This document shows, piece after piece, positions 1 to 64,000 of a DNA stretch of 64,000 nt. A program made the position numbers and the translations under genes. Origin of the DNA: Escherichia coli. Its GTDB lineage: Bacteria; Pseudomonadota; Gammaproteobacteria; Enterobacterales; Enterobacteriaceae. Where the stretch lies: NCBI RefSeq assembly GCF_041248615.1, contig NZ_CP158426.1. The stretch is one strand, 5' to 3'. The notes below the pieces were generated by a model. That model was given only the letters and a program-made list of their open reading frames with translations. It did not search any database and was not told the DNA's origin. How positions within the stretch are numbered: the first letter of the stretch is position 1; each line of letters starts with the position of its first letter.

Positions 1-334
1 TCAACACGTCACATGAATGATCAGGGAGAGTATTCATTTTCTTTGTTTAATTTACTAAACACGGTTTGGTCAGCATAGCATCATGTTGTGCGATTAAACA
101 CCTGCTATTTTAATATTTGTTACAGTGGCTAAACACGCTGACGCAGGGCGGCGAGAAAAAGAGAAGTTACTGGCTGGTGGAGGATTAGGTGGTGAAATAA
201 AAAGGCCGTTGGGTTACTCTTCAGGCAGTTAAATGGGCATTTCTACACAGATAATGCGATGTTCAGATTCTGTAGACTTATAATGATAGATAATGATCCG
301 TCTACAGCATGACAAACAAAAACAGATGCGTTAC

Positions 335-362
335 GGAACTTTACAAAAACGAGACACTCTAA
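335..362 (+). promoter_or_regulatory. sigma-E-dependent rpoE promoter (P2-type): -35 GGAACTT, 16-bp spacer, -10 TCTAA
   Basis: GGAACTT at 335-341 and TCTAA at 358-362, about 85 bp upstream of the rpoE ATG; matches the sigma-E consensus and the autoregulated rpoE promoter as I recall it. Confidence 0.6.
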
Positions 363-444
363 CCCTTTGCTTGCTCAAATTGCAGCTAATGGAGTGGCGT
401 TTCGATAGCGCGTGGAAATTTGGTTTGGGGAGACTTTACCTCGG

Positions 445-1020
445 ATGAGCGAGCAGTTAACGGACCAGGTCCTGGTTGAACGGGTCCAGAAGGGAGATCA
501 GAAAGCCTTTAACTTACTGGTAGTGCGCTATCAGCATAAAGTGGCGAGTCTGGTTTCCCGCTATGTGCCGTCGGGTGATGTTCCCGATGTGGTACAAGAA
601 GCTTTTATTAAAGCCTATCGTGCGCTGGATTCGTTCCGGGGAGATAGCGCTTTTTATACATGGCTGTATCGGATTGCTGTAAATACAGCGAAAAATTACC
701 TGGTTGCTCAGGGGCGTCGTCCACCTTCCAGTGATGTGGATGCCATTGAAGCTGAAAACTTCGAAAGTGGCGGCGCGTTGAAAGAAATTTCGAACCCTGA
801 GAACTTAATGTTGTCAGAAGAACTGAGACAGATAGTTTTCCGAACTATTGAGTCCCTCCCGGAAGATTTACGCATGGCAATAACCTTGCGGGAGCTGGAT
901 GGCCTGAGCTATGAAGAGATAGCCGCTATCATGGATTGTCCGGTAGGTACGGTGCGTTCACGTATCTTCCGAGCGAGGGAAGCTATTGATAACAAAGTTC
1001 AACCGCTTATCAGGCGTTGA
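445..1020 (+). CDS. rpoE: RNA polymerase sigma-E (sigma-24) factor
   Basis: Translation MSEQLTDQVLVERVQKGDQKAFNLLVVRYQHKV..., 191 aa. Track ORF 412..1020 carries an 11-aa extension; ATG at 445 is the conserved start. Confidence 0.95.
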   Translation: MSEQLTDQVLVERVQKGDQKAFNLLVVRYQHKVASLVSRYVPSGDVPDVVQEAFIKAYRALDSFRGDSAFYTWLYRIAVNTAKNYLVAQGRRPPSSDVDAIEAENFESGGALKEISNPENLMLSEELRQIVFRTIESLPEDLRMAITLRELDGLSYEEIAAIMDCPVGTVRSRIFRAREAIDNKVQPLIRR

Positions 1021-1052
1021 CGATAGCGGGATACTGGATAAGGGTATTAGGC

Positions 1053-1703
1053 ATGCAGAAAGAACAACTTTCCGCTTTAATGGATGGCGAAACGCTGGAT
1101 AGTGAGCTGCTTAACGAACTGGCTCATAACCCAGAAATGCAGAAAACCTGGGAAAGCTATCACTTAATCCGTGACTCAATGCGGGGTGATACTCCCGAGG
1201 TGCTCCATTTCGATATCTCTTCACGCGTGATGGCCGCCATTGAAGAAGAGCCAGTACGTCAACCGGCGACATTGATCCCGGAAGCCCAGCCTGCGCCGCA
1301 TCAATGGCAGAAAATGCCATTCTGGCAGAAAGTACGTCCGTGGGCGGCACAGCTTACCCAAATGGGCGTAGCAGCATGCGTATCGCTTGCAGTTATCGTT
1401 GGGGTCCAGCACTATAATGGACAATCTGAAACGTCCCAGCAGCCCGAAACGCCGGTATTTAATACACTGCCGATGATGGGTAAAGCCAGCCCGGTTAGCT
1501 TGGGAGTACCTTCTGAAGCGACCGCAAATAATGGTCAACAGCAGCAGGTACAGGAGCAGCGTCGTCGCATTAATGCAATGTTGCAGGATTACGAACTGCA
1601 ACGCCGACTCCACTCTGAACAGCTTCAGTTTGAGCAGGCGCAAACTCAGCAAGCCGCTGTACAGGTGCCAGGAATTCAAACTTTAGGAACGCAATCGCAG
1701 TAA
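1053..1703 (+). CDS. rseA: anti-sigma-E factor RseA
   Basis: MQKEQLSALMDGETLDSELL..., 216 aa from ATG 1053; internal hydrophobic segment; directly follows rpoE. Confidence 0.93.
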   Translation: MQKEQLSALMDGETLDSELLNELAHNPEMQKTWESYHLIRDSMRGDTPEVLHFDISSRVMAAIEEEPVRQPATLIPEAQPAPHQWQKMPFWQKVRPWAAQLTQMGVAACVSLAVIVGVQHYNGQSETSQQPETPVFNTLPMMGKASPVSLGVPSEATANNGQQQQVQEQRRRINAMLQDYELQRRLHSEQLQFEQAQTQQAAVQVPGIQTLGTQSQ

Positions 1704-2659
1704 TGAAGCAACTTTGGTTTGCCATGTCATTAGTGACAGGTAGCCTGTTATTCTCTGCTAACGCCTCGGCCACTCCCGCGTCCGGGGCGTTATTACAGCA
1801 GATGAACCTGGCCAGTCAGTCACTGAATTACGAGCTGTCATTCATCAGCATCAATAAACAGGGTGTTGAGTCTCTGCGTTATAGACATGCACGCCTCGAT
1901 AACCGTCCTCTTGCACAATTGTTGCAAATGGATGGCCCGCGCCGGGAAGTGGTACAGCGCGGCAATGAAATCAGCTATTTTGAACCGGGACTTGAACCGT
2001 TCACGCTTAATGGCGATTACATTGTTGATTCTCTACCATCGCTCATCTATACCGATTTCAAACGCCTTTCTCCTTACTACGACTTTATCTCCGTCGGGCG
2101 CACGCGTATTGCTGATCGTCTTTGCGAAGTCATTCGTGTGGTTGCCCGAGATGGTACACGCTACAGCTACATCGTGTGGATGGACACCGAATCGAAATTA
2201 CCGATGCGGGTTGATCTCCTTGATCGCGATGGTGAAACGCTGGAACAATTTCGCGTGATTGCTTTTAATGTCAATCAGGATATCAGCAGCAGTATGCAGA
2301 CGTTGGCGAAGGCAAATTTGCCGCCGTTGCTTTCTGTTCCTGTAGGTGAAAAAGCTAAATTCAGCTGGACGCCAACCTGGTTGCCACAGGGTTTTAGCGA
2401 AGTTTCCAGTAGTCGACGTCCGCTACCGACGATGGACAACATGCCTATCGAATCACGTCTCTATTCCGACGGATTATTCAGCTTTTCGGTAAACGTTAAC
2501 CGCGCTACGCCATCGAGCACCGATCAGATGTTGCGCACCGGACGCAGAACCGTCAGTACAAGCGTACGTGATAACGCCGAAATCACCATTGTCGGTGAAC
2601 TGCCGCCGCAAACGGCGAAACGCATTGCCGAGAATATTAAGTTCGGGGCAGCGCAATGA
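1703..2659 (+). CDS. rseB: sigma-E regulatory protein RseB (periplasmic)
   Basis: 318-aa ORF with N-terminal signal peptide; adjacent to rseA. Confidence 0.93.
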   Translation: MKQLWFAMSLVTGSLLFSANASATPASGALLQQMNLASQSLNYELSFISINKQGVESLRYRHARLDNRPLAQLLQMDGPRREVVQRGNEISYFEPGLEPFTLNGDYIVDSLPSLIYTDFKRLSPYYDFISVGRTRIADRLCEVIRVVARDGTRYSYIVWMDTESKLPMRVDLLDRDGETLEQFRVIAFNVNQDISSSMQTLAKANLPPLLSVPVGEKAKFSWTPTWLPQGFSEVSSSRRPLPTMDNMPIESRLYSDGLFSFSVNVNRATPSSTDQMLRTGRRTVSTSVRDNAEITIVGELPPQTAKRIAENIKFGAAQ

Positions 2660-3135
2660 TCAAAGAGTGGGCTACCGTCATCTCCTGGGAAAACGGGCAG
2701 GCGCTGGTTAGTTGTGATGTTAAAGCCTCATGCAGCAGCTGCGCTTCACGCGCCGGTTGCGGTAGCCGCGTGTTGAATAAACTTGGCCCGCAAACCACGC
2801 ATACCATTGTCGTACCCTGTGATGAGCCGTTAGTGCCGGGGCAAAAAGTAGAATTAGGAATCGCCGAAGGCAGCCTGCTTAGCTCCGCATTACTGGTTTA
2901 TATGTCGCCGTTGATGGGACTATTCCTCATCGCTTCACTATTTCAGCTACTCTTTGCTTCAGATATTGCAGCATTATGCGGTGCGATTCTCGGTGGCGTT
3001 GGTGGATTCCTGATTGCACGTGGCTGCTCTCGAAAGTTTGCTGCCCGGTCTGAATGGCAACCGATCATCTTAAGCGTGGCCTTGCCGCCTGGCCTTGTGC
3101 GATTTGAAACATCTTCGGAAGACGCGAGCCAGTGA
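2656..3135 (+). CDS. rseC: RseC (membrane protein, SoxR-reducing system component)
   Basis: 159-aa ORF overlapping rseB stop by 4 nt (ATGA); Cys-rich N-terminus and hydrophobic C-terminus. Confidence 0.9.
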   Translation: MIKEWATVISWENGQALVSCDVKASCSSCASRAGCGSRVLNKLGPQTTHTIVVPCDEPLVPGQKVELGIAEGSLLSSALLVYMSPLMGLFLIASLFQLLFASDIAALCGAILGGVGGFLIARGCSRKFAARSEWQPIILSVALPPGLVRFETSSEDASQ

Positions 3136-3332
3136 TTTCACTGGCTTTGTTGCATTTTGCATAACAAATGCGAGGACGTTTCCAGATACCACAATCCATA
3201 CGGTATGAACATTTCCTCGCCTCAATGTTGTAGTGTAGAATGCGGCGTTTCTATTAATACAGACGTTAAGCTCAGAACAGCGACTTCTAAAAGCCTGGTT
3301 AACCGGGCATTAAGGCACAATAATCATACTTT

Positions 3333-5132
<1,800 letters not shown>

Positions 5133-5147
5133 CCCTTAGGAGTTGGC

Positions 5148-6122
5148 ATGGCGAATATGTTTGCCCTGATTCTGGTGATTGCCACACTGGTGACGGGCAT
5201 TTTATGGTGCGTGGATAAATTCTTTTTCGCACCTAAACGGCGGGAACGTCAGGCAGCGGCGCAGGCGGCTGCCGGTGACTCACTGGATAAAGCAACGTTG
5301 AAAAAGGTTGCGCCGAAGCCTGGCTGGCTGGAAACCGGTGCTTCTGTTTTTCCGGTACTGGCTATCGTATTGATTGTGCGTTCGTTTATTTATGAACCGT
5401 TCCAGATCCCGTCAGGTTCGATGATGCCGACTCTGTTAATCGGTGATTTTATTCTGGTAGAGAAGTTTGCTTATGGCATTAAAGATCCTATCTACCAGAA
5501 AACGCTGATCGAAACCGGTCATCCGAAACGCGGCGATATCGTGGTCTTTAAATATCCGGAAGATCCAAAGCTTGATTACATCAAGCGCGCGGTGGGTTTA
5601 CCGGGCGATAAAGTCACTTATGATCCGGTCTCAAAAGAGCTGACGATTCAACCGGGATGTAGTTCCGGCCAGGCATGTGAAAACGCGCTGCCGGTCACCT
5701 ACTCAAACGTGGAACCGAGCGATTTCGTTCAGACCTTCTCACGCCGTAATGGTGGGGAAGCGACCAGCGGATTCTTTGAAGTGCCGAAAAACGAAACCAA
5801 AGAAAATGGAATTCGTCTTTCCGAGCGTAAAGAGACACTGGGTGATGTGACGCACCGCATTCTGACAGTGCCGATTGCGCAGGACCAGGTGGGGATGTAT
5901 TACCAGCAGCCAGGGCAACAACTGGCAACCTGGATTGTTCCGCCGGGACAATACTTCATGATGGGTGACAACCGCGACAACAGCGCGGACAGCCGTTACT
6001 GGGGCTTTGTGCCGGAAGCGAATCTGGTCGGTCGGGCAACGGCTATCTGGATGAGCTTCGATAAGCAAGAAGGCGAATGGCCGACAGGTGTGCGCTTAAG
6101 TCGCATTGGCGGCATCCATTAA
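5148..6122 (+). CDS. lepB: signal peptidase I
   Basis: 324 aa; N-terminal TM segments; catalytic-Ser box PSGSMMPTL; 15 bp downstream of lepA. Confidence 0.96.
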   Translation: MANMFALILVIATLVTGILWCVDKFFFAPKRRERQAAAQAAAGDSLDKATLKKVAPKPGWLETGASVFPVLAIVLIVRSFIYEPFQIPSGSMMPTLLIGDFILVEKFAYGIKDPIYQKTLIETGHPKRGDIVVFKYPEDPKLDYIKRAVGLPGDKVTYDPVSKELTIQPGCSSGQACENALPVTYSNVEPSDFVQTFSRRNGGEATSGFFEVPKNETKENGIRLSERKETLGDVTHRILTVPIAQDQVGMYYQQPGQQLATWIVPPGQYFMMGDNRDNSADSRYWGFVPEANLVGRATAIWMSFDKQEGEWPTGVRLSRIGGIH

Positions 6123-6135
6123 TAGCCCATCTTCG

Positions 6136-6176
6136 TTCACGTTGTCGCCGTTATGGCGACAACGTGAATTATTTAT
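6136..6176 (+). terminator. rho-independent terminator after lepB
   Basis: Perfect 14-bp stem ttcacgttgtcgcc / ggcgacaacgtgaa with 5-nt loop, followed by ttatttat. Confidence 0.6.
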
Positions 6177-6364
6177 GAGATAAATCTCCCGTGGCTAACG
6201 ACATCCCCCGTCGTTGTGTATAGAATATTCCCCCGAAGTTTAAGGTTGGCACCTCCAGGTTGCCACGGCACACGAAACAGCGTTGGTCCCCATATACCGG
6301 TAAACTGAAACTGCAGCGAAGCAGTTAGCAGAACCATGTATATCAGGTCTGTTTCGTGTGCTGA

Positions 6365-7977
<1,613 letters not shown>

Positions 7978-7988
7978 GAGTAACTCCG

Positions 7989-8717
7989 ATGGAAGGCTGG
8001 CAGCGCGCATTTGTCCTGCATAGTCGCCCGTGGAGCGAAACCAGCCTGATGCTGGACGTCTTCACGGAGGAATCGGGTCGCGTGCGTCTGGTTGCCAAAG
8101 GCGCACGCTCTAAACGCTCTACTCTGAAAGGTGCATTACAGCCTTTCACCCCTCTCTTGCTACGTTTCGGCGGGCGTGGCGAAGTCAAAACGCTGCGCAG
8201 TGCTGAAGCCGTCTCGCTGGCGCTGCCATTAAGCGGTATCACGCTTTACAGCGGTCTGTACATCAACGAACTTCTCTCCCGCGTACTGGAATACGAGACG
8301 CGCTTCTCTGAACTCTTTTTCGATTACTTGCACTGCATTCAGTCTCTTGCAGGTGCCACTGGTACGCCAGAACCCGCGCTGCGCCGCTTTGAACTGGCAC
8401 TGCTCGGGCATCTGGGCTATGGCGTCAATTTTACCCATTGTGCGGGTAGCGGCGAGCCGGTAGATGACACCATGACGTATCGTTATCGCGAAGAAAAAGG
8501 GTTTATCGCAAGCGTCGTTATCGACAATAAAACGTTCACCGGAAGGCAGTTAAAAGCGTTAAACGCGCGGGAATTTCCTGACGCAGACACACTGCGCGCC
8601 GCGAAACGCTTTACCCGCATGGCGCTTAAGCCGTATCTTGGCGGTAAACCATTAAAGAGCAGGGAACTGTTCCGGCAGTTTATGCCTAAGCGAACGGTGA
8701 AAACACATTATGAATGA
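7989..8717 (+). CDS. recO: DNA repair protein RecO
   Basis: 242 aa; position and sequence match the rnc-era-recO operon. Confidence 0.95.
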
Positions 8718-8728
8718 TGAGGATTGTC

Positions 8729-9460
8729 ATGGCTGAATTACTGTTAGGCGTCAACATTGACCATATTGCAACGCTGCGTAACGCACGCGGTACTGCTTAC
8801 CCGGATCCGGTGCAGGCGGCGTTTATTGCTGAGCAGGCGGGAGCGGACGGCATTACCGTGCATTTACGTGAAGATCGCCGCCACATTACTGACCGTGATG
8901 TGCGCATCCTGCGTCAGACGCTGGATACCCGCATGAATCTGGAGATGGCGGTGACCGAAGAGATGCTGGCGATCGCCGTTGAGACGAAGCCACATTTTTG
9001 CTGTCTGGTACCGGAAAAGCGTCAGGAAGTAACAACCGAAGGCGGCCTGGACGTCGCAGGGCAGCGTGACAAAATGCGCGATGCCTGTAAACGTCTGGCG
9101 GAGGCCGGGATCCAGGTTTCTCTGTTTATCGACGCCGATGAAGGGCAGATCAAAGCTGCGGCAGAGGTTGGCGCACCGTTTATCGAGATCCACACCGGTT
9201 GCTATGCTGATGCCAAAACTGACGCCGAACAGGCGCAAGAGCTGGCGCGTATCGCCAAAGCCGCGACCTTTGCCGCTAGTCTCGGTCTGAAAGTTAACGC
9301 TGGTCACGGTCTGACCTATCACAACGTGAAAGCTATTGCCGCCATCCCTGAGATGCATGAACTGAATATCGGTCATGCCATTATTGGTCGTGCAGTGATG
9401 ACCGGACTGAAAGATGCGGTGGCAGAAATGAAGCGTTTGATGCTGGAAGCGCGTGGCTAA
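8729..9460 (+). CDS. pdxJ: pyridoxine 5'-phosphate synthase
   Basis: [21 protein letters not shown]..., 243 aa from ATG 8729; track ORF starts 5 codons earlier. Confidence 0.95.
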
Positions 9461-9840
9461 TGGCAATATTAGGTTTAGGTACGGATATTGTGGAGATCGC
9501 TCGCATTGAAGCGGTGATCACCCGATCCGGTGAGCGCCTGGCACGCCGCGTATTAAGCGATAACGAATGGGAAATTTGGAAAACGCACCACCAGCCGGTG
9601 CGTTTTCTGGCGAAACGCTTTGCCGTAAAAGAAGCCGCAGCAAAAGCGTTTGGCACCGGGATCCGCAATGGTCTGGCGTTTAATCAGTTTGAAGTATTTA
9701 ACGATGAGCTTGGTAAGCCACGGCTGCGACTGTGGGGCGAGGCATTAAAACTGGCGGAAAAGCTCGGCGTTGTAAATATGCATGTAACGCTGGCAGATGA
9801 ACGCCACTATGCTTGCGCCACGGTAATTATTGAAAGTTAA
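9460..9840 (+). CDS. acpS: holo-[acyl-carrier-protein] synthase
   Basis: 126 aa, [17 protein letters not shown]...; start overlaps the pdxJ stop. Confidence 0.95.
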
Positions 9841-9862
9841 AAAAATACCGTTCTCTTTATAA

Positions 9863-9906
9863 AGTAAAACCCCCGAACTGGTAAGGAACGGGGGTTTTAC
9901 TTTTTA
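9863..9906. terminator. bidirectional rho-independent terminator (acpS on +, ohsC on -)
   Basis: aaagtaaaaccccc / gggggttttacttttt stem-loop with U-runs on both strands. Confidence 0.6.
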
Positions 9907-9940
9907 ACTTTAATTTTGTGCAGCACGCACCCTCAACAAG
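9863..9940 (-). ncRNA. ohsC: OhsC-like antitoxin sRNA of the ShoB/OhsC type I TA pair (approximate bounds)
   Basis: Minus-strand promoter-like TTGTAA / CATAAT near 9950-9980; 21-nt segment 9918-9938 directly repeated at 10167-10187 in the shoB 5'UTR, so the divergent RNAs pair with two G-U wobbles; ends at the bidirectional terminator. Confidence 0.45.
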
Positions 9941-10259
9941 AGCGATTATGGATCAGGGCGGTTATCTTTTACAAGCAACTTGCAATCTTTAGCATAAAAA
10001 CTCGAGCCTTTACGAAGAAAACAATATTGATGGAAAGATTAACGTGACCGCCAATTCGGAAGTACATTAAAATTGGCTTCGTTATTGGCGATTTTGCTGT
10101 GCTTTATACCATGCCACAGAATTCCCCCATTGAAACGAGTGGTGTCGTCAAAGCTCTGGTGTGGAGTGCAGCATGCACCCTCAATAACTCGCACGTTCAG
10201 TTTTGGGGAGATGTAAGGGCTAATCTGAACGGCTGCATTCCTTGTTTAAGGAAAAACGA

Positions 10260-10340
10260 ATGACTGATTGCCGATACCTGATTAAACGGGTCATCAAAAT
10301 CATCATTGCTGTTTTACAGCTGATCCTTCTGTTCTTATAA
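10260..10340 (+). CDS. shoB: type I toxin ShoB (26-aa hydrophobic peptide)
   Basis: atg act gat tgc cga tac ... taa translates to MTDCRYLIKRVIKIIIAVLQLILLFL; below the size cutoff of the ORF track; followed by a hairpin terminator. Confidence 0.85.
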   Translation: MTDCRYLIKRVIKIIIAVLQLILLFL

Positions 10341-10357
10341 CATAAGGAAACGTACTT

Positions 10358-10397
10358 AAGGCGCGTCAGGTTAACCAGCCAGGCGCGCCTTTAATAA
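10358..10397 (+). terminator. terminator downstream of shoB
   Basis: GC-rich inverted repeat aaggcgcg ... cgcgcctt followed by ttaataatta. Confidence 0.45.
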
Positions 10398-10534
10398 TTA
10401 TAAATAAGTGCTTATACAGATAGTGTTATCATTCATGAAATAATTGATATTTATGATAACATCACGAAAATAAATATAAGAACCTGAAGGCTCACACTAT
10501 AAAGTCAACAATAGTCTACTCCAGGAGCAGAATA

Positions 10535-10831
<297 letters not shown>

Positions 10832-10850
10832 TTATACGCGCATTCTTTAC

Positions 10851-11699
10851 TCAGACCAGTTTTTTCACCAGCGCTTCACTGTGACGAATACGTTCTGGAG
10901 CCAGTTCCAGATCCTGCTGAATCAGCGCAATGAACAGCAAATCCGTTAACATTCCCTGCGCGTGACAAGCAGAGATTGAAGCACTGTTTGTCGCTTGTTC
11001 TTCGGCAATGGTATACAGGCAATGAGAAGCACGCTGTTGCAGGGCATTCGGAGTAAAGCCGGTAATCGCCAGCACTTTTCCGCCCACTCGCAGCATCTCA
11101 TCTGCCGCCAGGTTTAACTCGCGTCGTACACCGGTGTAAGAAATGGCTAATAACAGATCGTCAGGGGACGACGCCTGTACGGTAGCGAGTAGCACATGCA
11201 TATCGCGCACTGCGGCAGCATTGAAGCCAATCTTCATCAGCTTCCAGGCAAAGTTTTGCGCCACCAGACCCGAAGCGCCAATACCGGTCAGAATTATCCG
11301 CCGCGCAGAGCGCAACATTGTTACGCATTCATGCAGTTTCTCTTCACTATTAACGTTTAGCGTTGCGTACATAGCGGCAGTATTTTCTTTAATCAGTTTT
11401 TCGCCGACCAGCCGTAACGGATCATCACCGCGGATTTGGTTATGAATGGGCACGGAGGGCGATTCCGGCTGGCTTGCCAGCGCTTCACTCAACGCCAACT
11501 TAAGCGCCGGAAAACCTTTATAGCCGAGTTTTTGCGCGAACTTCACGACGCTGGACTGACTGACTCCGGCTTCGTTGGCCAGTTGCTGAGAGCTTAAATG
11601 GCGCGCCGTATCAGGTTGTAGCAGAAGATAATCCGCCAGTTTTTTATCACTCTGGGCAAGCCCCTGGTAACGCTGACGGATACGAAGTAAGCCGTTCAT
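10851..11699 (-). CDS. yfhH: RpiR/SIS-family transcriptional regulator
   Basis: 282 aa from MNGLLRIRQRY...; N-terminal HTH and C-terminal sugar-isomerase (SIS) domain; track ORF is extended by 24 codons. Confidence 0.85.
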   Translation of the reverse strand: MNGLLRIRQRYQGLAQSDKKLADYLLLQPDTARHLSSQQLANEAGVSQSSVVKFAQKLGYKGFPALKLALSEALASQPESPSVPIHNQIRGDDPLRLVGEKLIKENTAAMYATLNVNSEEKLHECVTMLRSARRIILTGIGASGLVAQNFAWKLMKIGFNAAAVRDMHVLLATVQASSPDDLLLAISYTGVRRELNLAADEMLRVGGKVLAITGFTPNALQQRASHCLYTIAEEQATNSASISACHAQGMLTDLLFIALIQQDLELAPERIRHSEALVKKLV

Positions 11700-11907
11700 A
11701 TCTTTCCTCGCGATGAAATAGTGGCGACAACAGGCAATATGAGACAAACGCGAGTGAATTTTATATTCCATTGCCGCTAATTTCCATGAATTAAAAATTC
11801 CAGTTAGCCATGATGCGGTCGATTGTTGCCGGAAAAGTGATGATCTATCTGTTAGGCTATGTAGTAGCGAAAATTAATCAGGATGTTTCAGTCCAGAGGA
11901 GTATGGT

Positions 11908-12543
11908 TTGGCAACTCACGAGCGTCGTGTGGTGTTTTTTGACTTAGATGGAACATTGCATCAGCAGGATATGTTCGGCAGTTTTTTGCGTTATTTACTG
12001 CGTCGCCAACCGCTGAATGCGTTGCTTGTCCTGCCGTTGTTGCCGATCATTGCCATTGCGTTATTGATAAAAGGTCGTGCGGCACGCTGGCCGATGAGTC
12101 TGCTTCTGTGGGGGTGCACTTTTGGTCACAATGAAGCACGTTTACAGACGTTGCAGGCCGATTTCGTACGCTGGTTTCGTGACAATGTTACCGCCTTTCC
12201 GCTGGTTCAGGAGCGATTAACCACCTACCTGTTAAGTTCCGATGCTGATATCTGGTTGATTACCGGCTCTCCGCAGCCGCTGGTTGAAGCGGTTTATTTC
12301 GATACGCCCTGGCTGCCGCGGATTAATCTTATCGCCAGTCAGATTCAGCGTGGCTATGGTGGTTGGGTATTGACGATGCGTTGTCTGGGACATGAAAAGG
12401 TCGCGCAACTGGAGCGTAAAATCGGCACGCCACTGCGGTTGTACAGTGGCTATAGCGACAGTAATCAGGACAACCCGCTGCTTTATTTCTGTCAGCATCG
12501 TTGGCGAGTAACCCCGCGCGGTGAACTCCAGCAACTGGAATAG
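11908..12543 (+). CDS. pgpC: phosphatidylglycerophosphatase C (HAD family)
   Basis: (M)ATHERRVVFFDLDGTLHQQD..., 211 aa; TTG start at 11908 with GAGGAG Shine-Dalgarno upstream. Confidence 0.85.
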   Translation: MATHERRVVFFDLDGTLHQQDMFGSFLRYLLRRQPLNALLVLPLLPIIAIALLIKGRAARWPMSLLLWGCTFGHNEARLQTLQADFVRWFRDNVTAFPLVQERLTTYLLSSDADIWLITGSPQPLVEAVYFDTPWLPRINLIASQIQRGYGGWVLTMRCLGHEKVAQLERKIGTPLRLYSGYSDSNQDNPLLYFCQHRWRVTPRGELQQLE

Positions 12544-12555
12544 AGTAAAGCATAG

Positions 12556-14657
<2,102 letters not shown>

Positions 14658-14822
14658 TTAGTTAATTCTCTGTGTCGTGCGCGTCCCAGCTTGAAAAAAC
14701 GTAATAATAGTGAAAGGTTTACTCATAAATGAGCGGCATTTTGCGTAAACCTGCGCCAGTTGGCAACTTATTACAGCCATTGGCGGCACGCGTTGCTAAT
14801 TCGCGATGGTGATTTTATTTCC

Positions 14823-14838
14823 ACGCAAACGGTTTCGT
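14823..14838 (+). promoter_or_regulatory. PurR operator (PUR box) upstream of purL
   Basis: acgcaaacggtttcgt matches the PurR consensus ACGCAAACGTTTGCGT at 14/16 positions, about 80 bp upstream of the purL ATG. Confidence 0.65.
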
Positions 14839-14914
14839 CAGCGCATCAGATTCTTTATAATGACGCCCGTTTCCCCCCCTTGGGTACACCGAAAGCTTAG
14901 AAGACGAGAGACTT

Positions 14915-17900
14915 ATGATGGAAATTCTGCGTGGTTCGCCTGCATTGTCGGCATTCCGAATCAACAAACTGCTGGCACGTTTTCAGGCTGCCAGGCTCCC
15001 GGTTCACACTATTTACGCCGAGTATGTCCATTTTGCTGACCTCAATGCGCCGTTAAACGATGATGAGCACGCACAACTTGAACGCCTGCTGAAATATGGC
15101 CCGGCACTCGCCAGCCACGCCCCGCAAGGCAAACTCCTGCTGGTGACCCCGCGTCCTGGCACCATCTCTCCCTGGTCTTCGAAAGCGACCGATATTGCCC
15201 ATAACTGCGGGCTGCAACAGGTAAACCGTCTTGAGCGCGGCGTGGCTTACTATATAGAAGCCGGTACGCTGACCAATGAACAATGGCAGCAGGTTACCGC
15301 TGAACTGCACGACCGCATGATGGAAACGGTCTTTTTTGCTTTAGATGATGCAGAGCAGCTGTTTGCACACCATCAACCGACTCCGGTCACCAGCGTTGAT
15401 TTGCTGGGGCAGGGCCGTCAGGCGCTAATCGACGCTAACCTGCGTCTTGGCCTGGCACTGGCGGAAGATGAAATTGACTATTTGCAGGATGCTTTCACAA
15501 AGCTTGGTCGTAACCCGAACGACATCGAACTGTATATGTTTGCCCAGGCGAACTCCGAGCACTGCCGCCACAAAATTTTTAACGCCGACTGGGTTATCGA
15601 TGGTGAACAGCAGCCGAAATCGCTGTTTAAGATGATCAAAAACACCTTCGAAACCACGCCGGATCACGTTCTCTCTGCTTATAAAGATAACGCCGCCGTA
15701 ATGGAAGGTTCTGAAGTGGGCCGCTACTTTGCTGACCACGAAACGGGCCGCTACGATTTCCATCAGGAACCGGCGCATATTCTGATGAAAGTCGAAACTC
15801 ACAACCACCCGACGGCGATTTCTCCGTGGCCGGGCGCGGCGACCGGTTCCGGCGGTGAAATCCGCGATGAAGGTGCCACCGGGCGCGGCGCGAAGCCGAA
15901 AGCTGGTTTGGTTGGTTTCTCCGTTTCCAACCTGCGAATTCCTGGTTTCGAACAGCCGTGGGAAGAAGATTTCGGTAAGCCTGAGCGCATTGTCACCGCG
16001 CTGGACATCATGACCGAAGGCCCGCTTGGTGGCGCGGCATTTAACAACGAATTTGGTCGTCCGGCACTGAACGGCTACTTCCGTACTTATGAAGAAAAAG
16101 TGAATAGCCACAATGGCGAAGAGCTGCGCGGTTATCACAAACCGATCATGCTGGCGGGCGGGATCGGCAACATTCGCGCCGATCACGTACAAAAAGGCGA
16201 GATCAACGTTGGTGCGAAGCTGGTCGTTCTCGGCGGCCCGGCAATGAACATCGGTCTTGGCGGCGGCGCGGCGTCTTCCATGGCGTCTGGTCAGTCTGAT
16301 GCCGACCTCGACTTTGCTTCCGTACAGCGCGACAACCCGGAGATGGAGCGTCGCTGCCAGGAAGTGATCGACCGTTGCTGGCAGCTTGGTGATGCCAACC
16401 CAATCCTGTTTATCCACGACGTCGGCGCTGGCGGTCTTTCTAACGCCATGCCGGAACTGGTGAGCGACGGCGGGCGCGGCGGTAAATTCGAACTGCGCGA
16501 TATCCTGAGCGACGAACCGGGCATGAGCCCGCTGGAAATCTGGTGTAACGAATCCCAGGAACGCTACGTGCTGGCGGTTGCTGCCGATCAGTTACCGCTG
16601 TTTGACGAACTGTGTAAGCGTGAGCGCGCGCCATACGCGGTGATTGGTGAAGCGACCGAAGAACTGCATCTTTCTTTGCACGATCGTCATTTTGATAATC
16701 AGCCGATCGATCTGCCGCTGGACGTCCTGCTTGGTAAAACGCCGAAGATGACCCGCGAAGTACAAACGCTGAAAGCGAAGGGTGATGCGCTGGTTCGTGA
16801 AGGGATTACCATTGCTGACGCGGTGAAACGCGTGCTGCACCTGCCGACCGTGGCGGAGAAAACTTTCCTGGTGACCATTGGTGACCGCAGCGTAACCGGC
16901 ATGGTAGCGCGCGATCAGATGGTGGGTCCGTGGCAGGTGCCGGTCGCTAACTGCGCGGTCACTACCGCCAGCCTCGATAGCTACTACGGCGAAGCGATGG
17001 CGATTGGCGAGCGTGCGCCGGTTGCGCTGCTGGATTTCGCCGCCTCTGCCCGTCTGGCGGTCGGTGAAGCGTTAACCAATATTGCCGCAACACAGATTGG
17101 CGATATCAAACGCATTAAACTTTCCGCCAACTGGATGGCGGCGGCAGGCCACCCTGGTGAAGATGCGGGCCTGTATGAAGCCGTTAAAGCTGTGGGCGAA
17201 GAACTTTGTCCTGCGCTGGGCCTGACGATCCCGGTGGGTAAAGACTCTATGTCGATGAAAACCCGCTGGCAGGAAGGTAACGAAGAGCGCGAAATGACGT
17301 CGCCGCTGTCGCTGGTGATTTCTGCATTTGCCCGCGTGGAAGATGTGCGTCACACCATCACGCCACAGCTTTCTACCGAAGATAACGCACTGCTGCTGAT
17401 TGATTTGGGCAAAGGCAATAACGCGCTGGGCGCAACGGCGCTGGCGCAGGTTTATCGTCAGCTTGGCGACAAACCGGCAGATGTACGCGATGTCGCGCAA
17501 CTGAAAGGCTTCTATGACGCGGTTCAGGCGCTGGTAGCACAGCGTAAGCTGCTCGCGTACCACGACCGCTCTGATGGCGGCCTGCTGGTAACGCTGGCGG
17601 AAATGGCCTTTGCTGGTCATTGCGGCATTGACGCGGATATCGCCACTCTGGGTGACGATCGCCTGGCGGCGTTGTTTAACGAAGAACTGGGTGCGGTGAT
17701 TCAGGTTCGTGCCGCTGACCGTGAAGCAGTTGAAGCGGTACTGGCACAGCATGGGCTTGCGGATTGCGTCCATTATGTTGGGCAGGCGGTTTCCGGTGAC
17801 CGTTTTGTGATTACCGCCAACGGGCAGACTGTATTCAGCGAAAGCCGCACCACGTTGCGTGTCTGGTGGGCAGAAACTACCTGGCAGATGCAGCGCCTGC

Positions 17901-18802
17901 GTGACAACCCGGAGTGTGCCGACCAGGAGCACCAGGCGAAATCAAACGACGCCGATCCGGGCCTGAATGTAAAACTGTCGTTCGATATCAACGAAGATGT
18001 GGCAGCACCGTATATTGCCACTGGCGCACGTCCGAAAGTTGCTGTGCTGCGTGAGCAGGGCGTGAACTCGCATGTTGAAATGGCGGCAGCTTTCCACCGT
18101 GCAGGCTTCGATGCTATCGACGTGCATATGAGCGACCTGCTGGCTGGACGCACGGGCCTGGAGGATTTCCACGCCCTGGTCGCGTGCGGTGGTTTCTCCT
18201 ACGGTGATGTGCTGGGTGCCGGTGAAGGTTGGGCGAAGTCTATCCTGTTCAATGACCGTGTACGCGATGAGTTTGCAACCTTCTTCCACCGTCCGCAAAC
18301 GCTGGCGCTGGGGGTATGTAACGGTTGCCAGATGATGTCTAATCTGCGCGAACTGATCCCAGGTAGTGAGTTGTGGCCACGTTTTGTGCGCAATACCTCC
18401 GATCGCTTTGAAGCGCGTTTCAGCCTGGTTGAAGTAACCCAAAGCCCGTCTCTGCTGTTGCAGGGGATGGTGGGCTCGCAAATGCCGATTGCTGTATCTC
18501 ATGGTGAAGGGCGCGTGGAAGTGCGTGATGCGGCGCATCTGGCGGCACTGGAAAGCAAAGGGCTGGTGGCACTGCGCTATGTCGATAACTTCGGCAAAGT
18601 CACTGAAACCTACCCGGCTAACCCGAACGGTTCTCCGAATGGTATTACGGCAGTCACGACTGAAAGTGGTCGAGTCACCATTATGATGCCGCACCCGGAA
18701 CGTGTTTTCCGTACTGTCAGCAACTCCTGGCATCCGGAAAACTGGGGCGAGGATGGCCCATGGATGCGCATTTTCCGCAATGCACGTAAGCAATTGGGAT
18801 AA
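14915..18802 (+). CDS. purL: phosphoribosylformylglycinamidine synthase
   Basis: 1295 aa, [23 protein letters not shown]...; C-terminal glutamine amidotransferase domain. Confidence 0.97.
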
Positions 18803-18859
18803 GCCGTCAACCCATTGGTTTTGCAGCCGCATCCGGCATTAAGCACCAACCGCTATTAT

Positions 18860-18890
18860 AAGCTCCCAACTTCGGGAGCTTTTTTGTGTC
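18860..18890 (+). terminator. rho-independent terminator after purL
   Basis: agctcccaacttcgggagct hairpin followed by tttttgtg. Confidence 0.7.
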
Positions 18891-19000
18891 TGTAAATCAC
18901 GACAATGGGTGGTTTACCGTGTCGCTTTCTGGCGACACTTAACTGATTGATTTTAATAGTATCTAATAAGTTTATCTTAAGTTGTCTCTTTTTAGCGACA
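18887..19000 (+). promoter_or_regulatory. three GlrR (QseF) binding sites, TGTC-N10-GACA, upstream of glmY
   Basis: TGTC-N10-GACA at 18887-18904, 18920-18937 and 18983-19000. Confidence 0.6.
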
Positions 19001-19089
19001 CAGTGGCTGATTTACATTCAAATAGCGAAGAAGCCATAAATCCCTCAAAGCAGCGTATAATCAGTACGTTACCAAACTATTTTCTTTAT

Positions 19090-19105
19090 TGGCACAGTTA
19101 CTGCA
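19090..19105 (+). promoter_or_regulatory. sigma-54 promoter of glmY
   Basis: TGGCAC-agtta-CTGCA with canonical GG-N10-GC spacing; predicted start about 12 nt downstream coincides with the GlmY 5' end. Confidence 0.65.
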
Positions 19106-19116
19106 TAATAGTAACC

Positions 19117-19301
19117 AGTGGCTCATTCACCGACTTATGTCAGCCCCTTCGGGACGTGCTACATAAAATTCGAATGACGCACAACAAGGTGCCTGCCGTC
19201 CAACTTCTGATATCAGCGTAGCTATATCAACCATCGGGCGAAACGTCGAGTTAGGCACCGCCTTATTCCATAACAAAGCCGGGTAATTCCCGGCTTTGTT
19301 G
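19117..19301 (+). ncRNA. glmY: GlmY small regulatory RNA
   Basis: Recognised sequence AGTGGCTCATTCACCGACTTATGTCAGCCCCTTCGGGACG... ending in the terminator aaagccgggtaattcccggctttgtt; about 184 nt, just upstream of glrK. Confidence 0.85.
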
Positions 19302-19358
19302 TATCTGAACTTCCCCTCGGTTAGCATCAGGCTATTCGCGTCTGACGAGAGTAACACC

Positions 19359-20786
19359 TTGAAACGCTGGCCCGTTTTTCCCCGCTCATTACGACAACTG
19401 GTAATGCTGGCATTTTTGCTGATTCTGCTGCCCCTGTTGGTGCTGGCATGGCAAGCCTGGCAAAGCCTGAATGCGCTTAGCGATCAGGCGGCGCTGGTTA
19501 ACCGCACTACGCTTATTGATGCCCGGCGCAGTGAAGCGATGACCAACGCGGCGCTGGAGATGGAGCGTAGCTACCGTCAGTATTGCGTGCTGGATGACCC
19601 TACGCTTGCGAAGGTTTATCAAAGCCAGCGCAAGCGTTACAGTGAAATGCTCGATGCCCACGCAGGCGTACTGCCAGACGATAAACTTTACCAGGCATTG
19701 CGTCAGGACTTGAACAATTTGGCTCAACTTCAGTGTAACAACAGCGGTCCCGATGCCGCCGCCGCCGCGCGTCTGGAAGCCTTTGCCAGTGCCAATACCG
19801 AAATGGTGCAGGCCACGCGCACAGTGGTGTTCTCTCGTGGGCAGCAACTTCAGCGTGAAATCGCCGAACGTGGGCAATATTTTGGTTGGCAATCGCTGGT
19901 GCTATTTCTGGTGAGTCTGGTGATGGTACTGCTTTTCACGCGGATGATTATCGGTCCGGTAAAAAATATCGAGAGGATGATCAACCGGTTGGGGGAAGGG
20001 CGTTCTCTGGGCAATAGCGTTTCGTTCAGTGGACCGAGTGAGTTACGCTCGGTTGGGCAACGTATTCTTTGGTTAAGTGAGCGCCTGTCATGGCTGGAAT
20101 CCCAACGTCATCAATTCTTAAGACATTTATCTCATGAATTAAAAACGCCGCTGGCGAGTATGCGCGAGGGCACTGAATTACTGGCTGACCAGGTTGTTGG
20201 GCCGCTTACGCCAGAGCAAAAAGAGGTGGTGAGCATTCTTGATAGCAGCAGCCGCAATTTGCAAAAGTTGATCGAACAACTGCTTGATTACAACCGTAAA
20301 CAGGCGGACGGTGCGGTGGAACTGGAGAATGTTGAGTTAGCGCCACTGGTGGAAATGGTGGTTTCTGCTCATAGCCTGCCCGCACGGGCTAAAATGATGC
20401 ATACCGACGTCGATCTCAAAGCAACAGCTTGCCTGGCGGAGCCAATGCTGCTGATGAGCGTACTGGATAATCTTTACTCCAATGCGGTGCACTACGGGGC
20501 TGAATCCGGTAACATTTGCCTTCGCAGCAGTTTACATGGCGCGCGGGTTTGTATTGATGTCATCAATACAGGCACACCCATTCCGCAAGAGGAACGCGCC
20601 ATGATCTTTGAACCCTTTTTTCAGGGAAGCCACCAGCGAAAAGGGGCGGTGAAGGGCAGCGGTCTGGGATTAAGCATTGCCAGGGATTGTATTCGCCGTA
20701 TGCAAGGGGAACTGTATCTGGTCGACGAGAGCGGGCAAGACGTTTGCTTCCGCATTGAATTGCCGTCGTCGAAAAACACGAAATAA
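19359..20786 (+). CDS. glrK: sensor histidine kinase GlrK (QseE)
   Basis: 475 aa from TTG 19359, (M)KRWPVFPRSLRQLVMLAFLLILLPLL...; HAMP, H-box (LSHELKTPL) and HATPase domains. Confidence 0.9.
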   Translation: MKRWPVFPRSLRQLVMLAFLLILLPLLVLAWQAWQSLNALSDQAALVNRTTLIDARRSEAMTNAALEMERSYRQYCVLDDPTLAKVYQSQRKRYSEMLDAHAGVLPDDKLYQALRQDLNNLAQLQCNNSGPDAAAAARLEAFASANTEMVQATRTVVFSRGQQLQREIAERGQYFGWQSLVLFLVSLVMVLLFTRMIIGPVKNIERMINRLGEGRSLGNSVSFSGPSELRSVGQRILWLSERLSWLESQRHQFLRHLSHELKTPLASMREGTELLADQVVGPLTPEQKEVVSILDSSSRNLQKLIEQLLDYNRKQADGAVELENVELAPLVEMVVSAHSLPARAKMMHTDVDLKATACLAEPMLLMSVLDNLYSNAVHYGAESGNICLRSSLHGARVCIDVINTGTPIPQEERAMIFEPFFQGSHQRKGAVKGSGLGLSIARDCIRRMQGELYLVDESGQDVCFRIELPSSKNTK

Positions 20787-20950
20787 TGCTAACAGCCTAT
20801 CCCATCAGGCTATTTTATTTGCCAGTTTGGCCCTGGGCAGTGCTCGAAATCCTCACGTACGACATGTACGCTCCGGTTTCTCCGCGCTGTCCGTATCCAA
20901 ACTGCCTGCAACAATTACGCCCACTGGGATAGGCATTAAGTCTGGTGAAT

Positions 20951-21664
20951 ATGCGACACATTTTTCAACGATTATTGCCCCGACGGCTGTGGCTGGCAGG
21001 GCTGCCATGTCTGGCATTGCTGGGTTGCGTGCAGAGTCACAATAAACCAGCCATTGATACGCCAGCAGAAGAAAAAATTCCGGTTTATCAACTGGCTGAC
21101 TATCTTTCTACTGAATGTAGCGACATCTGGGCGCTGCAAGGTAAATCAACCGAAACCAATCCGCTTTACTGGCTGCGGGCGATGGATTGTGCTGATCGTT
21201 TAATGCCTGCGCAGTCGCGTCAGCAAGCCCGCCAATATGACGACGGCAGCTGGCAAAATACCTTTAAACAAGGGATTTTGCTCGCCGACGCCAAAATTAC
21301 GCCGTATGAGCGCCGCCAGCTGGTCGCGCGCATTGATGCGCTAAGTACCGAGATCCCGGCACAGGTTCGCCCTCTGTATCAACTCTGGCGCGACAGTCAG
21401 GCGCTGCAACTGCAACTGGCGGAAGAGCGCCAACGCTACGGCAAGCTCCAGCAATCCAGCGACAGCGAGCTGGATACTTTGCGCCAGCAATATCACGTTC
21501 TACAGCAGCAACTGGAACTCACCACCCGCAAGCTGGAAAACCTGACTGATATTGAACGCCAGCTCTCGACCCGCAAACCGGCTGGAAATTTCTCGCCGGA
21601 TACGCCACACGAGAGTGAAAAGCCCGCGCCATCCACCGATGAGGTCACTCCTGATGAGCCATAA
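20951..21664 (+). CDS. qseG: outer-membrane lipoprotein QseG
   Basis: MRHIFQRLLPRRLWLAGLPCLALLGC... with lipobox; 237 aa; between glrK and glrR. Confidence 0.88.
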   Translation: MRHIFQRLLPRRLWLAGLPCLALLGCVQSHNKPAIDTPAEEKIPVYQLADYLSTECSDIWALQGKSTETNPLYWLRAMDCADRLMPAQSRQQARQYDDGSWQNTFKQGILLADAKITPYERRQLVARIDALSTEIPAQVRPLYQLWRDSQALQLQLAEERQRYGKLQQSSDSELDTLRQQYHVLQQQLELTTRKLENLTDIERQLSTRKPAGNFSPDTPHESEKPAPSTDEVTPDEP

Positions 21665-22988
21665 ACCTGCGCATTTATTATTGGTCGATGACGATCCGGG
21701 ATTGCTGAAACTGCTTGGCCTGCGCCTGACCAGCGAAGGCTACAGCGTGGTCACGGCGGAAAGTGGTGCTGAAGGATTACGGGTACTGAATCGCGAAAAA
21801 GTAGATTTAGTTATCAGCGACCTGCGGATGGATGAAATGGATGGTATGCAGCTGTTTGCTGAAATCCAGAAAGTGCAGCCGGGAATGCCGGTAATTATTC
21901 TTACCGCACATGGTTCTATTCCCGATGCCGTTGCTGCAACACAGCAGGGAGTGTTCAGTTTCCTCACCAAGCCTGTCGATAAAGATGCGCTATATCAGGC
22001 AATTGACGATGCGCTGGAACAATCCGCGCCAGCCACCGATGAACGCTGGCGCGAGGCGATTGTCACCCGCAGCCCGCTGATGCTGCGTTTGCTGGAACAG
22101 GCGCGGCTGGTGGCGCAATCAGACGTTAGCGTTTTGATTAACGGCCAGAGCGGCACCGGGAAAGAGATTTTCGCCCAGGCTATCCACAACGCCAGCCCGC
22201 GCAACAGCAAGCCATTTATTGCTATTAACTGTGGCGCATTACCCGAGCAATTGCTGGAGTCGGAGCTATTTGGTCATGCGCGTGGCGCGTTTACTGGCGC
22301 TGTCAGCAATCGCGAAGGTTTATTCCAGGCGGCGGAAGGCGGTACGCTATTTCTCGATGAGATTGGCGATATGCCCGCACCGTTGCAGGTCAAACTGCTG
22401 CGCGTGTTGCAGGAGCGTAAAGTGCGCCCGCTGGGCAGTAACCGCGATATTGATATCGACGTGCGGATTATTTCCGCCACTCACCGCGACCTGCCAAAAG
22501 CGATGGCGCGCGGGGAATTCCGCGAAGATCTCTATTACCGCCTCAACGTTGTCAGCCTGAAAATTCCGGCACTGGCGGAGCGCACAGAAGACATTCCGCT
22601 ACTGGCAAATCACCTGTTGCGCCAGGCGGCAGAGCGACATAAACCGTTTGTCCGCGCGTTCTCTACCGATGCGATGAAACGCCTGATGACCGCGAGCTGG
22701 CCGGGTAATGTGCGCCAGTTGGTCAACGTGATTGAACAGTGCGTGGCGCTGACCTCATCTCCGGTGATTAGTGATGCGCTGGTGGAGCAGGCGCTGGAGG
22801 GTGAAAATACGGCGCTGCCAACCTTTGTTGAGGCACGTAATCAGTTTGAACTCAACTATTTGCGTAAGCTGCTGCAAATCACCAAAGGCAACGTCACCCA
22901 CGCGGCGAGAATGGCGGGGCGCAACCGGACAGAATTTTATAAACTGCTTTCCCGACACGAGCTGGATGCAAACGATTTCAAGGAATGA
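21654..22988 (+). CDS. glrR: sigma-54-dependent response regulator GlrR (QseF)
   Basis: [21 protein letters not shown]..., 444 aa; receiver domain, AAA+ sigma-54 activator domain with GAFTGA, C-terminal HTH; overlaps the qseG stop. Confidence 0.93.
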
Positions 22989-23012
22989 ATTGGCGTTATG
23001 TGTTACGTTTAG

Positions 23013-23387
<375 letters not shown>

Positions 23388-23398
23388 ACCGCGTCAAG

Positions 23399-23424
23399 GG
23401 TTGCCGGATGTTTCCATCCGGCAA
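23399..23424. terminator. hairpin between convergent glnB and hmp
   Basis: gttgccggatg-tttc-catccggcaac perfect 11-bp stem. Confidence 0.45.
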
Positions 23425-23431
23425 CATCAAA

Positions 23432-24622
23432 TCACAGCACCTTATGCGGGCCAAAGCATTCGTAATGAATGTTTTCCTGCTTCACGCCCAGATCCACTAA
23501 CTGTTTCGCGGCAAACTGCATGAAGCCAACCGGGCCGCAGAGATAGAACTGCATTGTCGGATCGCTGAACGCACCTTCCAGTTTGCTCAAATCCATCAGA
23601 CCTTCGCTATCAAACTGACCTTTAGCGCGATCGGCTTCGCTTGGCTGACGATACCAGGTGTGCGCGGTAAAGCGCGGCAGTGCTTGCCCCAGTTCCTTAA
23701 CTTCATCGGCAAAGGCGTGAACATCGCCATTTTCTGCCGCATGGAACCAGTTCACTTGTGCTGTGTGGCCAGCTTTTGCCAGCGTGTCGAGCATTGCCAG
23801 CATTGGCGTTTGACCGACACCGGCAGAGATTAACGTCACTGGTGTGTCATCTGCGACAGCCATAAAGAAATCACCTGCTGGAGCAACCAGTTTCACGACA
23901 TCGCCAACATTGGCGTGATTGTGCAGCCAGTTGGATACCTGCCCACCCTCTTCGCGTTTCACCGCAATACGATAGCCTTTGCCATCCGGTTTGCGAGTCA
24001 AAGAGTACTGACGAATTTCCTGATGCGGGAAACCTTCCGGCTTCAGCCAGACGCCGAGATATTGCCCCGGACGGTATTCTGCCACTGCGCCACCGTCGAC
24101 CGGCTCCAGTTCGAAGCTGGTGATAAGTGCGCTGCGCGGTGTTTTAGCCACAATGCGGAAATCGCGAGTACCTTCCCAGCCACCGGCTTTGCTGGCGTTT
24201 TCGTTATAGATTTCCGCCTCGCGATTGATAAATACATTAGCCAGTACGCCATAGGCTTTACCCCACGCGTCCAGCACTTCCTGGCCCGGGCTGAACATTT
24301 CGTCCAGCGTCGCCAACAGGTGTTCACCGACAATGTTGTACTGTTCCGGTTTGATCTGGAAGCTGGTGTGCTTCTGCGCGATTTTTTCTACCGCTGGCAG
24401 CAGCGCAGGCAGGTTTTCAATATTACTGGCGTAGGCGGCAATAGCGTTAAACAGGGCTTCACGTTGATCGCCATTGCGCTGGTTACTCATGTTAAAAATT
24501 TCTTTGAGTTCTGGGTTATGAGTAAACATACGGTCGTAGAAATGGGCGGTTAACTTTGGCCCCGTTTCCACCAGTAAAGGGATGGTGGCTTTTACTGTAG
24601 CGATGGTTTGAGCGTCAAGCAT
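23432..24622 (-). CDS. hmp: flavohemoprotein (nitric oxide dioxygenase)
   Basis: [17 protein letters not shown]..., 396 aa; globin plus FAD/NAD reductase domains. The 7-codon extension in the track ORF overlaps the NsrR operator. Confidence 0.95.
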
Positions 24623-24644
24623 ATGGTCTTCCTTTTTTTGCATC

Positions 24645-24671
24645 TTAATTGATGTATCTCAAATGCATCTT
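24645..24671 (-). promoter_or_regulatory. NsrR operator in the hmp promoter
   Basis: Minus strand reads AAGATGCATTTGAGATACATCAATT, an 11-1-11 inverted repeat matching the NsrR consensus, immediately upstream of hmp. Confidence 0.65.
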
Positions 24672-24949
24672 ATAAAAAATAGCCCTGCAATGTAAATGGT
24701 TCTTTGGTGTTTTTCAGAAAGAATGTGATGAAGTGAAAAATTTGCATCACAAACCTGAAAAGAAATCCGTTTCCGGTTGCAAGCTCTTTATTCTCCAAAG
24801 CCTTGCGCAGCCTGAAGGTAATCGTTTGCGTAAATTCCTTTGTCAAGACCTGTTATCGCACAATGATTCGGTTATACTGTTCGCCGTTGTCCAACAGGAC
24901 CGCCTATAAAGGCCAAAAATTTTATTGTTAGCTGAGTCAGGAGATGCGG

Positions 24950-26203
24950 ATGTTAAAGCGTGAAATGAACATTGCCGATTATGATGCCGAACTGTGGCAG
25001 GCTATGGAGCAGGAAAAAGTACGTCAGGAAGAGCACATCGAACTGATCGCCTCCGAAAACTACACCAGCCCGCGCGTAATGCAGGCGCAGGGTTCTCAGC
25101 TGACCAACAAATATGCTGAAGGTTATCCGGGCAAACGCTACTACGGCGGTTGCGAGTATGTTGATATCGTTGAACAACTGGCGATCGATCGTGCGAAAGA
25201 ACTGTTCGGTGCTGACTACGCTAACGTCCAGCCGCACTCCGGCTCCCAGGCTAACTTTGCGGTGTACACCGCGCTGCTGGAACCAGGTGATACCGTTCTG
25301 GGTATGAACCTGGCGCATGGCGGTCACCTGACTCACGGTTCTCCGGTTAACTTCTCCGGTAAACTGTACAACATCGTTCCTTACGGTATCGATGCTAGCG
25401 GTCATATCGACTACGCCGATCTGGAAAAACAAGCCAAAGAACACAAACCGAAAATGATTATCGGTGGCTTCTCTGCATATTCCGGCGTGGTGGACTGGGC
25501 GAAAATGCGTGAAATCGCTGACAGCATCGGTGCTTACCTTTTCGTTGATATGGCGCACGTTGCGGGCCTGGTTGCTGCTGGCGTCTACCCGAACCCGGTT
25601 CCTCATGCTCACGTTGTTACTACCACCACTCACAAAACCCTGGCGGGTCCGCGCGGTGGCCTGATCCTGGCGAAAGGTGGTAGCGAAGAGCTGTACAAAA
25701 AACTGAACTCTGCCGTTTTCCCTGGTGGTCAGGGCGGTCCGTTGATGCACGTAATCGCCGGTAAAGCGGTTGCTCTGAAAGAAGCGATGGAGCCTGAGTT
25801 CAAAACTTACCAGCAGCAGGTCGCTAAAAACGCTAAAGCGATGGTAGAAGTGTTCCTGGAACGCGGCTACAAAGTGGTTTCCGGCGGCACTGATAACCAC
25901 CTGTTCCTGGTTGATCTGGTTGATAAAAACCTGACCGGTAAAGAAGCTGACGCCGCTCTGGGCCGTGCTAACATCACCGTCAACAAAAACAGCGTACCGA
26001 ACGATCCGAAGAGCCCGTTTGTGACCTCCGGTATTCGCGTGGGTACTCCGGCGATTACGCGTCGCGGCTTCAAAGAAGCAGAAGCGAAAGAACTGGCTGG
26101 CTGGATGTGTGACGTGCTGGACAGCATCAATGATGAAGCGGTTATTGAGCGCATCAAAGGTAAAGTTCTCGACATCTGTGCACGTTACCCGGTTTACGCA
26201 TAA
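24950..26203 (+). CDS. glyA: serine hydroxymethyltransferase
   Basis: [22 protein letters not shown]..., 417 aa; PLP-binding region [14 protein letters not shown]. Confidence 0.97.
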
Positions 26204-26223
26204 GCGAAACGGTTAATCTGTTG

Positions 26224-26252
26224 AAAAAAGGCTTCCTTCGGGAAGCCTTTCT
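26224..26252 (+). terminator. rho-independent terminator after glyA
   Basis: aaaaaaggcttcc-ttcg-ggaagccttt hairpin. Confidence 0.6.
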
Positions 26253-26266
26253 ACGTTATCGCGCCA

Positions 26267-37106: not shown

Positions 37107-37210
37107 GGTGCGGACACTGCCAGTCTGACCTGTTAAAGGCTGCAGGGCTGGCCAGAAGCACGCTGTACTACCAGCTGTCACTGCAGAAGGCTAAGGACAA
37201 GTATGCTGAT

Positions 37211-37965
<755 letters not shown>

Positions 37966-37990
37966 GTTCACGCCGCATCCGGCATCTTTC

Positions 37991-38413
37991 CTAACGCCGA
38001 TCGAGAGAAATTGCCCCCGGCCCGGTAATTGCCAACAGCAGGAATGCGCCAGCGATACTGACATTTTTCCAGAAATTAATCATATTTGGCCCAACCGCAT
38101 CGCCGGTCATATCCCAGTAATGGTGACCAATTACCGCTGTACCCAGCGTGTAGAAAATAAACAGCACCGCCAGCGGACGGGTGAAAAAGCCAAGCACGAT
38201 TAATATCGCGGCGGGCACTTCCATAACTACCGCAATAATCGCTGCCAGCATCGGCATTGGCGCGCCCAGCGAGGCCATATATTGGACCGTACCGTCAAAA
38301 CCCATCATTTTGGGAAAACCAAAAATAATGAAAATTAAGACCACGGCGATACGGGCAATTAATAACAAAACGGGGCGTGCAGCTCCAAAATCAAAATAAC
38401 GTAGTGTGTTCAT
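37991..38413 (-). CDS. yphA: DoxX-family inner membrane protein
   Basis: [39 protein letters not shown]..., 140 aa, 4 TM segments; track ORF is extended by 24 codons. Confidence 0.85.
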
Positions 38414-38509
38414 AACCAATCCCTTTGCAAGATAATGTGATTTAAACGTAATACACACTCTTGCACCTCGCCACGCCCCAGGCATTGAGATATTCGCTAA
38501 TTATCCTGG

Positions 38510-39721
<1,212 letters not shown>

Positions 39722-40534
39722 TTAAAGATCCAGCCCAGCCGCTACGTGGCGAATGCCGCGAATCGCTAAACCCGCATCAGCGTTGATCATCACACCGCTT
39801 AATGCGCGATTATTGCGCCGCGATGCCAACATCACATACGGACCCGTAAAATCCGCCGGTTGCGGGAAAAATTGCAGCGGTAAAATGGCGGCAATTTTCT
39901 CCGGCGTCAGAGACTGCATTATCGAGGTTTCACTTTGCCCGAGCGCCTGTGGGCCGCGCAGGTCGCTGGCCATACCACACGGGCCGACGCCATTCACCCG
40001 CACTTTCGGTGCCAGTTCATAAGCCAGTTGGCGAATAAGTCCGGTTGCGGCATGTTTACTGGCGGTGTACAGCGGGCCTCCGCCGCCGGGATACCAGGCG
40101 GCATTTGACAGTGTGAAAATCATGCTGCCTTCACTGGCGATTAACGCCGGAGCGCAGGCTTTTGCGCCCAGCAGGTAACCGAGTACGTTGACGTTAAACA
40201 GCTCGTGGAAGCCAGTTTCGAGCGTCTCTGCGGGAGTATTAACCAGTGAGGCATTGTGATCCCAGATGCCCGCATTGCCGATAAAACAATCCAGCTTGCC
40301 AGAACGAGTCAGGATCTGATTAACCGCGCGTTGATAATCGGCATAACAGGTCACGTTACCTTCCACCGCCAGAATATGTTCGCCAAATCGCTGACGCAGA
40401 CTGGCGACTTTAGCCGCCGACAGTTCCAGCGTGGCAACCTGCGCGCCTTCTTCGATAAATCGCTCGACCAGCGCCAGCCCTAATCCCGATCCGCCGCCGG
40501 TAATAAAGATGGACTCGTTATGCAGATCGCTCAT
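39722..40534 (-). CDS. hcaB: 2,3-dihydroxy-2,3-dihydrophenylpropionate dehydrogenase (SDR)
   Basis: 270 aa; TGGGSGLG Rossmann motif; overlaps hcaC. Confidence 0.92.
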
Positions 40535-40850
40535 GGCTGCGCCTCCGGTAAGTCGATGAAGATGTCACCACCATCAACGTGTACTGGATAAGTGGTGAGC
40601 GGATCGGTGGCGGGCAGGCATAACGCTTTCCCCGTTTTCAGGCAAAAACTGGCGGCGTGCAGCGGGCACTCCACCGTGGCGTCATCTTCCAGATACCCTT
40701 CTGACATCGACGCATTACCATGGCTGCAACGATCGTTAATGGCATAAAACTCGCCGCCTACGTTGAACAGGGCGATGACGGGCGAGGTATCGATCCGGAG
40801 AGCCTCACCCTCCGGCACATCCGCAACGGGACACGCATAAATTCGATTCA

Positions 40851-40851
<1 letters not shown>
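40531..40851 (-). CDS. hcaC: Rieske ferredoxin of the 3-phenylpropionate dioxygenase
   Basis: 106 aa; Rieske CSHG ... CPLH motifs. Confidence 0.92.
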
Positions 40852-42763
<1,912 letters not shown>

Positions 42764-42862
42764 CTATTTTTGTGCCATAAGGATGTTGCTGGTTGGTTGC
42801 TAATATGTGAAATAGTTAATTTCTACCAGCTGAGACGTTTTTTCGATAACAAGGGGAAGGTG

Positions 42863-43753
42863 ATGGAACTACGACATTTACGCTATTTCGTCGCAGTGGC
42901 GCAGGCACTGAACTTTACCCGTGCGGCGGAAAAACTGCATACCTCACAGCCTTCGTTAAGCAGCCAGATCCGCGATCTTGAAAACTGTATCGGTGTTCCG
43001 TTGCTGGTGAGGGATAAGCGCAAAGTCGCGTTGACGGCGGCGGGAGAATGTTTTCTCCAGGACGCGCTGGCAATCCTCGAACAAGCGGAAAATGCCAAAT
43101 TACGGGCGCGGAAAATTGTTCAGGAAGACAGACAATTAACCATTGGCTTTGTGCCATCGGCGGAAGTGAATTTACTGCCAAAAGTATTACCGATGTTTCG
43201 TCTCAGACAGCCAGACACCTTGATTGAGCTGGTGAGTTTAATCACCACGGAACAGGAAGAAAAAATTCGCCGTGGTGAACTCGACGTCGGCTTAATGCGC
43301 CATCCTGTTTATAGCCCGGAGATTGATTATCTGGAGCTTTTTGACGAACCATTAGTGGTGGTGTTACCGGTTGATCACCCTTTAGCACATGAAAAAGAGA
43401 TCACTGCCGCGCAACTGGATGGCGTGAATTTCGTCAGTACTGATCCAGCGTATTCCGGTTCGCTTGCGCCGATCGTTAAAGCGTGGTTTGCGCAAGAAAA
43501 CAGCCAGCCAAATATCGTCCAGGTGGCAACGAATATTCTGGTGACCATGAATCTGGTGGGGATGGGGCTGGGCGTCACTTTGATACCCGGTTATATGAAT
43601 AATTTTAATACCGGCCAGGTGGTATTTCGACCCATTGCCGGAAATGTGCCTTCCATTGCTTTACTGATGGCGTGGAAGAAAGGGGAGATGAAGCCGGCAT
43701 TACGCGATTTCATCGCCATTGTGCAGGAACGTTTGGCAAGCGTAACGGCATAA
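42863..43753 (+). CDS. hcaR: LysR-type transcriptional activator of the hca operon
   Basis: MELRHLRYFVAVAQALNFTRAAEKL..., 296 aa; divergent from hcaE; track ORF is extended by 31 codons. Confidence 0.93.
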   Translation: MELRHLRYFVAVAQALNFTRAAEKLHTSQPSLSSQIRDLENCIGVPLLVRDKRKVALTAAGECFLQDALAILEQAENAKLRARKIVQEDRQLTIGFVPSAEVNLLPKVLPMFRLRQPDTLIELVSLITTEQEEKIRRGELDVGLMRHPVYSPEIDYLELFDEPLVVVLPVDHPLAHEKEITAAQLDGVNFVSTDPAYSGSLAPIVKAWFAQENSQPNIVQVATNILVTMNLVGMGLGVTLIPGYMNNFNTGQVVFRPIAGNVPSIALLMAWKKGEMKPALRDFIAIVQERLASVTA

Positions 43754-43912
43754 TTACGCATTATTTTTGCAACATGCGTCGCGGCTCGCAGTTTTTTAGT
43801 GCTTGTGAACTGGCGTTACAGACATCGGGAAGCAGGCTCGAATATTCTTATCTTTCAACTTGCACCAACATTCGATTAACCCCAGACTAACGCCTCCTGA
43901 CGGGAGGGACTC

Positions 43913-45052
43913 ATGGTTTTGCAATCCACGCGCTGGTTGGCGCTCGGCTATTTCACATACTTTTTTAGTTACGGCATTTTTCTACCTTTCTGGAGCGTTT
44001 GGCTTAAGGGGATTGGCTTAACGCCAGAAACCATCGGCCTGTTATTGGGGGCAGGTCTGGTTGCCCGTTTTCTCGGGAGTTTGCTCATCGCGCCCCGCGT
44101 CAGCGATCCTTCTCGCCTGATTTCCGCCTTGCGCGTGCTGGCACTGCTGACACTTCTCTTTGCAGTCGCCTTCTGGGCGGGGGCGCACGTAGCGTGGCTG
44201 ATGCTGGTGATGATTGGCTTTAACCTCTTTTTCTCACCGCTGGTACCGTTGACCGATGCACTGGCGAATACGTGGCAAAAGCAGTTCCCGCTTGATTACG
44301 GCAAAGTGCGATTGTGGGGCTCGGTGGCGTTTGTCATTGGCTCGGCGCTGACGGGTAAACTGGTCACTATGTTTGATTATCGGGTGATCCTCGCGCTGTT
44401 GACGTTGGGCGTGGCATCCATGCTGCTCGGCTTTCTCATCCGTCCGACGATTCAGCCACAAGGGGCAAGCCGCCAGCAGGAGAGCACCGGTTGGTCTGCG
44501 TGGTTGGCGCTGGTTCGCCAGAACTGGCGCTTTCTGGCCTGCGTTTGTTTATTGCAGGGGGCGCATGCGGCCTATTACGGTTTTAGCGCCATTTACTGGC
44601 AGGCTGCTGGCTACTCGGCCTCGGCGGTGGGCTATTTGTGGTCGCTGGGCGTGGTGGCGGAAGTCATTATCTTTGCGCTGAGTAATAAACTTTTCCGCCG
44701 TTGTAGTGCACGCGATATGCTGTTGATCTCGGCGATTTGCGGCGTAGTGCGCTGGGGCATTATGGGAGCAACTACGGCGTTGCCGTGGTTGATAGTGGTG
44801 CAAATTCTGCATTGTGGCACCTTCACGGTCTGCCACCTGGCCGCCATGCGCTATATTGCCGCTCGCCAGGGTAGCGAAGTCATCCGTTTACAGGCGGTTT
44901 ACTCTGCCGTCGCGATGGGCGGCAGTATCGCGATCATGACCGTTTTCGCCGGTTTCCTGTATCAATATCTGGGGCACGGCGTGTTCTGGGTGATGGCGCT
45001 GGTGGCGCTTCCGGCAATGTTTTTGCGCCCGAAAGTTGTTCCCTCATGCTGA
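43913..45052 (+). CDS. hcaT: MFS transporter (putative 3-phenylpropionate transporter)
   Basis: 379 aa, 12 predicted TM segments. Confidence 0.9.
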   Translation: MVLQSTRWLALGYFTYFFSYGIFLPFWSVWLKGIGLTPETIGLLLGAGLVARFLGSLLIAPRVSDPSRLISALRVLALLTLLFAVAFWAGAHVAWLMLVMIGFNLFFSPLVPLTDALANTWQKQFPLDYGKVRLWGSVAFVIGSALTGKLVTMFDYRVILALLTLGVASMLLGFLIRPTIQPQGASRQQESTGWSAWLALVRQNWRFLACVCLLQGAHAAYYGFSAIYWQAAGYSASAVGYLWSLGVVAEVIIFALSNKLFRRCSARDMLLISAICGVVRWGIMGATTALPWLIVVQILHCGTFTVCHLAAMRYIAARQGSEVIRLQAVYSAVAMGGSIAIMTVFAGFLYQYLGHGVFWVMALVALPAMFLRPKVVPSC

Positions 45053-46324
45053 TTCGAGCATTTTGCGGATTTGCTCCTGTTGATGTGTTGTCAGCGTCAG
45101 GTCCGTATAGATCAGCGGTGGTGAAAAGAGCGGTAACGGCATGGTATAAGGAGCAATAATCAGTGCCGCGCCGCGCGGAGCGCCTGTCTGCAAAAATACC
45201 TTTACCGACATATGTTTAATGTTGAGCGGCAGTAACGTTAGTTCGCGTAGCTGCTGCTCAATCTGCGCTTCTCGCTCGCTATCATTCCCGGTCAGTAGAA
45301 TAATCTGTTTCTCATGCAGGTCGTTTTCCTGCATTAGCCAGGCACCGAAAATCACCGCGACCAGACCGCTTTCCTCATCAGAAAGATGGACGCCGTATTC
45401 ACTTTCAAATCCGGCCAGCGCCGCGCGGGTGGTGCGCACCAGGCGTGGATACAGGCGGGCGAACTCTTCCGGCAGGGTGTTATCAATACCGATGGCAAAC
45501 AAGCTGCGATTTAACGCCTGGGCGAGGTGGGTATAAAGCTGATCGCACAACCCCTGTTCATCATAAAAACGAACATTTCCCAGCTCACGAAAATGGTTTA
45601 CCAGACGTTTGATAGACTGACGCAGTTGTCTGTCCCGCTGATGCGCATCCCGCAGTGGATCGGGAACCCGCAACATGGAAAAAAGTAATGCCATGAACAG
45701 TGGCTCATCAGGCGGTACAGGCTGGAGTGCCCGACGCTGCCAGTGGCGTCCAATTTCCTGCGCTACCTGAAATTCAAGGCAGGATTCCGCCCAGCGACGT
45801 TGGAGCGGATTAAACTGAGGCGTAATTCCAGCGTGGTGTTGCAGCAAACAATATTGCAGATACAGACACAGGAAATGAATATCGCGCGTTTCAAAGCGTT
45901 TTTGCAGCCGTCGGGAGCAGAGATTCACTAACGCTTGTAGATTGGTATCGTCGTAAAAGTTACGCGCAATTCCGCGCCGCTTCAGTTCACTCTTCAGGGC
46001 GGGGGTGAAATGGCTGGTAATAAATGACGGACAGAGACGGAAACCACGTCGTAGCCAGTGAAATAAACACAAACGTTGGTTAAGCACTGTACCTTCAACC
46101 CGGTAGCTACCGTCATAACCAGTAGTCAGTGTGAGTTGATGATAGCGCAGGATCTCCCGTCCTGTTTCGCTGATATCAAGACTGGCAATATCATCATCCA
46201 CACCATTAAGCTCGCTGAAAGTTGCCGTGGTGGCGGTCAACCCCGGCTGAAAGAGTGTCAGCAAGATCTGGCAGCGGCGCTGGGGAGCCGAAAGGACAGA
46301 TGGTGGAGCAAGCGTAGGCATCAT
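45044..46324 (-). CDS. csiE: stationary-phase-inducible protein CsiE (PRD-domain protein)
   Basis: 426 aa from MMPTLAPPSVLSAPQRR...; 3' end overlaps the 3' end of hcaT by 9 bp (convergent). Confidence 0.88.
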   Translation of the reverse strand: MMPTLAPPSVLSAPQRRCQILLTLFQPGLTATTATFSELNGVDDDIASLDISETGREILRYHQLTLTTGYDGSYRVEGTVLNQRLCLFHWLRRGFRLCPSFITSHFTPALKSELKRRGIARNFYDDTNLQALVNLCSRRLQKRFETRDIHFLCLYLQYCLLQHHAGITPQFNPLQRRWAESCLEFQVAQEIGRHWQRRALQPVPPDEPLFMALLFSMLRVPDPLRDAHQRDRQLRQSIKRLVNHFRELGNVRFYDEQGLCDQLYTHLAQALNRSLFAIGIDNTLPEEFARLYPRLVRTTRAALAGFESEYGVHLSDEESGLVAVIFGAWLMQENDLHEKQIILLTGNDSEREAQIEQQLRELTLLPLNIKHMSVKVFLQTGAPRGAALIIAPYTMPLPLFSPPLIYTDLTLTTHQQEQIRKMLESA

Positions 46325-46514
46325 CTGTAGATCTCCCATAAGCATAATTGATAAGAATAGCTAAAGTTTGCTCAGGGAAATGGCGAAGGGAATGCTAATG
46401 ATCAGAAATGTTGGCAAGCGTCACAGAATTTTTCTCATCTTAAACTGTTCTGACCAGTGGATTAGCATGTCTTAAGGTGGTTTTGTGAATGATTATCGTG
46501 CTAGCGATCATGGG

Positions 46515-47368
46515 TTAGTTCTGCGGATTCAACGCGCTAAGGATAAAATCCACCATCTGTTCGCGATAAACATCGCCGTGACGATCGGAAAAAGCATCAA
46601 TGTGTTCGCCATCCGGGATTAGGATCAACCGTTTTGGCTCTTTTGCCAGGCTATACAACTTTTCGCTGTGCTGCCATGGGATAACGTGATCAGCTTTACC
46701 GTGAATGAGTAAAAGCGGGATCGGGCTGACGCTGGCGATGTAATTTTCGCCGCTGTAACTCTCATCAAGTAAGTAGCCACTGCCGGGGATCATCTGGTTG
46801 GCGATGGTCGCATAAGAGGCAAATGTGGAGTCGAGGATCACCGCACGTATGCCTTCACGATCACCCTGACCAATAACATCCAGAATATTCGCCCCGCCAA
46901 TACTCTGCCCGAACAGCACCAGCCGTTGTGGGTTTACATCACTGCGATGGCGCACCACATTGATGGCACTTTGCGTATCGTCCAGCAATCCGGCCTGGGA
47001 CGGCGTGCCTTTTGATTTACCAAACCCGCGATAATCAAACATAAAAACGTTGAAATTACGCTCGGGTAACCAACTGACCAGCGGCCAGTGGGCGGACATA
47101 TTTCCGGCATTGCCGTGAGCATGAATAATGGTGGCAATGGCATTTTCAGCGGGGCCAGTTGCAGAAGGGATAAACCAACCATGTAGGCGAGTGCCATCTT
47201 TAGCGGTGAATTCTACTGATTCGGCTGACCAGGGATCGGGGCCGTAGATTTTGTCGTCAGGGTAATAGAAAAATTGATGGCGATGCGCGGTATTAAATAA
47301 ATGCAGAAGGCAACAACAAAGAGAATAAACAGAATTTTGAGAACGCGTTTGTTCACTGGCAGCGCCAT
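46515..47368 (-). pseudogene. yfhR: alpha/beta-hydrolase (S9-peptidase-like) gene with a -1 frameshift in a homopolymer
   Basis: N-terminal signal-anchor ORF (MALPVNKRVLKILFILFVVAFCIYLIP..., part of track ORF 47213..47395) and the hydrolase body (...FYYPDDKIYGPDPW..., GQSIGG) are in different frames. Adding one A to the A5 run at 47269-47273 joins them into a single 284-aa ORF. Confidence 0.6.
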
Positions 47369-47512
47369 AACCTTTCCTTGCGACTTCTTTATCATCCATT
47401 AATCGGGGAAAGATGGTGGGAGAGTGGCGAAAGAAAGTAAAGCGGTGAGGAAGTATTTCGGAATAGCGCCTGAAAGGCGAGGGCGGGTGAGTGACATCAC
47501 CCGCCAGAGTCA

Positions 47513-48316
47513 TTAACGCTTCAGGGCGTCGCTTAACTCGTCACGCATGTTCGCCAGCATGGCTTTAACAACGCGCGGGTTACCAGCAACGATGTTACCG
47601 GTCAGCATGTAGTTATGACCACCGGTGAAGTCGCTGACGATGCCGCCCGCTTCACGAACCAGCAGCTCGCCTGCCGCGAAATCCCACGGACGCAGACCGA
47701 TTTCAAAGAAACCGTCAACGCGACCCGCAGCAACGTAAGCCAGATCCAGCGCCGCAGAACCGGTACGACGGAAGTCTGCACATTCGTTGAACAGTTTGCC
47801 GACGATGTTGATGTAGGTGGTGGCGTACTGTTTTGCTTTGAACGGGAAGCCGGTCGCCAGAATAGTACCGTCGAGATCGCGAGCGGTGCTGCCGCGCAGA
47901 CGGTAGCCGTTCAGCTGTGCGCCCTGACCGCGAGTGGCGGTGAACAGTTCGTTACGCATAGGATCGTAAACCACAGCAACTTCAGTGCGGCCTTTGATAC
48001 GAACGGCGATAGATACCGCGAAGTGCGGCAGACGTTTGATAAAGTTGGTAGTGCCATCCAGTGGATCGATAACCCATTGAACATCCTGATCAGTACCTTC
48101 AAGTTCACCGCTTTCTTCGGTGATGATGGTGTGCTGTGGGTAAGATTTACGAATCGTGTCGATAATCACCGCTTCGGCAGCTTTATCTACGTTGGTCACG
48201 AAGTCGTTACTGCCTTTCTGGCTCGCTTCTACAGCGTCCGGGGTTTCATAGTTTTTGGCAATTAAATTACCCGCCTTGCGCGCTGCGCGCACGGCGATGT
48301 TCAGCATCGGATGCAT
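47513..48316 (-). CDS. suhB: inositol monophosphatase
   Basis: 267 aa, MHPMLNIAVRAARKAGNLI...; IMPase motifs DPLDGT and WDFAAG. Confidence 0.96.
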   Translation of the reverse strand: MHPMLNIAVRAARKAGNLIAKNYETPDAVEASQKGSNDFVTNVDKAAEAVIIDTIRKSYPQHTIITEESGELEGTDQDVQWVIDPLDGTTNFIKRLPHFAVSIAVRIKGRTEVAVVYDPMRNELFTATRGQGAQLNGYRLRGSTARDLDGTILATGFPFKAKQYATTYINIVGKLFNECADFRRTGSAALDLAYVAAGRVDGFFEIGLRPWDFAAGELLVREAGGIVSDFTGGHNYMLTGNIVAGNPRVVKAMLANMRDELSDALKR

Positions 48317-48434
48317 CGGTCTCTCTCACTGGATGTTAAAGAACGGGAAAACGGCGCAGAGTATAGCAGCGAGATCGGCATCTGTCTTCGTTTTATGATA
48401 AGATGCGCGAATAATCTTTAGACGAAGAAAGACA

Positions 48435-49175
48435 ATGCTGCAAAATATTCGAATTGTGCTGGTGGAGACGTCACACACCGGCAATATGGGTTCTGTTGCC
48501 CGTGCCATGAAAACAATGGGATTAACCAATCTGTGGTTGGTTAATCCACTGGTGAAACCTGACTCCCAGGCGATTGCCCTGGCAGCAGGGGCCAGCGATG
48601 TGATTGGTAATGCTCATATCGTCGATACGCTCGACGAAGCGTTAGCCGGTTGTAGCCTGGTGGTGGGCACCAGCGCACGCTCCCGCACGCTGCCGTGGCC
48701 GATGCTCGACCCGCGCGAATGCGGTCTGAAAAGCGTCGCTGAAGCGGCAAATACCCCGGTGGCGCTGGTTTTTGGTCGCGAGCGCGTCGGCTTGACCAAT
48801 GAAGAGTTGCAGAAATGCCATTATCATGTCGCGATTGCCGCTAACCCGGAATACAGTTCGCTGAACCTGGCGATGGCGGTTCAGGTTATTGCCTATGAAG
48901 TGCGCATGGCCTGGCTTGCAACTCAGGAAAATGGTGAGCAGGTCGAGCATGAAGAGACGCCGTATCCGCTGGTCGATGATCTGGAGCGTTTTTATGGTCA
49001 TCTGGAACAAACGCTGCTGGCAACCGGTTTTATCCGTGAAAACCATCCGGGGCAGGTGATGAATAAATTGCGTCGTTTGTTTACCCGTGCGCGCCCGGAA
49101 AGCCAGGAATTGAATATCCTGCGCGGGATTCTGGCTTCTATAGAGCAGCAGAATAAAGGTAATAAGGCCGAATAA
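48435..49175 (+). CDS. trmJ: tRNA (cytidine/uridine-2'-O)-methyltransferase
   Basis: 246 aa, [29 protein letters not shown]...; SpoU/TrmH fold. Confidence 0.93.
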
Positions 49176-49183
49176 TAGTGGTT

Positions 49184-49270
49184 GCCTGATGCGACGCTTA
49201 ACGCGTCTTATCAGGCCTACAATGTACAGAACCGTAGGTCGGATAAGGTGTTCACACCGCATCCGACAAC
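49184..49270. repeat. BIME: two REP palindromic units in opposite orientation
   Basis: gcctgatgcgacgcttaacgcgtcttatcaggcctac and gtaggtcggataaggtgttcacaccgcatccgacaa. Confidence 0.65.
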
Positions 49271-49311
49271 AGGTACAAACGCCACGATAAAAAAATGGCA
49301 CTGAAGGTTAA

Positions 49312-49362
49312 ATACCCGACTAAATCAGTCAAGTAAATAGTTGACCAATTTACTCGGGAATG
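49312..49362 (+). promoter_or_regulatory. putative IscR type-1 binding sites in the iscR promoter
   Basis: atacccgactaaatcagtcaagtaaat and the adjacent atagttgaccaatttactcggg resemble the type-1 IscR motif; 80-130 bp upstream of iscR. Confidence 0.45.
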
Positions 49363-49444
49363 TCAGACTTGACCCTGCTATGCAATACCCCCACTTTTAC
49401 AATAAAAAACCCCGGGCAGGGGCGAGTTTGAGGTGAAGTAAGAC

Positions 49445-49933
49445 ATGAGACTGACATCTAAAGGGCGCTATGCCGTGACCGCAATGCTTGACGTTGCGCT
49501 CAACTCTGAAGCGGGCCCGGTACCGTTGGCTGATATTTCCGAACGTCAGGGAATTTCCCTTTCTTATCTGGAACAACTGTTTTCCCGTCTGCGTAAAAAT
49601 GGTCTGGTTTCCAGCGTACGTGGACCAGGCGGTGGTTATCTGTTAGGCAAAGATGCCAGCAGTATCGCCGTTGGCGAAGTGATTAGCGCCGTTGACGAAT
49701 CTGTAGATGCCACCCGTTGTCAGGGTAAAGGCGGCTGCCAGGGCGGCGATAAATGCCTGACCCACGCGCTGTGGCGTGATTTGAGCGACCGTCTCACCGG
49801 TTTTCTCAACAACATTACTTTAGGCGAACTGGTTAATAACCAGGAAGTGCTGGATGTGTCTGGTCGTCAGCATACTCACGACGCGCCACGCACCCGCACA
49901 CAAGACGCGATCGACGTTAAGTTACGCGCTTAA
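49445..49933 (+). CDS. iscR: Fe-S cluster regulator IscR (Rrf2 family)
   Basis: 162 aa, [20 protein letters not shown]...; three cluster-ligand Cys in [13 protein letters not shown]. Confidence 0.96.
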
Positions 49934-50044
49934 TAAAAAGTATTCAGAATCAGGCCGGAGTGTTTAACACTCCGTAAACACGGTCGTACATCCAGCCGGT
50001 AGCCTGGTTCCTTGCATTGAGTGATGTACGGAGTTTATAGAGCA

Positions 50045-51259
50045 ATGAAATTACCGATTTATCTCGACTACTCCGCAACCACGCCGGTGGACCCGCGTGT
50101 TGCCGAGAAAATGATGCAGTTTATGACGATGGACGGAACCTTTGGTAACCCGGCCTCCCGTTCTCACCGTTTCGGCTGGCAGGCTGAAGAAGCGGTAGAT
50201 ATCGCCCGTAATCAGATTGCCGATCTGGTCGGCGCTGACCCGCGTGAAATCGTCTTTACCTCTGGTGCAACCGAATCTGACAACCTGGCGATCAAAGGTG
50301 CAGCCAACTTTTATCAGAAAAAAGGCAAGCACATCATCACCAGCAAAACCGAACACAAAGCGGTACTGGATACCTGCCGTCAGCTGGAGCGCGAAGGTTT
50401 CGAAGTCACCTACCTGGCACCGCAGCGTAACGGCATTATCGACCTGAAAGAACTTGAAGCAGCGATGCGTGACGACACCATCCTCGTTTCTATCATGCAC
50501 GTGAATAACGAAATCGGCGTGGTGCAGGATATCGCGGCTATCGGCGAAATGTGCCGTGCTCGCGGCATTATCTATCACGTTGATGCAACCCAGAGCGTGG
50601 GCAAACTGCCTATCGACCTGAGCCAGTTGAAAGTTGACCTGATGTCATTCTCCGGTCACAAAATCTATGGCCCGAAAGGTATCGGTGCGCTGTATGTACG
50701 TCGTAAACCGCGCGTACGCATCGAAGCGCAAATGCACGGCGGCGGTCACGAGCGCGGTATGCGTTCCGGCACCCTGCCTGTCCACCAGATCGTCGGTATG
50801 GGCGAAGCCTATCGCATCGCAAAAGAAGAGATGGCGACCGAGATGGAACGTCTGCGCGGCCTGCGTAACCGTCTGTGGAACGGCATCAAAGATATCGAAG
50901 AAGTTTACCTGAACGGTGACCTGGAACACGGCGCGCCGAACATTCTCAACGTCAGCTTCAACTACGTTGAAGGTGAGTCGCTGATTATGGCGCTGAAAGA
51001 CCTCGCGGTTTCTTCAGGTTCCGCCTGTACGTCAGCAAGCCTCGAACCGTCCTACGTGCTGCGCGCGCTGGGGCTGAACGACGAGCTGGCACATAGCTCT
51101 ATCCGTTTCTCTTTAGGTCGTTTTACTACTGAAGAAGAGATCGACTACACCATCGAGTTAGTTCGTAAATCCATCGGTCGTCTGCGTGACCTTTCTCCGC
51201 TGTGGGAAATGTACAAGCAGGGCGTGGATCTGAACAGCATCGAATGGGCTCATCATTAA
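50045..51259 (+). CDS. iscS: cysteine desulfurase IscS
   Basis: [19 protein letters not shown]..., 404 aa; PLP lysine in [12 protein letters not shown]; active-site SSGSACTS. Confidence 0.97.
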
Positions 51260-51286
51260 TCGGTATCGGAATCAGGAGAATTTATA

Positions 51287-51673
51287 ATGGCTTACAGCGA
51301 AAAAGTTATCGACCATTACGAGAATCCGCGTAACGTGGGTTCCTTTGACAACAACGACGAGAACGTCGGCAGCGGCATGGTGGGTGCACCGGCATGTGGC
51401 GATGTGATGAAGTTGCAGATTAAAGTCAACGATGAAGGTATCATTGAAGACGCGCGTTTTAAAACTTACGGCTGCGGTTCTGCTATCGCTTCCAGCTCCC
51501 TGGTCACCGAATGGGTGAAAGGGAAGTCTCTCGACGAAGCGCAGGCGATCAAAAACACCGATATTGCTGAAGAACTTGAACTGCCGCCAGTGAAAATTCA
51601 CTGTTCTATTCTGGCAGAAGACGCGATCAAAGCCGCCATTGCGGACTATAAAAGCAAACGTGAAGCAAAATAA
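51287..51673 (+). CDS. iscU: Fe-S cluster scaffold IscU
   Basis: 128 aa; MAYSEKVIDHYENPRNVG...; conserved Cys and LPPVK. Confidence 0.97.
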   Translation: MAYSEKVIDHYENPRNVGSFDNNDENVGSGMVGAPACGDVMKLQIKVNDEGIIEDARFKTYGCGSAIASSSLVTEWVKGKSLDEAQAIKNTDIAEELELPPVKIHCSILAEDAIKAAIADYKSKREAK

Positions 51674-51689
51674 GAGTTGAGGTTTGGTT

Positions 51690-52013
51690 ATGTCGATTAC
51701 ACTGAGCGACAGTGCAGCAGCGCGAGTAAATACCTTTCTGGCTAACCGTGGCAAAGGGTTTGGCCTGCGTCTGGGCGTGAGAACCTCCGGATGTTCAGGT
51801 ATGGCTTATGTACTGGAATTTGTTGACGAACCGACGCCGGAAGACATCGTGTTTGAAGACAAAGGCGTGAAAGTCGTGGTCGATGGCAAAAGCCTGCAAT
51901 TTCTGGACGGTACGCAGCTGGACTTCGTAAAAGAAGGCCTGAACGAAGGGTTTAAATTCACCAACCCGAACGTTAAAGATGAGTGTGGTTGCGGCGAAAG
52001 CTTCCACGTTTGA
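51690..52013 (+). CDS. iscA: Fe-S cluster insertion protein IscA
   Basis: [13 protein letters not shown]..., 107 aa; C-terminal CGCGESF. Confidence 0.95.
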
Positions 52014-52108
52014 TGCGCATACCGATAACCCCACCGTGGTCGCCTGCGCGTGGGGTTTGTTTTACCTGATTCGCCGTTATCGCGGCGGATCGCAGCCCTG
52101 AGAATGTT

Positions 52109-52624
52109 ATGGATTACTTCACCCTCTTTGGCTTGCCTGCCCGTTATCAACTCGATACCCAGGCGCTGAGCCTGCGTTTTCAGGATCTACAACGTCAGTA
52201 TCATCCTGATAAATTCGCCAGCGGAAGCCAGGCGGAACAACTCGCCGCCGTACAGCAATCTGCAACCATTAACCAGGCCTGGCAAACGCTGCGTCATCCG
52301 TTAATGCGCGCGGAATATTTGCTTTCTTTGCACGGTTTTGATCTCGCCAGCGAGCAGCATACTGTGCGCGATACCGCGTTCCTGATGGAACAGCTGGAGC
52401 TGCGCGAAGAACTGGACGAGATCGAACAGGCGAAAGATGAAGCGCGGCTGGAAAGCTTTATCAAACGTGTGAAAAAGATGTTTGATACCCGCCATCAGTT
52501 GATGGTTGAACAGTTAGACAACGAGACGTGGGACGCGGCGGCGGATACCGTGCGTAAGCTGCGTTTTCTCGATAAACTGCGAAGCAGTGCCGAACAACTC
52601 GAAGAAAAACTGCTCGATTTTTAA
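52109..52624 (+). CDS. hscB: co-chaperone HscB (J-domain)
   Basis: 171 aa; J-domain with HPD (QRQYHPDKF). Confidence 0.95.
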
Positions 52625-52640
52625 TTTCTGGAAGCTAAAC

Positions 52641-54491
52641 ATGGCCTTATTACAAATTAGTGAACCTGGTTTGAGTGCTGCGCCGCATCAGCGTCGTCTG
52701 GCGGCCGGTATTGACCTAGGCACAACCAACTCGCTGGTGGCGACAGTGCGCAGCGGTCAGGCCGAAACGTTAGCCGACCATGAAGGCCGTCACCTGCTGC
52801 CGTCTGTTGTTCACTATCAACAGCAAGGGCATTCGGTGGGTTATGACGCACGTACTAACGCAGCGCTTGACACCGCCAACACCATTAGTTCTGTTAAACG
52901 CCTGATGGGGCGCTCGCTGGCTGATATCCAGCAACGCTATCCGCATCTGCCTTATCAATTCCAGGCCAGCGAAAACGGCCTGCCGATGATTGAAACGGCG
53001 GCGGGGCTGCTGAACCCGGTGCGCGTTTCTGCGGACATCCTCAAAGCACTGGCGGCGCGGGCAACTGAAGCCCTGGCAGGCGAGCTGGATGGTGTCGTTA
53101 TCACCGTTCCGGCGTACTTTGACGATGCCCAGCGTCAGGGCACCAAAGACGCGGCGCGTCTGGCGGGGTTGCATGTTCTGCGCTTACTTAACGAACCGAC
53201 CGCTGCGGCTATCGCCTACGGGCTGGATTCCGGTCAGGAAGGCGTGATCGCTGTTTATGACCTCGGCGGCGGGACGTTTGATATTTCCATTCTGCGCTTA
53301 AGTCGCGGCGTGTTTGAAGTGCTGGCGACCGGCGGTGATTCCGCGCTCGGCGGCGATGATTTCGACCATCTGCTGGCGGATTATATTCGCGAGCAGGCGG
53401 GCATTCCTGATCGTAGCGATAACCGCGTTCAGCGTGAACTGCTGGATGCCGCCATTGCAGCCAAAATCGCGCTGAGCGATGCGGACTCCGTGACCGTTAA
53501 CGTTGCGGGCTGGCAGGGCGAAATCAGCCGTGAACAATTCAATGAACTGATCGCGCCACTGGTAAAACGAACCTTACTGGCTTGTCGTCGCGCGCTGAAA
53601 GACGCGGGTGTAGAAGCTGATGAAGTGCTGGAAGTGGTGATGGTTGGCGGTTCTACCCGCGTGCCGCTGGTGCGTGAACGGGTGGGCGAATTTTTCGGTC
53701 GTCCACCGCTGACTTCTATCGACCCGGATAAAGTCGTCGCTATTGGCGCGGCGATTCAGGCGGATATTCTGGTGGGTAACAAGCCGGACAGCGAAATGCT
53801 GTTGCTGGATGTGATCCCGCTGTCGCTGGGCCTCGAGACCATGGGCGGCCTGGTGGAGAAAGTGATCCCGCGTAATACCACGATTCCGGTGGCCCGCGCC
53901 CAGGATTTCACCACCTTTAAAGATGGTCAGACGGCAATGTCTATCCATGTGATGCAGGGTGAACGTGAACTGGTGCAGGACTGCCGCTCGCTGGCGCGTT
54001 TTGCACTGCGTGGTATCCCGGCGCTACCGGCTGGCGGCGCGCATATTCGCGTAACGTTCCAGGTCGATGCCGACGGTCTTTTGAGCGTGACGGCGATGGA
54101 GAAATCCACCGGCGTTGAGGCGTCTATTCAGGTCAAACCGTCTTATGGTCTGACCGATAGCGAAATCGCTTCGATGATCAAAGACTCAATGAGCTATGCC
54201 GAGCAGGACGTAAAAGCCCGTATGCTGGCAGAACAAAAAGTAGAAGCGGCGCGTGTGCTGGAAAGTCTGCACGGCGCGCTGGCTGCTGATGCCGCGCTGT
54301 TAAGCACCGCAGAGCGTCAGGTCATTGACGATGCTGCCGCTCACCTGAGTGAAGTGGCGCAGGGCGATGATGTTGACGCTATCGAACAAGCGATTAAAAA
54401 CGTAGACAAACAAACCCAGGATTTCGCCGCTCGCCGCATGGACCAGTCGGTTCGTCGTGCGCTGAAAGGCCATTCCGTGGACGAGGTTTAA
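52641..54491 (+). CDS. hscA: Hsp70-type chaperone HscA
   Basis: [10 protein letters not shown]..., 616 aa; Hsp70 signatures GIDLGTTNS and DLGGGTFD. Confidence 0.96.
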
Positions 54492-54492
54492 T

Positions 54493-54828
54493 ATGCCAAA
54501 GATTGTTATTTTGCCTCATCAGGATCTCTGCCCTGATGGCGCTGTTCTGGAAGCGAATAGTGGTGAAACCATTCTCGACGTTGCGCTGCGTAACGGTATC
54601 GAGATTGAACACGCCTGTGAAAAATCCTGTGCTTGCACCACCTGCCACTGCATCGTTCGCGAAGGTTTTGACTCGCTGCCGGAAAGCTCAGAGCAGGAAG
54701 ACGACATGCTGGACAAAGCCTGGGGACTGGAGCCGGAAAGCCGTTTAAGCTGCCAGGCGCGCGTTACCGACGAAGATTTAGTGGTCGAAATCCCGCGTTA
54801 CACTATCAACCATGCGCGTGAGCATTAA
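54493..54828 (+). CDS. fdx: [2Fe-2S] ferredoxin
   Basis: 111 aa; adrenodoxin-type Cys ligands ([12 protein letters not shown] ... C). Confidence 0.95.
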
Positions 54829-54839
54829 CAGAGGTTAGT

Positions 54840-55040
54840 ATGGGACTTAAGTGGACCGATAGCCGCGAAATTGGCGAAGCACTGTACGATGCGTATCCCG
54901 ATCTTGATCCGAAAACGGTTCGATTCACCGATATGCATCAGTGGATTTGCGATCTGGAAGATTTCGACGACGACCCGCAGGCATCCAACGAGAAAATCCT
55001 CGAAGCGATTTTGTTAGTCTGGCTGGACGAAGCCGAATAA
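54840..55040 (+). CDS. iscX: IscX (YfhJ), Fe-S assembly accessory protein
   Basis: 66-aa acidic protein [24 protein letters not shown]... Confidence 0.93.
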
Positions 55041-55284
55041 TTTCCGCGTCATGCTTCACGCCGCAGATGCGTTGGCTGCGCTCGTTCACCCCAGTCACAT
55101 AGTTATCTATGCTCCTGGGGCTTCACTCACTTGCCGCGTGATTCGGCCTTTTGGCCTCACCCCTTTGGGGCCAGCGCAAGCGCTGTTCAAAACGCAATGC
55201 GTTTTGTCCTGCAACGCGAATCATTTAGCGGAAAAATCCTGGGGCTGCCAACTGGCGGCCCTTTTACAAAGAAGGATAACTAAA

Positions 55285-56568
55285 ATGACAGAAGCGATGA
55301 AGATTACCCTCTCTACCCAACCTGCCGACGCGCGCTGGGGAGAAAAAGCGACTTACAGCATTAATAATGATGGCATTACCCTGCATTTGAACGGGGCAGA
55401 CGATCTGGGGCTGATCCAGCGTGCGGCGCGCAAGATTGACGGTCTGGGCATCAAGCATGTTCAGTTAAGCGGTGAAGACTGGGATGCGGATCGCTGCTGG
55501 GCATTCTGGCAAGGTTACAAAGCCCCGAAAGGCACACGTAAAGTGGAGTGGCCGGATCTGGACGATGCCCAACGGCAGGAACTGGATAACCGCCTGATGA
55601 TCATCGACTGGGTGCGTGACACCATCAACGCACCGGCGGAAGAACTGGGGCCATCGCAACTGGCACAGCGTGCTGTTGATCTGATCAGCAATGTCGCGGG
55701 CGATCGTGTGACTTACCGGATCACCAAAGGCGAAGATCTGCGTGATCAAGGTTATATGGGGCTGCACACGGTCGGACGCGGTTCAGAACGTTCTCCGGTA
55801 TTGCTGGCGCTGGATTACAACCCGACTGGCGATAAAGAAGCGCCAGTGTACGCGTGCCTGGTTGGTAAAGGCATCACCTTTGATTCCGGCGGCTACAGTA
55901 TCAAACAGACCGCATTTATGGACTCGATGAAGTCGGACATGGGCGGCGCGGCAACGGTTACCGGGGCGCTGGCGTTTGCCATTACGCGCGGACTGAACAA
56001 GCGCGTGAAGCTGTTCCTCTGCTGTGCGGATAACCTGATCAGCGGCAACGCGTTCAAACTGGGCGATATTATTACCTATCGCAACGGTAAAAAAGTTGAA
56101 GTGATGAACACTGATGCGGAAGGGCGTCTGGTGCTGGCCGATGGCCTGATTGATGCCAGTGCGCAGAAACCGGAACTGATCATTGATGCGGCGACCCTCA
56201 CCGGGGCGGCGAAAACTGCGCTGGGTAATGATTATCACGCGCTGTTCAGTTTTGACGATGCGCTTGCCGGTCGCTTGCTGGCGAGTGCCGCGCAGGAGAA
56301 TGAACCGTTCTGGCGTCTGCCGCTGGCGGAGTTCCACCGCAGCCAGCTGCCGTCTAACTTTGCCGAACTGAACAATACCGGAAGCGCGGCGTACCCGGCA
56401 GGCGCGAGCACGGCGGCGGGCTTCCTGTCGCACTTTGTTGAGAACTATCAGCAAGGCTGGCTGCATATCGACTGCTCGGCGACTTACCGTAAAGCGCCGG
56501 TTGAACAGTGGTCTGCGGGTGCTACGGGACTTGGTGTGCGCACGATTGCTAATCTGTTAACGGCGTAA
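55285..56568 (+). CDS. pepB: peptidase B (M17 leucyl aminopeptidase family)
   Basis: [21 protein letters not shown]..., 427 aa; M17 motif NTDAEGRL; track ORF is extended by 78 codons. Confidence 0.93.
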
Positions 56569-56577
56569 ACGTCTTAT

Positions 56578-56652
56578 TTGGCCTACAAAATTGCGAAAAT
56601 CCAATAGATTGAGATTCCCTTGTAGGCCTGATAAGCGTAGCGCATCAGGCAC
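56578..56652. repeat. REP/BIME-like palindromic element
   Basis: gtaggcctgataagcgtagcgcatcaggcac REP plus flanking inverted ggcctacaa / ttgtaggcc arms. Confidence 0.5.
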
Positions 56653-56686
56653 TTGTGCCCCGAACGTTGAATGAATTGTGGTTCTT

Positions 56687-57463
56687 ATGTCCGAAACAAA
56701 AAACGAACTTGAAGATCTGCTGGAAAAAGCAGCAACCGAACCGGCGCACCGCCCGGCCTTTTTCCGTACTCTACTGGAATCCACCGTCTGGGTGCCGGGT
56801 ACGGCGGCGCAGGGCGAGGCTGTGGTTGAAGATAGCGCGCTTGATTTACAGCACTGGGAAAAAGAAGACGGCACCAGCGTCATTCCTTTTTTTACCTCGT
56901 TAGAAGCACTTCAACAGGCGGTTGAAGACGAACAGGCATTTGTCGTAATGCCCGTTCGCACATTGTTTGAGATGACCCTTGGCGAAACGCTCTTCCTTAA
57001 TGCCAAACTGCCAACCGGTAAAGAATTTATGCCGCGTGAAATCAGTTTGTTGATTGGTGAAGAAGGAAATCCGCTGAGCAGCCAGGAAGTACTGGAGGGC
57101 GGTGAATCGCTGATATTATCGGAAGTCGCAGAGCCGCCAGCACAAATGATTGATTCACTCACCACCTTATTTAAAACTATTAAGCCGGTGAAGCGTGCTT
57201 TTATTTGTTCAATTAAAGAGAACGAAGAGGCACAGCCTAATTTACTTATTGGCATTGAAGCCGATGGTGATATCGAAGAAATTATTCAGGCGGCGGGAAG
57301 TGTAGCGACCGATACATTACCTGGCGATGAACCCATCGATATTTGTCAGGTGAAAAAAGGGGAAAAAGGAATTAGCCACTTTATTACCGAACATATTGTG
57401 CCATTCTATGAACGTCGCTGGGGTGGTTTTTTGCGTGACTTTAAACAGAACCGGATAATCTAA
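56687..57463 (+). CDS. sseB: SseB-family protein (enhanced serine sensitivity protein)
   Basis: MSETKNELEDLLEKAATEPAHRPAFFRTLL..., 258 aa; position between pepB and sseA. Confidence 0.88.
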   Translation: MSETKNELEDLLEKAATEPAHRPAFFRTLLESTVWVPGTAAQGEAVVEDSALDLQHWEKEDGTSVIPFFTSLEALQQAVEDEQAFVVMPVRTLFEMTLGETLFLNAKLPTGKEFMPREISLLIGEEGNPLSSQEVLEGGESLILSEVAEPPAQMIDSLTTLFKTIKPVKRAFICSIKENEEAQPNLLIGIEADGDIEEIIQAAGSVATDTLPGDEPIDICQVKKGEKGISHFITEHIVPFYERRWGGFLRDFKQNRII

Positions 57464-57808
57464 AATATGCCGCCCCAAAGGGCGGCATTCGGGCTTACCT
57501 GCTGTTCTGAAGGTTGTTAACCACCAGTAAATTGTTGCCGGAGAGACTCCGGTTATTATTTACCTCGGTTAACAGCGCACCAGAAACAATAAGTACGATA
57601 CAAAAGCACCGTATCTTCATTGTGCGGTCCATGCGAAGACCGCATCACGACAGCACCACTGGCGATATTGCCGCGATAGCAAGCGCTGTGAAACACCTGC
57701 ATTTACGGCCATGGAACATCCTTTCCTTAAGCCAGCGCCCGTTTGCGAGACGGCGGAAAGGGCCGGTGTCGATAATACGCTAAATAAACAATGATTACTC
57801 TCTTTCGC

Positions 57809-58957
57809 TGTGTAAGTTCACAGAGATATTGCAATTACCTCCGGATAAGTAAGGGGAGATTGCACTATGCAAATGCAGCATCTGATGGTTGGCTATCCTA
57901 AGTACTACCAAACGGCCGATTATGCGTTGAGGCTTTCAGTGATGGCTGATACAGCAACAATGAGAATGAAGGCTCTGCACTTCTGGGATAAACACGGTAT
58001 TTCTGCAGCTTCTGAAGCCTTTGGCGTGTCCTGCCGCACGCTTTACTGGTGGCGTCAGTTACTGAACAAGGGAGGACCTGAGGGGCTAATCCCGCACAGT
58101 AAGGCACCTCTGGTGCGACGAAAAAAGCACTGGCATCCCGATGTGCTGAAAGAGATTCGACGGCTGCGGACAGAGCTGCCGAACCTCGGTAAAGAGCAGA
58201 TTTTTGTTCGCCTGAAGCCCTGGTGCGAACAGCGCTATCTGGCCTGTCCAAGTGTTTCCACCATCGGCAGAATGATCGCTGCCGCACACGATAAAATGCG
58301 AATGATACCTGTGCGTCTGGGCTCGCGGGGGAAGGCACTGCTTGTCAAAAAGCGGTCTGCCAAACCCCGCAGACCAAAGCACTACCGCCCGGTAAAGACA
58401 GGTGAGCTCATTGGGATGGACGCCATTGAGCTCAGAATGGGCGAACTGCGTCGCTATGTCATCACCATGATCGACGAATGCAGCAATTACGCGCTGGCGC
58501 TGGCTGTACCGTCGCTCAACAGTGATATCGTCAATCACTTCTTCAGCCGTGCAGCCCGGCTGTTCCCGGTCGGTATCAGTCAGATAATCACAGATAACGG
58601 AAAAGAGTTCCTGGGAAACTTCAACAAAACGCTGCAGGAAGCCGCTATCAAACACCTCTGGACCTATCCCTACACGCCAAAAATGAACGCTATCTGTGAA
58701 CGTTTTAACCGGACGTTAAGAGAGCAGTTTATTGAATTTAATGAGATTTTACTCTTTGAAGATCTGGCGCTATTTAATCAGAAGCTGGGGGAATATCTGG
58801 TACTGTATAACAGCAAAAGGCCCCATAAGGCGCTCGCACTAATGACGCCCGTGGAATATATTTTAAGAGAGAACAAAAATTGCAATATGTGGTGGACCCA
58901 TACATTCGCTTGACAAAAAGAGAGTTACTGGCGAGTATTGCTTTGCTGTGAAGCACC
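57809..58957 (+). mobile_element. IS481-family insertion sequence (boundaries approximate)
   Basis: Single DDE-transposase ORF flanked by gapped imperfect inverted repeats sharing TTCACAG and GCAAT blocks (left about 57811-57842, right about 58929-58955); outer ends and target duplication are not resolved. Confidence 0.45.
57867..58913 (+). CDS. IS481-family DDE transposase (HTH plus integrase-core/rve domain)
   Basis: 348-aa ORF; N-terminal HTH (FGVSCRTLYWWRQ); catalytic residues in GMDAIEL, ITDNGKEF and ICERFNRTL; C-terminal YNSKRPHKAL motif typical of IS481/IS3 rve domains. True start may be an internal Met. Confidence 0.8.
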   Translation: MQMQHLMVGYPKYYQTADYALRLSVMADTATMRMKALHFWDKHGISAASEAFGVSCRTLYWWRQLLNKGGPEGLIPHSKAPLVRRKKHWHPDVLKEIRRLRTELPNLGKEQIFVRLKPWCEQRYLACPSVSTIGRMIAAAHDKMRMIPVRLGSRGKALLVKKRSAKPRRPKHYRPVKTGELIGMDAIELRMGELRRYVITMIDECSNYALALAVPSLNSDIVNHFFSRAARLFPVGISQIITDNGKEFLGNFNKTLQEAAIKHLWTYPYTPKMNAICERFNRTLREQFIEFNEILLFEDLALFNQKLGEYLVLYNSKRPHKALALMTPVEYILRENKNCNMWWTHTFA

Positions 58958-59016
58958 TGCGTTGCTCCGACAACACAAGTCAACCTGCTGGAAAGGCCGC
59001 GAACCAGACCAGCAAT

Positions 59017-59047
59017 AAAAAACCGCCAAATTCGGCGGTTTTTTATT
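59017..59047. terminator. bidirectional rho-independent terminator at the 3' end of sseA
   Basis: aaaaaaccgccaaattcggcggttttttatt: perfect stem with U-runs on both strands. Confidence 0.7.
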
Positions 59048-59060
59048 GCCTGTAAAAAGC

Positions 59061-59906
59061 TTATTTCAATGGCTCAACCGGTAAATCTGCCCGTGCGCCC
59101 CATTCACTCCATGCGCCGTCGTACAGTTTCACGTTTGGCACATCCAGCGTCGCGAGTGCCAACAAAACCACGGCTGCCGTTACACCAGAACCGCAACTGA
59201 CGATAATAGGTTTGTCATAACTTACGCCGCGACCAAAAAATATCGCATCCAGTTCATCGGTCGTTTTTAGTTCGCCTTCACGTACCAGTTCTGTCCACGG
59301 AACGTTAAACGCGCCGGGAATATGTCCGCGACGTAAACCTGGGCGAGGTTCATCAACTTCTGCGTTAAAACGTGCAGCCGGGCGGGCATCAATAATTTGC
59401 GCCGTATTTTCATGGCTTGCCAATAACACATCGGTGACTTTCACCACGGCTTCAGGATTAAACGTGGCGTTAAACTCTCCTTCCGGCAGCTCTACTGCAC
59501 CTTCTTCTAACAGCAGATCATCGCGCTGCCAGCCTGCAAGTCCACCCCCCAGAATCGACACTTTCTCTACACCAAAGGTGCGCAGCATCCACCATGCTCG
59601 TGGGGCTGAGAAAAGATTACCTTCGTCATAGACAATCAGGTGCTTATCCTGGTTAACGCCTAATTCACGCATCGCCACGGCGAACGTTTCCGGGCGCGGC
59701 AGCATGTGCGGAAGCGGGGAAGTGTGATCAGAAAGCGCTTCGATATCAAAAAACACTGCGCCGGGAATATGTCCATTCAGATACTCCTGAGCAACGTTAC
59801 GATCTTCCTGTCCAGGCGACGCCATGCGGGCATCAATAATCTGAATTTCCGGGTCATCAATATGTTCGGCGAGCCAGTCGGCTCCTACAAACCATGTCGT
59901 GGACAT
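59061..59906 (-). CDS. sseA: 3-mercaptopyruvate sulfurtransferase (tandem rhodanese domains)
   Basis: MSTTWFVGADWLAEHIDDPEIQIIDARMASP..., 281 aa; active-site Cys in SCGSGVTA; track ORF is extended by 53 codons. Confidence 0.93.
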   Translation of the reverse strand: MSTTWFVGADWLAEHIDDPEIQIIDARMASPGQEDRNVAQEYLNGHIPGAVFFDIEALSDHTSPLPHMLPRPETFAVAMRELGVNQDKHLIVYDEGNLFSAPRAWWMLRTFGVEKVSILGGGLAGWQRDDLLLEEGAVELPEGEFNATFNPEAVVKVTDVLLASHENTAQIIDARPAARFNAEVDEPRPGLRRGHIPGAFNVPWTELVREGELKTTDELDAIFFGRGVSYDKPIIVSCGSGVTAAVVLLALATLDVPNVKLYDGAWSEWGARADLPVEPLK

Positions 59907-60112
59907 AGGCATCTCCATTTTTGCCGGGGTTAGGCTAAATTGTCGGATGTTTAGTGAAAGGCGACAAGCAAAAGAGGCTGATTTGGCTGTCTGAGCCACA
60001 ATTCTCACTAAAATTCGGATTGTATGGGCGTGATACTGAATTACATAACGTAAATTCTCACGCATAATAATTATTCGACGTTGCTAACGGGCCATTGTGG
60101 CAGGGATGAAAA

Positions 60113-63100
60113 ATGAAAAAGTTACGCGTAGCCGCCTGCATGCTAATGCTGGCGCTGGCAGGGTGCGACAACAACGATAACGCGCCAACAGCGGTGAAAA
60201 AAGATGCGCCTTCTGAAGTTACTAAAGCGGCTTCTTCAGAAAACGTGAGTTCAGCAAAACTTTCCGCGCCGGAGCGACAAAAACTGGCCCAACAGAGTGC
60301 CGGTAAGGCGCTGACATTGCTGGATCTCTCTGAAGTTCAACTTGATGGCGCAGCCACGCTGGTGCTGACGTTCTCCATTCCTCTCGACCCGGATCAGGAT
60401 TTCTCACGCGTTATCCATGTCGTCGATAAGAAAAGCGGCAAAGTGGATGGTGCCTGGGAGCTGTCAGATAATCTTAAAGAGTTGCGTTTACGCCACCTCG
60501 AACCGAAACGTGATTTGATCGTCACTATTGGCAAGGAGGTCAAAGCACTCAACAACGCAACCTTCAGTAAAGATTACGAAAAAACTATAACTACCCGCGA
60601 TATCCAACCCAGCGTCGGTTTTGCCAGCCGTGGCTCGTTGTTACCCGGTAAAGTTATTGAAGGGCTGCCGGTAATGGCGCTCAACGTTAACAATGTCGAT
60701 GTTAACTTCTTCCGTGTTAAGCCAGAATCTCTGCCTGCATTCATTAGCCAATGGGAATACCGCAATTCGCTGGCGAACTGGCAGTCTGAAAAACTGCTGC
60801 AGATGGCGGATCTGGTTTATACCGGACGGTTTGATCTCATTCCTGCGCGTAACACCCGTGAAAAATTATTGCTGCCGCTGGGCGATATCAAACCGCTTCA
60901 GCAGGCAGGCGTGTATCTGGCTGTGATGAATCAGGCTGGACGTTACGATTACAGTAATCCAGCGACGCTGTTTACGTTAAGTGATATCGGCGTTTCAGCT
61001 CACCGTTATCACAATCGTCTGGATATCTTTATCCAAAGTCTGGAAAACGGCGCGGCCCAGCAAGGAATAGAAGTCTCTTTATTAAATGAGAAAGGGCAGA
61101 CTCTGACTCAGGCAACCAGTGATGCTCAGGGGCATGTGCAGCTGGAAAATGATAAAAACGCGGCATTACTGCTGGCGCGTAAAGACGGTCAGACAACGCT
61201 ACTCGATTTAAAACTTCCGGCGCTGGACTTAGCAGAATTTAACATTGCTGGCGCGCCAGGCTATAGCAAACAGTTTTTCATGTTTGGCCCGCGCGATCTT
61301 TATCGCCCTGGTGAAACAGTCATCCTCAATGGTTTACTGCGTGATGCAGATGGTAAAGCATTGCCCGATCAACCCATCAAGTTAGACGTGATTAAACCCG
61401 ACGGGCAGGTACTCAGGAGCGTCGTTAGTCAGCCGGAGAATGGCCTCTACCACTTTACCTGGCCACTCGATAGCAATGCGGCAACCGGTATGTGGCATAT
61501 TCGCGCTAACACGGGCGATAACCAGTACCGGATGTGGGATTTCCACGTCGAAGATTTTATGCCAGAGCGCATGGCGCTGAATCTGACCGGTGAGAAAACC
61601 CCGCTAACGCCGAAAAATGAAGTGAAATTCTCCGTGGTGGGGTACTACCTGTATGGTGCGCCTGCTAATGGTAATACTTTGCAAGGGCAACTTTTCCTGC
61701 GCCCACTGCGTGAAGCTGTGTCAGCCTTACCTGGTTTCGAATTCGGCGATATAGCTGCCGAAAATCTTTCCCGCACGCTGGATGAAGTTCAGTTGACGCT
61801 GGATGATAAAGGGCGTGGCGAAGTTTCTACAGAAAGCCAGTGGAAGGAAACGCATTCCCCATTGCAGGTTATTTTCCAGGGTAGTTTGCTGGAATCGGGC
61901 GGTCGCCCGGTGACGCGCCGCGCTGAGCAGGCTATCTGGCCTGCCGATGCATTGCCGGGGATCCGTCCGCAGTTCGCCTCGAAATCGGTTTACGATTATC
62001 GCACTGACAGCACGGTGAAACAGCCCATTGTTGATGAAGGCAGTAACGCCGCTTTTGACATCGTTTATAGCGATGCGCAAGGCGTGAAAAAAGCCGTGTC
62101 GGGCTTGCAGGTGCGCCTGATTCGCGAACGCCGCGATTACTACTGGAACTGGTCAGAAGATGAAGGCTGGCAATCACAGTTTGATCAAAAAGATCTGATT
62201 GAAAATGAACAAACTCTGGATCTGAAAGCGGACGAAACCGGCAAGGTCAGTTTCCCGGTAGAGTGGGGCGCTTATCGTCTGGAAGTCAAAGCGCCGAATG
62301 AAGCGGTCAGTAGTGTGCGTTTCTGGGCTGGCTATAGCTGGCAGGACAACAGCGACGGGAGCGGTGCCGTGCGACCCGACCGTGTCACGCTGAAACTGGA
62401 TAAAGCCAGTTATCGCCCTGGCGATACCATTAAGTTGCATATTGCCGCGCCAACGGCGGGTAAAGGTTATGCGATGGTCGAGTCCAGTGAAGGGCCGCTG
62501 TGGTGGCAAGAGATTGATGTTCCGGCTCAAGGGCTGGATCTGACGATTCCGGTCGATAAAACCTGGAATCGTCATGATCTGTATTTAAGTACGCTGGTGG
62601 TACGTCCTGGCGATAAATCTCGCTCCGCGACGCCAAAACGCGCGGTTGGGGTGTTGCATCTGCCGCTTGGTGATGAAAACCGTCGCCTCGATCTGGCGCT
62701 GGAAACCCCCACCCAAATGCGCCCCAATCAGCCATTAACCGTGAAAATTAAAGCCAGCAATAAAAACGGTGAGATGCCAAAACAGGTGAATGTGCTGGTG
62801 TCTGCCGTTGATAGCGGTGTGCTAAATATTACTGATTACGTTACCCCCGATCCGTGGCAGGCGTTCTTTGGTCAGAAACGCTATGGTGCAGACATTTACG
62901 ATATTTACGGTCAGGTCATTGAAGGTCAGGGGCGTCTGGCAGCTCTGCGTTTTGGTGGCGATGGTGATGAGCTGAAACGTGGTGGTAAACCGCCGGTCAA
63001 TCACGTCAAAATTGTCGCGCAGCAGGCGCTGCCGGTAACGCTCAACGAACAGGGTGAAGGCTCGGTTACACTGCCGATTGGTGATTTTAACGGTGAATTG

Positions 63101-64000
63101 CGCGTCATGGCGCAAGCCTGGACGGCAGATGACTTCGGTAGCAACGAAAGCAAAGTGATAGTTGCCGCACCGGTGATTGCTGAACTGAACATGCCGCGCT
63201 TTATGGCGAGTGGCGATACCTCGCGTCTGACGCTGGATATCACTAATCTTACCGATAAACCGCAAAAACTGAACGTTGCCCTGACCGCCAGTGGTTTGCT
63301 TGAACTGGTTAGCAACTCTCCCGCACCTGTTGAATTAGCGCCAGGTGTGCGTACTACGCTGTTTATCCCGGTGCGAGCATTGCAAGGTTATGGCGATGGA
63401 GAAATTCAGGCCACCATTAGCGGGTTAGCGTTACCGGGTGAAACCGTTGCCGATCAGCATAAGCAGTGGAAAATCGGCGTCCGTCCAGCGTTCCCGGCAC
63501 AAACGGTTAATTACGGTACGGCGTTGCAGCCTGGTGAAACCTGGGCGCTCCCGGCGGATGGATTGCAAAACTTCTCGCCTGTTACGCTGCAAGGTCAGCT
63601 ATTGTTGAGCGGCAAACCACCGCTGAACATCGCACGTTATATCAAAGAGTTAAAAGCGTATCCGTACGGCTGTCTTGAGCAAACCGCCAGCGGCCTGTTC
63701 CCGTCACTTTATACCAATGCAGCCCAACTGCAGGCGTTGGGCATCAAAGGCGATAGTGATGAGAAACGCCGTGCATCGGTCGATATCGGCATTTCCCGTT
63801 TGCTGCAAATGCAACGTGATAACGGCGGCTTTGCGCTGTGGGATAAAAACGGTGACGAAGAGTACTGGCTGACGGCTTACGTGATGGATTTCCTGGTCCG
63901 CGCAGGCGAACAGGGTTACAGCGTGCCGACGGACGCCATTAACCGGGGTAATGAGCGTCTGCTGCGCTATTTACAAGATCCGGGCATGATATCGATCCCG
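60113..64000 (+). CDS. yfhM: alpha-2-macroglobulin-family lipoprotein, 5' partial (runs off the window)
   Basis: MKKLRVAACMLMLALAGCDNNDN... with lipobox LAGC; open reading frame continues uninterrupted to position 64000, which is why it is absent from the ORF track. Confidence 0.88.
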   Translation, partial: MKKLRVAACMLMLALAGCDNNDNAPTAVKKDAPSEVTKAASSENVSSAKLSAPERQKLAQQSAGKALTLLDLSEVQLDGAATLVLTFSIPLDPDQDFSRVIHVVDKKSGKVDGAWELSDNLKELRLRHLEPKRDLIVTIGKEVKALNNATFSKDYEKTITTRDIQPSVGFASRGSLLPGKVIEGLPVMALNVNNVDVNFFRVKPESLPAFISQWEYRNSLANWQSEKLLQMADLVYTGRFDLIPARNTREKLLLPLGDIKPLQQAGVYLAVMNQAGRYDYSNPATLFTLSDIGVSAHRYHNRLDIFIQSLENGAAQQGIEVSLLNEKGQTLTQATSDAQGHVQLENDKNAALLLARKDGQTTLLDLKLPALDLAEFNIAGAPGYSKQFFMFGPRDLYRPGETVILNGLLRDADGKALPDQPIKLDVIKPDGQVLRSVVSQPENGLYHFTWPLDSNAATGMWHIRANTGDNQYRMWDFHVEDFMPERMALNLTGEKTPLTPKNEVKFSVVGYYLYGAPANGNTLQGQLFLRPLREAVSALPGFEFGDIAAENLSRTLDEVQLTLDDKGRGEVSTESQWKETHSPLQVIFQGSLLESGGRPVTRRAEQAIWPADALPGIRPQFASKSVYDYRTDSTVKQPIVDEGSNAAFDIVYSDAQGVKKAVSGLQVRLIRERRDYYWNWSEDEGWQSQFDQKDLIENEQTLDLKADETGKVSFPVEWGAYRLEVKAPNEAVSSVRFWAGYSWQDNSDGSGAVRPDRVTLKLDKASYRPGDTIKLHIAAPTAGKGYAMVESSEGPLWWQEIDVPAQGLDLTIPVDKTWNRHDLYLSTLVVRPGDKSRSATPKRAVGVLHLPLGDENRRLDLALETPTQMRPNQPLTVKIKASNKNGEMPKQVNVLVSAVDSGVLNITDYVTPDPWQAFFGQKRYGADIYDIYGQVIEGQGRLAALRFGGDGDELKRGGKPPVNHVKIVAQQALPVTLNEQGEGSVTLPIGDFNGELRVMAQAWTADDFGSNESKVIVAAPVIAELNMPRFMASGDTSRLTLDITNLTDKPQKLNVALTASGLLELVSNSPAPVELAPGVRTTLFIPVRALQGYGDGEIQATISGLALPGETVADQHKQWKIGVRPAFPAQTVNYGTALQPGETWALPADGLQNFSPVTLQGQLLLSGKPPLNIARYIKELKAYPYGCLEQTASGLFPSLYTNAAQLQALGIKGDSDEKRRASVDIGISRLLQMQRDNGGFALWDKNGDEEYWLTAYVMDFLVRAGEQGYSVPTDAINRGNERLLRYLQDPGMISIP

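Follow-up and report, generated by a model that had tools for sequence, protein, structure and literature searches.

The acpS-yfhL spacer of the window, by which we mean the whole 64,000-nt stretch of Escherichia coli DNA analyzed here, holds the chromosomal shoB/ohsC type I toxin-antitoxin locus at its usual place (positions 9841-10534). We are very nearly certain of this identification, and nothing argues against it. The locus is an already known, textbook case: the pair has been characterized since 2005-2008, has its own Rfam family, and is annotated in EcoCyc and RefSeq. RyfC/OhsC goes back to Kawano 2005 and ShoB/OhsC to Fozo 2008. A modest, incremental addition comes from comparing the locus across complete genomes: the segments through which the toxin mRNA and its antisense RNA pair covary between two alleles, and one strain naturally carries a mismatched pair.

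The 694-nt spacer lies within an E. coli chromosomal gene order that runs rpoE-rseABC-lepAB-rnc-era-recO-pdxJ-acpS on one side and yfhL-yfhH-pgpC-tadA-mltF-purL on the other. The order pdxJ-acpS-ohsC-shoB-yfhL-yfhH is common to the window, strain C4, and K-12. The spacer is 100% identical to that of several complete genomes, E. coli strain C4 among them, and has a match in 5425 of 5426 complete E. coli genomes, on the chromosome every time and never on a plasmid. The K-12 counterpart (ShoB/OhsC, ryfC; b4687/b4608; RF02495) has the same locus, flanking genes, promoters, ribosome-binding site, terminators, and ShoB peptide. Its shoB gene is nucleotide-identical to that of the window, and its OhsC has the same length and structure. 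The differences from K-12 are two single bases in OhsC, at 9860 in the 3' tail and at 9926, and a diverged stretch of the ohsC promoter spacer (9957-9961). The segment from the shoB terminator to the yfhL stop codon (10398-10530) behaves differently: it differs from K-12 some 50 times over roughly 130 nt, whereas the spacer outside it is only a few percent away, and it thus forms a local hypervariable segment.

The toxin gene is an ORF of 26 codons plus stop on the plus strand at 10260-10340, which translates into the hydrophobic membrane toxin MTDCRYLIKRVIKIIIAVLQLILLFL. An earlier, sequence-only reading of this DNA had recognized the ORF as ShoB, and rightly so: DNA and protein match K-12 shoB (b4687) base for base, and genomes identical to the window carry the RefSeq label 'type I toxin-antitoxin system toxin ShoB' at this site. 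The same reading had remarked that the ORF track missed the gene. This fits a length below the default 60-aa ORF cutoff, and even a listing of ORFs of at least 20 aa shows only a TTG-started ORF of 32 codons (10242-10340). NCBIfam has no model for the 26-aa peptide. According to Fozo et al. 2008, as relayed in PMC5668327 and PMC8309996, overproduction of ShoB kills the cell and depolarizes its membrane, and expression of OhsC abolishes this toxicity. The peptide encoded in the window is identical to the one used in these published tests.

A promoter consensus scan places the shoB promoter at 10044-10073 on the plus strand, with a -35 hexamer GTGACC, an 18-nt spacer, and a -10 hexamer TAAAAT. 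These are the shoB hexamers of Table 2 in PMC11264685, where promoter hexamers are tabulated for more than 2000 E. coli genomes, and they are kept in all 15 haplotypes that we aligned. With the start taken from the -10 hexamer and the end from the terminator, the shoB mRNA would span 10080-10397 on the plus strand and have a 5'UTR of ~180 nt. Its predicted length of ~318 nt agrees with the published full-length transcript of ~320 nt. The terminator hairpin (10353-10396, plus strand) is an inverted repeat with 18-nt arms, its stem is present in both folds of the mRNA, and it is followed by UUUAAUAAUU. The Shine-Dalgarno (SD) sequence AAGGAA (10248-10253) is paired with UUCCUU (10238-10243) in the full-length fold, giving a predicted plus-strand hairpin at 10238-10253. 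AAGGAA is invariant in all our haplotypes and in the other Escherichia species examined, and PMC11264685 likewise gives it as 100% conserved. PMC5668327 cites Fozo et al. 2008 for two transcripts of shoB: one of full length, ~320 nt, and one of ~280 nt that has been processed at the 5' end. Only the processed ~280-nt mRNA is translated, by the account of the same study given in PMC5668327 and PMC8309996. CpxR has been reported to control both shoB and ohsC through two boxes (CB1/CB2) in the intergenic region.

The antitoxin is a small RNA of 77-79 nt encoded on the minus strand at 9859-9937. An Rfam scan of 8500-12000, as the sequence-only reading had suggested, matches the ohsC_RNA family (RF02495) at 9861-9937 on the minus strand over its full length (model positions 1-77 of 77), with 106.6 bits against a gathering score of 50 and an E-value of 9.7e-18. 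This is the single strong match in the scanned segment, the rest being sub-threshold and lying on the terminator hairpin, and it recurs in a scan of the whole window. K-12 ohsC (b4608, 79 nt), annotated between shoB and acpS, maps to 9859-9937 on the minus strand with differences at 9860 and 9926, so the reference OhsC lies in the part of the spacer where it had been placed and not elsewhere. The predicted length of 77-79 nt agrees with the published ~78 nt. The earlier reading thus had the right strand, while its ends, 9865-9940, require correction to 9859/9861-9937. The gene is divergent from shoB and does not overlap it; from the OhsC 5' end at 9937 to the inferred shoB start at ~10080 there are about 140 bp.

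The ohsC promoter was found by the same consensus scan at 9945-9974 on the minus strand, with a -35 hexamer TTGTAA (9974-9969), an 18-nt spacer, and a -10 hexamer CATAAT (9950-9945) that ends 7 nt ahead of the OhsC 5' end. These too are the hexamers of Table 2 in PMC11264685. Downstream, a hairpin at 9857-9907 has the sequence of an intrinsic terminator shared by acpS on the plus strand and ohsC on the minus strand. It is built from an inverted repeat (9857-9875/9889-9907) with 19-nt arms that are 95% complementary, begins 17 nt past the acpS stop codon, and has T-runs on both strands. That OhsC ends at a bidirectional acpS terminator had been proposed from the letters alone, and the proposal was fair: the flanks are T-rich on both sides, and in the Rfam ohsC model this hairpin supplies the 3' stem of 15 bp. 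It makes up the 3' two-thirds of OhsC, whose predicted fold has an energy of -28.8 kcal/mol (z -4.2). A terminator consensus scan flagged neither this hairpin nor that of shoB, because their loops exceed its 8-nt limit; both were located by inverted repeats and folds instead.

Other Rfam matches in the window are mostly the expected E. coli elements: AsrC, rncO, GlmY, and iscRS. A match to AaHKsRNA22, an Aggregatibacter small RNA, at 55142-55214 on the minus strand (47.2 bits against a threshold of 39.8) may be a terminator-like structure near pepB/sseB. The window also contains a second small-toxin locus. It consists of ryfA at 57462-57766 on the minus strand (RF00126, 320 bits), the 41-aa timP ORF inside it (57495-57620, minus strand), and the putative antitoxin RNA timR at 58945-59044 on the plus strand, ~1.2 kb from ryfA/timP. 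The segment that separates ryfA/timP from timR, 57810-58980, begins ~44 nt upstream of where ryfA starts and measures 1171 nt in the window against 333 nt in strain C4. It includes a 348-aa ORF for an IS481-family transposase (57867-58913), whose 219 bits fall slightly short of the NCBIfam cutoff (224). A further mobile element of the IS3 family, ~1.43 kb long (36534-37965; orfA 36576-37106, orfB 37211-37933), lies between yphB and yphA and is absent from strain C4.

The link between the two genes is a direct repeat, 9918-9939 and 10166-10187, with 20 of 22 positions identical at a spacing of 248 nt. The two mismatches are C/T differences, at 9926/10174 and at 9937/10185. This is more than chance would give: when the 694-nt spacer was shuffled 300 times with its dinucleotides preserved, the top direct match of 22-mers stayed at 14-18 and did not once reach 20. 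The sequence-only reading had described a 21-nt repeat with two C/T differences, which holds; its second copy, 10167-10187, was one base out of register, and the correct 21-mer partner of 9918-9938 is 10166-10186. OhsC is encoded on the other strand, which turns both C/T differences into G-U wobbles, as had been foreseen along with pairing to the toxin 5'UTR. The first 20 nt of OhsC, 5'-GUUGAGGGUGCGUGCUGCAC-3' (9918-9937, minus strand), pair with 5'-GUGCAGCAUGCACCCUCAAU-3' in the shoB 5'UTR (10166-10185, plus strand), a site that precedes the SD sequence by 63 nt and the AUG by 75 nt. The computed duplex has 18 Watson-Crick and 2 G-U pairs and an energy of -40.5 kcal/mol. In K-12, position 9926 is T rather than C, and an A-U pair at OhsC position 12 stands where the window has G-U, giving 19 Watson-Crick pairs, 1 G-U pair, and -40.9 kcal/mol. 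All final duplex energies were computed for the 5' 24 nt of OhsC against the 20-nt site. A duplex of the whole 77-nt OhsC with 10000-10400 (RNAduplex, -58.1 kcal/mol, z -4.9) was rejected as unphysiological because the OhsC terminator is unfolded in it. For K-12, the literature describes 19 nt at the OhsC 5' end as complementary to the shoB 5'UTR, and according to PMC11264685 the pairing requirements of shoB-ohsC have not been experimentally defined.

One could read the minus-strand element as nothing but the acpS terminator next to a chance repeat, with no independent antisense RNA and with a spurious small ORF. The 3' two-thirds of 'OhsC' are indeed a plain terminator hairpin, which also scores weakly on the plus strand and weakly matches unrelated Rfam families that contain terminators, and the 26-aa peptide has no HMM in NCBIfam. 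Yet the Rfam match runs the full length of the model and includes the non-terminator 5' part of OhsC, a promoter is correctly spaced from the start of OhsC, and the direct repeat is better than all 300 shuffles. Moreover, lineages that differ in the 5' segment of OhsC differ in its target as well, and the shoB ORF keeps its length and nearly all of its sequence across two haplogroups that are ~10% apart in DNA, as well as in other Escherichia species. Toxicity and rescue experiments have been published besides. We give a chance origin of these elements a negligible probability and return to the locus as a genuine toxin-antitoxin pair.

How OhsC would silence shoB can be approached through the predicted fold of the mRNA. 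The full-length fold (-104.8 kcal/mol, z -4.2) holds the flanks of the OhsC site in 5'-terminal helices, 10081-10088/10181-10188 and 10095-10111/10157-10173, so that 10174-10180 form an internal loop. The K-12, B-type, and recombinant alleles discussed below are predicted to fold in the same way; such folds come from thermodynamic models, and the sequences vary too little to offer much of a check on them. When 20-40 nt are taken off the 5' end, the predicted cost of opening the 20-nt site drops from 13.7 to ~6.5 kcal/mol. Such a halving would explain why the processed form alone is active and why it needs control by OhsC.

The SD sequence, which the predicted fold locks in a local hairpin, is 63 nt away from the target. 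OhsC therefore most likely acts as IstR-1 and OrzO do, by occupying a standby region. In the mechanism that we propose, shoB would be transcribed from the GTGACC/TAAAAT promoter into a ~320-nt mRNA encoding a hydrophobic inner-membrane peptide, which depolarizes the cell when overproduced. Transcription of ohsC would run in the divergent direction and end in the hairpin shared with acpS, and OhsC would act in trans through its first 20 nt on 10166-10185. The primary shoB transcript would be inert, and 5' processing would expose a single-stranded ribosome standby region. On the processed mRNA, OhsC would occupy this region and compete with ribosomes rather than mask the SD sequence directly, and the duplex would probably create an RNase III substrate or trigger cleavage. 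Standby competition and RNase III cleavage are both borrowed for shoB from tisB/istR-1 and zorO/orzO, and they are to be taken as analogies; PMC5668327 notes that the regulatory elements of shoB have not been studied in detail.

Two other modes of action have to be weighed. Direct occlusion of the shoB ribosome-binding site, in the classical cis-antisense manner, would be the commonest textbook mechanism for a type I antitoxin. The distance of the target makes it unlikely, however: the sole extended complementarity, 10166-10185, ends 63 nt short of AAGGAA (10248-10253), and ohsC has no overlap with shoB, so that we regard occlusion as highly improbable. A more serious alternative, if still a doubtful one, is that OhsC works mainly through mRNA decay, with RNase III or RNase E cutting the duplex, and not through standby competition. 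At 20 bp, perfect or nearly so, the duplex has the length that RNase III requires, zorO mRNA is cut by RNase III in response to OrzO, and the OhsC target is far from the SD sequence. Against this, both effects co-occur in related systems, and the B-type duplex, split by a U-U mismatch into 10 + 9 bp, would be a poorer RNase III substrate and is nevertheless found in ~31% of genomes. The present data fit either reading equally; occupation of the standby region is the one that we prefer.

The kindred systems from which this mechanism is drawn resemble shoB/ohsC in architecture. In the E. coli TisB/IstR-1 pair, a divergently transcribed small RNA likewise uses its 5' end to pair with ~20 nt within a long toxin 5'UTR; the site is far from a downstream ribosome-binding site that is sequestered, as is predicted for shoB. 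There too, only the 5'-processed mRNA is active, and the toxin is a small depolarizing membrane peptide. The sequences are unrelated, tisB is under LexA/SOS control whereas shoB/ohsC is reported to respond to CpxR, and the standby mechanism is experimentally established for tisB but inferred for shoB. ZorO/OrzO and DinQ/AgrB share with shoB/ohsC the divergent architecture, a pairing of 18-21 nt at the 5' end, a 5'UTR of ~170-180 nt, and activation by processing, although their peptides and RNAs are unrelated to ShoB and OhsC. The zor/orz genes are tandem paralogous pairs with discriminating specificity in one genome, whereas shoB/ohsC presents two specificities as alternative alleles of a single locus.

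These alleles emerged from a spread sample of E. coli genome matches, which falls into two identity classes, ~97% and ~90.5% to the window. An alignment of 15 haplotypes divides accordingly into two groups, A and B. The A-type, to which the window and K-12 belong, has the OhsC 5' end GUUGAGGGUGC[A/G]UGCUGCAC and the target GUGCAGCAUGCACCCUCAAU. The B-type, found in O157:H7, NRG 857C, and others, has the OhsC 5' end GUUGGAAUCGUGUGCUGCAC and the target GUGCAGCACUCGAUUCCAAU. The target core reads GCACCCU in the A-type and CUCGAUU in the B-type, and OhsC has changed to match: six to seven core positions are altered in both partners in all seven B-type haplotypes sampled. With the core swapped on both sides, cognate pairing is kept. 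The B-type cognate duplex has 19 pairs around one U-U mismatch (-33.7 kcal/mol), compared with 20 pairs in the A-type. Duplexes across types are weak, -18.7 to -22.3 kcal/mol, and A and B partners are thus predicted to cross-pair poorly. At OhsC position 12 the window, an A-type, has a G-U pair, a state intermediate between the A-U of K-12 and the G-C of the B-type. In its genes, position, promoters, SD hairpin, and ShoB peptide (identical or with single conservative substitutions) the B-type is like the window; it differs in the -35 hexamer of ohsC, TTGTAC and not TTGTAA. The 5' end of the B-type shoB mRNA reads GGCAAUU, where the window has GGCGAUU (10087-10093) and K-12 GAAGAUU. In the predicted fold, GGCAAUU pairs with GAUU, a B-specific part of the target core, and so lengthens the 5'-terminal helix; it could be a third covarying site, or a coincidence.

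To count the alleles, we used two-piece 112-nt blastn queries read by identity bands, together with a chimeric query. Query coverage had been tried as a separator of haplotypes and was rejected, as blastn aligned across types at ~85%. The A/A query finds 3728 genomes at 95% identity or more and 1696 at 80-90%, and the B/B query finds 1695 at 95% or more. The split is therefore ~69% A-type and ~31% B-type, with B2 strains and O157 among the latter, and it equals the split between TTGTAA (66.8%) and TTGTAC (33.1%) ohsC -35 hexamers given in PMC11264685. No recombinant of A-type ohsC with a B-type target, which would fall in the 90-95% band of the A/A query, was found among complete E. coli genomes. 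The near absence of recombinants is itself weak evidence, because the pairing sites are only 248 bp apart; the concerted swap of several bases is the informative part. A 2024 survey noted variation in the pairing core and left untested whether pairing is retained. Our literature search, which stopped short of the 2008 and 2012 primary papers, met no earlier description of the covariation. From these data we propose, with confidence that is evenly balanced, that shoB/ohsC exists as two long-lived and mutually orthogonal specificity alleles, with A ancestral, whose partners have co-evolved so that good pairing is limited to an OhsC and the shoB mRNA of the same allele.

The history of the two types can be followed outside E. 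coli. We scanned one genome per species with an exact degenerate pattern made of the SD hairpin and codons one to five of shoB. The locus turned up in five Escherichia lineages, E. whittamii among them. The four loci in which both partners are readable all have the A-type core and keep the pairing, their changes being wobble-compatible throughout; in E. whittamii the contig ends before ohsC is reached, and its A-type target alone is visible. In E. albertii, E. fergusonii, and other genera the scan of one genome per species gave no match, which the strictness of the pattern may explain. The presence of the A-type core in other Escherichia lineages makes the A-type look ancestral and the B-type derived within E. 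coli. By the same reasoning, the C at 9926 in the window, which gives the G-U pair, is common to several other Escherichia lineages, so that the A-U pair of K-12 at OhsC position 12 is probably the derived state.

A single exception to the matching of partners was found with the chimeric query for B-type ohsC and an A-type target, which retrieves one genome at 98.2%, that of E. coli Z1323CEC0015 (NZ_CP148423.1). It is the sole such recombinant of ~5424 genomes and joins a B-type ohsC, promoter and pairing core included, to an A-type shoB with its promoter and target. Alignment confirms the recombination, with a breakpoint near window positions 9985-9990; positions 401-706 of its locus correspond to 9900-10205 of the window. 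The predicted duplex reaches only about -21 kcal/mol, and the shoB ORF is intact. Since this strain lives with a mismatched pair and an intact toxin gene, pairing by OhsC is not a strict requirement for viability.

Disrupted loci occur as well. Strain SZQ1 (NZ_CP173996.1) has an IS3 element between the shoB 5'UTR and the ORF, and its match to the window ends at ~10261. In strain EC96 (NZ_CP060748.1), which has an IS1 element, the sequence from ~9952 on, shoB included, is missing, and an ohsC-only locus is left. Rare interrupted and antitoxin-only strains are also recorded in PMC11264685. Two further strains, E. coli FCI29 and FCI17, carry a B-type target with one (G) or three (GCA) additional nucleotides after GUGCAGCA, at window position 10173/10174. 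These insertions look like slippage in a GCA repeat and would bulge the OhsC duplex; as both genomes come from one sequencing project, an assembly error is possible.

The locus serves as a positive control for reading DNA by its letters: what was recovered here from raw sequence is a 26-codon toxin gene and a trans-acting antisense RNA, elements of the kind that ORF tracks and gene callers routinely miss. For a pair that has so far been without proof by mutagenesis, the concerted change of both partners over ~5400 genomes provides comparative evidence that the OhsC-shoB duplex forms in vivo. The recombinant, the IS-disrupted, and the ohsC-only strains are natural genotypes in which the dispensability of the antitoxin can be tested, and Z1323CEC0015 in particular already supplies a test of the importance of OhsC pairing in vivo.

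Follow-up and report, generated by a model that had tools for sequence, protein, structure and literature searches.

The architecture of the small RNA gene glmY and its neighbours in Escherichia coli K-12 has already been published in every detail (Reichenbach 2009; Göpel 2011, 2018; Khan 2020), and four papers describe exactly such an arrangement and its mechanism (PMC3045617, PMC6075780, PMC4152352, PMC7073468). The K-12 glmY promoter was found by experiment to be sigma-54- and GlrR-dependent, and its dependence on rpoN, glrR, and IHF was demonstrated for a sequence identical to the one reported here (PMC3045617). Of the published GlrR sites (ABS), ABS1 is dispensable, while ABS2 and ABS3 are essential, with ABS2 being needed for sigma-54 promoter activity; IHF site 1 is likewise essential for the sigma-54 promoter, and IHF site 2 is only putative (PMC3045617). 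The same study published CATAAT as the -10 hexamer of a K-12 glmY sigma-70 promoter and found this promoter to be confined to some of the genera. The RNA itself is processed, and its 148-nt form is the active species, which sequesters RapZ and leaves full-length GlmZ to activate glmS (PMC4152352). RapZ is also the sensor of GlcN6P: GlcN6P-free RapZ stimulates QseE/QseF phosphorylation and hence glmY transcription, and GlmY binding feeds back negatively on this stimulation (PMC7073468). The qseEGF genes (glrK-qseG-glrR) have their own weak sigma-70 promoter just downstream of glmY, with a start 25 bp before the qseE start codon; they are not autoregulated, and QseG is required for QseE/QseF phosphorylation (PMC6075780).

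Related systems share much of this design. GlmZ (RF00083), which belongs to the same Rfam clan as GlmY (CL00011), is homologous to it and has the same central RapZ-binding stem-loops, but GlmZ forms base pairs with the mRNA of glmS, whereas GlmY has no such complementarity and acts as a decoy (PMC4152352). Unlike glmY, the glmZ gene of E. coli is served by a sigma-70 promoter alone, and GlrR does not bind it (PMC3045617). In Yersinia pseudotuberculosis and Salmonella, the glmY/glmZ promoters are of the sigma-54 type and come with IHF sites and three ABS boxes (Göpel et al. 2011; PMC3045617).

The stretch of DNA analysed here (the window, 64 kb in total) was a segment of the E. coli chromosome with the core order rpoE … purL-glmY-glrK-qseG-glrR-glnB … isc, or more fully nadB'-rseD-rpoE-rseABC-lepAB-rnc-era-recO-pdxJ-acpS … mltF-purL-glmY-glrK-qseG-glrR-glnB-hmp-glyA … hca … isc … sseA-yfhM-pbpC'. 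Its orientation was inverted relative to K-12 MG1655, where glmY (b4441; formerly sroF/tke1) stands in the same order of purL-glmY-glrK-qseG-glrR-glnB. The 556-bp purL-glrK intergenic region was found in 5425 of 5426 complete E. coli genomes, on the chromosome every time, and was 100% identical in four of the records listed. An earlier note, made from the letters alone, had read this region as an intact GlmY module. All of its sequence elements were present, identical or nearly identical to those of K-12 and conserved in Enterobacterales; each lay where the note had placed it or within 1 nt of that position, and its interpretation was supported. The locus is almost certainly a canonical, intact E. 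coli glmY with its GlrR/IHF/sigma-54 control region, followed by glrK-qseG-glrR, and nothing was seen that substantively contradicts this. It is core E. coli biology, governing glucosamine-6-phosphate and cell-envelope homeostasis. The present analysis serves only as a sanity check, with a small comparative addition on the start codon of the kinase gene. The features are as follows.

14915–18802: purL coding sequence
18860–18886, plus strand: purL intrinsic terminator, an 8-bp stem (18860–18881) followed by a T-run, called by a terminator scan
18887–18904, no strand assigned: ABS1, GlrR/QseF binding site TGTCTGTAAATCACGACA, at -230 to -213; exact TGTCN10GACA, identical to K-12
18920–18937, no strand assigned: ABS2, GlrR/QseF binding site TGTCGCTTTCTGGCGACA, at -197 to -180; exact TGTCN10GACA, identical to K-12
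18940–18952, minus strand: IHF site 1 (distal) AATCAATCAGTTA, at -177/-165; exact match to the consensus WATCARNNNNTTR
18983–19000, no strand assigned: ABS3, GlrR/QseF binding site TGTCTCTTTTTAGCGACA, at -134 to -117; exact TGTCN10GACA, identical to K-12
19059–19071, plus strand: IHF site 2 (proximal) AATCAGTACGTTA, at -58/-46; exact match to the consensus WATCARNNNNTTR
19090–19105, plus strand: sigma-54 promoter, -24/-12 elements TGGCAC-N5-CTGCA (TGGCACAGTTACTGCA), identical to K-12
19104–19109, plus strand: sigma-70 -10 hexamer CATAAT of a weak promoter with the same start site, overlapping the -12 element
19117–19300, plus strand: GlmY primary transcript, 184 nt, mapping base for base to K-12 b4441 with 1 SNP
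19117–19264, plus strand: GlmY processed active core, 148 nt, with a 5' stem-loop and the central RapZ-binding stem-loop (RF00128)
19270–19302, plus strand: GlmY intrinsic terminator hairpin, 14 bp with a 5-nt loop and an interrupted U tail, identical to K-12
19299–19334, plus strand: weak sigma-70 promoter of qseEGF (glrK-qseG-glrR), its start at 19334 transferred from K-12
19359–20786, plus strand: glrK (qseE/yfhK), sensor histidine kinase, 475 aa, TTG start, with HisKA and HATPase_c domains
20951–21664, plus strand: qseG (yfhG), outer-membrane lipoprotein, 237 aa, NCBIfam NF007997 equivalog, Pfam Lipoprotein_20
21654–22988, plus strand: glrR (qseF/yfhA), sigma-54-dependent response regulator, 444 aa, NCBIfam NF011695 equivalog

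The purL terminator ends directly before ABS1, so essentially the whole purL-glrK intergenic region was accounted for. Two open reading frames overlapping GlmY (18982–19221 on the plus strand and 19127–19357 on the minus strand) were rejected as mechanical, the RNA and its promoter explaining the region. An ungapped comparison with strain VCSW5 gave 28,743 mismatches, a figure that reflected a shift of frame from an IS insertion elsewhere in the window rather than divergence.

The identification of the RNA as GlmY was borne out both by the Rfam model and by alignment to K-12 glmY. The match to RF00128 (GlmY_tke1) reached 147.1 bits against a gathering score of 33 (E = 8e-33) and covered model positions 1–163 of 163; the model spans the 148-nt processed core only, without the terminator. 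In clan competition the GlmY match prevailed over a single overlapping match of lower score to the same clan, which was discarded. The primary transcript folded at -64.2 kcal/mol (z = -5.5). The sole difference from K-12 in the RNA, T instead of A at GlmY nt 54 (position 19170), falls in an internal loop that is unpaired in the Rfam consensus structure, leaving the conserved stem-loops unaltered. T54 is the majority allele, the surrounding 41-mer being identical in 3687 of 5425 E. coli genomes, and among the loci listed it was also the majority base in other genera. The processing of the 3' end to 148 nt had been omitted from the earlier note.

For comparison across Enterobacterales, at least 120 loci were collected by a pattern scan of species-representative genomes, using a motif of 20 specified bases from the GlmY 3' core. 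They came from Escherichia, Citrobacter, Salmonella, Enterobacter, Kluyvera, Cedecea, Serratia, Yersinia, Pectobacterium, Dickeya, Brenneria, Xenorhabdus, and others. Because the loci were chosen by a pattern inside GlmY, the invariance of the 3' alignment (20 positions in the last ~24 nt) was by construction. In the 102 distinct GlmY cores listed, which are related sequences compared with a structure that came from aligning the window itself to Rfam, 96.6% of pair cells were standard pairs, compared to 30–40% when the partners were slid, and compensatory double-sided changes occurred at 9 of 38 pairs. Among the matches listed, glrK lay downstream of GlmY in ~105 loci.

The RNA is followed by a terminator, as the earlier note had described. 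The hairpin was strong (-23.4 kcal/mol, z = -7.7), and only the distance of 57 bp given to glrK needed correction: measured from the annotated 3' end at 19300, it is 58 nt. A simple terminator scan of 18780–19420 called the purL terminator only and passed over that of GlmY because a G breaks its U tail, part of which belongs to the long stem. A generic sigma-70 scan of the same interval called no promoter; the CATAAT promoter was missed because its -35 is weak. We treated these misses of promoters and of the GlmY terminator as reflecting weak or atypical elements and the criteria of the tools, not absence.

The cognate glrK, qseG, and glrR genes were present downstream as proposed, all three of full length without internal stops, and glrR overlaps qseG by 11 nt. 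GlrK differed from its K-12 counterpart by 4 substitutions (471/475 identical), QseG by 6 amino acids, and GlrR by 1 (443/444 identical). QseG scored 354.8 bits with NF007997 (cut-off 234) and GlrR 982.3 bits with NF011695 (cut-off 763). The Pfam domains of GlrR were Response_reg, Sigma54_activat, and AAA_lid_14, and no Pfam match to a helix-turn-helix at the C-terminus was listed at E <= 1e-5. For GlrK, none of the 25 best NCBIfam models listed scored up to its cut-off, and the orthology of the protein therefore rests on identity and synteny.

How these three genes are transcribed bears on whether glmY and the two-component genes form one autoregulatory operon, with read-through of the GlmY terminator feeding the glrK-qseG-glrR mRNA. 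Such an arrangement would fit the layout, glmY and glrK being adjacent, co-oriented, and 58 nt apart, with the synteny kept in the related loci listed, and a study on P. mirabilis reports glmY-qseE-qseG-qseF as one operon (PMC8745638). In K-12, however, lacZ fusions that carried the entire glmY region could not be told apart in activity from those that lacked it, RT-PCR detected virtually no read-through into qseE, and qseEGF has a start site of its own (PMC6075780). The terminator and spacer of the window are identical to those of K-12, and the hairpin is very stable, which makes a single operon improbable here. Transcription of glrK-qseG-glrR from the separate weak promoter would place its hexamers at 19299–19304 (-35, TTGTAT) and 19322–19327 (-10, TAGCAT). 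These putative hexamers agree with the consensus at 7 of 12 positions, below the threshold of the scan, and the -35 overlaps the tail of the GlmY terminator. The separate qseEGF promoter in the 58-nt spacer had also been passed over in the earlier note.

The start of glrK was proposed to be TTG, and this agreed with the K-12 protein NP_417051.2, with the PGAP annotation WP_024180333.1, and with the comparative evidence, the codon lying at 19359–19361. In E. coli, neither ATG nor GTG occurs in frame from the upstream stop codon to 19359, which leaves two TTGs (19296/19299) inside the GlmY terminator stem as the only in-frame candidates upstream. Among the matches listed, codon 1 was TTG in 98–99 of 106 loci, including every one of the 38 where an ATG is also available in frame, three codons upstream. 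Across those 38 loci, the invariant Leu11 and Leu14 were encoded by 4 and 6 different codons, respectively, so that the TTG is conserved beyond the need to encode leucine. GlrK residues 2–15 (KRWPVFPRSLRQLV; KRW.. FPRSLRQLV) were conserved across the order in the loci listed, with free synonymous variation, which argues that they are translated. Position 16, where the next ATG of E. coli lies, was M, T, I, V, or L in the loci listed, so the codon-16 ATG is not conserved. A GAGA motif was conserved 9–12 nt upstream of the TTG in the loci listed.

A start elsewhere, either at the ATG of codon 16 (19404) or at the upstream TTGs, might be entertained given the rarity of TTG as a start codon, the opening of the mechanical open reading frame at 19296, and the weakness of the putative Shine-Dalgarno sequence GAGAG (19347–19351). 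We also found no statement on the TTG start of qseE/glrK/yfhK in the searchable literature. These alternatives are nevertheless very unlikely. Initiation at codon 16 is opposed by the conserved and synonymously varying residues before it and by the variable codon itself; the upstream TTGs lie 5' of the mapped K-12 mRNA 5' end at 19334 (PMC6075780), besides their position in the terminator stem; and both kinds of alternative are at odds with the retention of TTG in the 38 loci where the Leu11 and Leu14 codons drift, and with the concurring annotations. On these comparative grounds, the most likely reason for the conservation of the TTG is that translation initiates there. We lean towards a broader proposal, that the TTG is the true start across Enterobacterales, selected at the nucleotide level as a weak start codon that may, together with the weak promoter, keep the kinase scarce relative to GlrR and QseG. 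The conserved TTG fits the very low abundance of QseE in K-12 (PMC6075780). The order-wide conservation of the glrK TTG at the nucleotide level is the one modest addition to what is known of this locus.

Upstream of glmY, the three TGTC-N10-GACA boxes claimed for GlrR were found and were the only exact matches in the 64-kb window. They had been described as exactly spaced, which holds for the N10 within each box and does not hold for the boxes themselves, whose starts are 33 and 63 bp apart. The two IHF sites, which the earlier note did not mention, lie on either side of ABS3. Site 1 differs from K-12 by a single SNP (18945) at an N position of the consensus, and site 2 was less conserved than site 1 across genera. 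The whole conforms to the layout of bacterial enhancer-binding systems, with activator sites more than 100 bp upstream of a sigma-54 promoter and an IHF site between.

The sigma-54 promoter was likewise found as predicted, with its start at the GlmY 5' end. Since K-12 mapping puts the 5' end of glmY at 19117, the motif begins 27 nt before it, and the GG and GC elements, 10 nt apart, are properly placed. The -12 element CTGCA has one mismatch from the consensus TTGCA. A -10 element for sigma-70, suggested as something to look for, was indeed present as CATAAT, although the overlapping promoter has no convincing -35.

Counts alone say little about these motifs. Only 0.82 matches to TGTCN10GACA were expected in the whole window, but the count by itself is weak evidence because at least three also occurred in 5 of 100 shuffles, and the sigma-54 motif alone was at chance level (2 matches at <=1 mismatch, 2.17 expected). 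That the boxes and the sigma-54 motif are therefore accidents and glmY is driven by sigma-70 alone, as E. coli glmZ is, is scarcely credible, given that all three boxes fall inside 114 bp (about 1e-6 such clusters expected by a rough Poisson estimate), that more than 100 species conserve both the spacing of the boxes and the distance to the promoter, and that the elements do not differ from the K-12 sites dissected by experiment (PMC3045617).

This conservation was seen throughout the related loci, with all of the following counts taken among the matches listed. The ABS2/ABS3 pair was present in 105 of the 106 loci with enough flank, and the spacing between the two was 63 bp in 99 of 105, as in the window. 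An ABS1-like box stood 31–33 bp before ABS2 in 105/105 loci. IHF site 1 was found with <=1 mismatch at a fixed offset from ABS3 in 111/114 loci. The motif TGGCA[CT]-N5-NTGC[AT] lay 26–28 nt before the GlmY 5' motif in 114/115 loci, and the distance from promoter to 5' end was exactly 27 nt in 102 of those 114; the -12 part of this pattern was relaxed afterwards, the strict form [TC]TGC[AT] having missed ~45% of loci because many genera have GTGCA or ATGCA. CATAAT overlapped the -12 element in 68/114 loci, which is consistent with the published restriction of the sigma-70 promoter to some genera (PMC3045617). Yersinia lacks this overlapping -10, having CATTAT or CATTGT instead of CATAAT, and its boxes are ~16 bp further from the promoter than those in E. 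coli.

Within E. coli, the 230-bp control region contained 9 SNPs relative to K-12, all outside the ABS boxes, the specified IHF positions, and the promoter, and the flanking genes differed by 2.5–4% of nucleotides. No differences from K-12 were found in 19054–19169 and 19171–19370; IHF site 2, the promoter, the terminator, the spacer, and the TTG all lie within these two stretches. ABS1–3, the specified IHF positions, the sigma-54/sigma-70 promoter, the terminator, the 58-nt spacer (19301–19358), and the TTG are thus identical in the two, and the differences that remain are nt 54 of GlmY and a few substitutions in the three proteins. Purifying selection on the known elements would be expected to leave such a pattern of SNPs.

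From this identity with K-12, we infer that the same mechanism would operate, and the locus behave the same way, in the present strain; binding, sigma-factor dependence, processing, and the RapZ mechanism are taken from the published K-12 work. Phosphorylated GlrR (QseF) would bind the three TGTC-N10-GACA sites at -230, -197, and -134, and IHF at the sites flanking ABS3 would bend the DNA so that the AAA+ activator contacts sigma-54 RNA polymerase. The polymerase, held as a closed complex at TGGCAC-N5-CTGCA, would then be opened to start at 19117, while the weak sigma-70 promoter may provide basal transcription from the same nucleotide. The 184-nt transcript would end at the hairpin terminator and be trimmed to 148 nt, a form that would mimic GlmZ and sequester RapZ, the adaptor of RNase E. 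With RapZ sequestered, GlmZ would survive and activate glmS translation when glucosamine-6-phosphate is scarce. GlcN6P-free RapZ would in turn stimulate GlrK/GlrR phosphorylation, closing the loop. The glrK-qseG-glrR genes would be transcribed apart from glmY, from the weak sigma-70 promoter in the 58-nt spacer, with glrK translated from TTG.

The window also holds rpoE (444–1019), whose E. coli promoter rpoEP2 is another QseF/GlrR- and sigma-54-dependent promoter, paired with the sigma-70 promoter rpoEP3 (PMC6358824). The authors of that study called the pairing analogous to glmY. Upstream of rpoE in the window there was no exact TGTCN10GACA, only relaxed TGT-N12-ACA motifs at 44–61 and 118–135, which are candidate QseF sites.

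The glmY small RNA is left unannotated by the PGAP records that were examined. In PGAP-annotated E. coli genomes no feature is listed under the glmY region (window 19117–19300; the hit table reads 'none'), and the PGAP annotation of strain VCSW5 has no glmY row, while the gene is annotated as an ncRNA in the curated K-12 record. Among 5426 complete E. coli genomes, the purL–glrK intergenic region had no match in one genome and was found at two places in another single genome.

Within the RNA itself, GlmY nt 52 (window 19168) was an A in the window, and a C at this position was found in 90% or more of the Enterobacterales in the alignment. The A was common to the window and the four other Escherichia-labelled sequences with the same 5' stem-loop, namely E. 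albertii, E. whittamii, and two E. coli, and it also occurred in a few other genera (Mangrovibacter and one Pluralibacter MAG). Nucleotide 52 is unpaired and lies in an internal loop, beside the polymorphism at nt 54.

In the glmY locus of Candidatus Symbiopectobacterium sp. 'North America' (locus L092), TAGCAT replaces TGGCAT, and this was the only one of 115 loci among the matches listed where the sigma-54 −24 motif was missing. The 5' stem of GlmY was altered at this locus as well (GCTAATTC), and its glrK product had PHSL instead of PRSL; the circuit may be decaying in the symbiont. A further glmY locus lies on contig CACSKA010000009.1, which is labelled Chryseobacterium sp. 18061, a Bacteroidota species. 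The glmY on this contig was typical of enterobacteria and came with ABS boxes (GlrR binding sites) and a sigma-54 promoter, and the GlrK encoded there was 88% identical to that of E. coli across the aligned N-terminal 150 residues. The record is probably a contamination or a mislabelled assembly. In Enterobacter sp. EA-1 (CP025776.1), the GlrK N-terminus could be aligned only from residue 44, and a stop was found within the extrapolated reading frame. The gene may be frameshifted or a pseudogene, or the sequence may contain an error.

The other known target dependent on QseF/GlrR and sigma-54 is rpoEP2 (PMC6358824), whose region, the nadB–rpoE intergenic region (1–443), lies within the same window as glmY. 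No exact TGTCN10GACA box was found in this intergenic region. Two relaxed TGT-N12-ACA motifs were present, at 44–61 and 118–135, and are candidate QseF sites.

Other RNA matches in the window at the Rfam gathering threshold
2620–3451, minus strand, AsrC, antisense to rseC
6235–6449, plus strand, rncO
9861–9937, minus strand, ohsC, adjoining shoB at ~10261–10341
49934–50043, plus strand, iscRS stability element
55142–55214, minus strand, AaHKsRNA22, borderline (47.2 bits vs 39.8)
57462–57766, minus strand, ryfA (with timP)

The window also differed in length from VCSW5. At the start junction of the Rfam iscRS element (~49934), the iscR–iscS spacer of VCSW5 was longer by ~127 bp, which suggests a variable repeat element. 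The interval between ryfA/timP and sseA was ~1.2 kb in the window (57806–58980) and only ~0.34 kb in VCSW5. The annotation of this segment in identical or near-identical genomes is either 'integrase core domain-containing protein' or IS481-family transposase, and on that basis the segment is probably an IS remnant. Between yphB and yphA, the window carried an extra 1.43 kb (36534–37965), annotated in identical genomes as an IS3-like IS1397-family transposase; this insertion sequence was present in multiple copies in many E. coli genomes.

What the first reader, a model, noticed from the sequence alone, without database searches (positions are those of the whole stretch)
24623..24949. NsrR operator overlaps the over-extended hmp ORF, supporting the shorter start
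The 11-1-11 inverted repeat AAGATGCATTTGAGATACATCAATT (minus strand, 24645-24671) lies inside the 7-codon N-terminal extension of track ORF 23432..24643. This argues that translation starts at 24622 ([10 protein letters not shown]...) and that the upstream ATG is within the promoter/operator.
Basis: partly seen in the sequence, partly recalled or inferred. Interest (0 to 1): 0.2.

Follow-up and report, generated by a model that had tools for sequence, protein, structure and literature searches.

The report
Known hmp promoter and NsrR operator
This is the well-studied E. coli hmp (nitric-oxide detoxifying flavohaemoglobin) promoter with its published NsrR repressor site.

Summary
The window is E. 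coli chromosome, and 24623-24949 is the glyA-hmp divergent intergenic region. It does not lie inside the 7-codon extension (24643-24623); it ends 6 nt upstream of the upstream ATG. Only a weaker third half-site, AAGATGCAAAA (24646->24636, already listed in the literature), covers that ATG. The mapped transcription start is 24659, so the upstream ATG is at +17 of the mRNA, in the 37-nt leader and not in the promoter. Translation from 24622 is still right on better grounds:
- RefSeq and PDB 1GVH both start at MLDAQ.
- Distant flavohaemoglobins align from that residue.
- AGGAAG lies 5 nt upstream of 24622, and the upstream ATG has no Shine-Dalgarno sequence.
- The upstream ATG is missing or out of frame in nearly all other genera and in two Escherichia species.
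- 1,424 complete E. coli genomes carry A8 instead of A7 in the leader, which breaks the frame without changing Hmp.
All of this is already known and the interest is low.

The parts
24691..24696 (-). -35 hexamer TTTACA of the hmp promoter (-37..-32 relative to the start at 24659)
   Evidence: Consensus scan TTTACA-18-TAAGAT. TTTACA is invariant in the 7-species alignment and is seen in most orthologous loci.
24667..24672 (-). -10 hexamer TAAGAT (-13..-8), lying inside the left arm of the NsrR site
   Evidence: It is correctly placed 7 nt upstream of the mapped start.
24659..24659 (-). hmp transcription start (A), equivalent to MG1655 2685798
   Evidence: The base is marked as the experimentally mapped start in Rodionov et al. 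2005 Fig. S3. Coordinates were mapped through. I could not re-verify it in a genome-wide dataset.
24649..24671 (-). NsrR operator, 11-1-11 imperfect inverted repeat AAGATGCATTT-G-AGATACATCAA (-12..+11)
   Evidence: Identical to the published site. Matrix rank 2 of 63,978. Conserved in 84 of 87 orthologous loci. The Salmonella equivalent was used for EMSA and modelling.
24649..24662 (-). FNR-box-like TTGAGATACATCAA (9 of 10 match to TTGAT-N4-ATCAA), nested in the right half of the NsrR site (-3..+11)
   Evidence: one of 4 one-mismatch matches in the window against 2.2 expected, so not significant alone. A predicted FNR site at hmp with prior binding data but no ChIP-seq peak is reported in Myers et al. 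2013. It is marked in Rodionov Fig. S3.
24636..24646 (-). Third, isolated NsrR-like half-site AAGATGCAAAA (+14..+24), a direct repeat of the left arm 25 bp downstream. It contains the upstream ATG.
   Evidence: Direct repeat TAAGATGCA x2 with spacing 25. Listed as 'hmp (19) AAGATGCAAAA, ln P -7.08' in Mehta et al. 2015 Table 2. Half-site matrix rank 101 of 127,980. Present only in Escherichia species.
24641..24643 (-). Upstream in-frame ATG (+17..+19 of the mRNA) that creates the 7-codon over-extension. It is not a functional start.
   Evidence: No Shine-Dalgarno upstream. Out of frame in the A8 form carried by 1,424 E. coli genomes and in two Escherichia species. The 403-aa form is called on only 13 contigs.
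24633..24639 (-). A7 run in the leader, polymorphic: A8 in about 26% of complete E. coli genomes, and A5 or A8 in other Escherichia species
24628..24633 (-). Shine-Dalgarno AGGAAG, 5 nt before the true start
   Evidence: An SD-like core precedes the conserved ATG in 86 of 87 orthologous loci.
23432..24622 (-). hmp (hmpA) coding sequence, 396 aa plus stop, NO-inducible flavohaemoglobin
   Evidence: RefSeq CDS limits. PDB 1GVH aligns residues 1-396 to ORF residues 8-403. The 396-aa form is found on at least 1,000 contigs.

Best explanation
This is the sigma-70 promoter, operator region and 5' leader of E. coli hmp. RNA polymerase uses TTTACA-18-TAAGAT and starts at the A at window 24659. A dimer of the Fe-S repressor NsrR binds the 23-bp imperfect palindrome 24671->24649, which covers the -10 hexamer and the start site (-12..+11), and so blocks polymerase. 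Nitric oxide damages the NsrR cluster, the repressor leaves, and hmp is transcribed. An FNR-like box nested in the right arm gives an anaerobic repression input. The mRNA has an unstructured 37-nt leader. Ribosomes start at the ATG at 24622, which is preceded by AGGAAG at 5-nt spacing, and produce the 396-aa protein. The ATG at 24643 is an accidental in-frame triplet inside a weak third NsrR-like half-site in the leader. The 403-aa ORF is an artefact of taking the longest ORF. Shown here: the sequence geometry, identity with the published site, conservation, frame-breaking polymorphism, and annotation and structure starts. Taken from the literature: NsrR occupancy in vivo, the mapped start and the NO response. 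Inferred: repression by steric occlusion, and non-use of the upstream ATG.
For: The locus is E. coli hmp-glyA in 5,425 of 5,426 complete genomes. RefSeq hmpA and MG1655 hmp start at window 24622. PDB 1GVH residue 1 equals ORF residue 8, and Ralstonia and yeast flavohaemoglobins align from their residue 2 to ORF residue 9. The site is identical to the published hmp NsrR site with a ChIP-seq peak. Its leave-one-out matrix rank is 2 of 63,978. The promoter hexamers were found by scan and fit the mapped start. A site scoring at least 17 lies within 110 nt upstream of hmp in 84 of 87 orthologous loci, and 86 of 87 have an SD before the conserved ATG. The upstream ATG at codon -7 is present only in E. 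coli, E. albertii and E. whittamii, plus one unrelated Buttiauxella. Escherichia sp. E1V33 (A8) and MOD1-EC7003 (A5) break the frame. Within E. coli, 3,656 genomes have the A7 leader and 1,424 the A8 leader, and the three variant genomes whose annotation I read (two A8, one with a 29-nt duplication) keep the same annotated hmpA start. That duplication is in strain MS14384. The 396-aa form is on at least 1,000 contigs and the 403-aa form on 13. The leader is not more structured than shuffles, z = 0.62.
Against: The transcription start rests on one secondary source, an emphasised base in a supplementary alignment. The primary papers (Poole 1996, Cruz-Ramos 2002, Bodenmiller and Spiro 2006) were not available, and genome-wide tables were truncated before this locus or held no hmp entry. 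No direct N-terminal protein data were retrieved here. My recollection that Vasudevan et al. 1991 sequenced the N-terminus of the purified protein is memory only. The orthologue search pattern contained the ATG, so conservation of that ATG is by construction; the independent 7-species alignment does show it. The E. coli operator is the weakest among the orthologues (17.7 against 22-32).
Confidence: 0.93

Rival explanations
1. One reading: the upstream ATG at 24643 lies in untranscribed promoter/operator DNA because the 11-1-11 NsrR repeat sits inside the 7-codon extension, and that is why it cannot be a start codon.
For: A weak NsrR-like half-site (AAGATGCAAAA, 24646->24636) does cover the ATG.
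Against: The 23-bp repeat ends at 24649, upstream of the extension. The mapped start is 24659, so the ATG is at +17 of the transcript. The -10 hexamer found by scan (24672-24667) fits that start.
Confidence: 0.03
2. Dual initiation: in A7 strains a minor 403-aa Hmp isoform (MQKKEDH-Hmp) is made from the AUG at +17 alongside the 396-aa protein.
For: The AUG is transcribed, in frame and stop-free in the window and in 3,656 genomes. The leader is A-rich and unstructured, which can allow weak SD-independent initiation. An automatic caller (JGI/IMG) chose this start on 13 contigs.
Against: There is no SD-like sequence 4-12 nt upstream (ACATCAATTAAG). The frame is broken in 1,424 E. coli genomes and two Escherichia species, and the ATG is absent in Citrobacter, Salmonella, Klebsiella and the other genera sampled. 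Globin-domain homologues begin at the shorter start.
Confidence: 0.04
3. The third half-site at +14..+24 is a working auxiliary NsrR site, for a second dimer or a single-motif site, that strengthens repression in Escherichia. The upstream ATG exists because the NsrR motif contains ATG.
For: Exact 9-nt direct repeat of the left arm, TAAGATGCA, 25 bp away. Listed as a possible motif under the ChIP-seq peak. Single 11-bp motifs are reported to be able to bind NsrR (Partridge 2009, as cited). The half-site is kept in all the Escherichia species sampled (one reads TAGATGCAAAA). It might compensate for the weak right arm of the E. coli palindrome.
Against: Matrix rank is only 101 of 127,980. About 0.1 such hits are expected by chance in a 60-nt neighbourhood on both strands (my estimate from the ranks). 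It is not conserved outside the genus. No footprint or mutational data were found.
Confidence: 0.15
4. The inverted repeat acts mainly as an FNR operator rather than an NsrR operator.
For: TTGAGATACATCAA matches the FNR consensus at 9 of 10 positions. Prior FNR binding and regulation at hmp are cited.
Against: No FNR ChIP-seq peak at hmp in vivo. The FNR box is conserved only in close relatives, whereas the NsrR site is conserved widely. The one-mismatch FNR pattern is not enriched in the window (4 found, 2.2 expected). NsrR is described as the strong repressor.
Confidence: 0.05

Closest known systems
E. coli K-12 / CFT073 hmp promoter NsrR site (Rodionov 2005; Bodenmiller and Spiro 2006; Partridge 2009; Mehta 2015)
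   Same: Identical 23-bp sequence, the same position 49 nt upstream of the hmp ATG, the same second motif AAGATGCAAAA 19 nt (motif centre) upstream of the ATG, and the same divergent glyA neighbour.
   Different: Nothing; this is the same locus. The window carries the A7 leader allele, as MG1655 does.
Salmonella Typhimurium hmp NsrR operator AAGATGCATTTGATATACATCAT
   Same: The same 11-1-11 layout, the same distance to the start codon and the same -35/-10 context.
   Different: Two substitutions in the right arm. Salmonella has no third half-site and no upstream in-frame ATG.
ytfE NsrR operator AAGATGCATTTAAAATGCATCTT (near-perfect palindrome)
   Same: The left arm is identical to that of hmp.
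   Different: The hmp right arm has 4 mismatches to the perfect palindrome (no hit at 3 or fewer mismatches). These coincide with an FNR-like box.

Membership tests
NsrR (Rrf2-family) operator of Enterobacteria | 23-bp 11-1-11 inverted repeat matching the NsrR position weight matrix | tested here: met
   Leave-hmp-out matrix score 18.3, rank 2 of 63,978, reached by 5 of 200 shuffles. Identical to the published site.
NsrR (Rrf2-family) operator of Enterobacteria | Position overlapping core promoter elements or the transcription start, as expected for a repressor | tested here: met
   The site spans -12..+11 and includes the -10 hexamer TAAGAT.
NsrR (Rrf2-family) operator of Enterobacteria | Conservation upstream of orthologous target genes | tested here: met
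   84 of 87 hmp loci from other species have a site scoring at least 17 within 110 nt. Also seen in the 7-species alignment.
NsrR (Rrf2-family) operator of Enterobacteria | Occupancy by NsrR in vivo or in vitro, and NsrR-dependent, NO-relieved repression | not testable with these tools
   From the literature only: a ChIP-seq peak between glyA and hmp in CFT073, ChIP-chip in K-12, and an EMSA on the Salmonella site. No E. coli footprint was retrieved.
Genuine translation start (hmp ATG at 24622) | Shine-Dalgarno sequence at 4-10 nt spacing | tested here: met
   AGGAAG ends 5 nt before 24622. There is none before 24643. An SD is present in 86 of 87 orthologues.
Genuine translation start (hmp ATG at 24622) | Homologues begin at the aligned position, and the upstream segment does not behave as coding sequence | tested here: met
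   PDB homologues align from residue 1-2. Indels of 1, 2 and 29 nt occur in the 21-nt segment within Escherichia.
Genuine translation start (hmp ATG at 24622) | Directly determined protein N-terminus | not testable with these tools
   The deposited 1GVH sequence starts MLDAQ, but that is a deposited sequence and not an N-terminal determination. The Vasudevan 1991 N-terminal sequencing is recalled from memory only.

The most novel reading that the evidence does not exclude
The Escherichia-specific third half-site AAGATGCAAAA at +14..+24 is a functional auxiliary NsrR site. The A7/A8 leader polymorphism (about 67% against 26% of complete genomes) then matters in two ways. It changes the spacing between that site and the ribosome-binding site. 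It also converts the +17 AUG from an in-frame start into a 9-codon upstream ORF (MQKKGRPYA*) whose stop overlaps hmp codons 2-3. Together these would give lineage-specific (for example ST131/B2) tuning of Hmp output.
Probability: 0.07. Interest if true: 0.3.

Novelty: already known. Interest (0 to 1): 0.06.

Why it matters
It matters only as annotation hygiene. A longest-ORF track over-extends hmp by 7 codons, glyA by 2 and glrR by 34. Standard annotation already has the right starts. The case is a useful caution that an operator near an ATG is not evidence about translation starts. The decisive evidence was the ribosome-binding site, homologue N-termini and frame-breaking natural indels.

Tried and rejected
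- I tried to read the primary promoter papers (Cruz-Ramos 2002 PMC126088, Poole 1996 PMC178372, Bodenmiller and Spiro 2006 PMC1347358). None is held.
- I looked for the hmp start in genome-wide datasets: Cappable-seq, ROSE, Kim 2012, Shigella M90T and Rend-seq. The files were truncated before 2.68 Mb, held no hmp entry, or were absent.
- A full-text search for the operator sequence found only Mehta 2015.
- A perfect-palindrome search with up to 3 mismatches missed the site, because the right arm has 4 mismatches. I replaced it with a weight-matrix scan.
- The half-site consensus with up to 2 mismatches is not enriched in the window: 24 found against 23.9 expected.
- The repeat finder at seed 6 did not recover the imperfect palindrome.
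- Leader RNA folding showed no structure beyond chance, so I rejected a structural explanation for start-site choice.
- Linear coordinate transfer to MG1655 failed around 36.5 kb, because the window carries an IS-like insertion there.

Full report
**What the locus is.** The 701 bases around the finding match 5,425 of 5,426 complete E. coli genomes, at 99% identity or more in 5,399 of them. The match always lies on the chromosome between hmpA (NO-inducible flavohaemoprotein) and glyA. In RefSeq the hmpA CDS is 1,191 nt (396 aa plus the stop codon). Transferring its coordinates to the window puts its first base at 24622 on the minus strand and puts glyA's first base at 24950 on the plus strand. 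MG1655 gives the same picture, with hmp at 2685835-2687025. The finding's span 24623-24949 is therefore exactly the glyA-hmp divergent intergenic region.

**Checking the observation.** The mechanical ORF 23432..24643 (403 aa, [12 protein letters not shown]...) and the internal ATG at 24622 are both real. The quoted 25-mer is on the minus strand at 24671->24647. The 11-1-11 unit proper is 24671->24649: AAGATGCATTT-G-AGATACATCAA. The extension occupies 24643..24623. The repeat therefore lies entirely upstream of the extension, and both the title ('operator overlaps the over-extended ORF') and the statement 'lies inside the 7-codon extension' are wrong for this repeat. A separate half-site, AAGATGCAAAA (24646->24636), does cover the upstream ATG. 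It forms a 9-nt exact direct repeat (TAAGATGCA) with the left arm at 25-bp spacing.

**Whether it exceeds chance.** As an inverted repeat alone it is not clearly beyond chance. Its arms are 7 of 11 complementary, a level reached by 0.9% of all positions in the window. As an NsrR site it is. I built a palindromic weight matrix from 18 published 11-1-11 sites (Mehta et al. 2015, Table 4), leaving hmp out.
- The hmp site scores 18.3 and ranks 2nd of 63,978 positions. Only 5 of 200 shuffles of the window reach that score.
- The left arm is the best half-site in the whole window, rank 1 of 127,980. The third half-site ranks 101st, and the right arm is poor at rank 1,058.

**Comparison with published data.** Mehta et al. 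2015 list the hmp site as TTGATGTATCTCAAATGCATCTT with a ChIP-seq peak. This is the exact reverse complement of 24671->24649. Their Table 2 lists two motifs under the glyA/hmp peak: 'hmp (44) AAGATGCATTT, ln P -15.25' and 'hmp (19) AAGATGCAAAA, ln P -7.08'. The distances fit the motif centres at 24666 and 24641. The Salmonella equivalent, AAGATGCATTTGATATACATCAT, has been used for EMSA and modelling. The site was first predicted by Rodionov et al. 2005.

[quoted passage not shown] That base is window 24659 (MG1655 2685798). It fits the only minus-strand sigma-70 match in the region, TTTACA-18-TAAGAT, whose -10 hexamer (24672-24667) ends 7 nt upstream. Relative to this start the features lie as follows:
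- NsrR site: -12..+11
- nested FNR-like box TTGAGATACATCAA: -3..+11
- third half-site: +14..+24
- upstream ATG: +17..+19
- AGGAAG: +27..+32
- hmp ATG: +38

The upstream ATG is therefore in the transcribed 37-nt leader, not in the promoter. I could not re-verify the start in the primary papers or in genome-wide tables, so it rests on one secondary source plus the promoter geometry.

**Why 24622 is nevertheless the start.**
1. Annotation and structure. RefSeq uses 24622. PDB 1GVH residues 1-396 align to ORF residues 8-403. The Ralstonia (1CQX/3OZU) and yeast (4G1B) flavohaemoglobins align from their residue 2 to ORF residue 9.
2. Ribosome-binding site. AGGAAG ends 5 nt before 24622. The 12 nt before 24643 (ACATCAATTAAG) have no Shine-Dalgarno sequence.
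3. Other species. A DNA-pattern scan of one genome per species returned 87 hmp loci.
   - 86 have an SD-like core before the conserved ATG.
   - An in-frame ATG at codon -7 occurs only in E. coli, E. albertii and E. whittamii, plus one unrelated Buttiauxella.
   - Citrobacter, Salmonella, Klebsiella, Kluyvera and the other genera sampled lack the E. coli upstream ATG; a few carry unrelated in-frame ATG or GTG codons at other positions.
   - Two further Escherichia species have A8 or A5 in place of the A7 run, which breaks the frame.
   - One caveat: the scan pattern contained the ATG, so conservation of that codon in this set is by construction. The independent alignment shows it too.
4. Variation within E. 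coli.
   - The 66-nt stretch 24615-24680 is identical in 3,656 complete genomes.
   - A variant with one extra A (A8) is identical in 1,424 genomes, including ST131 and Seattle 1946.
   - In the A8 variant the upstream ATG is out of frame. It opens a 9-codon ORF ending at a TGA that overlaps hmp codons 2-3, as read.
   - One strain, MS14384, has a 29-nt tandem duplication.
   - RefSeq keeps the same hmpA start in all three variant genomes I read (ST131 and Seattle 1946, both A8, and MS14384).
   - Indels that are not multiples of three, at high population frequency, exclude a coding role for the 21-nt segment.
5. Public gene calls. The 396-aa sequence is found on at least 1,000 contigs. The 403-aa form is found on 13, all JGI/IMG automatic calls.
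6. Leader structure. The leader is no more structured than shuffled sequence (z = 0.62), so nothing masks the true start.

**Mechanism.** The established mechanism comes from the literature cited; none of it was tested here. NsrR holding its Fe-S cluster binds the palindrome over the -10 hexamer and the start site and represses transcription. NO modifies the cluster and relieves the repression. FNR has an overlapping box, but no ChIP-seq peak was seen at hmp in vivo, and the box is conserved only in close relatives. Steric occlusion of RNA polymerase is my inference from the -12..+11 position. The E. coli operator scores lowest among the orthologues (17.7 against 22-32), because its right arm has diverged towards the FNR consensus. 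Whether the Escherichia-only third half-site compensates for this is untested. I give that about 15%.

**Verdict.** The element is real and correctly named, and the preferred start codon is correct. All of this is already in the literature and in standard annotation. The geometric claim and the logic connecting operator to start codon are wrong. Novelty: already known. Interest: low.

Noticed in passing
window 24633-24639 (minus strand): The A-run in the hmp leader is polymorphic in E. coli. A7 (as in the window and MG1655) is exact in 3,656 complete genomes, and A8 is exact in 1,424, including ST131 and Seattle 1946. With A8 the +17 AUG opens a 9-codon upstream ORF (MQKKGRPYA*) whose stop overlaps hmp codons 2-3.
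   Followed up: partly
L100 (E. coli MS14384), equivalent to window 24636-24664: One clinical strain carries a 29-nt tandem duplication in the leader. It repeats the right part of the NsrR/FNR site and the AAGATGC half-site, giving an extra operator copy.
   Followed up: no
window 24944-24952 (+ strand): The mechanical glyA ORF is also over-extended, by 2 codons: MRMLKREMN from 24944, where RefSeq starts at 24950 (MLKREMN).
   Followed up: partly
window 21552-22988 (+ strand): The mechanical glrR ORF starts at a TTG and is 478 aa, whereas the RefSeq glrR CDS is 1,335 nt (444 aa). This is the same longest-ORF artefact, here by 34 codons.
   Followed up: no
window 36589-36611 (+ strand): The best NsrR-matrix hit in the whole window is AACATTCATTTGAAGTAAAACTT, score 23.9, above every one of 200 shuffles. 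It sits on codons 2-9 of an ORF with weak, below-cutoff similarity to IS3-family transposase (NCBIfam 53 bits against a cutoff of 160), with another half-site-like AAGGTGCAGTT 5 nt upstream. Simple coordinate transfer from MG1655 and CFSAN061763 would place the end of yphB here, but the window sequence reads differently, which suggests an insertion.
   Followed up: partly
window 24649-24671 compared with loci L003-L095: The E. coli/Escherichia hmp operator has the lowest NsrR matrix score of all orthologues (17.7 against 22-32). The deviating right-arm bases are the ones that create the FNR-like TTGAG-N4-ATCAA box, which suggests a trade-off between two overlapping repressor sites.
   Followed up: partly
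window 24733-24770 and about 24816-24831 (minus strand): The block ACGGATTTCTTTTCAGGTTTGTGATGCAAATTTTTCAC is strongly conserved across enterobacteria in the published alignment, and it shares GATGCAAA with the leader half-site (direct repeat D2). From memory it corresponds to the MetR sites of the glyA-hmp control region, and ACGCAAACGATTACCT further upstream resembles the glyA PurR box. Neither assignment was tested here.
   Followed up: no

Follow-up and report, generated by a model that had tools for sequence, protein, structure and literature searches.

A 1-bp deletion in a short T-run probably makes yfhR a pseudogene in the Escherichia coli NRZ14408 clone

Introduction

Among described systems, the locus examined here resembles the homopolymer contingency loci of Neisseria, Haemophilus and Campylobacter in that the frameshift of yfhR in Escherichia coli NRZ14408 falls in a homopolymer close to the 5' end of the gene and the encoded protein is envelope-associated. 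Set against those loci, however, the yfhR tract is too short, is not conserved across the species and shows no length polymorphism in accurate assemblies. The other natural reference is K-12 YfhR (b2534, NP_417029.4, 'putative peptidase', 284 aa), which is encoded at the same suhB-csiE locus and possesses the same MALPVNKRV... anchor and the same Pfam domains. A literature search returned no functional study of yfhR, the gene appearing only in a Keio strain listing and in one transcriptome table entry; the corresponding Keio deletion strain, delta-yfhR JW2518, is in use (PMC6351232).

Here we analyse yfhR within a 64-kb stretch of E. coli DNA (hereafter the window), which corresponds to positions 1344001-1408000 on the + strand of NZ_LT599825.1, the record of E. 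coli NRZ14408. The yfhR frameshift is already known, as the PGAP/RefSeq flag 'frameshifted' is carried by NZ_LT599825.1 itself, and it is nothing new in kind. Our analysis concerns its origin and consequence, and we consider it highly probable that a genuine 1-bp deletion has abolished yfhR function in the NRZ14408 clone, leaving a pseudogene.

Results

Organization of the yfhR locus

In a megablast comparison of window positions 46400-47600 with 5,426 complete E. coli genomes, NZ_LT599825.1 was the single full-span match at 100% identity, over all 1,201 bases, and in the next-best matches listed the query aligns to a stretch of the record that is one base longer. RefSeq places the yfhR pseudogene at 46515..47368 on the minus strand (854 nt; R2K29_RS06685, 'alpha/beta hydrolase, frameshifted'), with suhB (47513..48316) and csiE (45044..46324) as its annotated neighbours, and annotation comparison reveals that the suhB-yfhR-csiE order is common to NRZ14408, isolate 362, C4 and K-12. 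An intact yfhR allele measures 855 nt, that is, 284 codons and a stop. The assignment of the gene to yfhR, proposed in an earlier note made from the DNA letters, is borne out by the RefSeq annotation, by the suhB-csiE synteny and by the repaired open reading frame, which is identical to K-12 YfhR at 276 of 284 residues (97%, with eight differences); conserved position and full-length identity together place the locus among the YfhR orthologues (b2534).

The native ATG (47368-47366, minus strand) opens the sequence MALPVNKRVLKILFILFVVAFCIYLIPRIAINF, which is followed by SITLTTKSTAPIPGQPNQ and then by a TAG stop at 47215-47213, so that the frame from the native start covers 47213..47368 on the minus strand and 51 codons. 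Of the 51 residues encoded, 33 are native and correspond to a short cytoplasmic tail with the transmembrane anchor, and the remaining 18 are out of frame. The alpha/beta-hydrolase body, FYYPDDKIYGPDPW...NPQN, occupies 46518..47268 on the minus strand (residues 34-284 of the intact protein, GQSIG included) and ends at a stop at 46515-46517, in a frame different from that of the native start. Anchor and body thus lie in separate frames, as had been proposed, and the switch between them falls at 47269..47273, in a homopolymer that reads T5 on the minus strand and A5 on the + strand and that appears as a single gap when the minus-strand gene is aligned to its intact relatives.

Just 5' of the native ATG at 47368 we find a Shine-Dalgarno-like element, AAGGAAAGG (47371..47379, minus strand), which may function as such. 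The interval 47213-47395 as a whole forms a 60-aa open reading frame from an upstream ATG (MIKKSQGKV-MALPV...); both RefSeq and K-12 place the start at 47368. Directly 3' of the suhB stop, RNA folding predicts a GC-rich hairpin with a 9-bp stem and a 6-nt loop (47482..47505, minus strand), the surrounding 66-nt stretch at the suhB-yfhR junction reaching -23.9 kcal/mol (z = -2.84), and CCUCGCCUUUC follows directly after it. This hairpin is possibly a weak intrinsic suhB terminator or an attenuator between suhB and yfhR, with a weak U-tract. The consensus scan of 46300-47700 called neither promoters nor terminators, the hairpin at 47482-47505 included.

A single missing T separates the window copy from intact alleles

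We compared the window with its closest complete relative, isolate 362 (NZ_OW967178.1), and with C4 (NZ_CP010121.1), and over the 276 aligned columns the sole difference is a single gap, where the window has T5 and both relatives have T6. In the intact relatives the six T residues form part of AAT TTT TTC, coding for N-F-F. The intact protein of isolate 362, C4 and many other E. coli is WP_001445864.1, and this allele has the same DNA around the site as the window and differs from it in carrying T6 rather than T5. Adding one T to the window copy restores 855 nt and a 284-aa product identical to WP_001445864.1, in agreement with the proposal that one extra base would give a continuous open reading frame of the K-12 length; the coordinates and sequences given in the earlier note proved correct as well. 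Since the repaired frame is identical to WP_001445864.1 and close to K-12 YfhR, the locus reads as a known gene with one indel and not as a chance pattern of open reading frames.

Compared with K-12 yfhR, the copy in the window is one T short, and its product stops at 51 residues. At the corresponding site K-12 reads AAC TTC TTC, without a homopolymer, in contrast to the AAT TTT T(T)C of the window allele. The earlier note had made its interpretation depend on the reference protein having the MALPVNKRV N-terminus and a length of 284 aa; K-12 YfhR has both, and the longer open reading frame at 46515..47513 is therefore not the native gene. As expected of a frameshift pseudogene, the window copy carries one indel when compared with intact orthologues and has a premature stop in its native frame.

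The change from T6 to T5 at codons 32-34 thus moves translation into another frame once residue 33 has been read. The native start now yields the membrane anchor with 18 out-of-frame residues, a 51-residue peptide in all, and the entire hydrolase domain, with its GQSIG nucleophile elbow, is left out of frame. The deletion itself may have arisen by replication slippage in a short homopolymer that, owing to the synonymous codons AAT TTT TTC, exists in this allele family only, and it would postdate the split from isolate 362 and have been inherited within a small clone. As a Keio deletion mutant exists and the gene is hence dispensable, the loss of yfhR was probably neutral or nearly so.

The encoded protein is a predicted membrane-anchored serine hydrolase

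In profile searches, intact YfhR matches the Pfam families Hydrolase_4 (69.9 bits, cut-off 27), Abhydrolase_1 (62.3 bits, cut-off 25.8), Abhydrolase_6 and Peptidase_S9 (32.6 bits, cut-off 22.6) within residues 77-281, and every one of these hydrolase matches maps downstream of the frameshift; the 51-aa frameshifted peptide gave no Pfam match. The same type of search found no specific NCBIfam equivalog for YfhR at or above the cut-off. The G-x-S-x-G nucleophile elbow is GQSIG at residues 154-158, with Ser156 encoded by AGT at 46902-46904, and it aligns with GISLGG of PDB 7qjm. Candidate regions for the catalytic aspartate and histidine are HGKADHVIP and PDGEHID, which in the alignment pair with ADQLVP and MSHFN of the same structure.

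At the N-terminus, residues 9-27, VLKILFILFVVAFCIYLIP, reach a mean Kyte-Doolittle hydropathy of 2.72 over 19 residues and are preceded by lysine and arginine residues. By the positive-inside rule, this arrangement suggests an N-in signal anchor that would place the catalytic domain in the periplasm.

A chimeric reading frame created by the deletion

The deletion also generates a 332-aa open reading frame at 46515..47513 on the minus strand, whose ATG (47513-47511) overlaps the suhB stop codon in the sequence TAATG. From there the frame passes through the intergenic hairpin and the 5' region of yfhR in the wrong frame and joins the hydrolase frame via the deletion; its first 100 residues contain no hydrophobic anchor, the maximum 19-residue Kyte-Doolittle mean being 0.71. 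Automatic gene calls in public collections nonetheless list the 332-aa protein. This open reading frame is an artefact of gene callers and not a native gene, as it exists only because the hydrolase frame happens to contain no stop codon on its way up to the ATG in TAATG. Callers based on open reading frames consequently mask the pseudogene, placing an 'intact' 332-aa hydrolase with a spurious N-terminus in public protein collections.

We further considered internal re-initiation. The first in-frame methionine past the premature stop is residue 91, which lies beyond the HAHGNAG motif and lacks a Shine-Dalgarno sequence, and re-initiation there, which for these reasons could not give an active enzyme, was rejected.

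Genuine deletion or alternative explanations

The earlier note had named two readings of the frameshift, a genuine pseudogene, possibly phase-variable, and a homopolymer sequencing error. In the latter case, the missing T would be a consensus error of a long-read assembly, and the strain would truly carry T6 and an intact yfhR. Single-base homopolymer deletions are a typical residual error of long-read consensus sequences, and the co-authorship of its genome paper suggests that NRZ14408 may have been sequenced on the PacBio platform. Furthermore, among the approximately 700 complete genomes with this allele T5 occurs only in the NRZ14408 record, and the same call turns up for other strains in sequences that are plainly full of errors (GCA_025847655.1, short Logan contigs). 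The site is indeed prone to homopolymer miscalls on noisy long-read platforms, since T5 also appears there as an error, and in a collection of 5.8 billion proteins the inspected matches to the 51-aa peptide, other than the exact peptide, lie on short or noisy contigs with further frameshifts. The quality of the NRZ14408 assembly nevertheless argues against an error: nine SNPs and a single indel, the yfhR T5, distinguish it from isolate 362 over the 64-kb window; over 138 kb of alignment to the same genome we count 26 SNPs and two indels (yfhR and a 2-bp difference in an rRNA-operon spacer) and no other homopolymer indel; and yfhR bears the sole 'frameshifted' flag in 164 kb of annotation. T5 also recurs in clean contigs of two other sequencing runs and in a second NCBI assembly. 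The exact 332-aa fused open reading frame, which requires T5 on this allele, is present on 14 public contigs, three of which we detail here: a 5,345,375-bp contig of GCA_014863425.1 with T5 and no difference from the window over 21 kb; an 11,274-bp Logan contig of SRR11318805 with T5, no indel and a private SNP at window position 41572, ending at the IS1397 boundary; and an 8,651-bp Logan contig of ERR2935576 with T5 and no indel, its one mismatch lying at the contig end. The cleanness of the two Logan contigs over 8-11 kb makes raw long reads an unlikely source, and it is solely from this cleanness that we infer short reads. Some of ERR2935576, SRR11318805 and GCA_014863425.1 may be the same strain re-sequenced, yet the private SNP in one T5 contig indicates a different isolate. 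NRZ14408 is a member of a clone that has been sampled several times, since three drafts from other projects (GCA_020005525.1, GCA_025155495.1 and GCA_029445575.1) share its alleles at the four SNPs that set it apart from isolate 362 over the 14.6 kb covered and each carries a private SNP; the fetched contigs of these drafts end at IS1397, short of yfhR. Clean T5 contigs under other accessions and a low indel density in the assembly therefore favour a genuine pseudogene, and of the two readings originally put forward the sequencing error is the one we judge unlikely.

If the deletion is genuine, the T-run could still be a phase-variable contingency switch that turns YfhR on and off within populations by frequent expansion and contraction, as the earlier note had suggested, and the yfhR frameshift, in a 5'-proximal homopolymer, does lie where such switches are usually found. 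Known slippage switches, however, use longer runs than five or six bases, and the yfhR tract, at six or five bases, falls short of a homopolymer of about eight or more. Its length is also nearly invariant: with a 41-nt query, exact T5 occurs in one of 701 matching complete genomes, the rest being consistent with T6, and with a 91-nt query in one of 692, so that accurate data contain no length polymorphism among close relatives. All clean contigs from members of the clone have T5, without mixed lengths, and the intact relatives have T6. Products of a T7 allele (MALPV...INFFLLP, 37 aa) were confined to contigs with every neighbouring gene in fragments, and as candidate signs of tract instability they were set aside as errors on that account. 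Moreover, the tract is not conserved in the species. About 700 of the 5,426 complete genomes, a minority, match the T-run allele, and the other 4,731 belong to the K-12 allele family, with AAC TTC TTC in K-12 itself and 1,314 genomes identical to K-12 over the 91-mer. The T-run is therefore an incidental result of the synonymous codons used by a minority allele, and we give phase variation next to no credence. A last alternative would have expression rescued in spite of the deletion, either by -1 slippage on A-AUU-UUU-C or through a soluble cytoplasmic 332-aa hydrolase coupled to suhB by the TAATG overlap. As read from the sequence, tRNA-Phe slipping by -1 on U5 would bring back N-F-F-Y-Y exactly as in the wild type, and the ATG at 47513-47511 that overlaps the suhB stop does open an uninterrupted frame of 332 codons. 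Against such rescue, intact orthologues consist of one continuous 284-codon open reading frame and need no frameshift, so there would be no selection for a recoding signal, and the need for a frameshift is not conserved among orthologues as it would be in programmed frameshifting; a stimulatory element is not evident, and nothing suggests an efficient -1 slip. The 332-aa frame, for its part, crosses a stable hairpin, has no Shine-Dalgarno sequence and puts a non-hydrophobic peptide in place of the membrane anchor, and the first in-frame methionine downstream, residue 91, comes after the HG oxyanion motif. We regard rescue of expression as scarcely credible, and under a genuine loss-of-function deletion any full-length YfhR still made would depend on tRNA-Phe undergoing a rare -1 slip on U5.

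Discussion

A genuine loss of yfhR matters little in itself, as it would mean that one multidrug-resistant clone, NRZ14408 and its close relatives, has lost a dispensable and poorly characterised membrane-anchored serine hydrolase. The T5 allele could nevertheless serve as a marker of the NRZ14408 clone, and the locus illustrates how a homopolymer frameshift in a long-read genome can be checked against independent public sequencing runs. A more consequential outcome, which we hold to be very unlikely, is that the deletion relocates the enzyme in a suhB-coupled, soluble 332-codon form, or that a -1 slip on the U5 run keeps a trickle of wild-type YfhR; if true, either would mean that a pan-resistant clinical clone carries an allele that is regulated or neofunctionalised.

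Other features in and around the window

Four assemblies, GCA_025847655.1, GCA_019431095.1, GCA_019431125.1 and GCA_014857685.1, consist of megabase-scale contigs in which most genes of the region are split into two to five pieces. The one of the four that was aligned, GCA_025847655.1, has 49 gap openings over 19 kb, most of them indels in homopolymers. These four assemblies feed spurious frameshifted peptides into protein collections, T5 and T7 variants of yfhR included.

The nine SNPs between NRZ14408 and isolate 362 lie at window positions 2828, 8818, 11194, 18958, 31262, 31983, 36219, 36332 and 63573. Several of them alter proteins, the accessions of RseC, YfhH, YphF, YphE and YfhM differing between the two genomes.

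The yphB gene (aldose 1-epimerase; 35635-36507, + strand) is interrupted by a TAG at codon 87 and carries the pseudogene annotation 'internal stop'; since isolate 362 carries the same flag, its loss is older, at the level of the lineage and not specific to NRZ14408. Between yphB and yphA lies IS1397, an IS3-family element (36585-37933, + strand) that is also found in isolate 362 and in many genomes at about 98.7% identity, and it is precisely here that the short-read contigs of clone members end. Between timP and sseA, at 57867-58913 (+ strand), a gene for an 'integrase core domain-containing protein', likewise present in isolate 362, is likely a mobile-element remnant. Outside the window, NRZ14408 carries a prophage after guaA that isolate 362 lacks, and its sinH gene, encoding an intimin-like autotransporter, is split by the IS21-family element ISEc12 (NZ_LT599825.1, 1421004-1425769), in contrast to the intact copy of isolate 362.

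Follow-up and report, generated by a model that had tools for sequence, protein, structure and literature searches.

An ERIC repeat with an internal four-hairpin insertion in the iscX–pepB spacer of Escherichia coli

ERIC/IRU (RU-1) elements are MITE-like repeats of 127 bp that form one long stem-loop and are co-transcribed with their neighbors (PMC2229807; PMC3184786; PMC2267715). In Yersinia, their RNA hairpins affect neighboring genes, and the stability of the flanking transcripts depends on the orientation of the element (PMC2229807; PMC2267715). Other structured repeats, including REP/BIME, Correia/NEMIS, YPAL/RU-2, and RU-3, are likewise short, multi-copy, hairpin-forming, co-transcribed intergenic DNA (PMC2229807), and RU-3 is a separate repeat on the side of pepB opposite to the one considered here (PMC2759123). 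The AaHKsRNA22 family (Rfam RF02902) was defined from RNA-seq transcripts, with expression shown for Aggregatibacter only (PMC5909427). In the host operon, pepB and sseB share the derepression that the isc genes undergo in Yersinia iscR mutants, a behavior that the same paper cites for E. coli as well (PMC4055776).

The stretch of E. coli DNA that we analyzed (the window, 64,000 nucleotides) carries the genes hscA-fdx-iscX-pepB-sseB in this order, all on the plus strand. The iscX coding sequence (54840-55040, plus strand, 66 aa; taken from the ORF list and from the iscX annotation of matching E. coli records) ends in a TAA stop at 55038-55040, and pepB (55285-56568, plus strand, 427 aa) begins with an ATG at 55285 behind the Shine-Dalgarno sequence AAGGAU at 55272-55277, so that the limits given in the initial annotation for a 244-bp iscX-pepB spacer are right. 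Its statements that no ORF is evident in the spacer and that the spacer is structured were borne out as well: the 246-nt spacer RNA folded at −98.3 kcal/mol, compared to −74.2 ± 5.0 kcal/mol for shuffled sequences (z −4.9), and 0 of 200 shuffles were as good. The perfect 19-bp palindrome on which that annotation centered is real (CAAAACGCA-A-TGCGTTTTG, 55188-55206, with 9-bp arms). Both of the small hairpins that accompanied it are present, CCCC-TTT-GGGG at 55160-55170 as described and GGCC-TTTT-GGCC at 55145-55156, one base before the position first assigned to it. The initial annotation made no mention of a further small hairpin at 55172-55185 (CAGCGC-AA-GCGCTG) or of a long-range pairing of 55041-55066 with 55209-55234. 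In the 64-kb window there were 12 perfect hairpins whose arms measure 9 bp or more, compared to ~1.2 in Markov simulations, making them about ten times commoner than simulated; the palindrome at 55188-55206 is one of ~11 such sites per 64 kb, non-random because it is a member of a repeat family, and not singular.

Judged by its sequence, the segment from 55041 to 55234 is a copy of ERIC/IRU. It is 194 bp long, comprising a 127-bp element and a net insertion of 67 bp, and was delimited, with no strand assigned, from its inverted repeats, alignment, and copy number. A repeat finder placed the outer arms at 55041-55066 and 55209-55234 and a central inverted repeat at 55089-55102 and 55107-55120. 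The assignment to ERIC was made because the 127 bp that remain once the insert is removed align column by column with the ERIC copies at yjbF-yjbE and yajO-dxs, and match what we take to be the ERIC core consensus, with 86% identity between that consensus and the spacer element. Using the spacer as a blastn query against 5426 complete E. coli genomes, we recovered 53,413 related places in 5425 of them, with a median of 12 per genome, and the ERIC copies examined were intergenic in every case. The whole element folded at −95 to −98 kcal/mol (z −4.9 to −8), the value for the element alone on the minus strand being −95 kcal/mol (z −8). Minus its insert, the element is like ERIC/IRU (RU-1) in its length of 127 bp, in its conserved core and arms, in having about a dozen intergenic copies per E. 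coli genome, and in forming a long imperfect palindrome, and it is also like ERIC/IRU in that it is present in some strains and absent from others, with the empty site intact.

The copy differs from ERIC/IRU in two respects. It has a 69-bp internal block, and its termini have drifted, reading TTTCCGCG... and ...CGGAAA versus TATAC... and ...GTATA, with no clean TA duplication visible. The left end of the element abuts the iscX stop codon, and a TA at that junction lies within the TAA itself, while none is clear at the right junction. Filled and empty sites read GAATAA[ERIC]AATCCTG and GAGTGAATGAAC, respectively, and substitutions surround the junction. The remaining families of structured repeats are set apart by having no sequence similarity to the spacer. 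REP elements are single hairpins of 35-40 bp, and we found no REP match in the spacer.

Across contigs encoding identical IscX, spacer lengths were 244, 177, and 57/58 bp. The 57/58-bp allele has no ERIC and was present in 2137 of the 5426 complete E. coli genomes (39%). The 177-bp allele, with a plain ERIC as in K-12, accounts by difference for ~2860 genomes, and the insert-bearing 244-bp allele was found in 424-436 (~8%). In the blastn search with the spacer, the best match was 95% identical or better in 3288 records; the full 244 bp were matched in 424 genomes only, among them strain CFSAN061763 with a 100% identical spacer, and the majority matched 177 bp as two pieces. The K-12-type allele contains exactly the 127-bp ERIC, and outside the indel it has 1 difference from the 244-bp allele in ~210 aligned bases. 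At the indel itself, GCCGC-CT-TCCTGC in K-12 is replaced in the window by GCCGC-[69 bp, 55138-55206]-TCCTGC. The initial annotation had named the absence of the palindrome from close relatives as evidence that would count against its proposals, and the palindrome is indeed absent at this locus from ~92% of E. coli genomes. Because 39% of the genomes are without ERIC and ~53% more are without the module, the insert appears dispensable, and these allele frequencies are also why we judge it near-neutral, a judgment drawn from polymorphism only. We are fairly confident that the spacer is a nested repeat, composed of an ERIC and a module within it, and not a purpose-built control element of isc, the module probably being a near-neutral passenger.

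As for how the module came to be there, the insert is single-copy in E. coli, and a second full copy of the module that could have served as donor was not found in this species. Both ERIC-bearing alleles have identical arms. Escherichia whittamii carries the insert-bearing allele at the same locus with ordinary local divergence, its spacer differing from that of E. coli at ~3 positions per 100 bp, the same as the flanking coding sequences. Introgression from E. whittamii was considered and set aside, given that between the 3′ end of hscA and the 5′ end of pepB the two species differ throughout at only 0-4 positions per 100 bp, and the spacer is unremarkable in this respect. Together, the identical arms, the lack of a donor copy, and the E. 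whittamii allele fit recombination or gene conversion between ERICs better than a fresh site-specific insertion. The module may have been gained or lost by such exchanges between ERIC copies.

The 69-bp block (55138-55206, minus strand) is a nested module of four hairpins that stands in place of the CT of a plain ERIC. It was delimited by the indel relative to the K-12-type allele and was recognized by Rfam and by two models trained on module copies (R1 and R2), and it contains the palindrome as well as all of the other small hairpins. Read 5′ to 3′ on the minus strand, its order is hpA, AA, hpB, hpC, GA, hpD, and GAAUCAC. The first hairpin, hpA (55188-55206), is the palindrome recovered in the inverted-repeat search, with the form CAAAACGCA-N-UGCGUUUUG. 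The second, hpB (55172-55185), reads CAGCGC-UU-GCGCUG, and the third, hpC (55159-55171), reads GCCCC-AAA-GGGGU, with a closing G-U pair that exists on the minus strand only, being A-C on the plus strand. The last, hpD (55145-55156), reads GGCC-AAAA-GGCC and leads into the GAAUCAC tail at 55138-55144. The fold of the four hairpins came to −30.2 kcal/mol on the minus strand and −28.5 kcal/mol on the plus strand. Rfam model RF02902 (AaHKsRNA22), which has a gathering score of 39.8, gave a full-length match of 47.2 bits to the minus strand at 55142-55214 (E 6.9e-7 when 3 kb were searched). Model R1 scored 65.3 bits at 55138-55212 on the same strand, and model R2 scored 34.2 bits on the module.

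Insertions of ~70 bp at fixed internal sites of ERIC elements were reportedly described in 1997 by Sharp and by Cromie et al., and the insert resembles that class in that it adds a net 67 bp to the ERIC at a fixed internal position and folds independently. An ERIC with an internal insertion is, in this sense, a known kind of feature.

Relatives of the module were gathered by a palindrome scan of one genome per species, followed by a scan of metagenomes. Homologues at the same ERIC site and in the same orientation were found in Intestinirhabdus alba (3 copies), Serratia sp. DD3, Dickeya oryzae, and E. whittamii, and the ERIC copies of I. alba, Serratia sp. DD3, and Dickeya had the same junction (GCCGC/GTGATTC...GTTTTG/TCCTGC). 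A second fixed insertion site in ERIC, after GGTGAGCGA, was occupied at one locus of I. alba (L072) and one of E. whittamii (L023). In E. coli, there were two degenerate relatives, one between rfaJ and waaO and one upstream of uhpA in O25b:H4-type strains, in both of which the module is fused directly to ERIC ends and the ERIC core is gone. Outside of ERIC, multi-copy module units were present in Aggregatibacter actinomycetemcomitans and Mannheimia haemolytica, scoring 68 and 96 bits, respectively, against RF02902. The minus strand of the window shares with AaHKsRNA22 a score above the gathering level and four hairpins in the same order; it differs in that the Pasteurellaceae unit lies in another repeat (with CCTTCC... 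and ...GGAAGG flanks) and has a longer fourth hairpin, whereas the E. coli unit lies inside ERIC. Metagenomic units adjoined genes for tRNA-Arg(ACG/UCG) and tRNA-Ser(GGA/GCU), the hosts being other Gammaproteobacteria. Palindrome matches in Prevotella and Hoylesella proved to be tandem units of ~22 bp without further similarity and were set aside, and most single palindrome matches in unrelated phyla look like ordinary hairpins.

Covariation was assessed in an alignment of 22 distinct copies (A4) that was made by hand, padded with Ns, and fitted to the hairpins by construction; it replaced a plain MAFFT alignment of the module copies (A3), in which paired bases had fallen into inconsistent columns. 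In A4, 99.5% of cells were paired and both sides changed in 18 of 31 pairs, while none of 500 shuffles reached the observed pairing and covariation, and slid controls were 29-43% paired. Across the family, both sides changed in five of the seven pairs of hpB and in nine of the ten pairs of hpD. Since the copies had been gathered by an exact-palindrome search, hpA is invariant in A4, and covariation was seen there for the other three hairpins; for hpA it was seen among model-found copies, where the upper stem carries compensatory changes (CAAAUCCGC/GCGGAUUUG and CAAAUCAG/CUGAUUUG). All four hairpins thus covary across Enterobacterales, Pasteurellaceae, and the tRNA-linked units of other Gammaproteobacteria. 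Despite the alignment having been fitted to the hairpins, fully complementary stems of differing sequence are hard to explain otherwise than by a conserved fold.

These compensatory changes bear on one of the roles proposed in the initial annotation, in which the 19-bp palindrome is a protein operator bound by a dimeric regulator. Its dyad symmetry is perfect, and the identical 19-mer occurs in many genomes. Yet the upper stem varies by paired substitutions in paralogous family members that were found without use of the pattern, indicating that the fold is conserved and not the DNA sequence. In all occurrences, moreover, the palindrome opens a strand-specific unit of four hairpins, and the E. 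coli units of RtT RNA, discussed below, have a different, weak hairpin at that position. With the site present in 424-436 of 5426 genomes, and ~92% of E. coli without it at this locus, we consider an operator extremely improbable.

Several observations were informative as to the strand on which the module folds. Read on the minus strand, A4 contained 14 G-U/U-G cells and no A-C cells. GNRA loops (GCAA, GUAA, and GAAA) occurred on the minus-equivalent strand of the module copies, and in 15 of the 16 copies folded both ways the fold energy was lower on that strand. Taken together, the wobbles, the GNRA loops, and the fold energies point to a selected fold on the strand that is here antisense to isc-pepB. 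The copies share a common plan of hpA, 2 nt, hpB, hpC, GA, hpD, and GA(A/G)U(A/C)A(C/U). Their orientation relative to neighboring ORFs was mixed and followed no rule, as far as crude stop-to-stop ORF calls can tell, which is expected of a passenger in a mobile repeat.

Among the functions first proposed for the spacer, that of a small structured RNA came closest. The RF02902 score and the covariation of the hairpins agree with it, but the strand that folds is the minus strand, antisense to isc-pepB, and the structure is nested in an ERIC and absent from ~92% of genomes. A stronger version would have the module be an independent sRNA gene on the minus strand, homologous to AaHKsRNA22 and antisense to the isc-pepB mRNA. 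That RF02902 scores the minus strand above its gathering level, that wobble pairs and GNRA loops mark it as the selected strand, and that the Aggregatibacter family came from RNA-seq transcripts (PMC5909427) would all be accommodated by such a gene. However, a consensus scan of both strands between 54500 and 55800 found nothing resembling a promoter or a terminator, the module forms part of an ERIC arm and is not free-standing, and ~92% of E. coli genomes do without it. The tRNA-linked units, furthermore, are evidently co-transcribed with their tRNAs and have no promoter of their own. On balance, an independent sRNA gene at this locus is very unlikely.

Downstream of the ERIC and outside of it lies a terminator-like hairpin, GGGCUGCC-AACU-GGCGGCCC followed by UUUU (55242-55265, plus strand; −21.7 kcal/mol, z −4.7). 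The hairpin proper occupies 55242-55261, and its UUUU falls below the requirement of the scan for at least five Ts. In the ERIC-less allele, the homologous hairpin is GGGCUGCC-UGGG-GGUAGCCC, followed by UUUUGCUGUU, a longer U-rich tail, and is situated directly upstream of the pepB ribosome-binding site. By this comparison of alleles, 55242-55265 is the ancestral iscX-distal hairpin, common to ERIC-less alleles.

The initial annotation had also suggested that the spacer might be a compound terminator of the isc operon. Several stable hairpins do lie directly past the last isc gene, and the UUUU-tailed hairpin at 55242-55265 is nearby, so that a compound intrinsic terminator built from the GC-rich hairpin cluster could be envisaged. 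Against this, the hairpins of the insert are followed by TCA, CCA, TT, and TCC, with no T-run, and the scan returned no site among them; the only terminator-like hairpin is a separate structure. Most genomes are without the insert and 39% are without the ERIC, yet the downstream hairpin is kept in all. In addition, pepB and sseB follow isc regulation, being derepressed together with the isc genes, which fits read-through across the spacer. In the Term-seq and Rend-seq supplements that we searched, there was no entry for iscX or pepB. Overall, a compound terminator is highly improbable.

Under the nested-repeat reading, the 127-bp ERIC sits between the iscX stop codon and the older terminator-like hairpin at 55242-55265, with its right arm carrying the 69-bp four-hairpin module, a member of the known class of ~70-bp ERIC insertions. 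The spacer would be carried, in the plus-strand sense, within a read-through isc-pepB-sseB mRNA, where a long stem would form between the ERIC arms and the four hairpins of the module would branch from its side. If there is any effect, the ERICs of Yersinia suggest that it would be on how the iscX/pepB junction is processed or how stable it is.

The same features could be seen as a cis-acting RNA element under selection within the isc-pepB-sseB mRNA, in which the ERIC stem, the module, and the downstream hairpin adjust how the iscX 3′ end is processed and how stable it is, or how well pepB is translated, in those lineages that have them. The spacer does lie within a co-regulated transcription unit, ERICs in Yersinia alter the stability of flanking transcripts according to orientation (PMC2229807), and the plus strand folds well too, at −98 kcal/mol with the insert and −65 kcal/mol without it. 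Furthermore, AUCCU at 55236-55240 is predicted to be able to pair with AGGAU of the pepB Shine-Dalgarno sequence (55273-55277), extending the base of the downstream hairpin; such pairing is predicted to be possible in the ERIC-bearing alleles, while in the ERIC-less allele the Shine-Dalgarno sequence would be free. The spacer is also as conserved between E. coli and E. whittamii as the flanking coding sequences are. On the other hand, three alleles coexist at high frequency within one species, and the wobble pairs of the module turn into A-C mismatches on the mRNA strand. Nor did we see an insert-specific tie to isc biology, the module being found in unrelated loci as well and in either orientation. 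We therefore regard a selected cis-acting element as unlikely, and retain the nested repeat with a near-neutral passenger as the preferred account.

A further comparison concerns RtT RNA (RF00391), rttR being composed of 178-bp repeats of the tyrT-tyrV operon. The tyrT-tyrV-rttR region of E. coli K-12 contains four RtT units that score 133-137 bits against RF00391 (gathering score 45), and each consists of the T-arm of tRNA-Tyr (GGUUCGA), ~68 nt of hairpins, and then AUCCUUCCCCCACCACCA. Tandem 169-bp tRNA-linked units that contain the identical palindrome scored 51-56 bits against the same model. The RtT core resembles the insert in its plan, in that a GA is followed by a hairpin, 2-4 nt, a CG-rich hairpin of 6-7 bp, a CCC(C)-RAA-GGG(G) hairpin, GA, another hairpin, and GA(A/G)UAAU/C. 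It also resembles it in sequence, with AACGUUGCCACAGGCAACGGCCCGAAGGGUGAGG...GAAUAAU in unit 4 compared to AACAGCGCUUGCGCUGGCCCCAAAGGGGUGAGG...GAAUCAC in the insert, and the strand polarity of the two is identical.

Model R2, which was trained without hpA and without any RtT sequence, on insert-type and tRNA-linked copies only, and run with filters off, recovered the four E. coli RtT units without exception, each where it was expected and on the expected strand. The scores were 19.4-21.0 bits, with E-values of 2e-6 to 9e-6 that are roughly calibrated and come from units that are repeats of each other, and the best decoys reached 14.5 and 10.8 bits in ~153 kb. A weak R2 match in the window at 1747-1791 lies antisense within an ORF of 318 aa and was taken as chance. 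Model R1, which includes hpA and is dominated by the invariant palindrome, an artifact of how the copies were collected, recovered no E. coli RtT unit at E ≤ 10. Likewise, the Rfam models for RtT and RF02902 gave no cross-match between the E. coli insert and the E. coli RtT units, and RF00391 had no match at E ≤ 10 in window positions 54000-57000.

The two also differ in several ways. The insert is without a tRNA-like closing stem, a CCA-bearing 3′ end, and a tRNA neighbor, there being no tRNA gene between window positions 45000 and 64000; it is flanked by the ERIC arms GCAGGA... and ...GCGGCAAG; and the E. coli RtT units have no strong palindrome but a weak, different hairpin at that position. 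With no closing stem, CCA, tRNA neighbor, or RF00391 match, the insert was rejected as an RtT RNA proper and is related to it in the core only. The shared plan, polarity, and R2 matches make it likely that the cores of the insert and of RtT are of common ancestry.

A broader proposal, which we advance tentatively and consider somewhat short of an even bet, is that the ~69-nt blocks of ERICs are no random filler and represent copies of a single RNA module of four hairpins, ancient and strand-specific, that is also the core of RtT-type units and of the Pasteurellaceae 'sRNA22' repeats, a cassette that would have been repeatedly captured by structured repeats or inserted into them after a GA. On this proposal, the module of RtT-type units would split a T-loop-like sequence, between UUCGA and GAAUC, within partial copies of tRNAs that adjoin tRNA-Tyr, tRNA-Arg, and tRNA-Ser genes. 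A literature search that covered the two 1997 notes on ERIC insertions by title only found no paper that links ERIC insertions, RtT, and AaHKsRNA22, and we consider the RtT link modestly new.

For the isc operon itself, these findings have little consequence, and the palindrome is not a conserved control site. With respect to annotation, positions 55041-55234 should be labeled an ERIC repeat that is interrupted by an internal insertion. The three common alleles, which are near-identical in the flanks that were compared, constitute a natural experiment on the effect of an ERIC, and of an insert within it, on a well-studied polycistronic mRNA, and their polymorphism is also a caution for ERIC-PCR typing. 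If the link to RtT is true, then ERIC insertions, AaHKsRNA22, and RtT would merge into one family with clear covariation and a defined strand, which would offer a starting point for addressing both the function of RtT RNA and the origin of ERIC variants.

Three alleles of the spacer between iscX and pepB were found, all of them common in E. coli. Among 5426 complete genomes, 2137 carried a spacer free of ERIC (57/58 bp; retrieved loci L127, L128, and L131), approximately 2860 a plain ERIC (177 bp; L126), and 424-436 the version in the window (55041-55284), in which the ERIC holds the module. Indel aside, the two ERIC-bearing alleles were a single substitution apart over the ~210 aligned bases compared, while the ERIC-less allele differed from them by further substitutions near the junction. 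In the predicted fold of the ERIC-bearing alleles, AUCCU (55236-55240) is able to pair with the pepB Shine-Dalgarno sequence, AGGAU (55273-55277), at the base of a hairpin that resembles a terminator (-21.7 kcal/mol, z -4.7). In the allele free of ERIC, this pairing is missing and the U-rich tail is longer.

Some other ERICs bearing the module lacked part or all of their core. In core-less variants from rfaJ-waaO (L002, 430-590) and from upstream of uhpA in O25b:H4 (L003, 425-580), the left end of the ERIC was followed by a degenerate module and then by the right end, the central ERIC palindrome being absent; the same layout was present in two I. alba loci (L069 and L070). Additionally, Escherichia whittamii had a second ERIC directly 3' of sseB (L023, 3260-3428; equivalent to position ~57463), which had no counterpart in the window. 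Half of its core was deleted, its module occupied the other internal ERIC site, and its hpA was a compensatory variant, CAAATCCGC-ATGGA-GCGGATTTG.

Directly 3' of sseB, the window itself has a perfect hairpin with 9-bp arms (57467-57488; ATGCCGCCC-CAAA-GGGCGGCAT), which is probably the sseB terminator. Of the stretches compared with E. whittamii, the highest divergence was in the pepB-sseB spacer (56569-56677), with 36 differences over 100 bp. In the same spacer, 56587-56629 was weakly matched by ES036/CssrF of Rfam, the score of 24.3 bits falling short of the gathering score, 37.6. In O157:H7, a 103-bp repeat, RU-3, has been described on the 3' side of pepB (Delihas 2007, PMC2759123).

Sub-threshold Rfam matches were likewise given by the minus strand of the ERIC core, to Vibrio V_AS5 (31.6 bits) and Shigella CssrA (25.5 bits), at 55076-55140 and 54974-55095 of the window. 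These matches suggest that ERIC-like repeats were what both 'sRNA' families were built from.

In tRNA-linked units (L101, L103, L111, L120, L016, L123, L113, and L107), the module split the T-loop-like sequence of a partial tRNA copy (GGUUCGA, module, GAAUC), and these partial copies adjoined intact tRNA-Arg or tRNA-Ser genes. The RtT units of E. coli are similar in that they come after tRNA-Tyr.

The 19-bp palindrome of hpA also occurred in dozens of tandem arrays, with ~22-bp units resembling GTGCTAAATGCAGTGCGTTTTG, from Prevotella conceptionensis, Hoylesella, and related MAGs (L024-L057, L061-L062, L089-L093, L099, and L106); palindrome aside, these arrays bore no likeness to the module. 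At three loci from beta-proteobacterial MAGs (L015, L096, and L079), the palindrome lay within other multi-hairpin repeats. The top decoy score of R2, the covariance model trained without hpA and without RtT sequences, was 10.8 bits, and since this decoy immediately adjoins the L079 palindrome, distant members of the module family may exist outside the Gammaproteobacteria.
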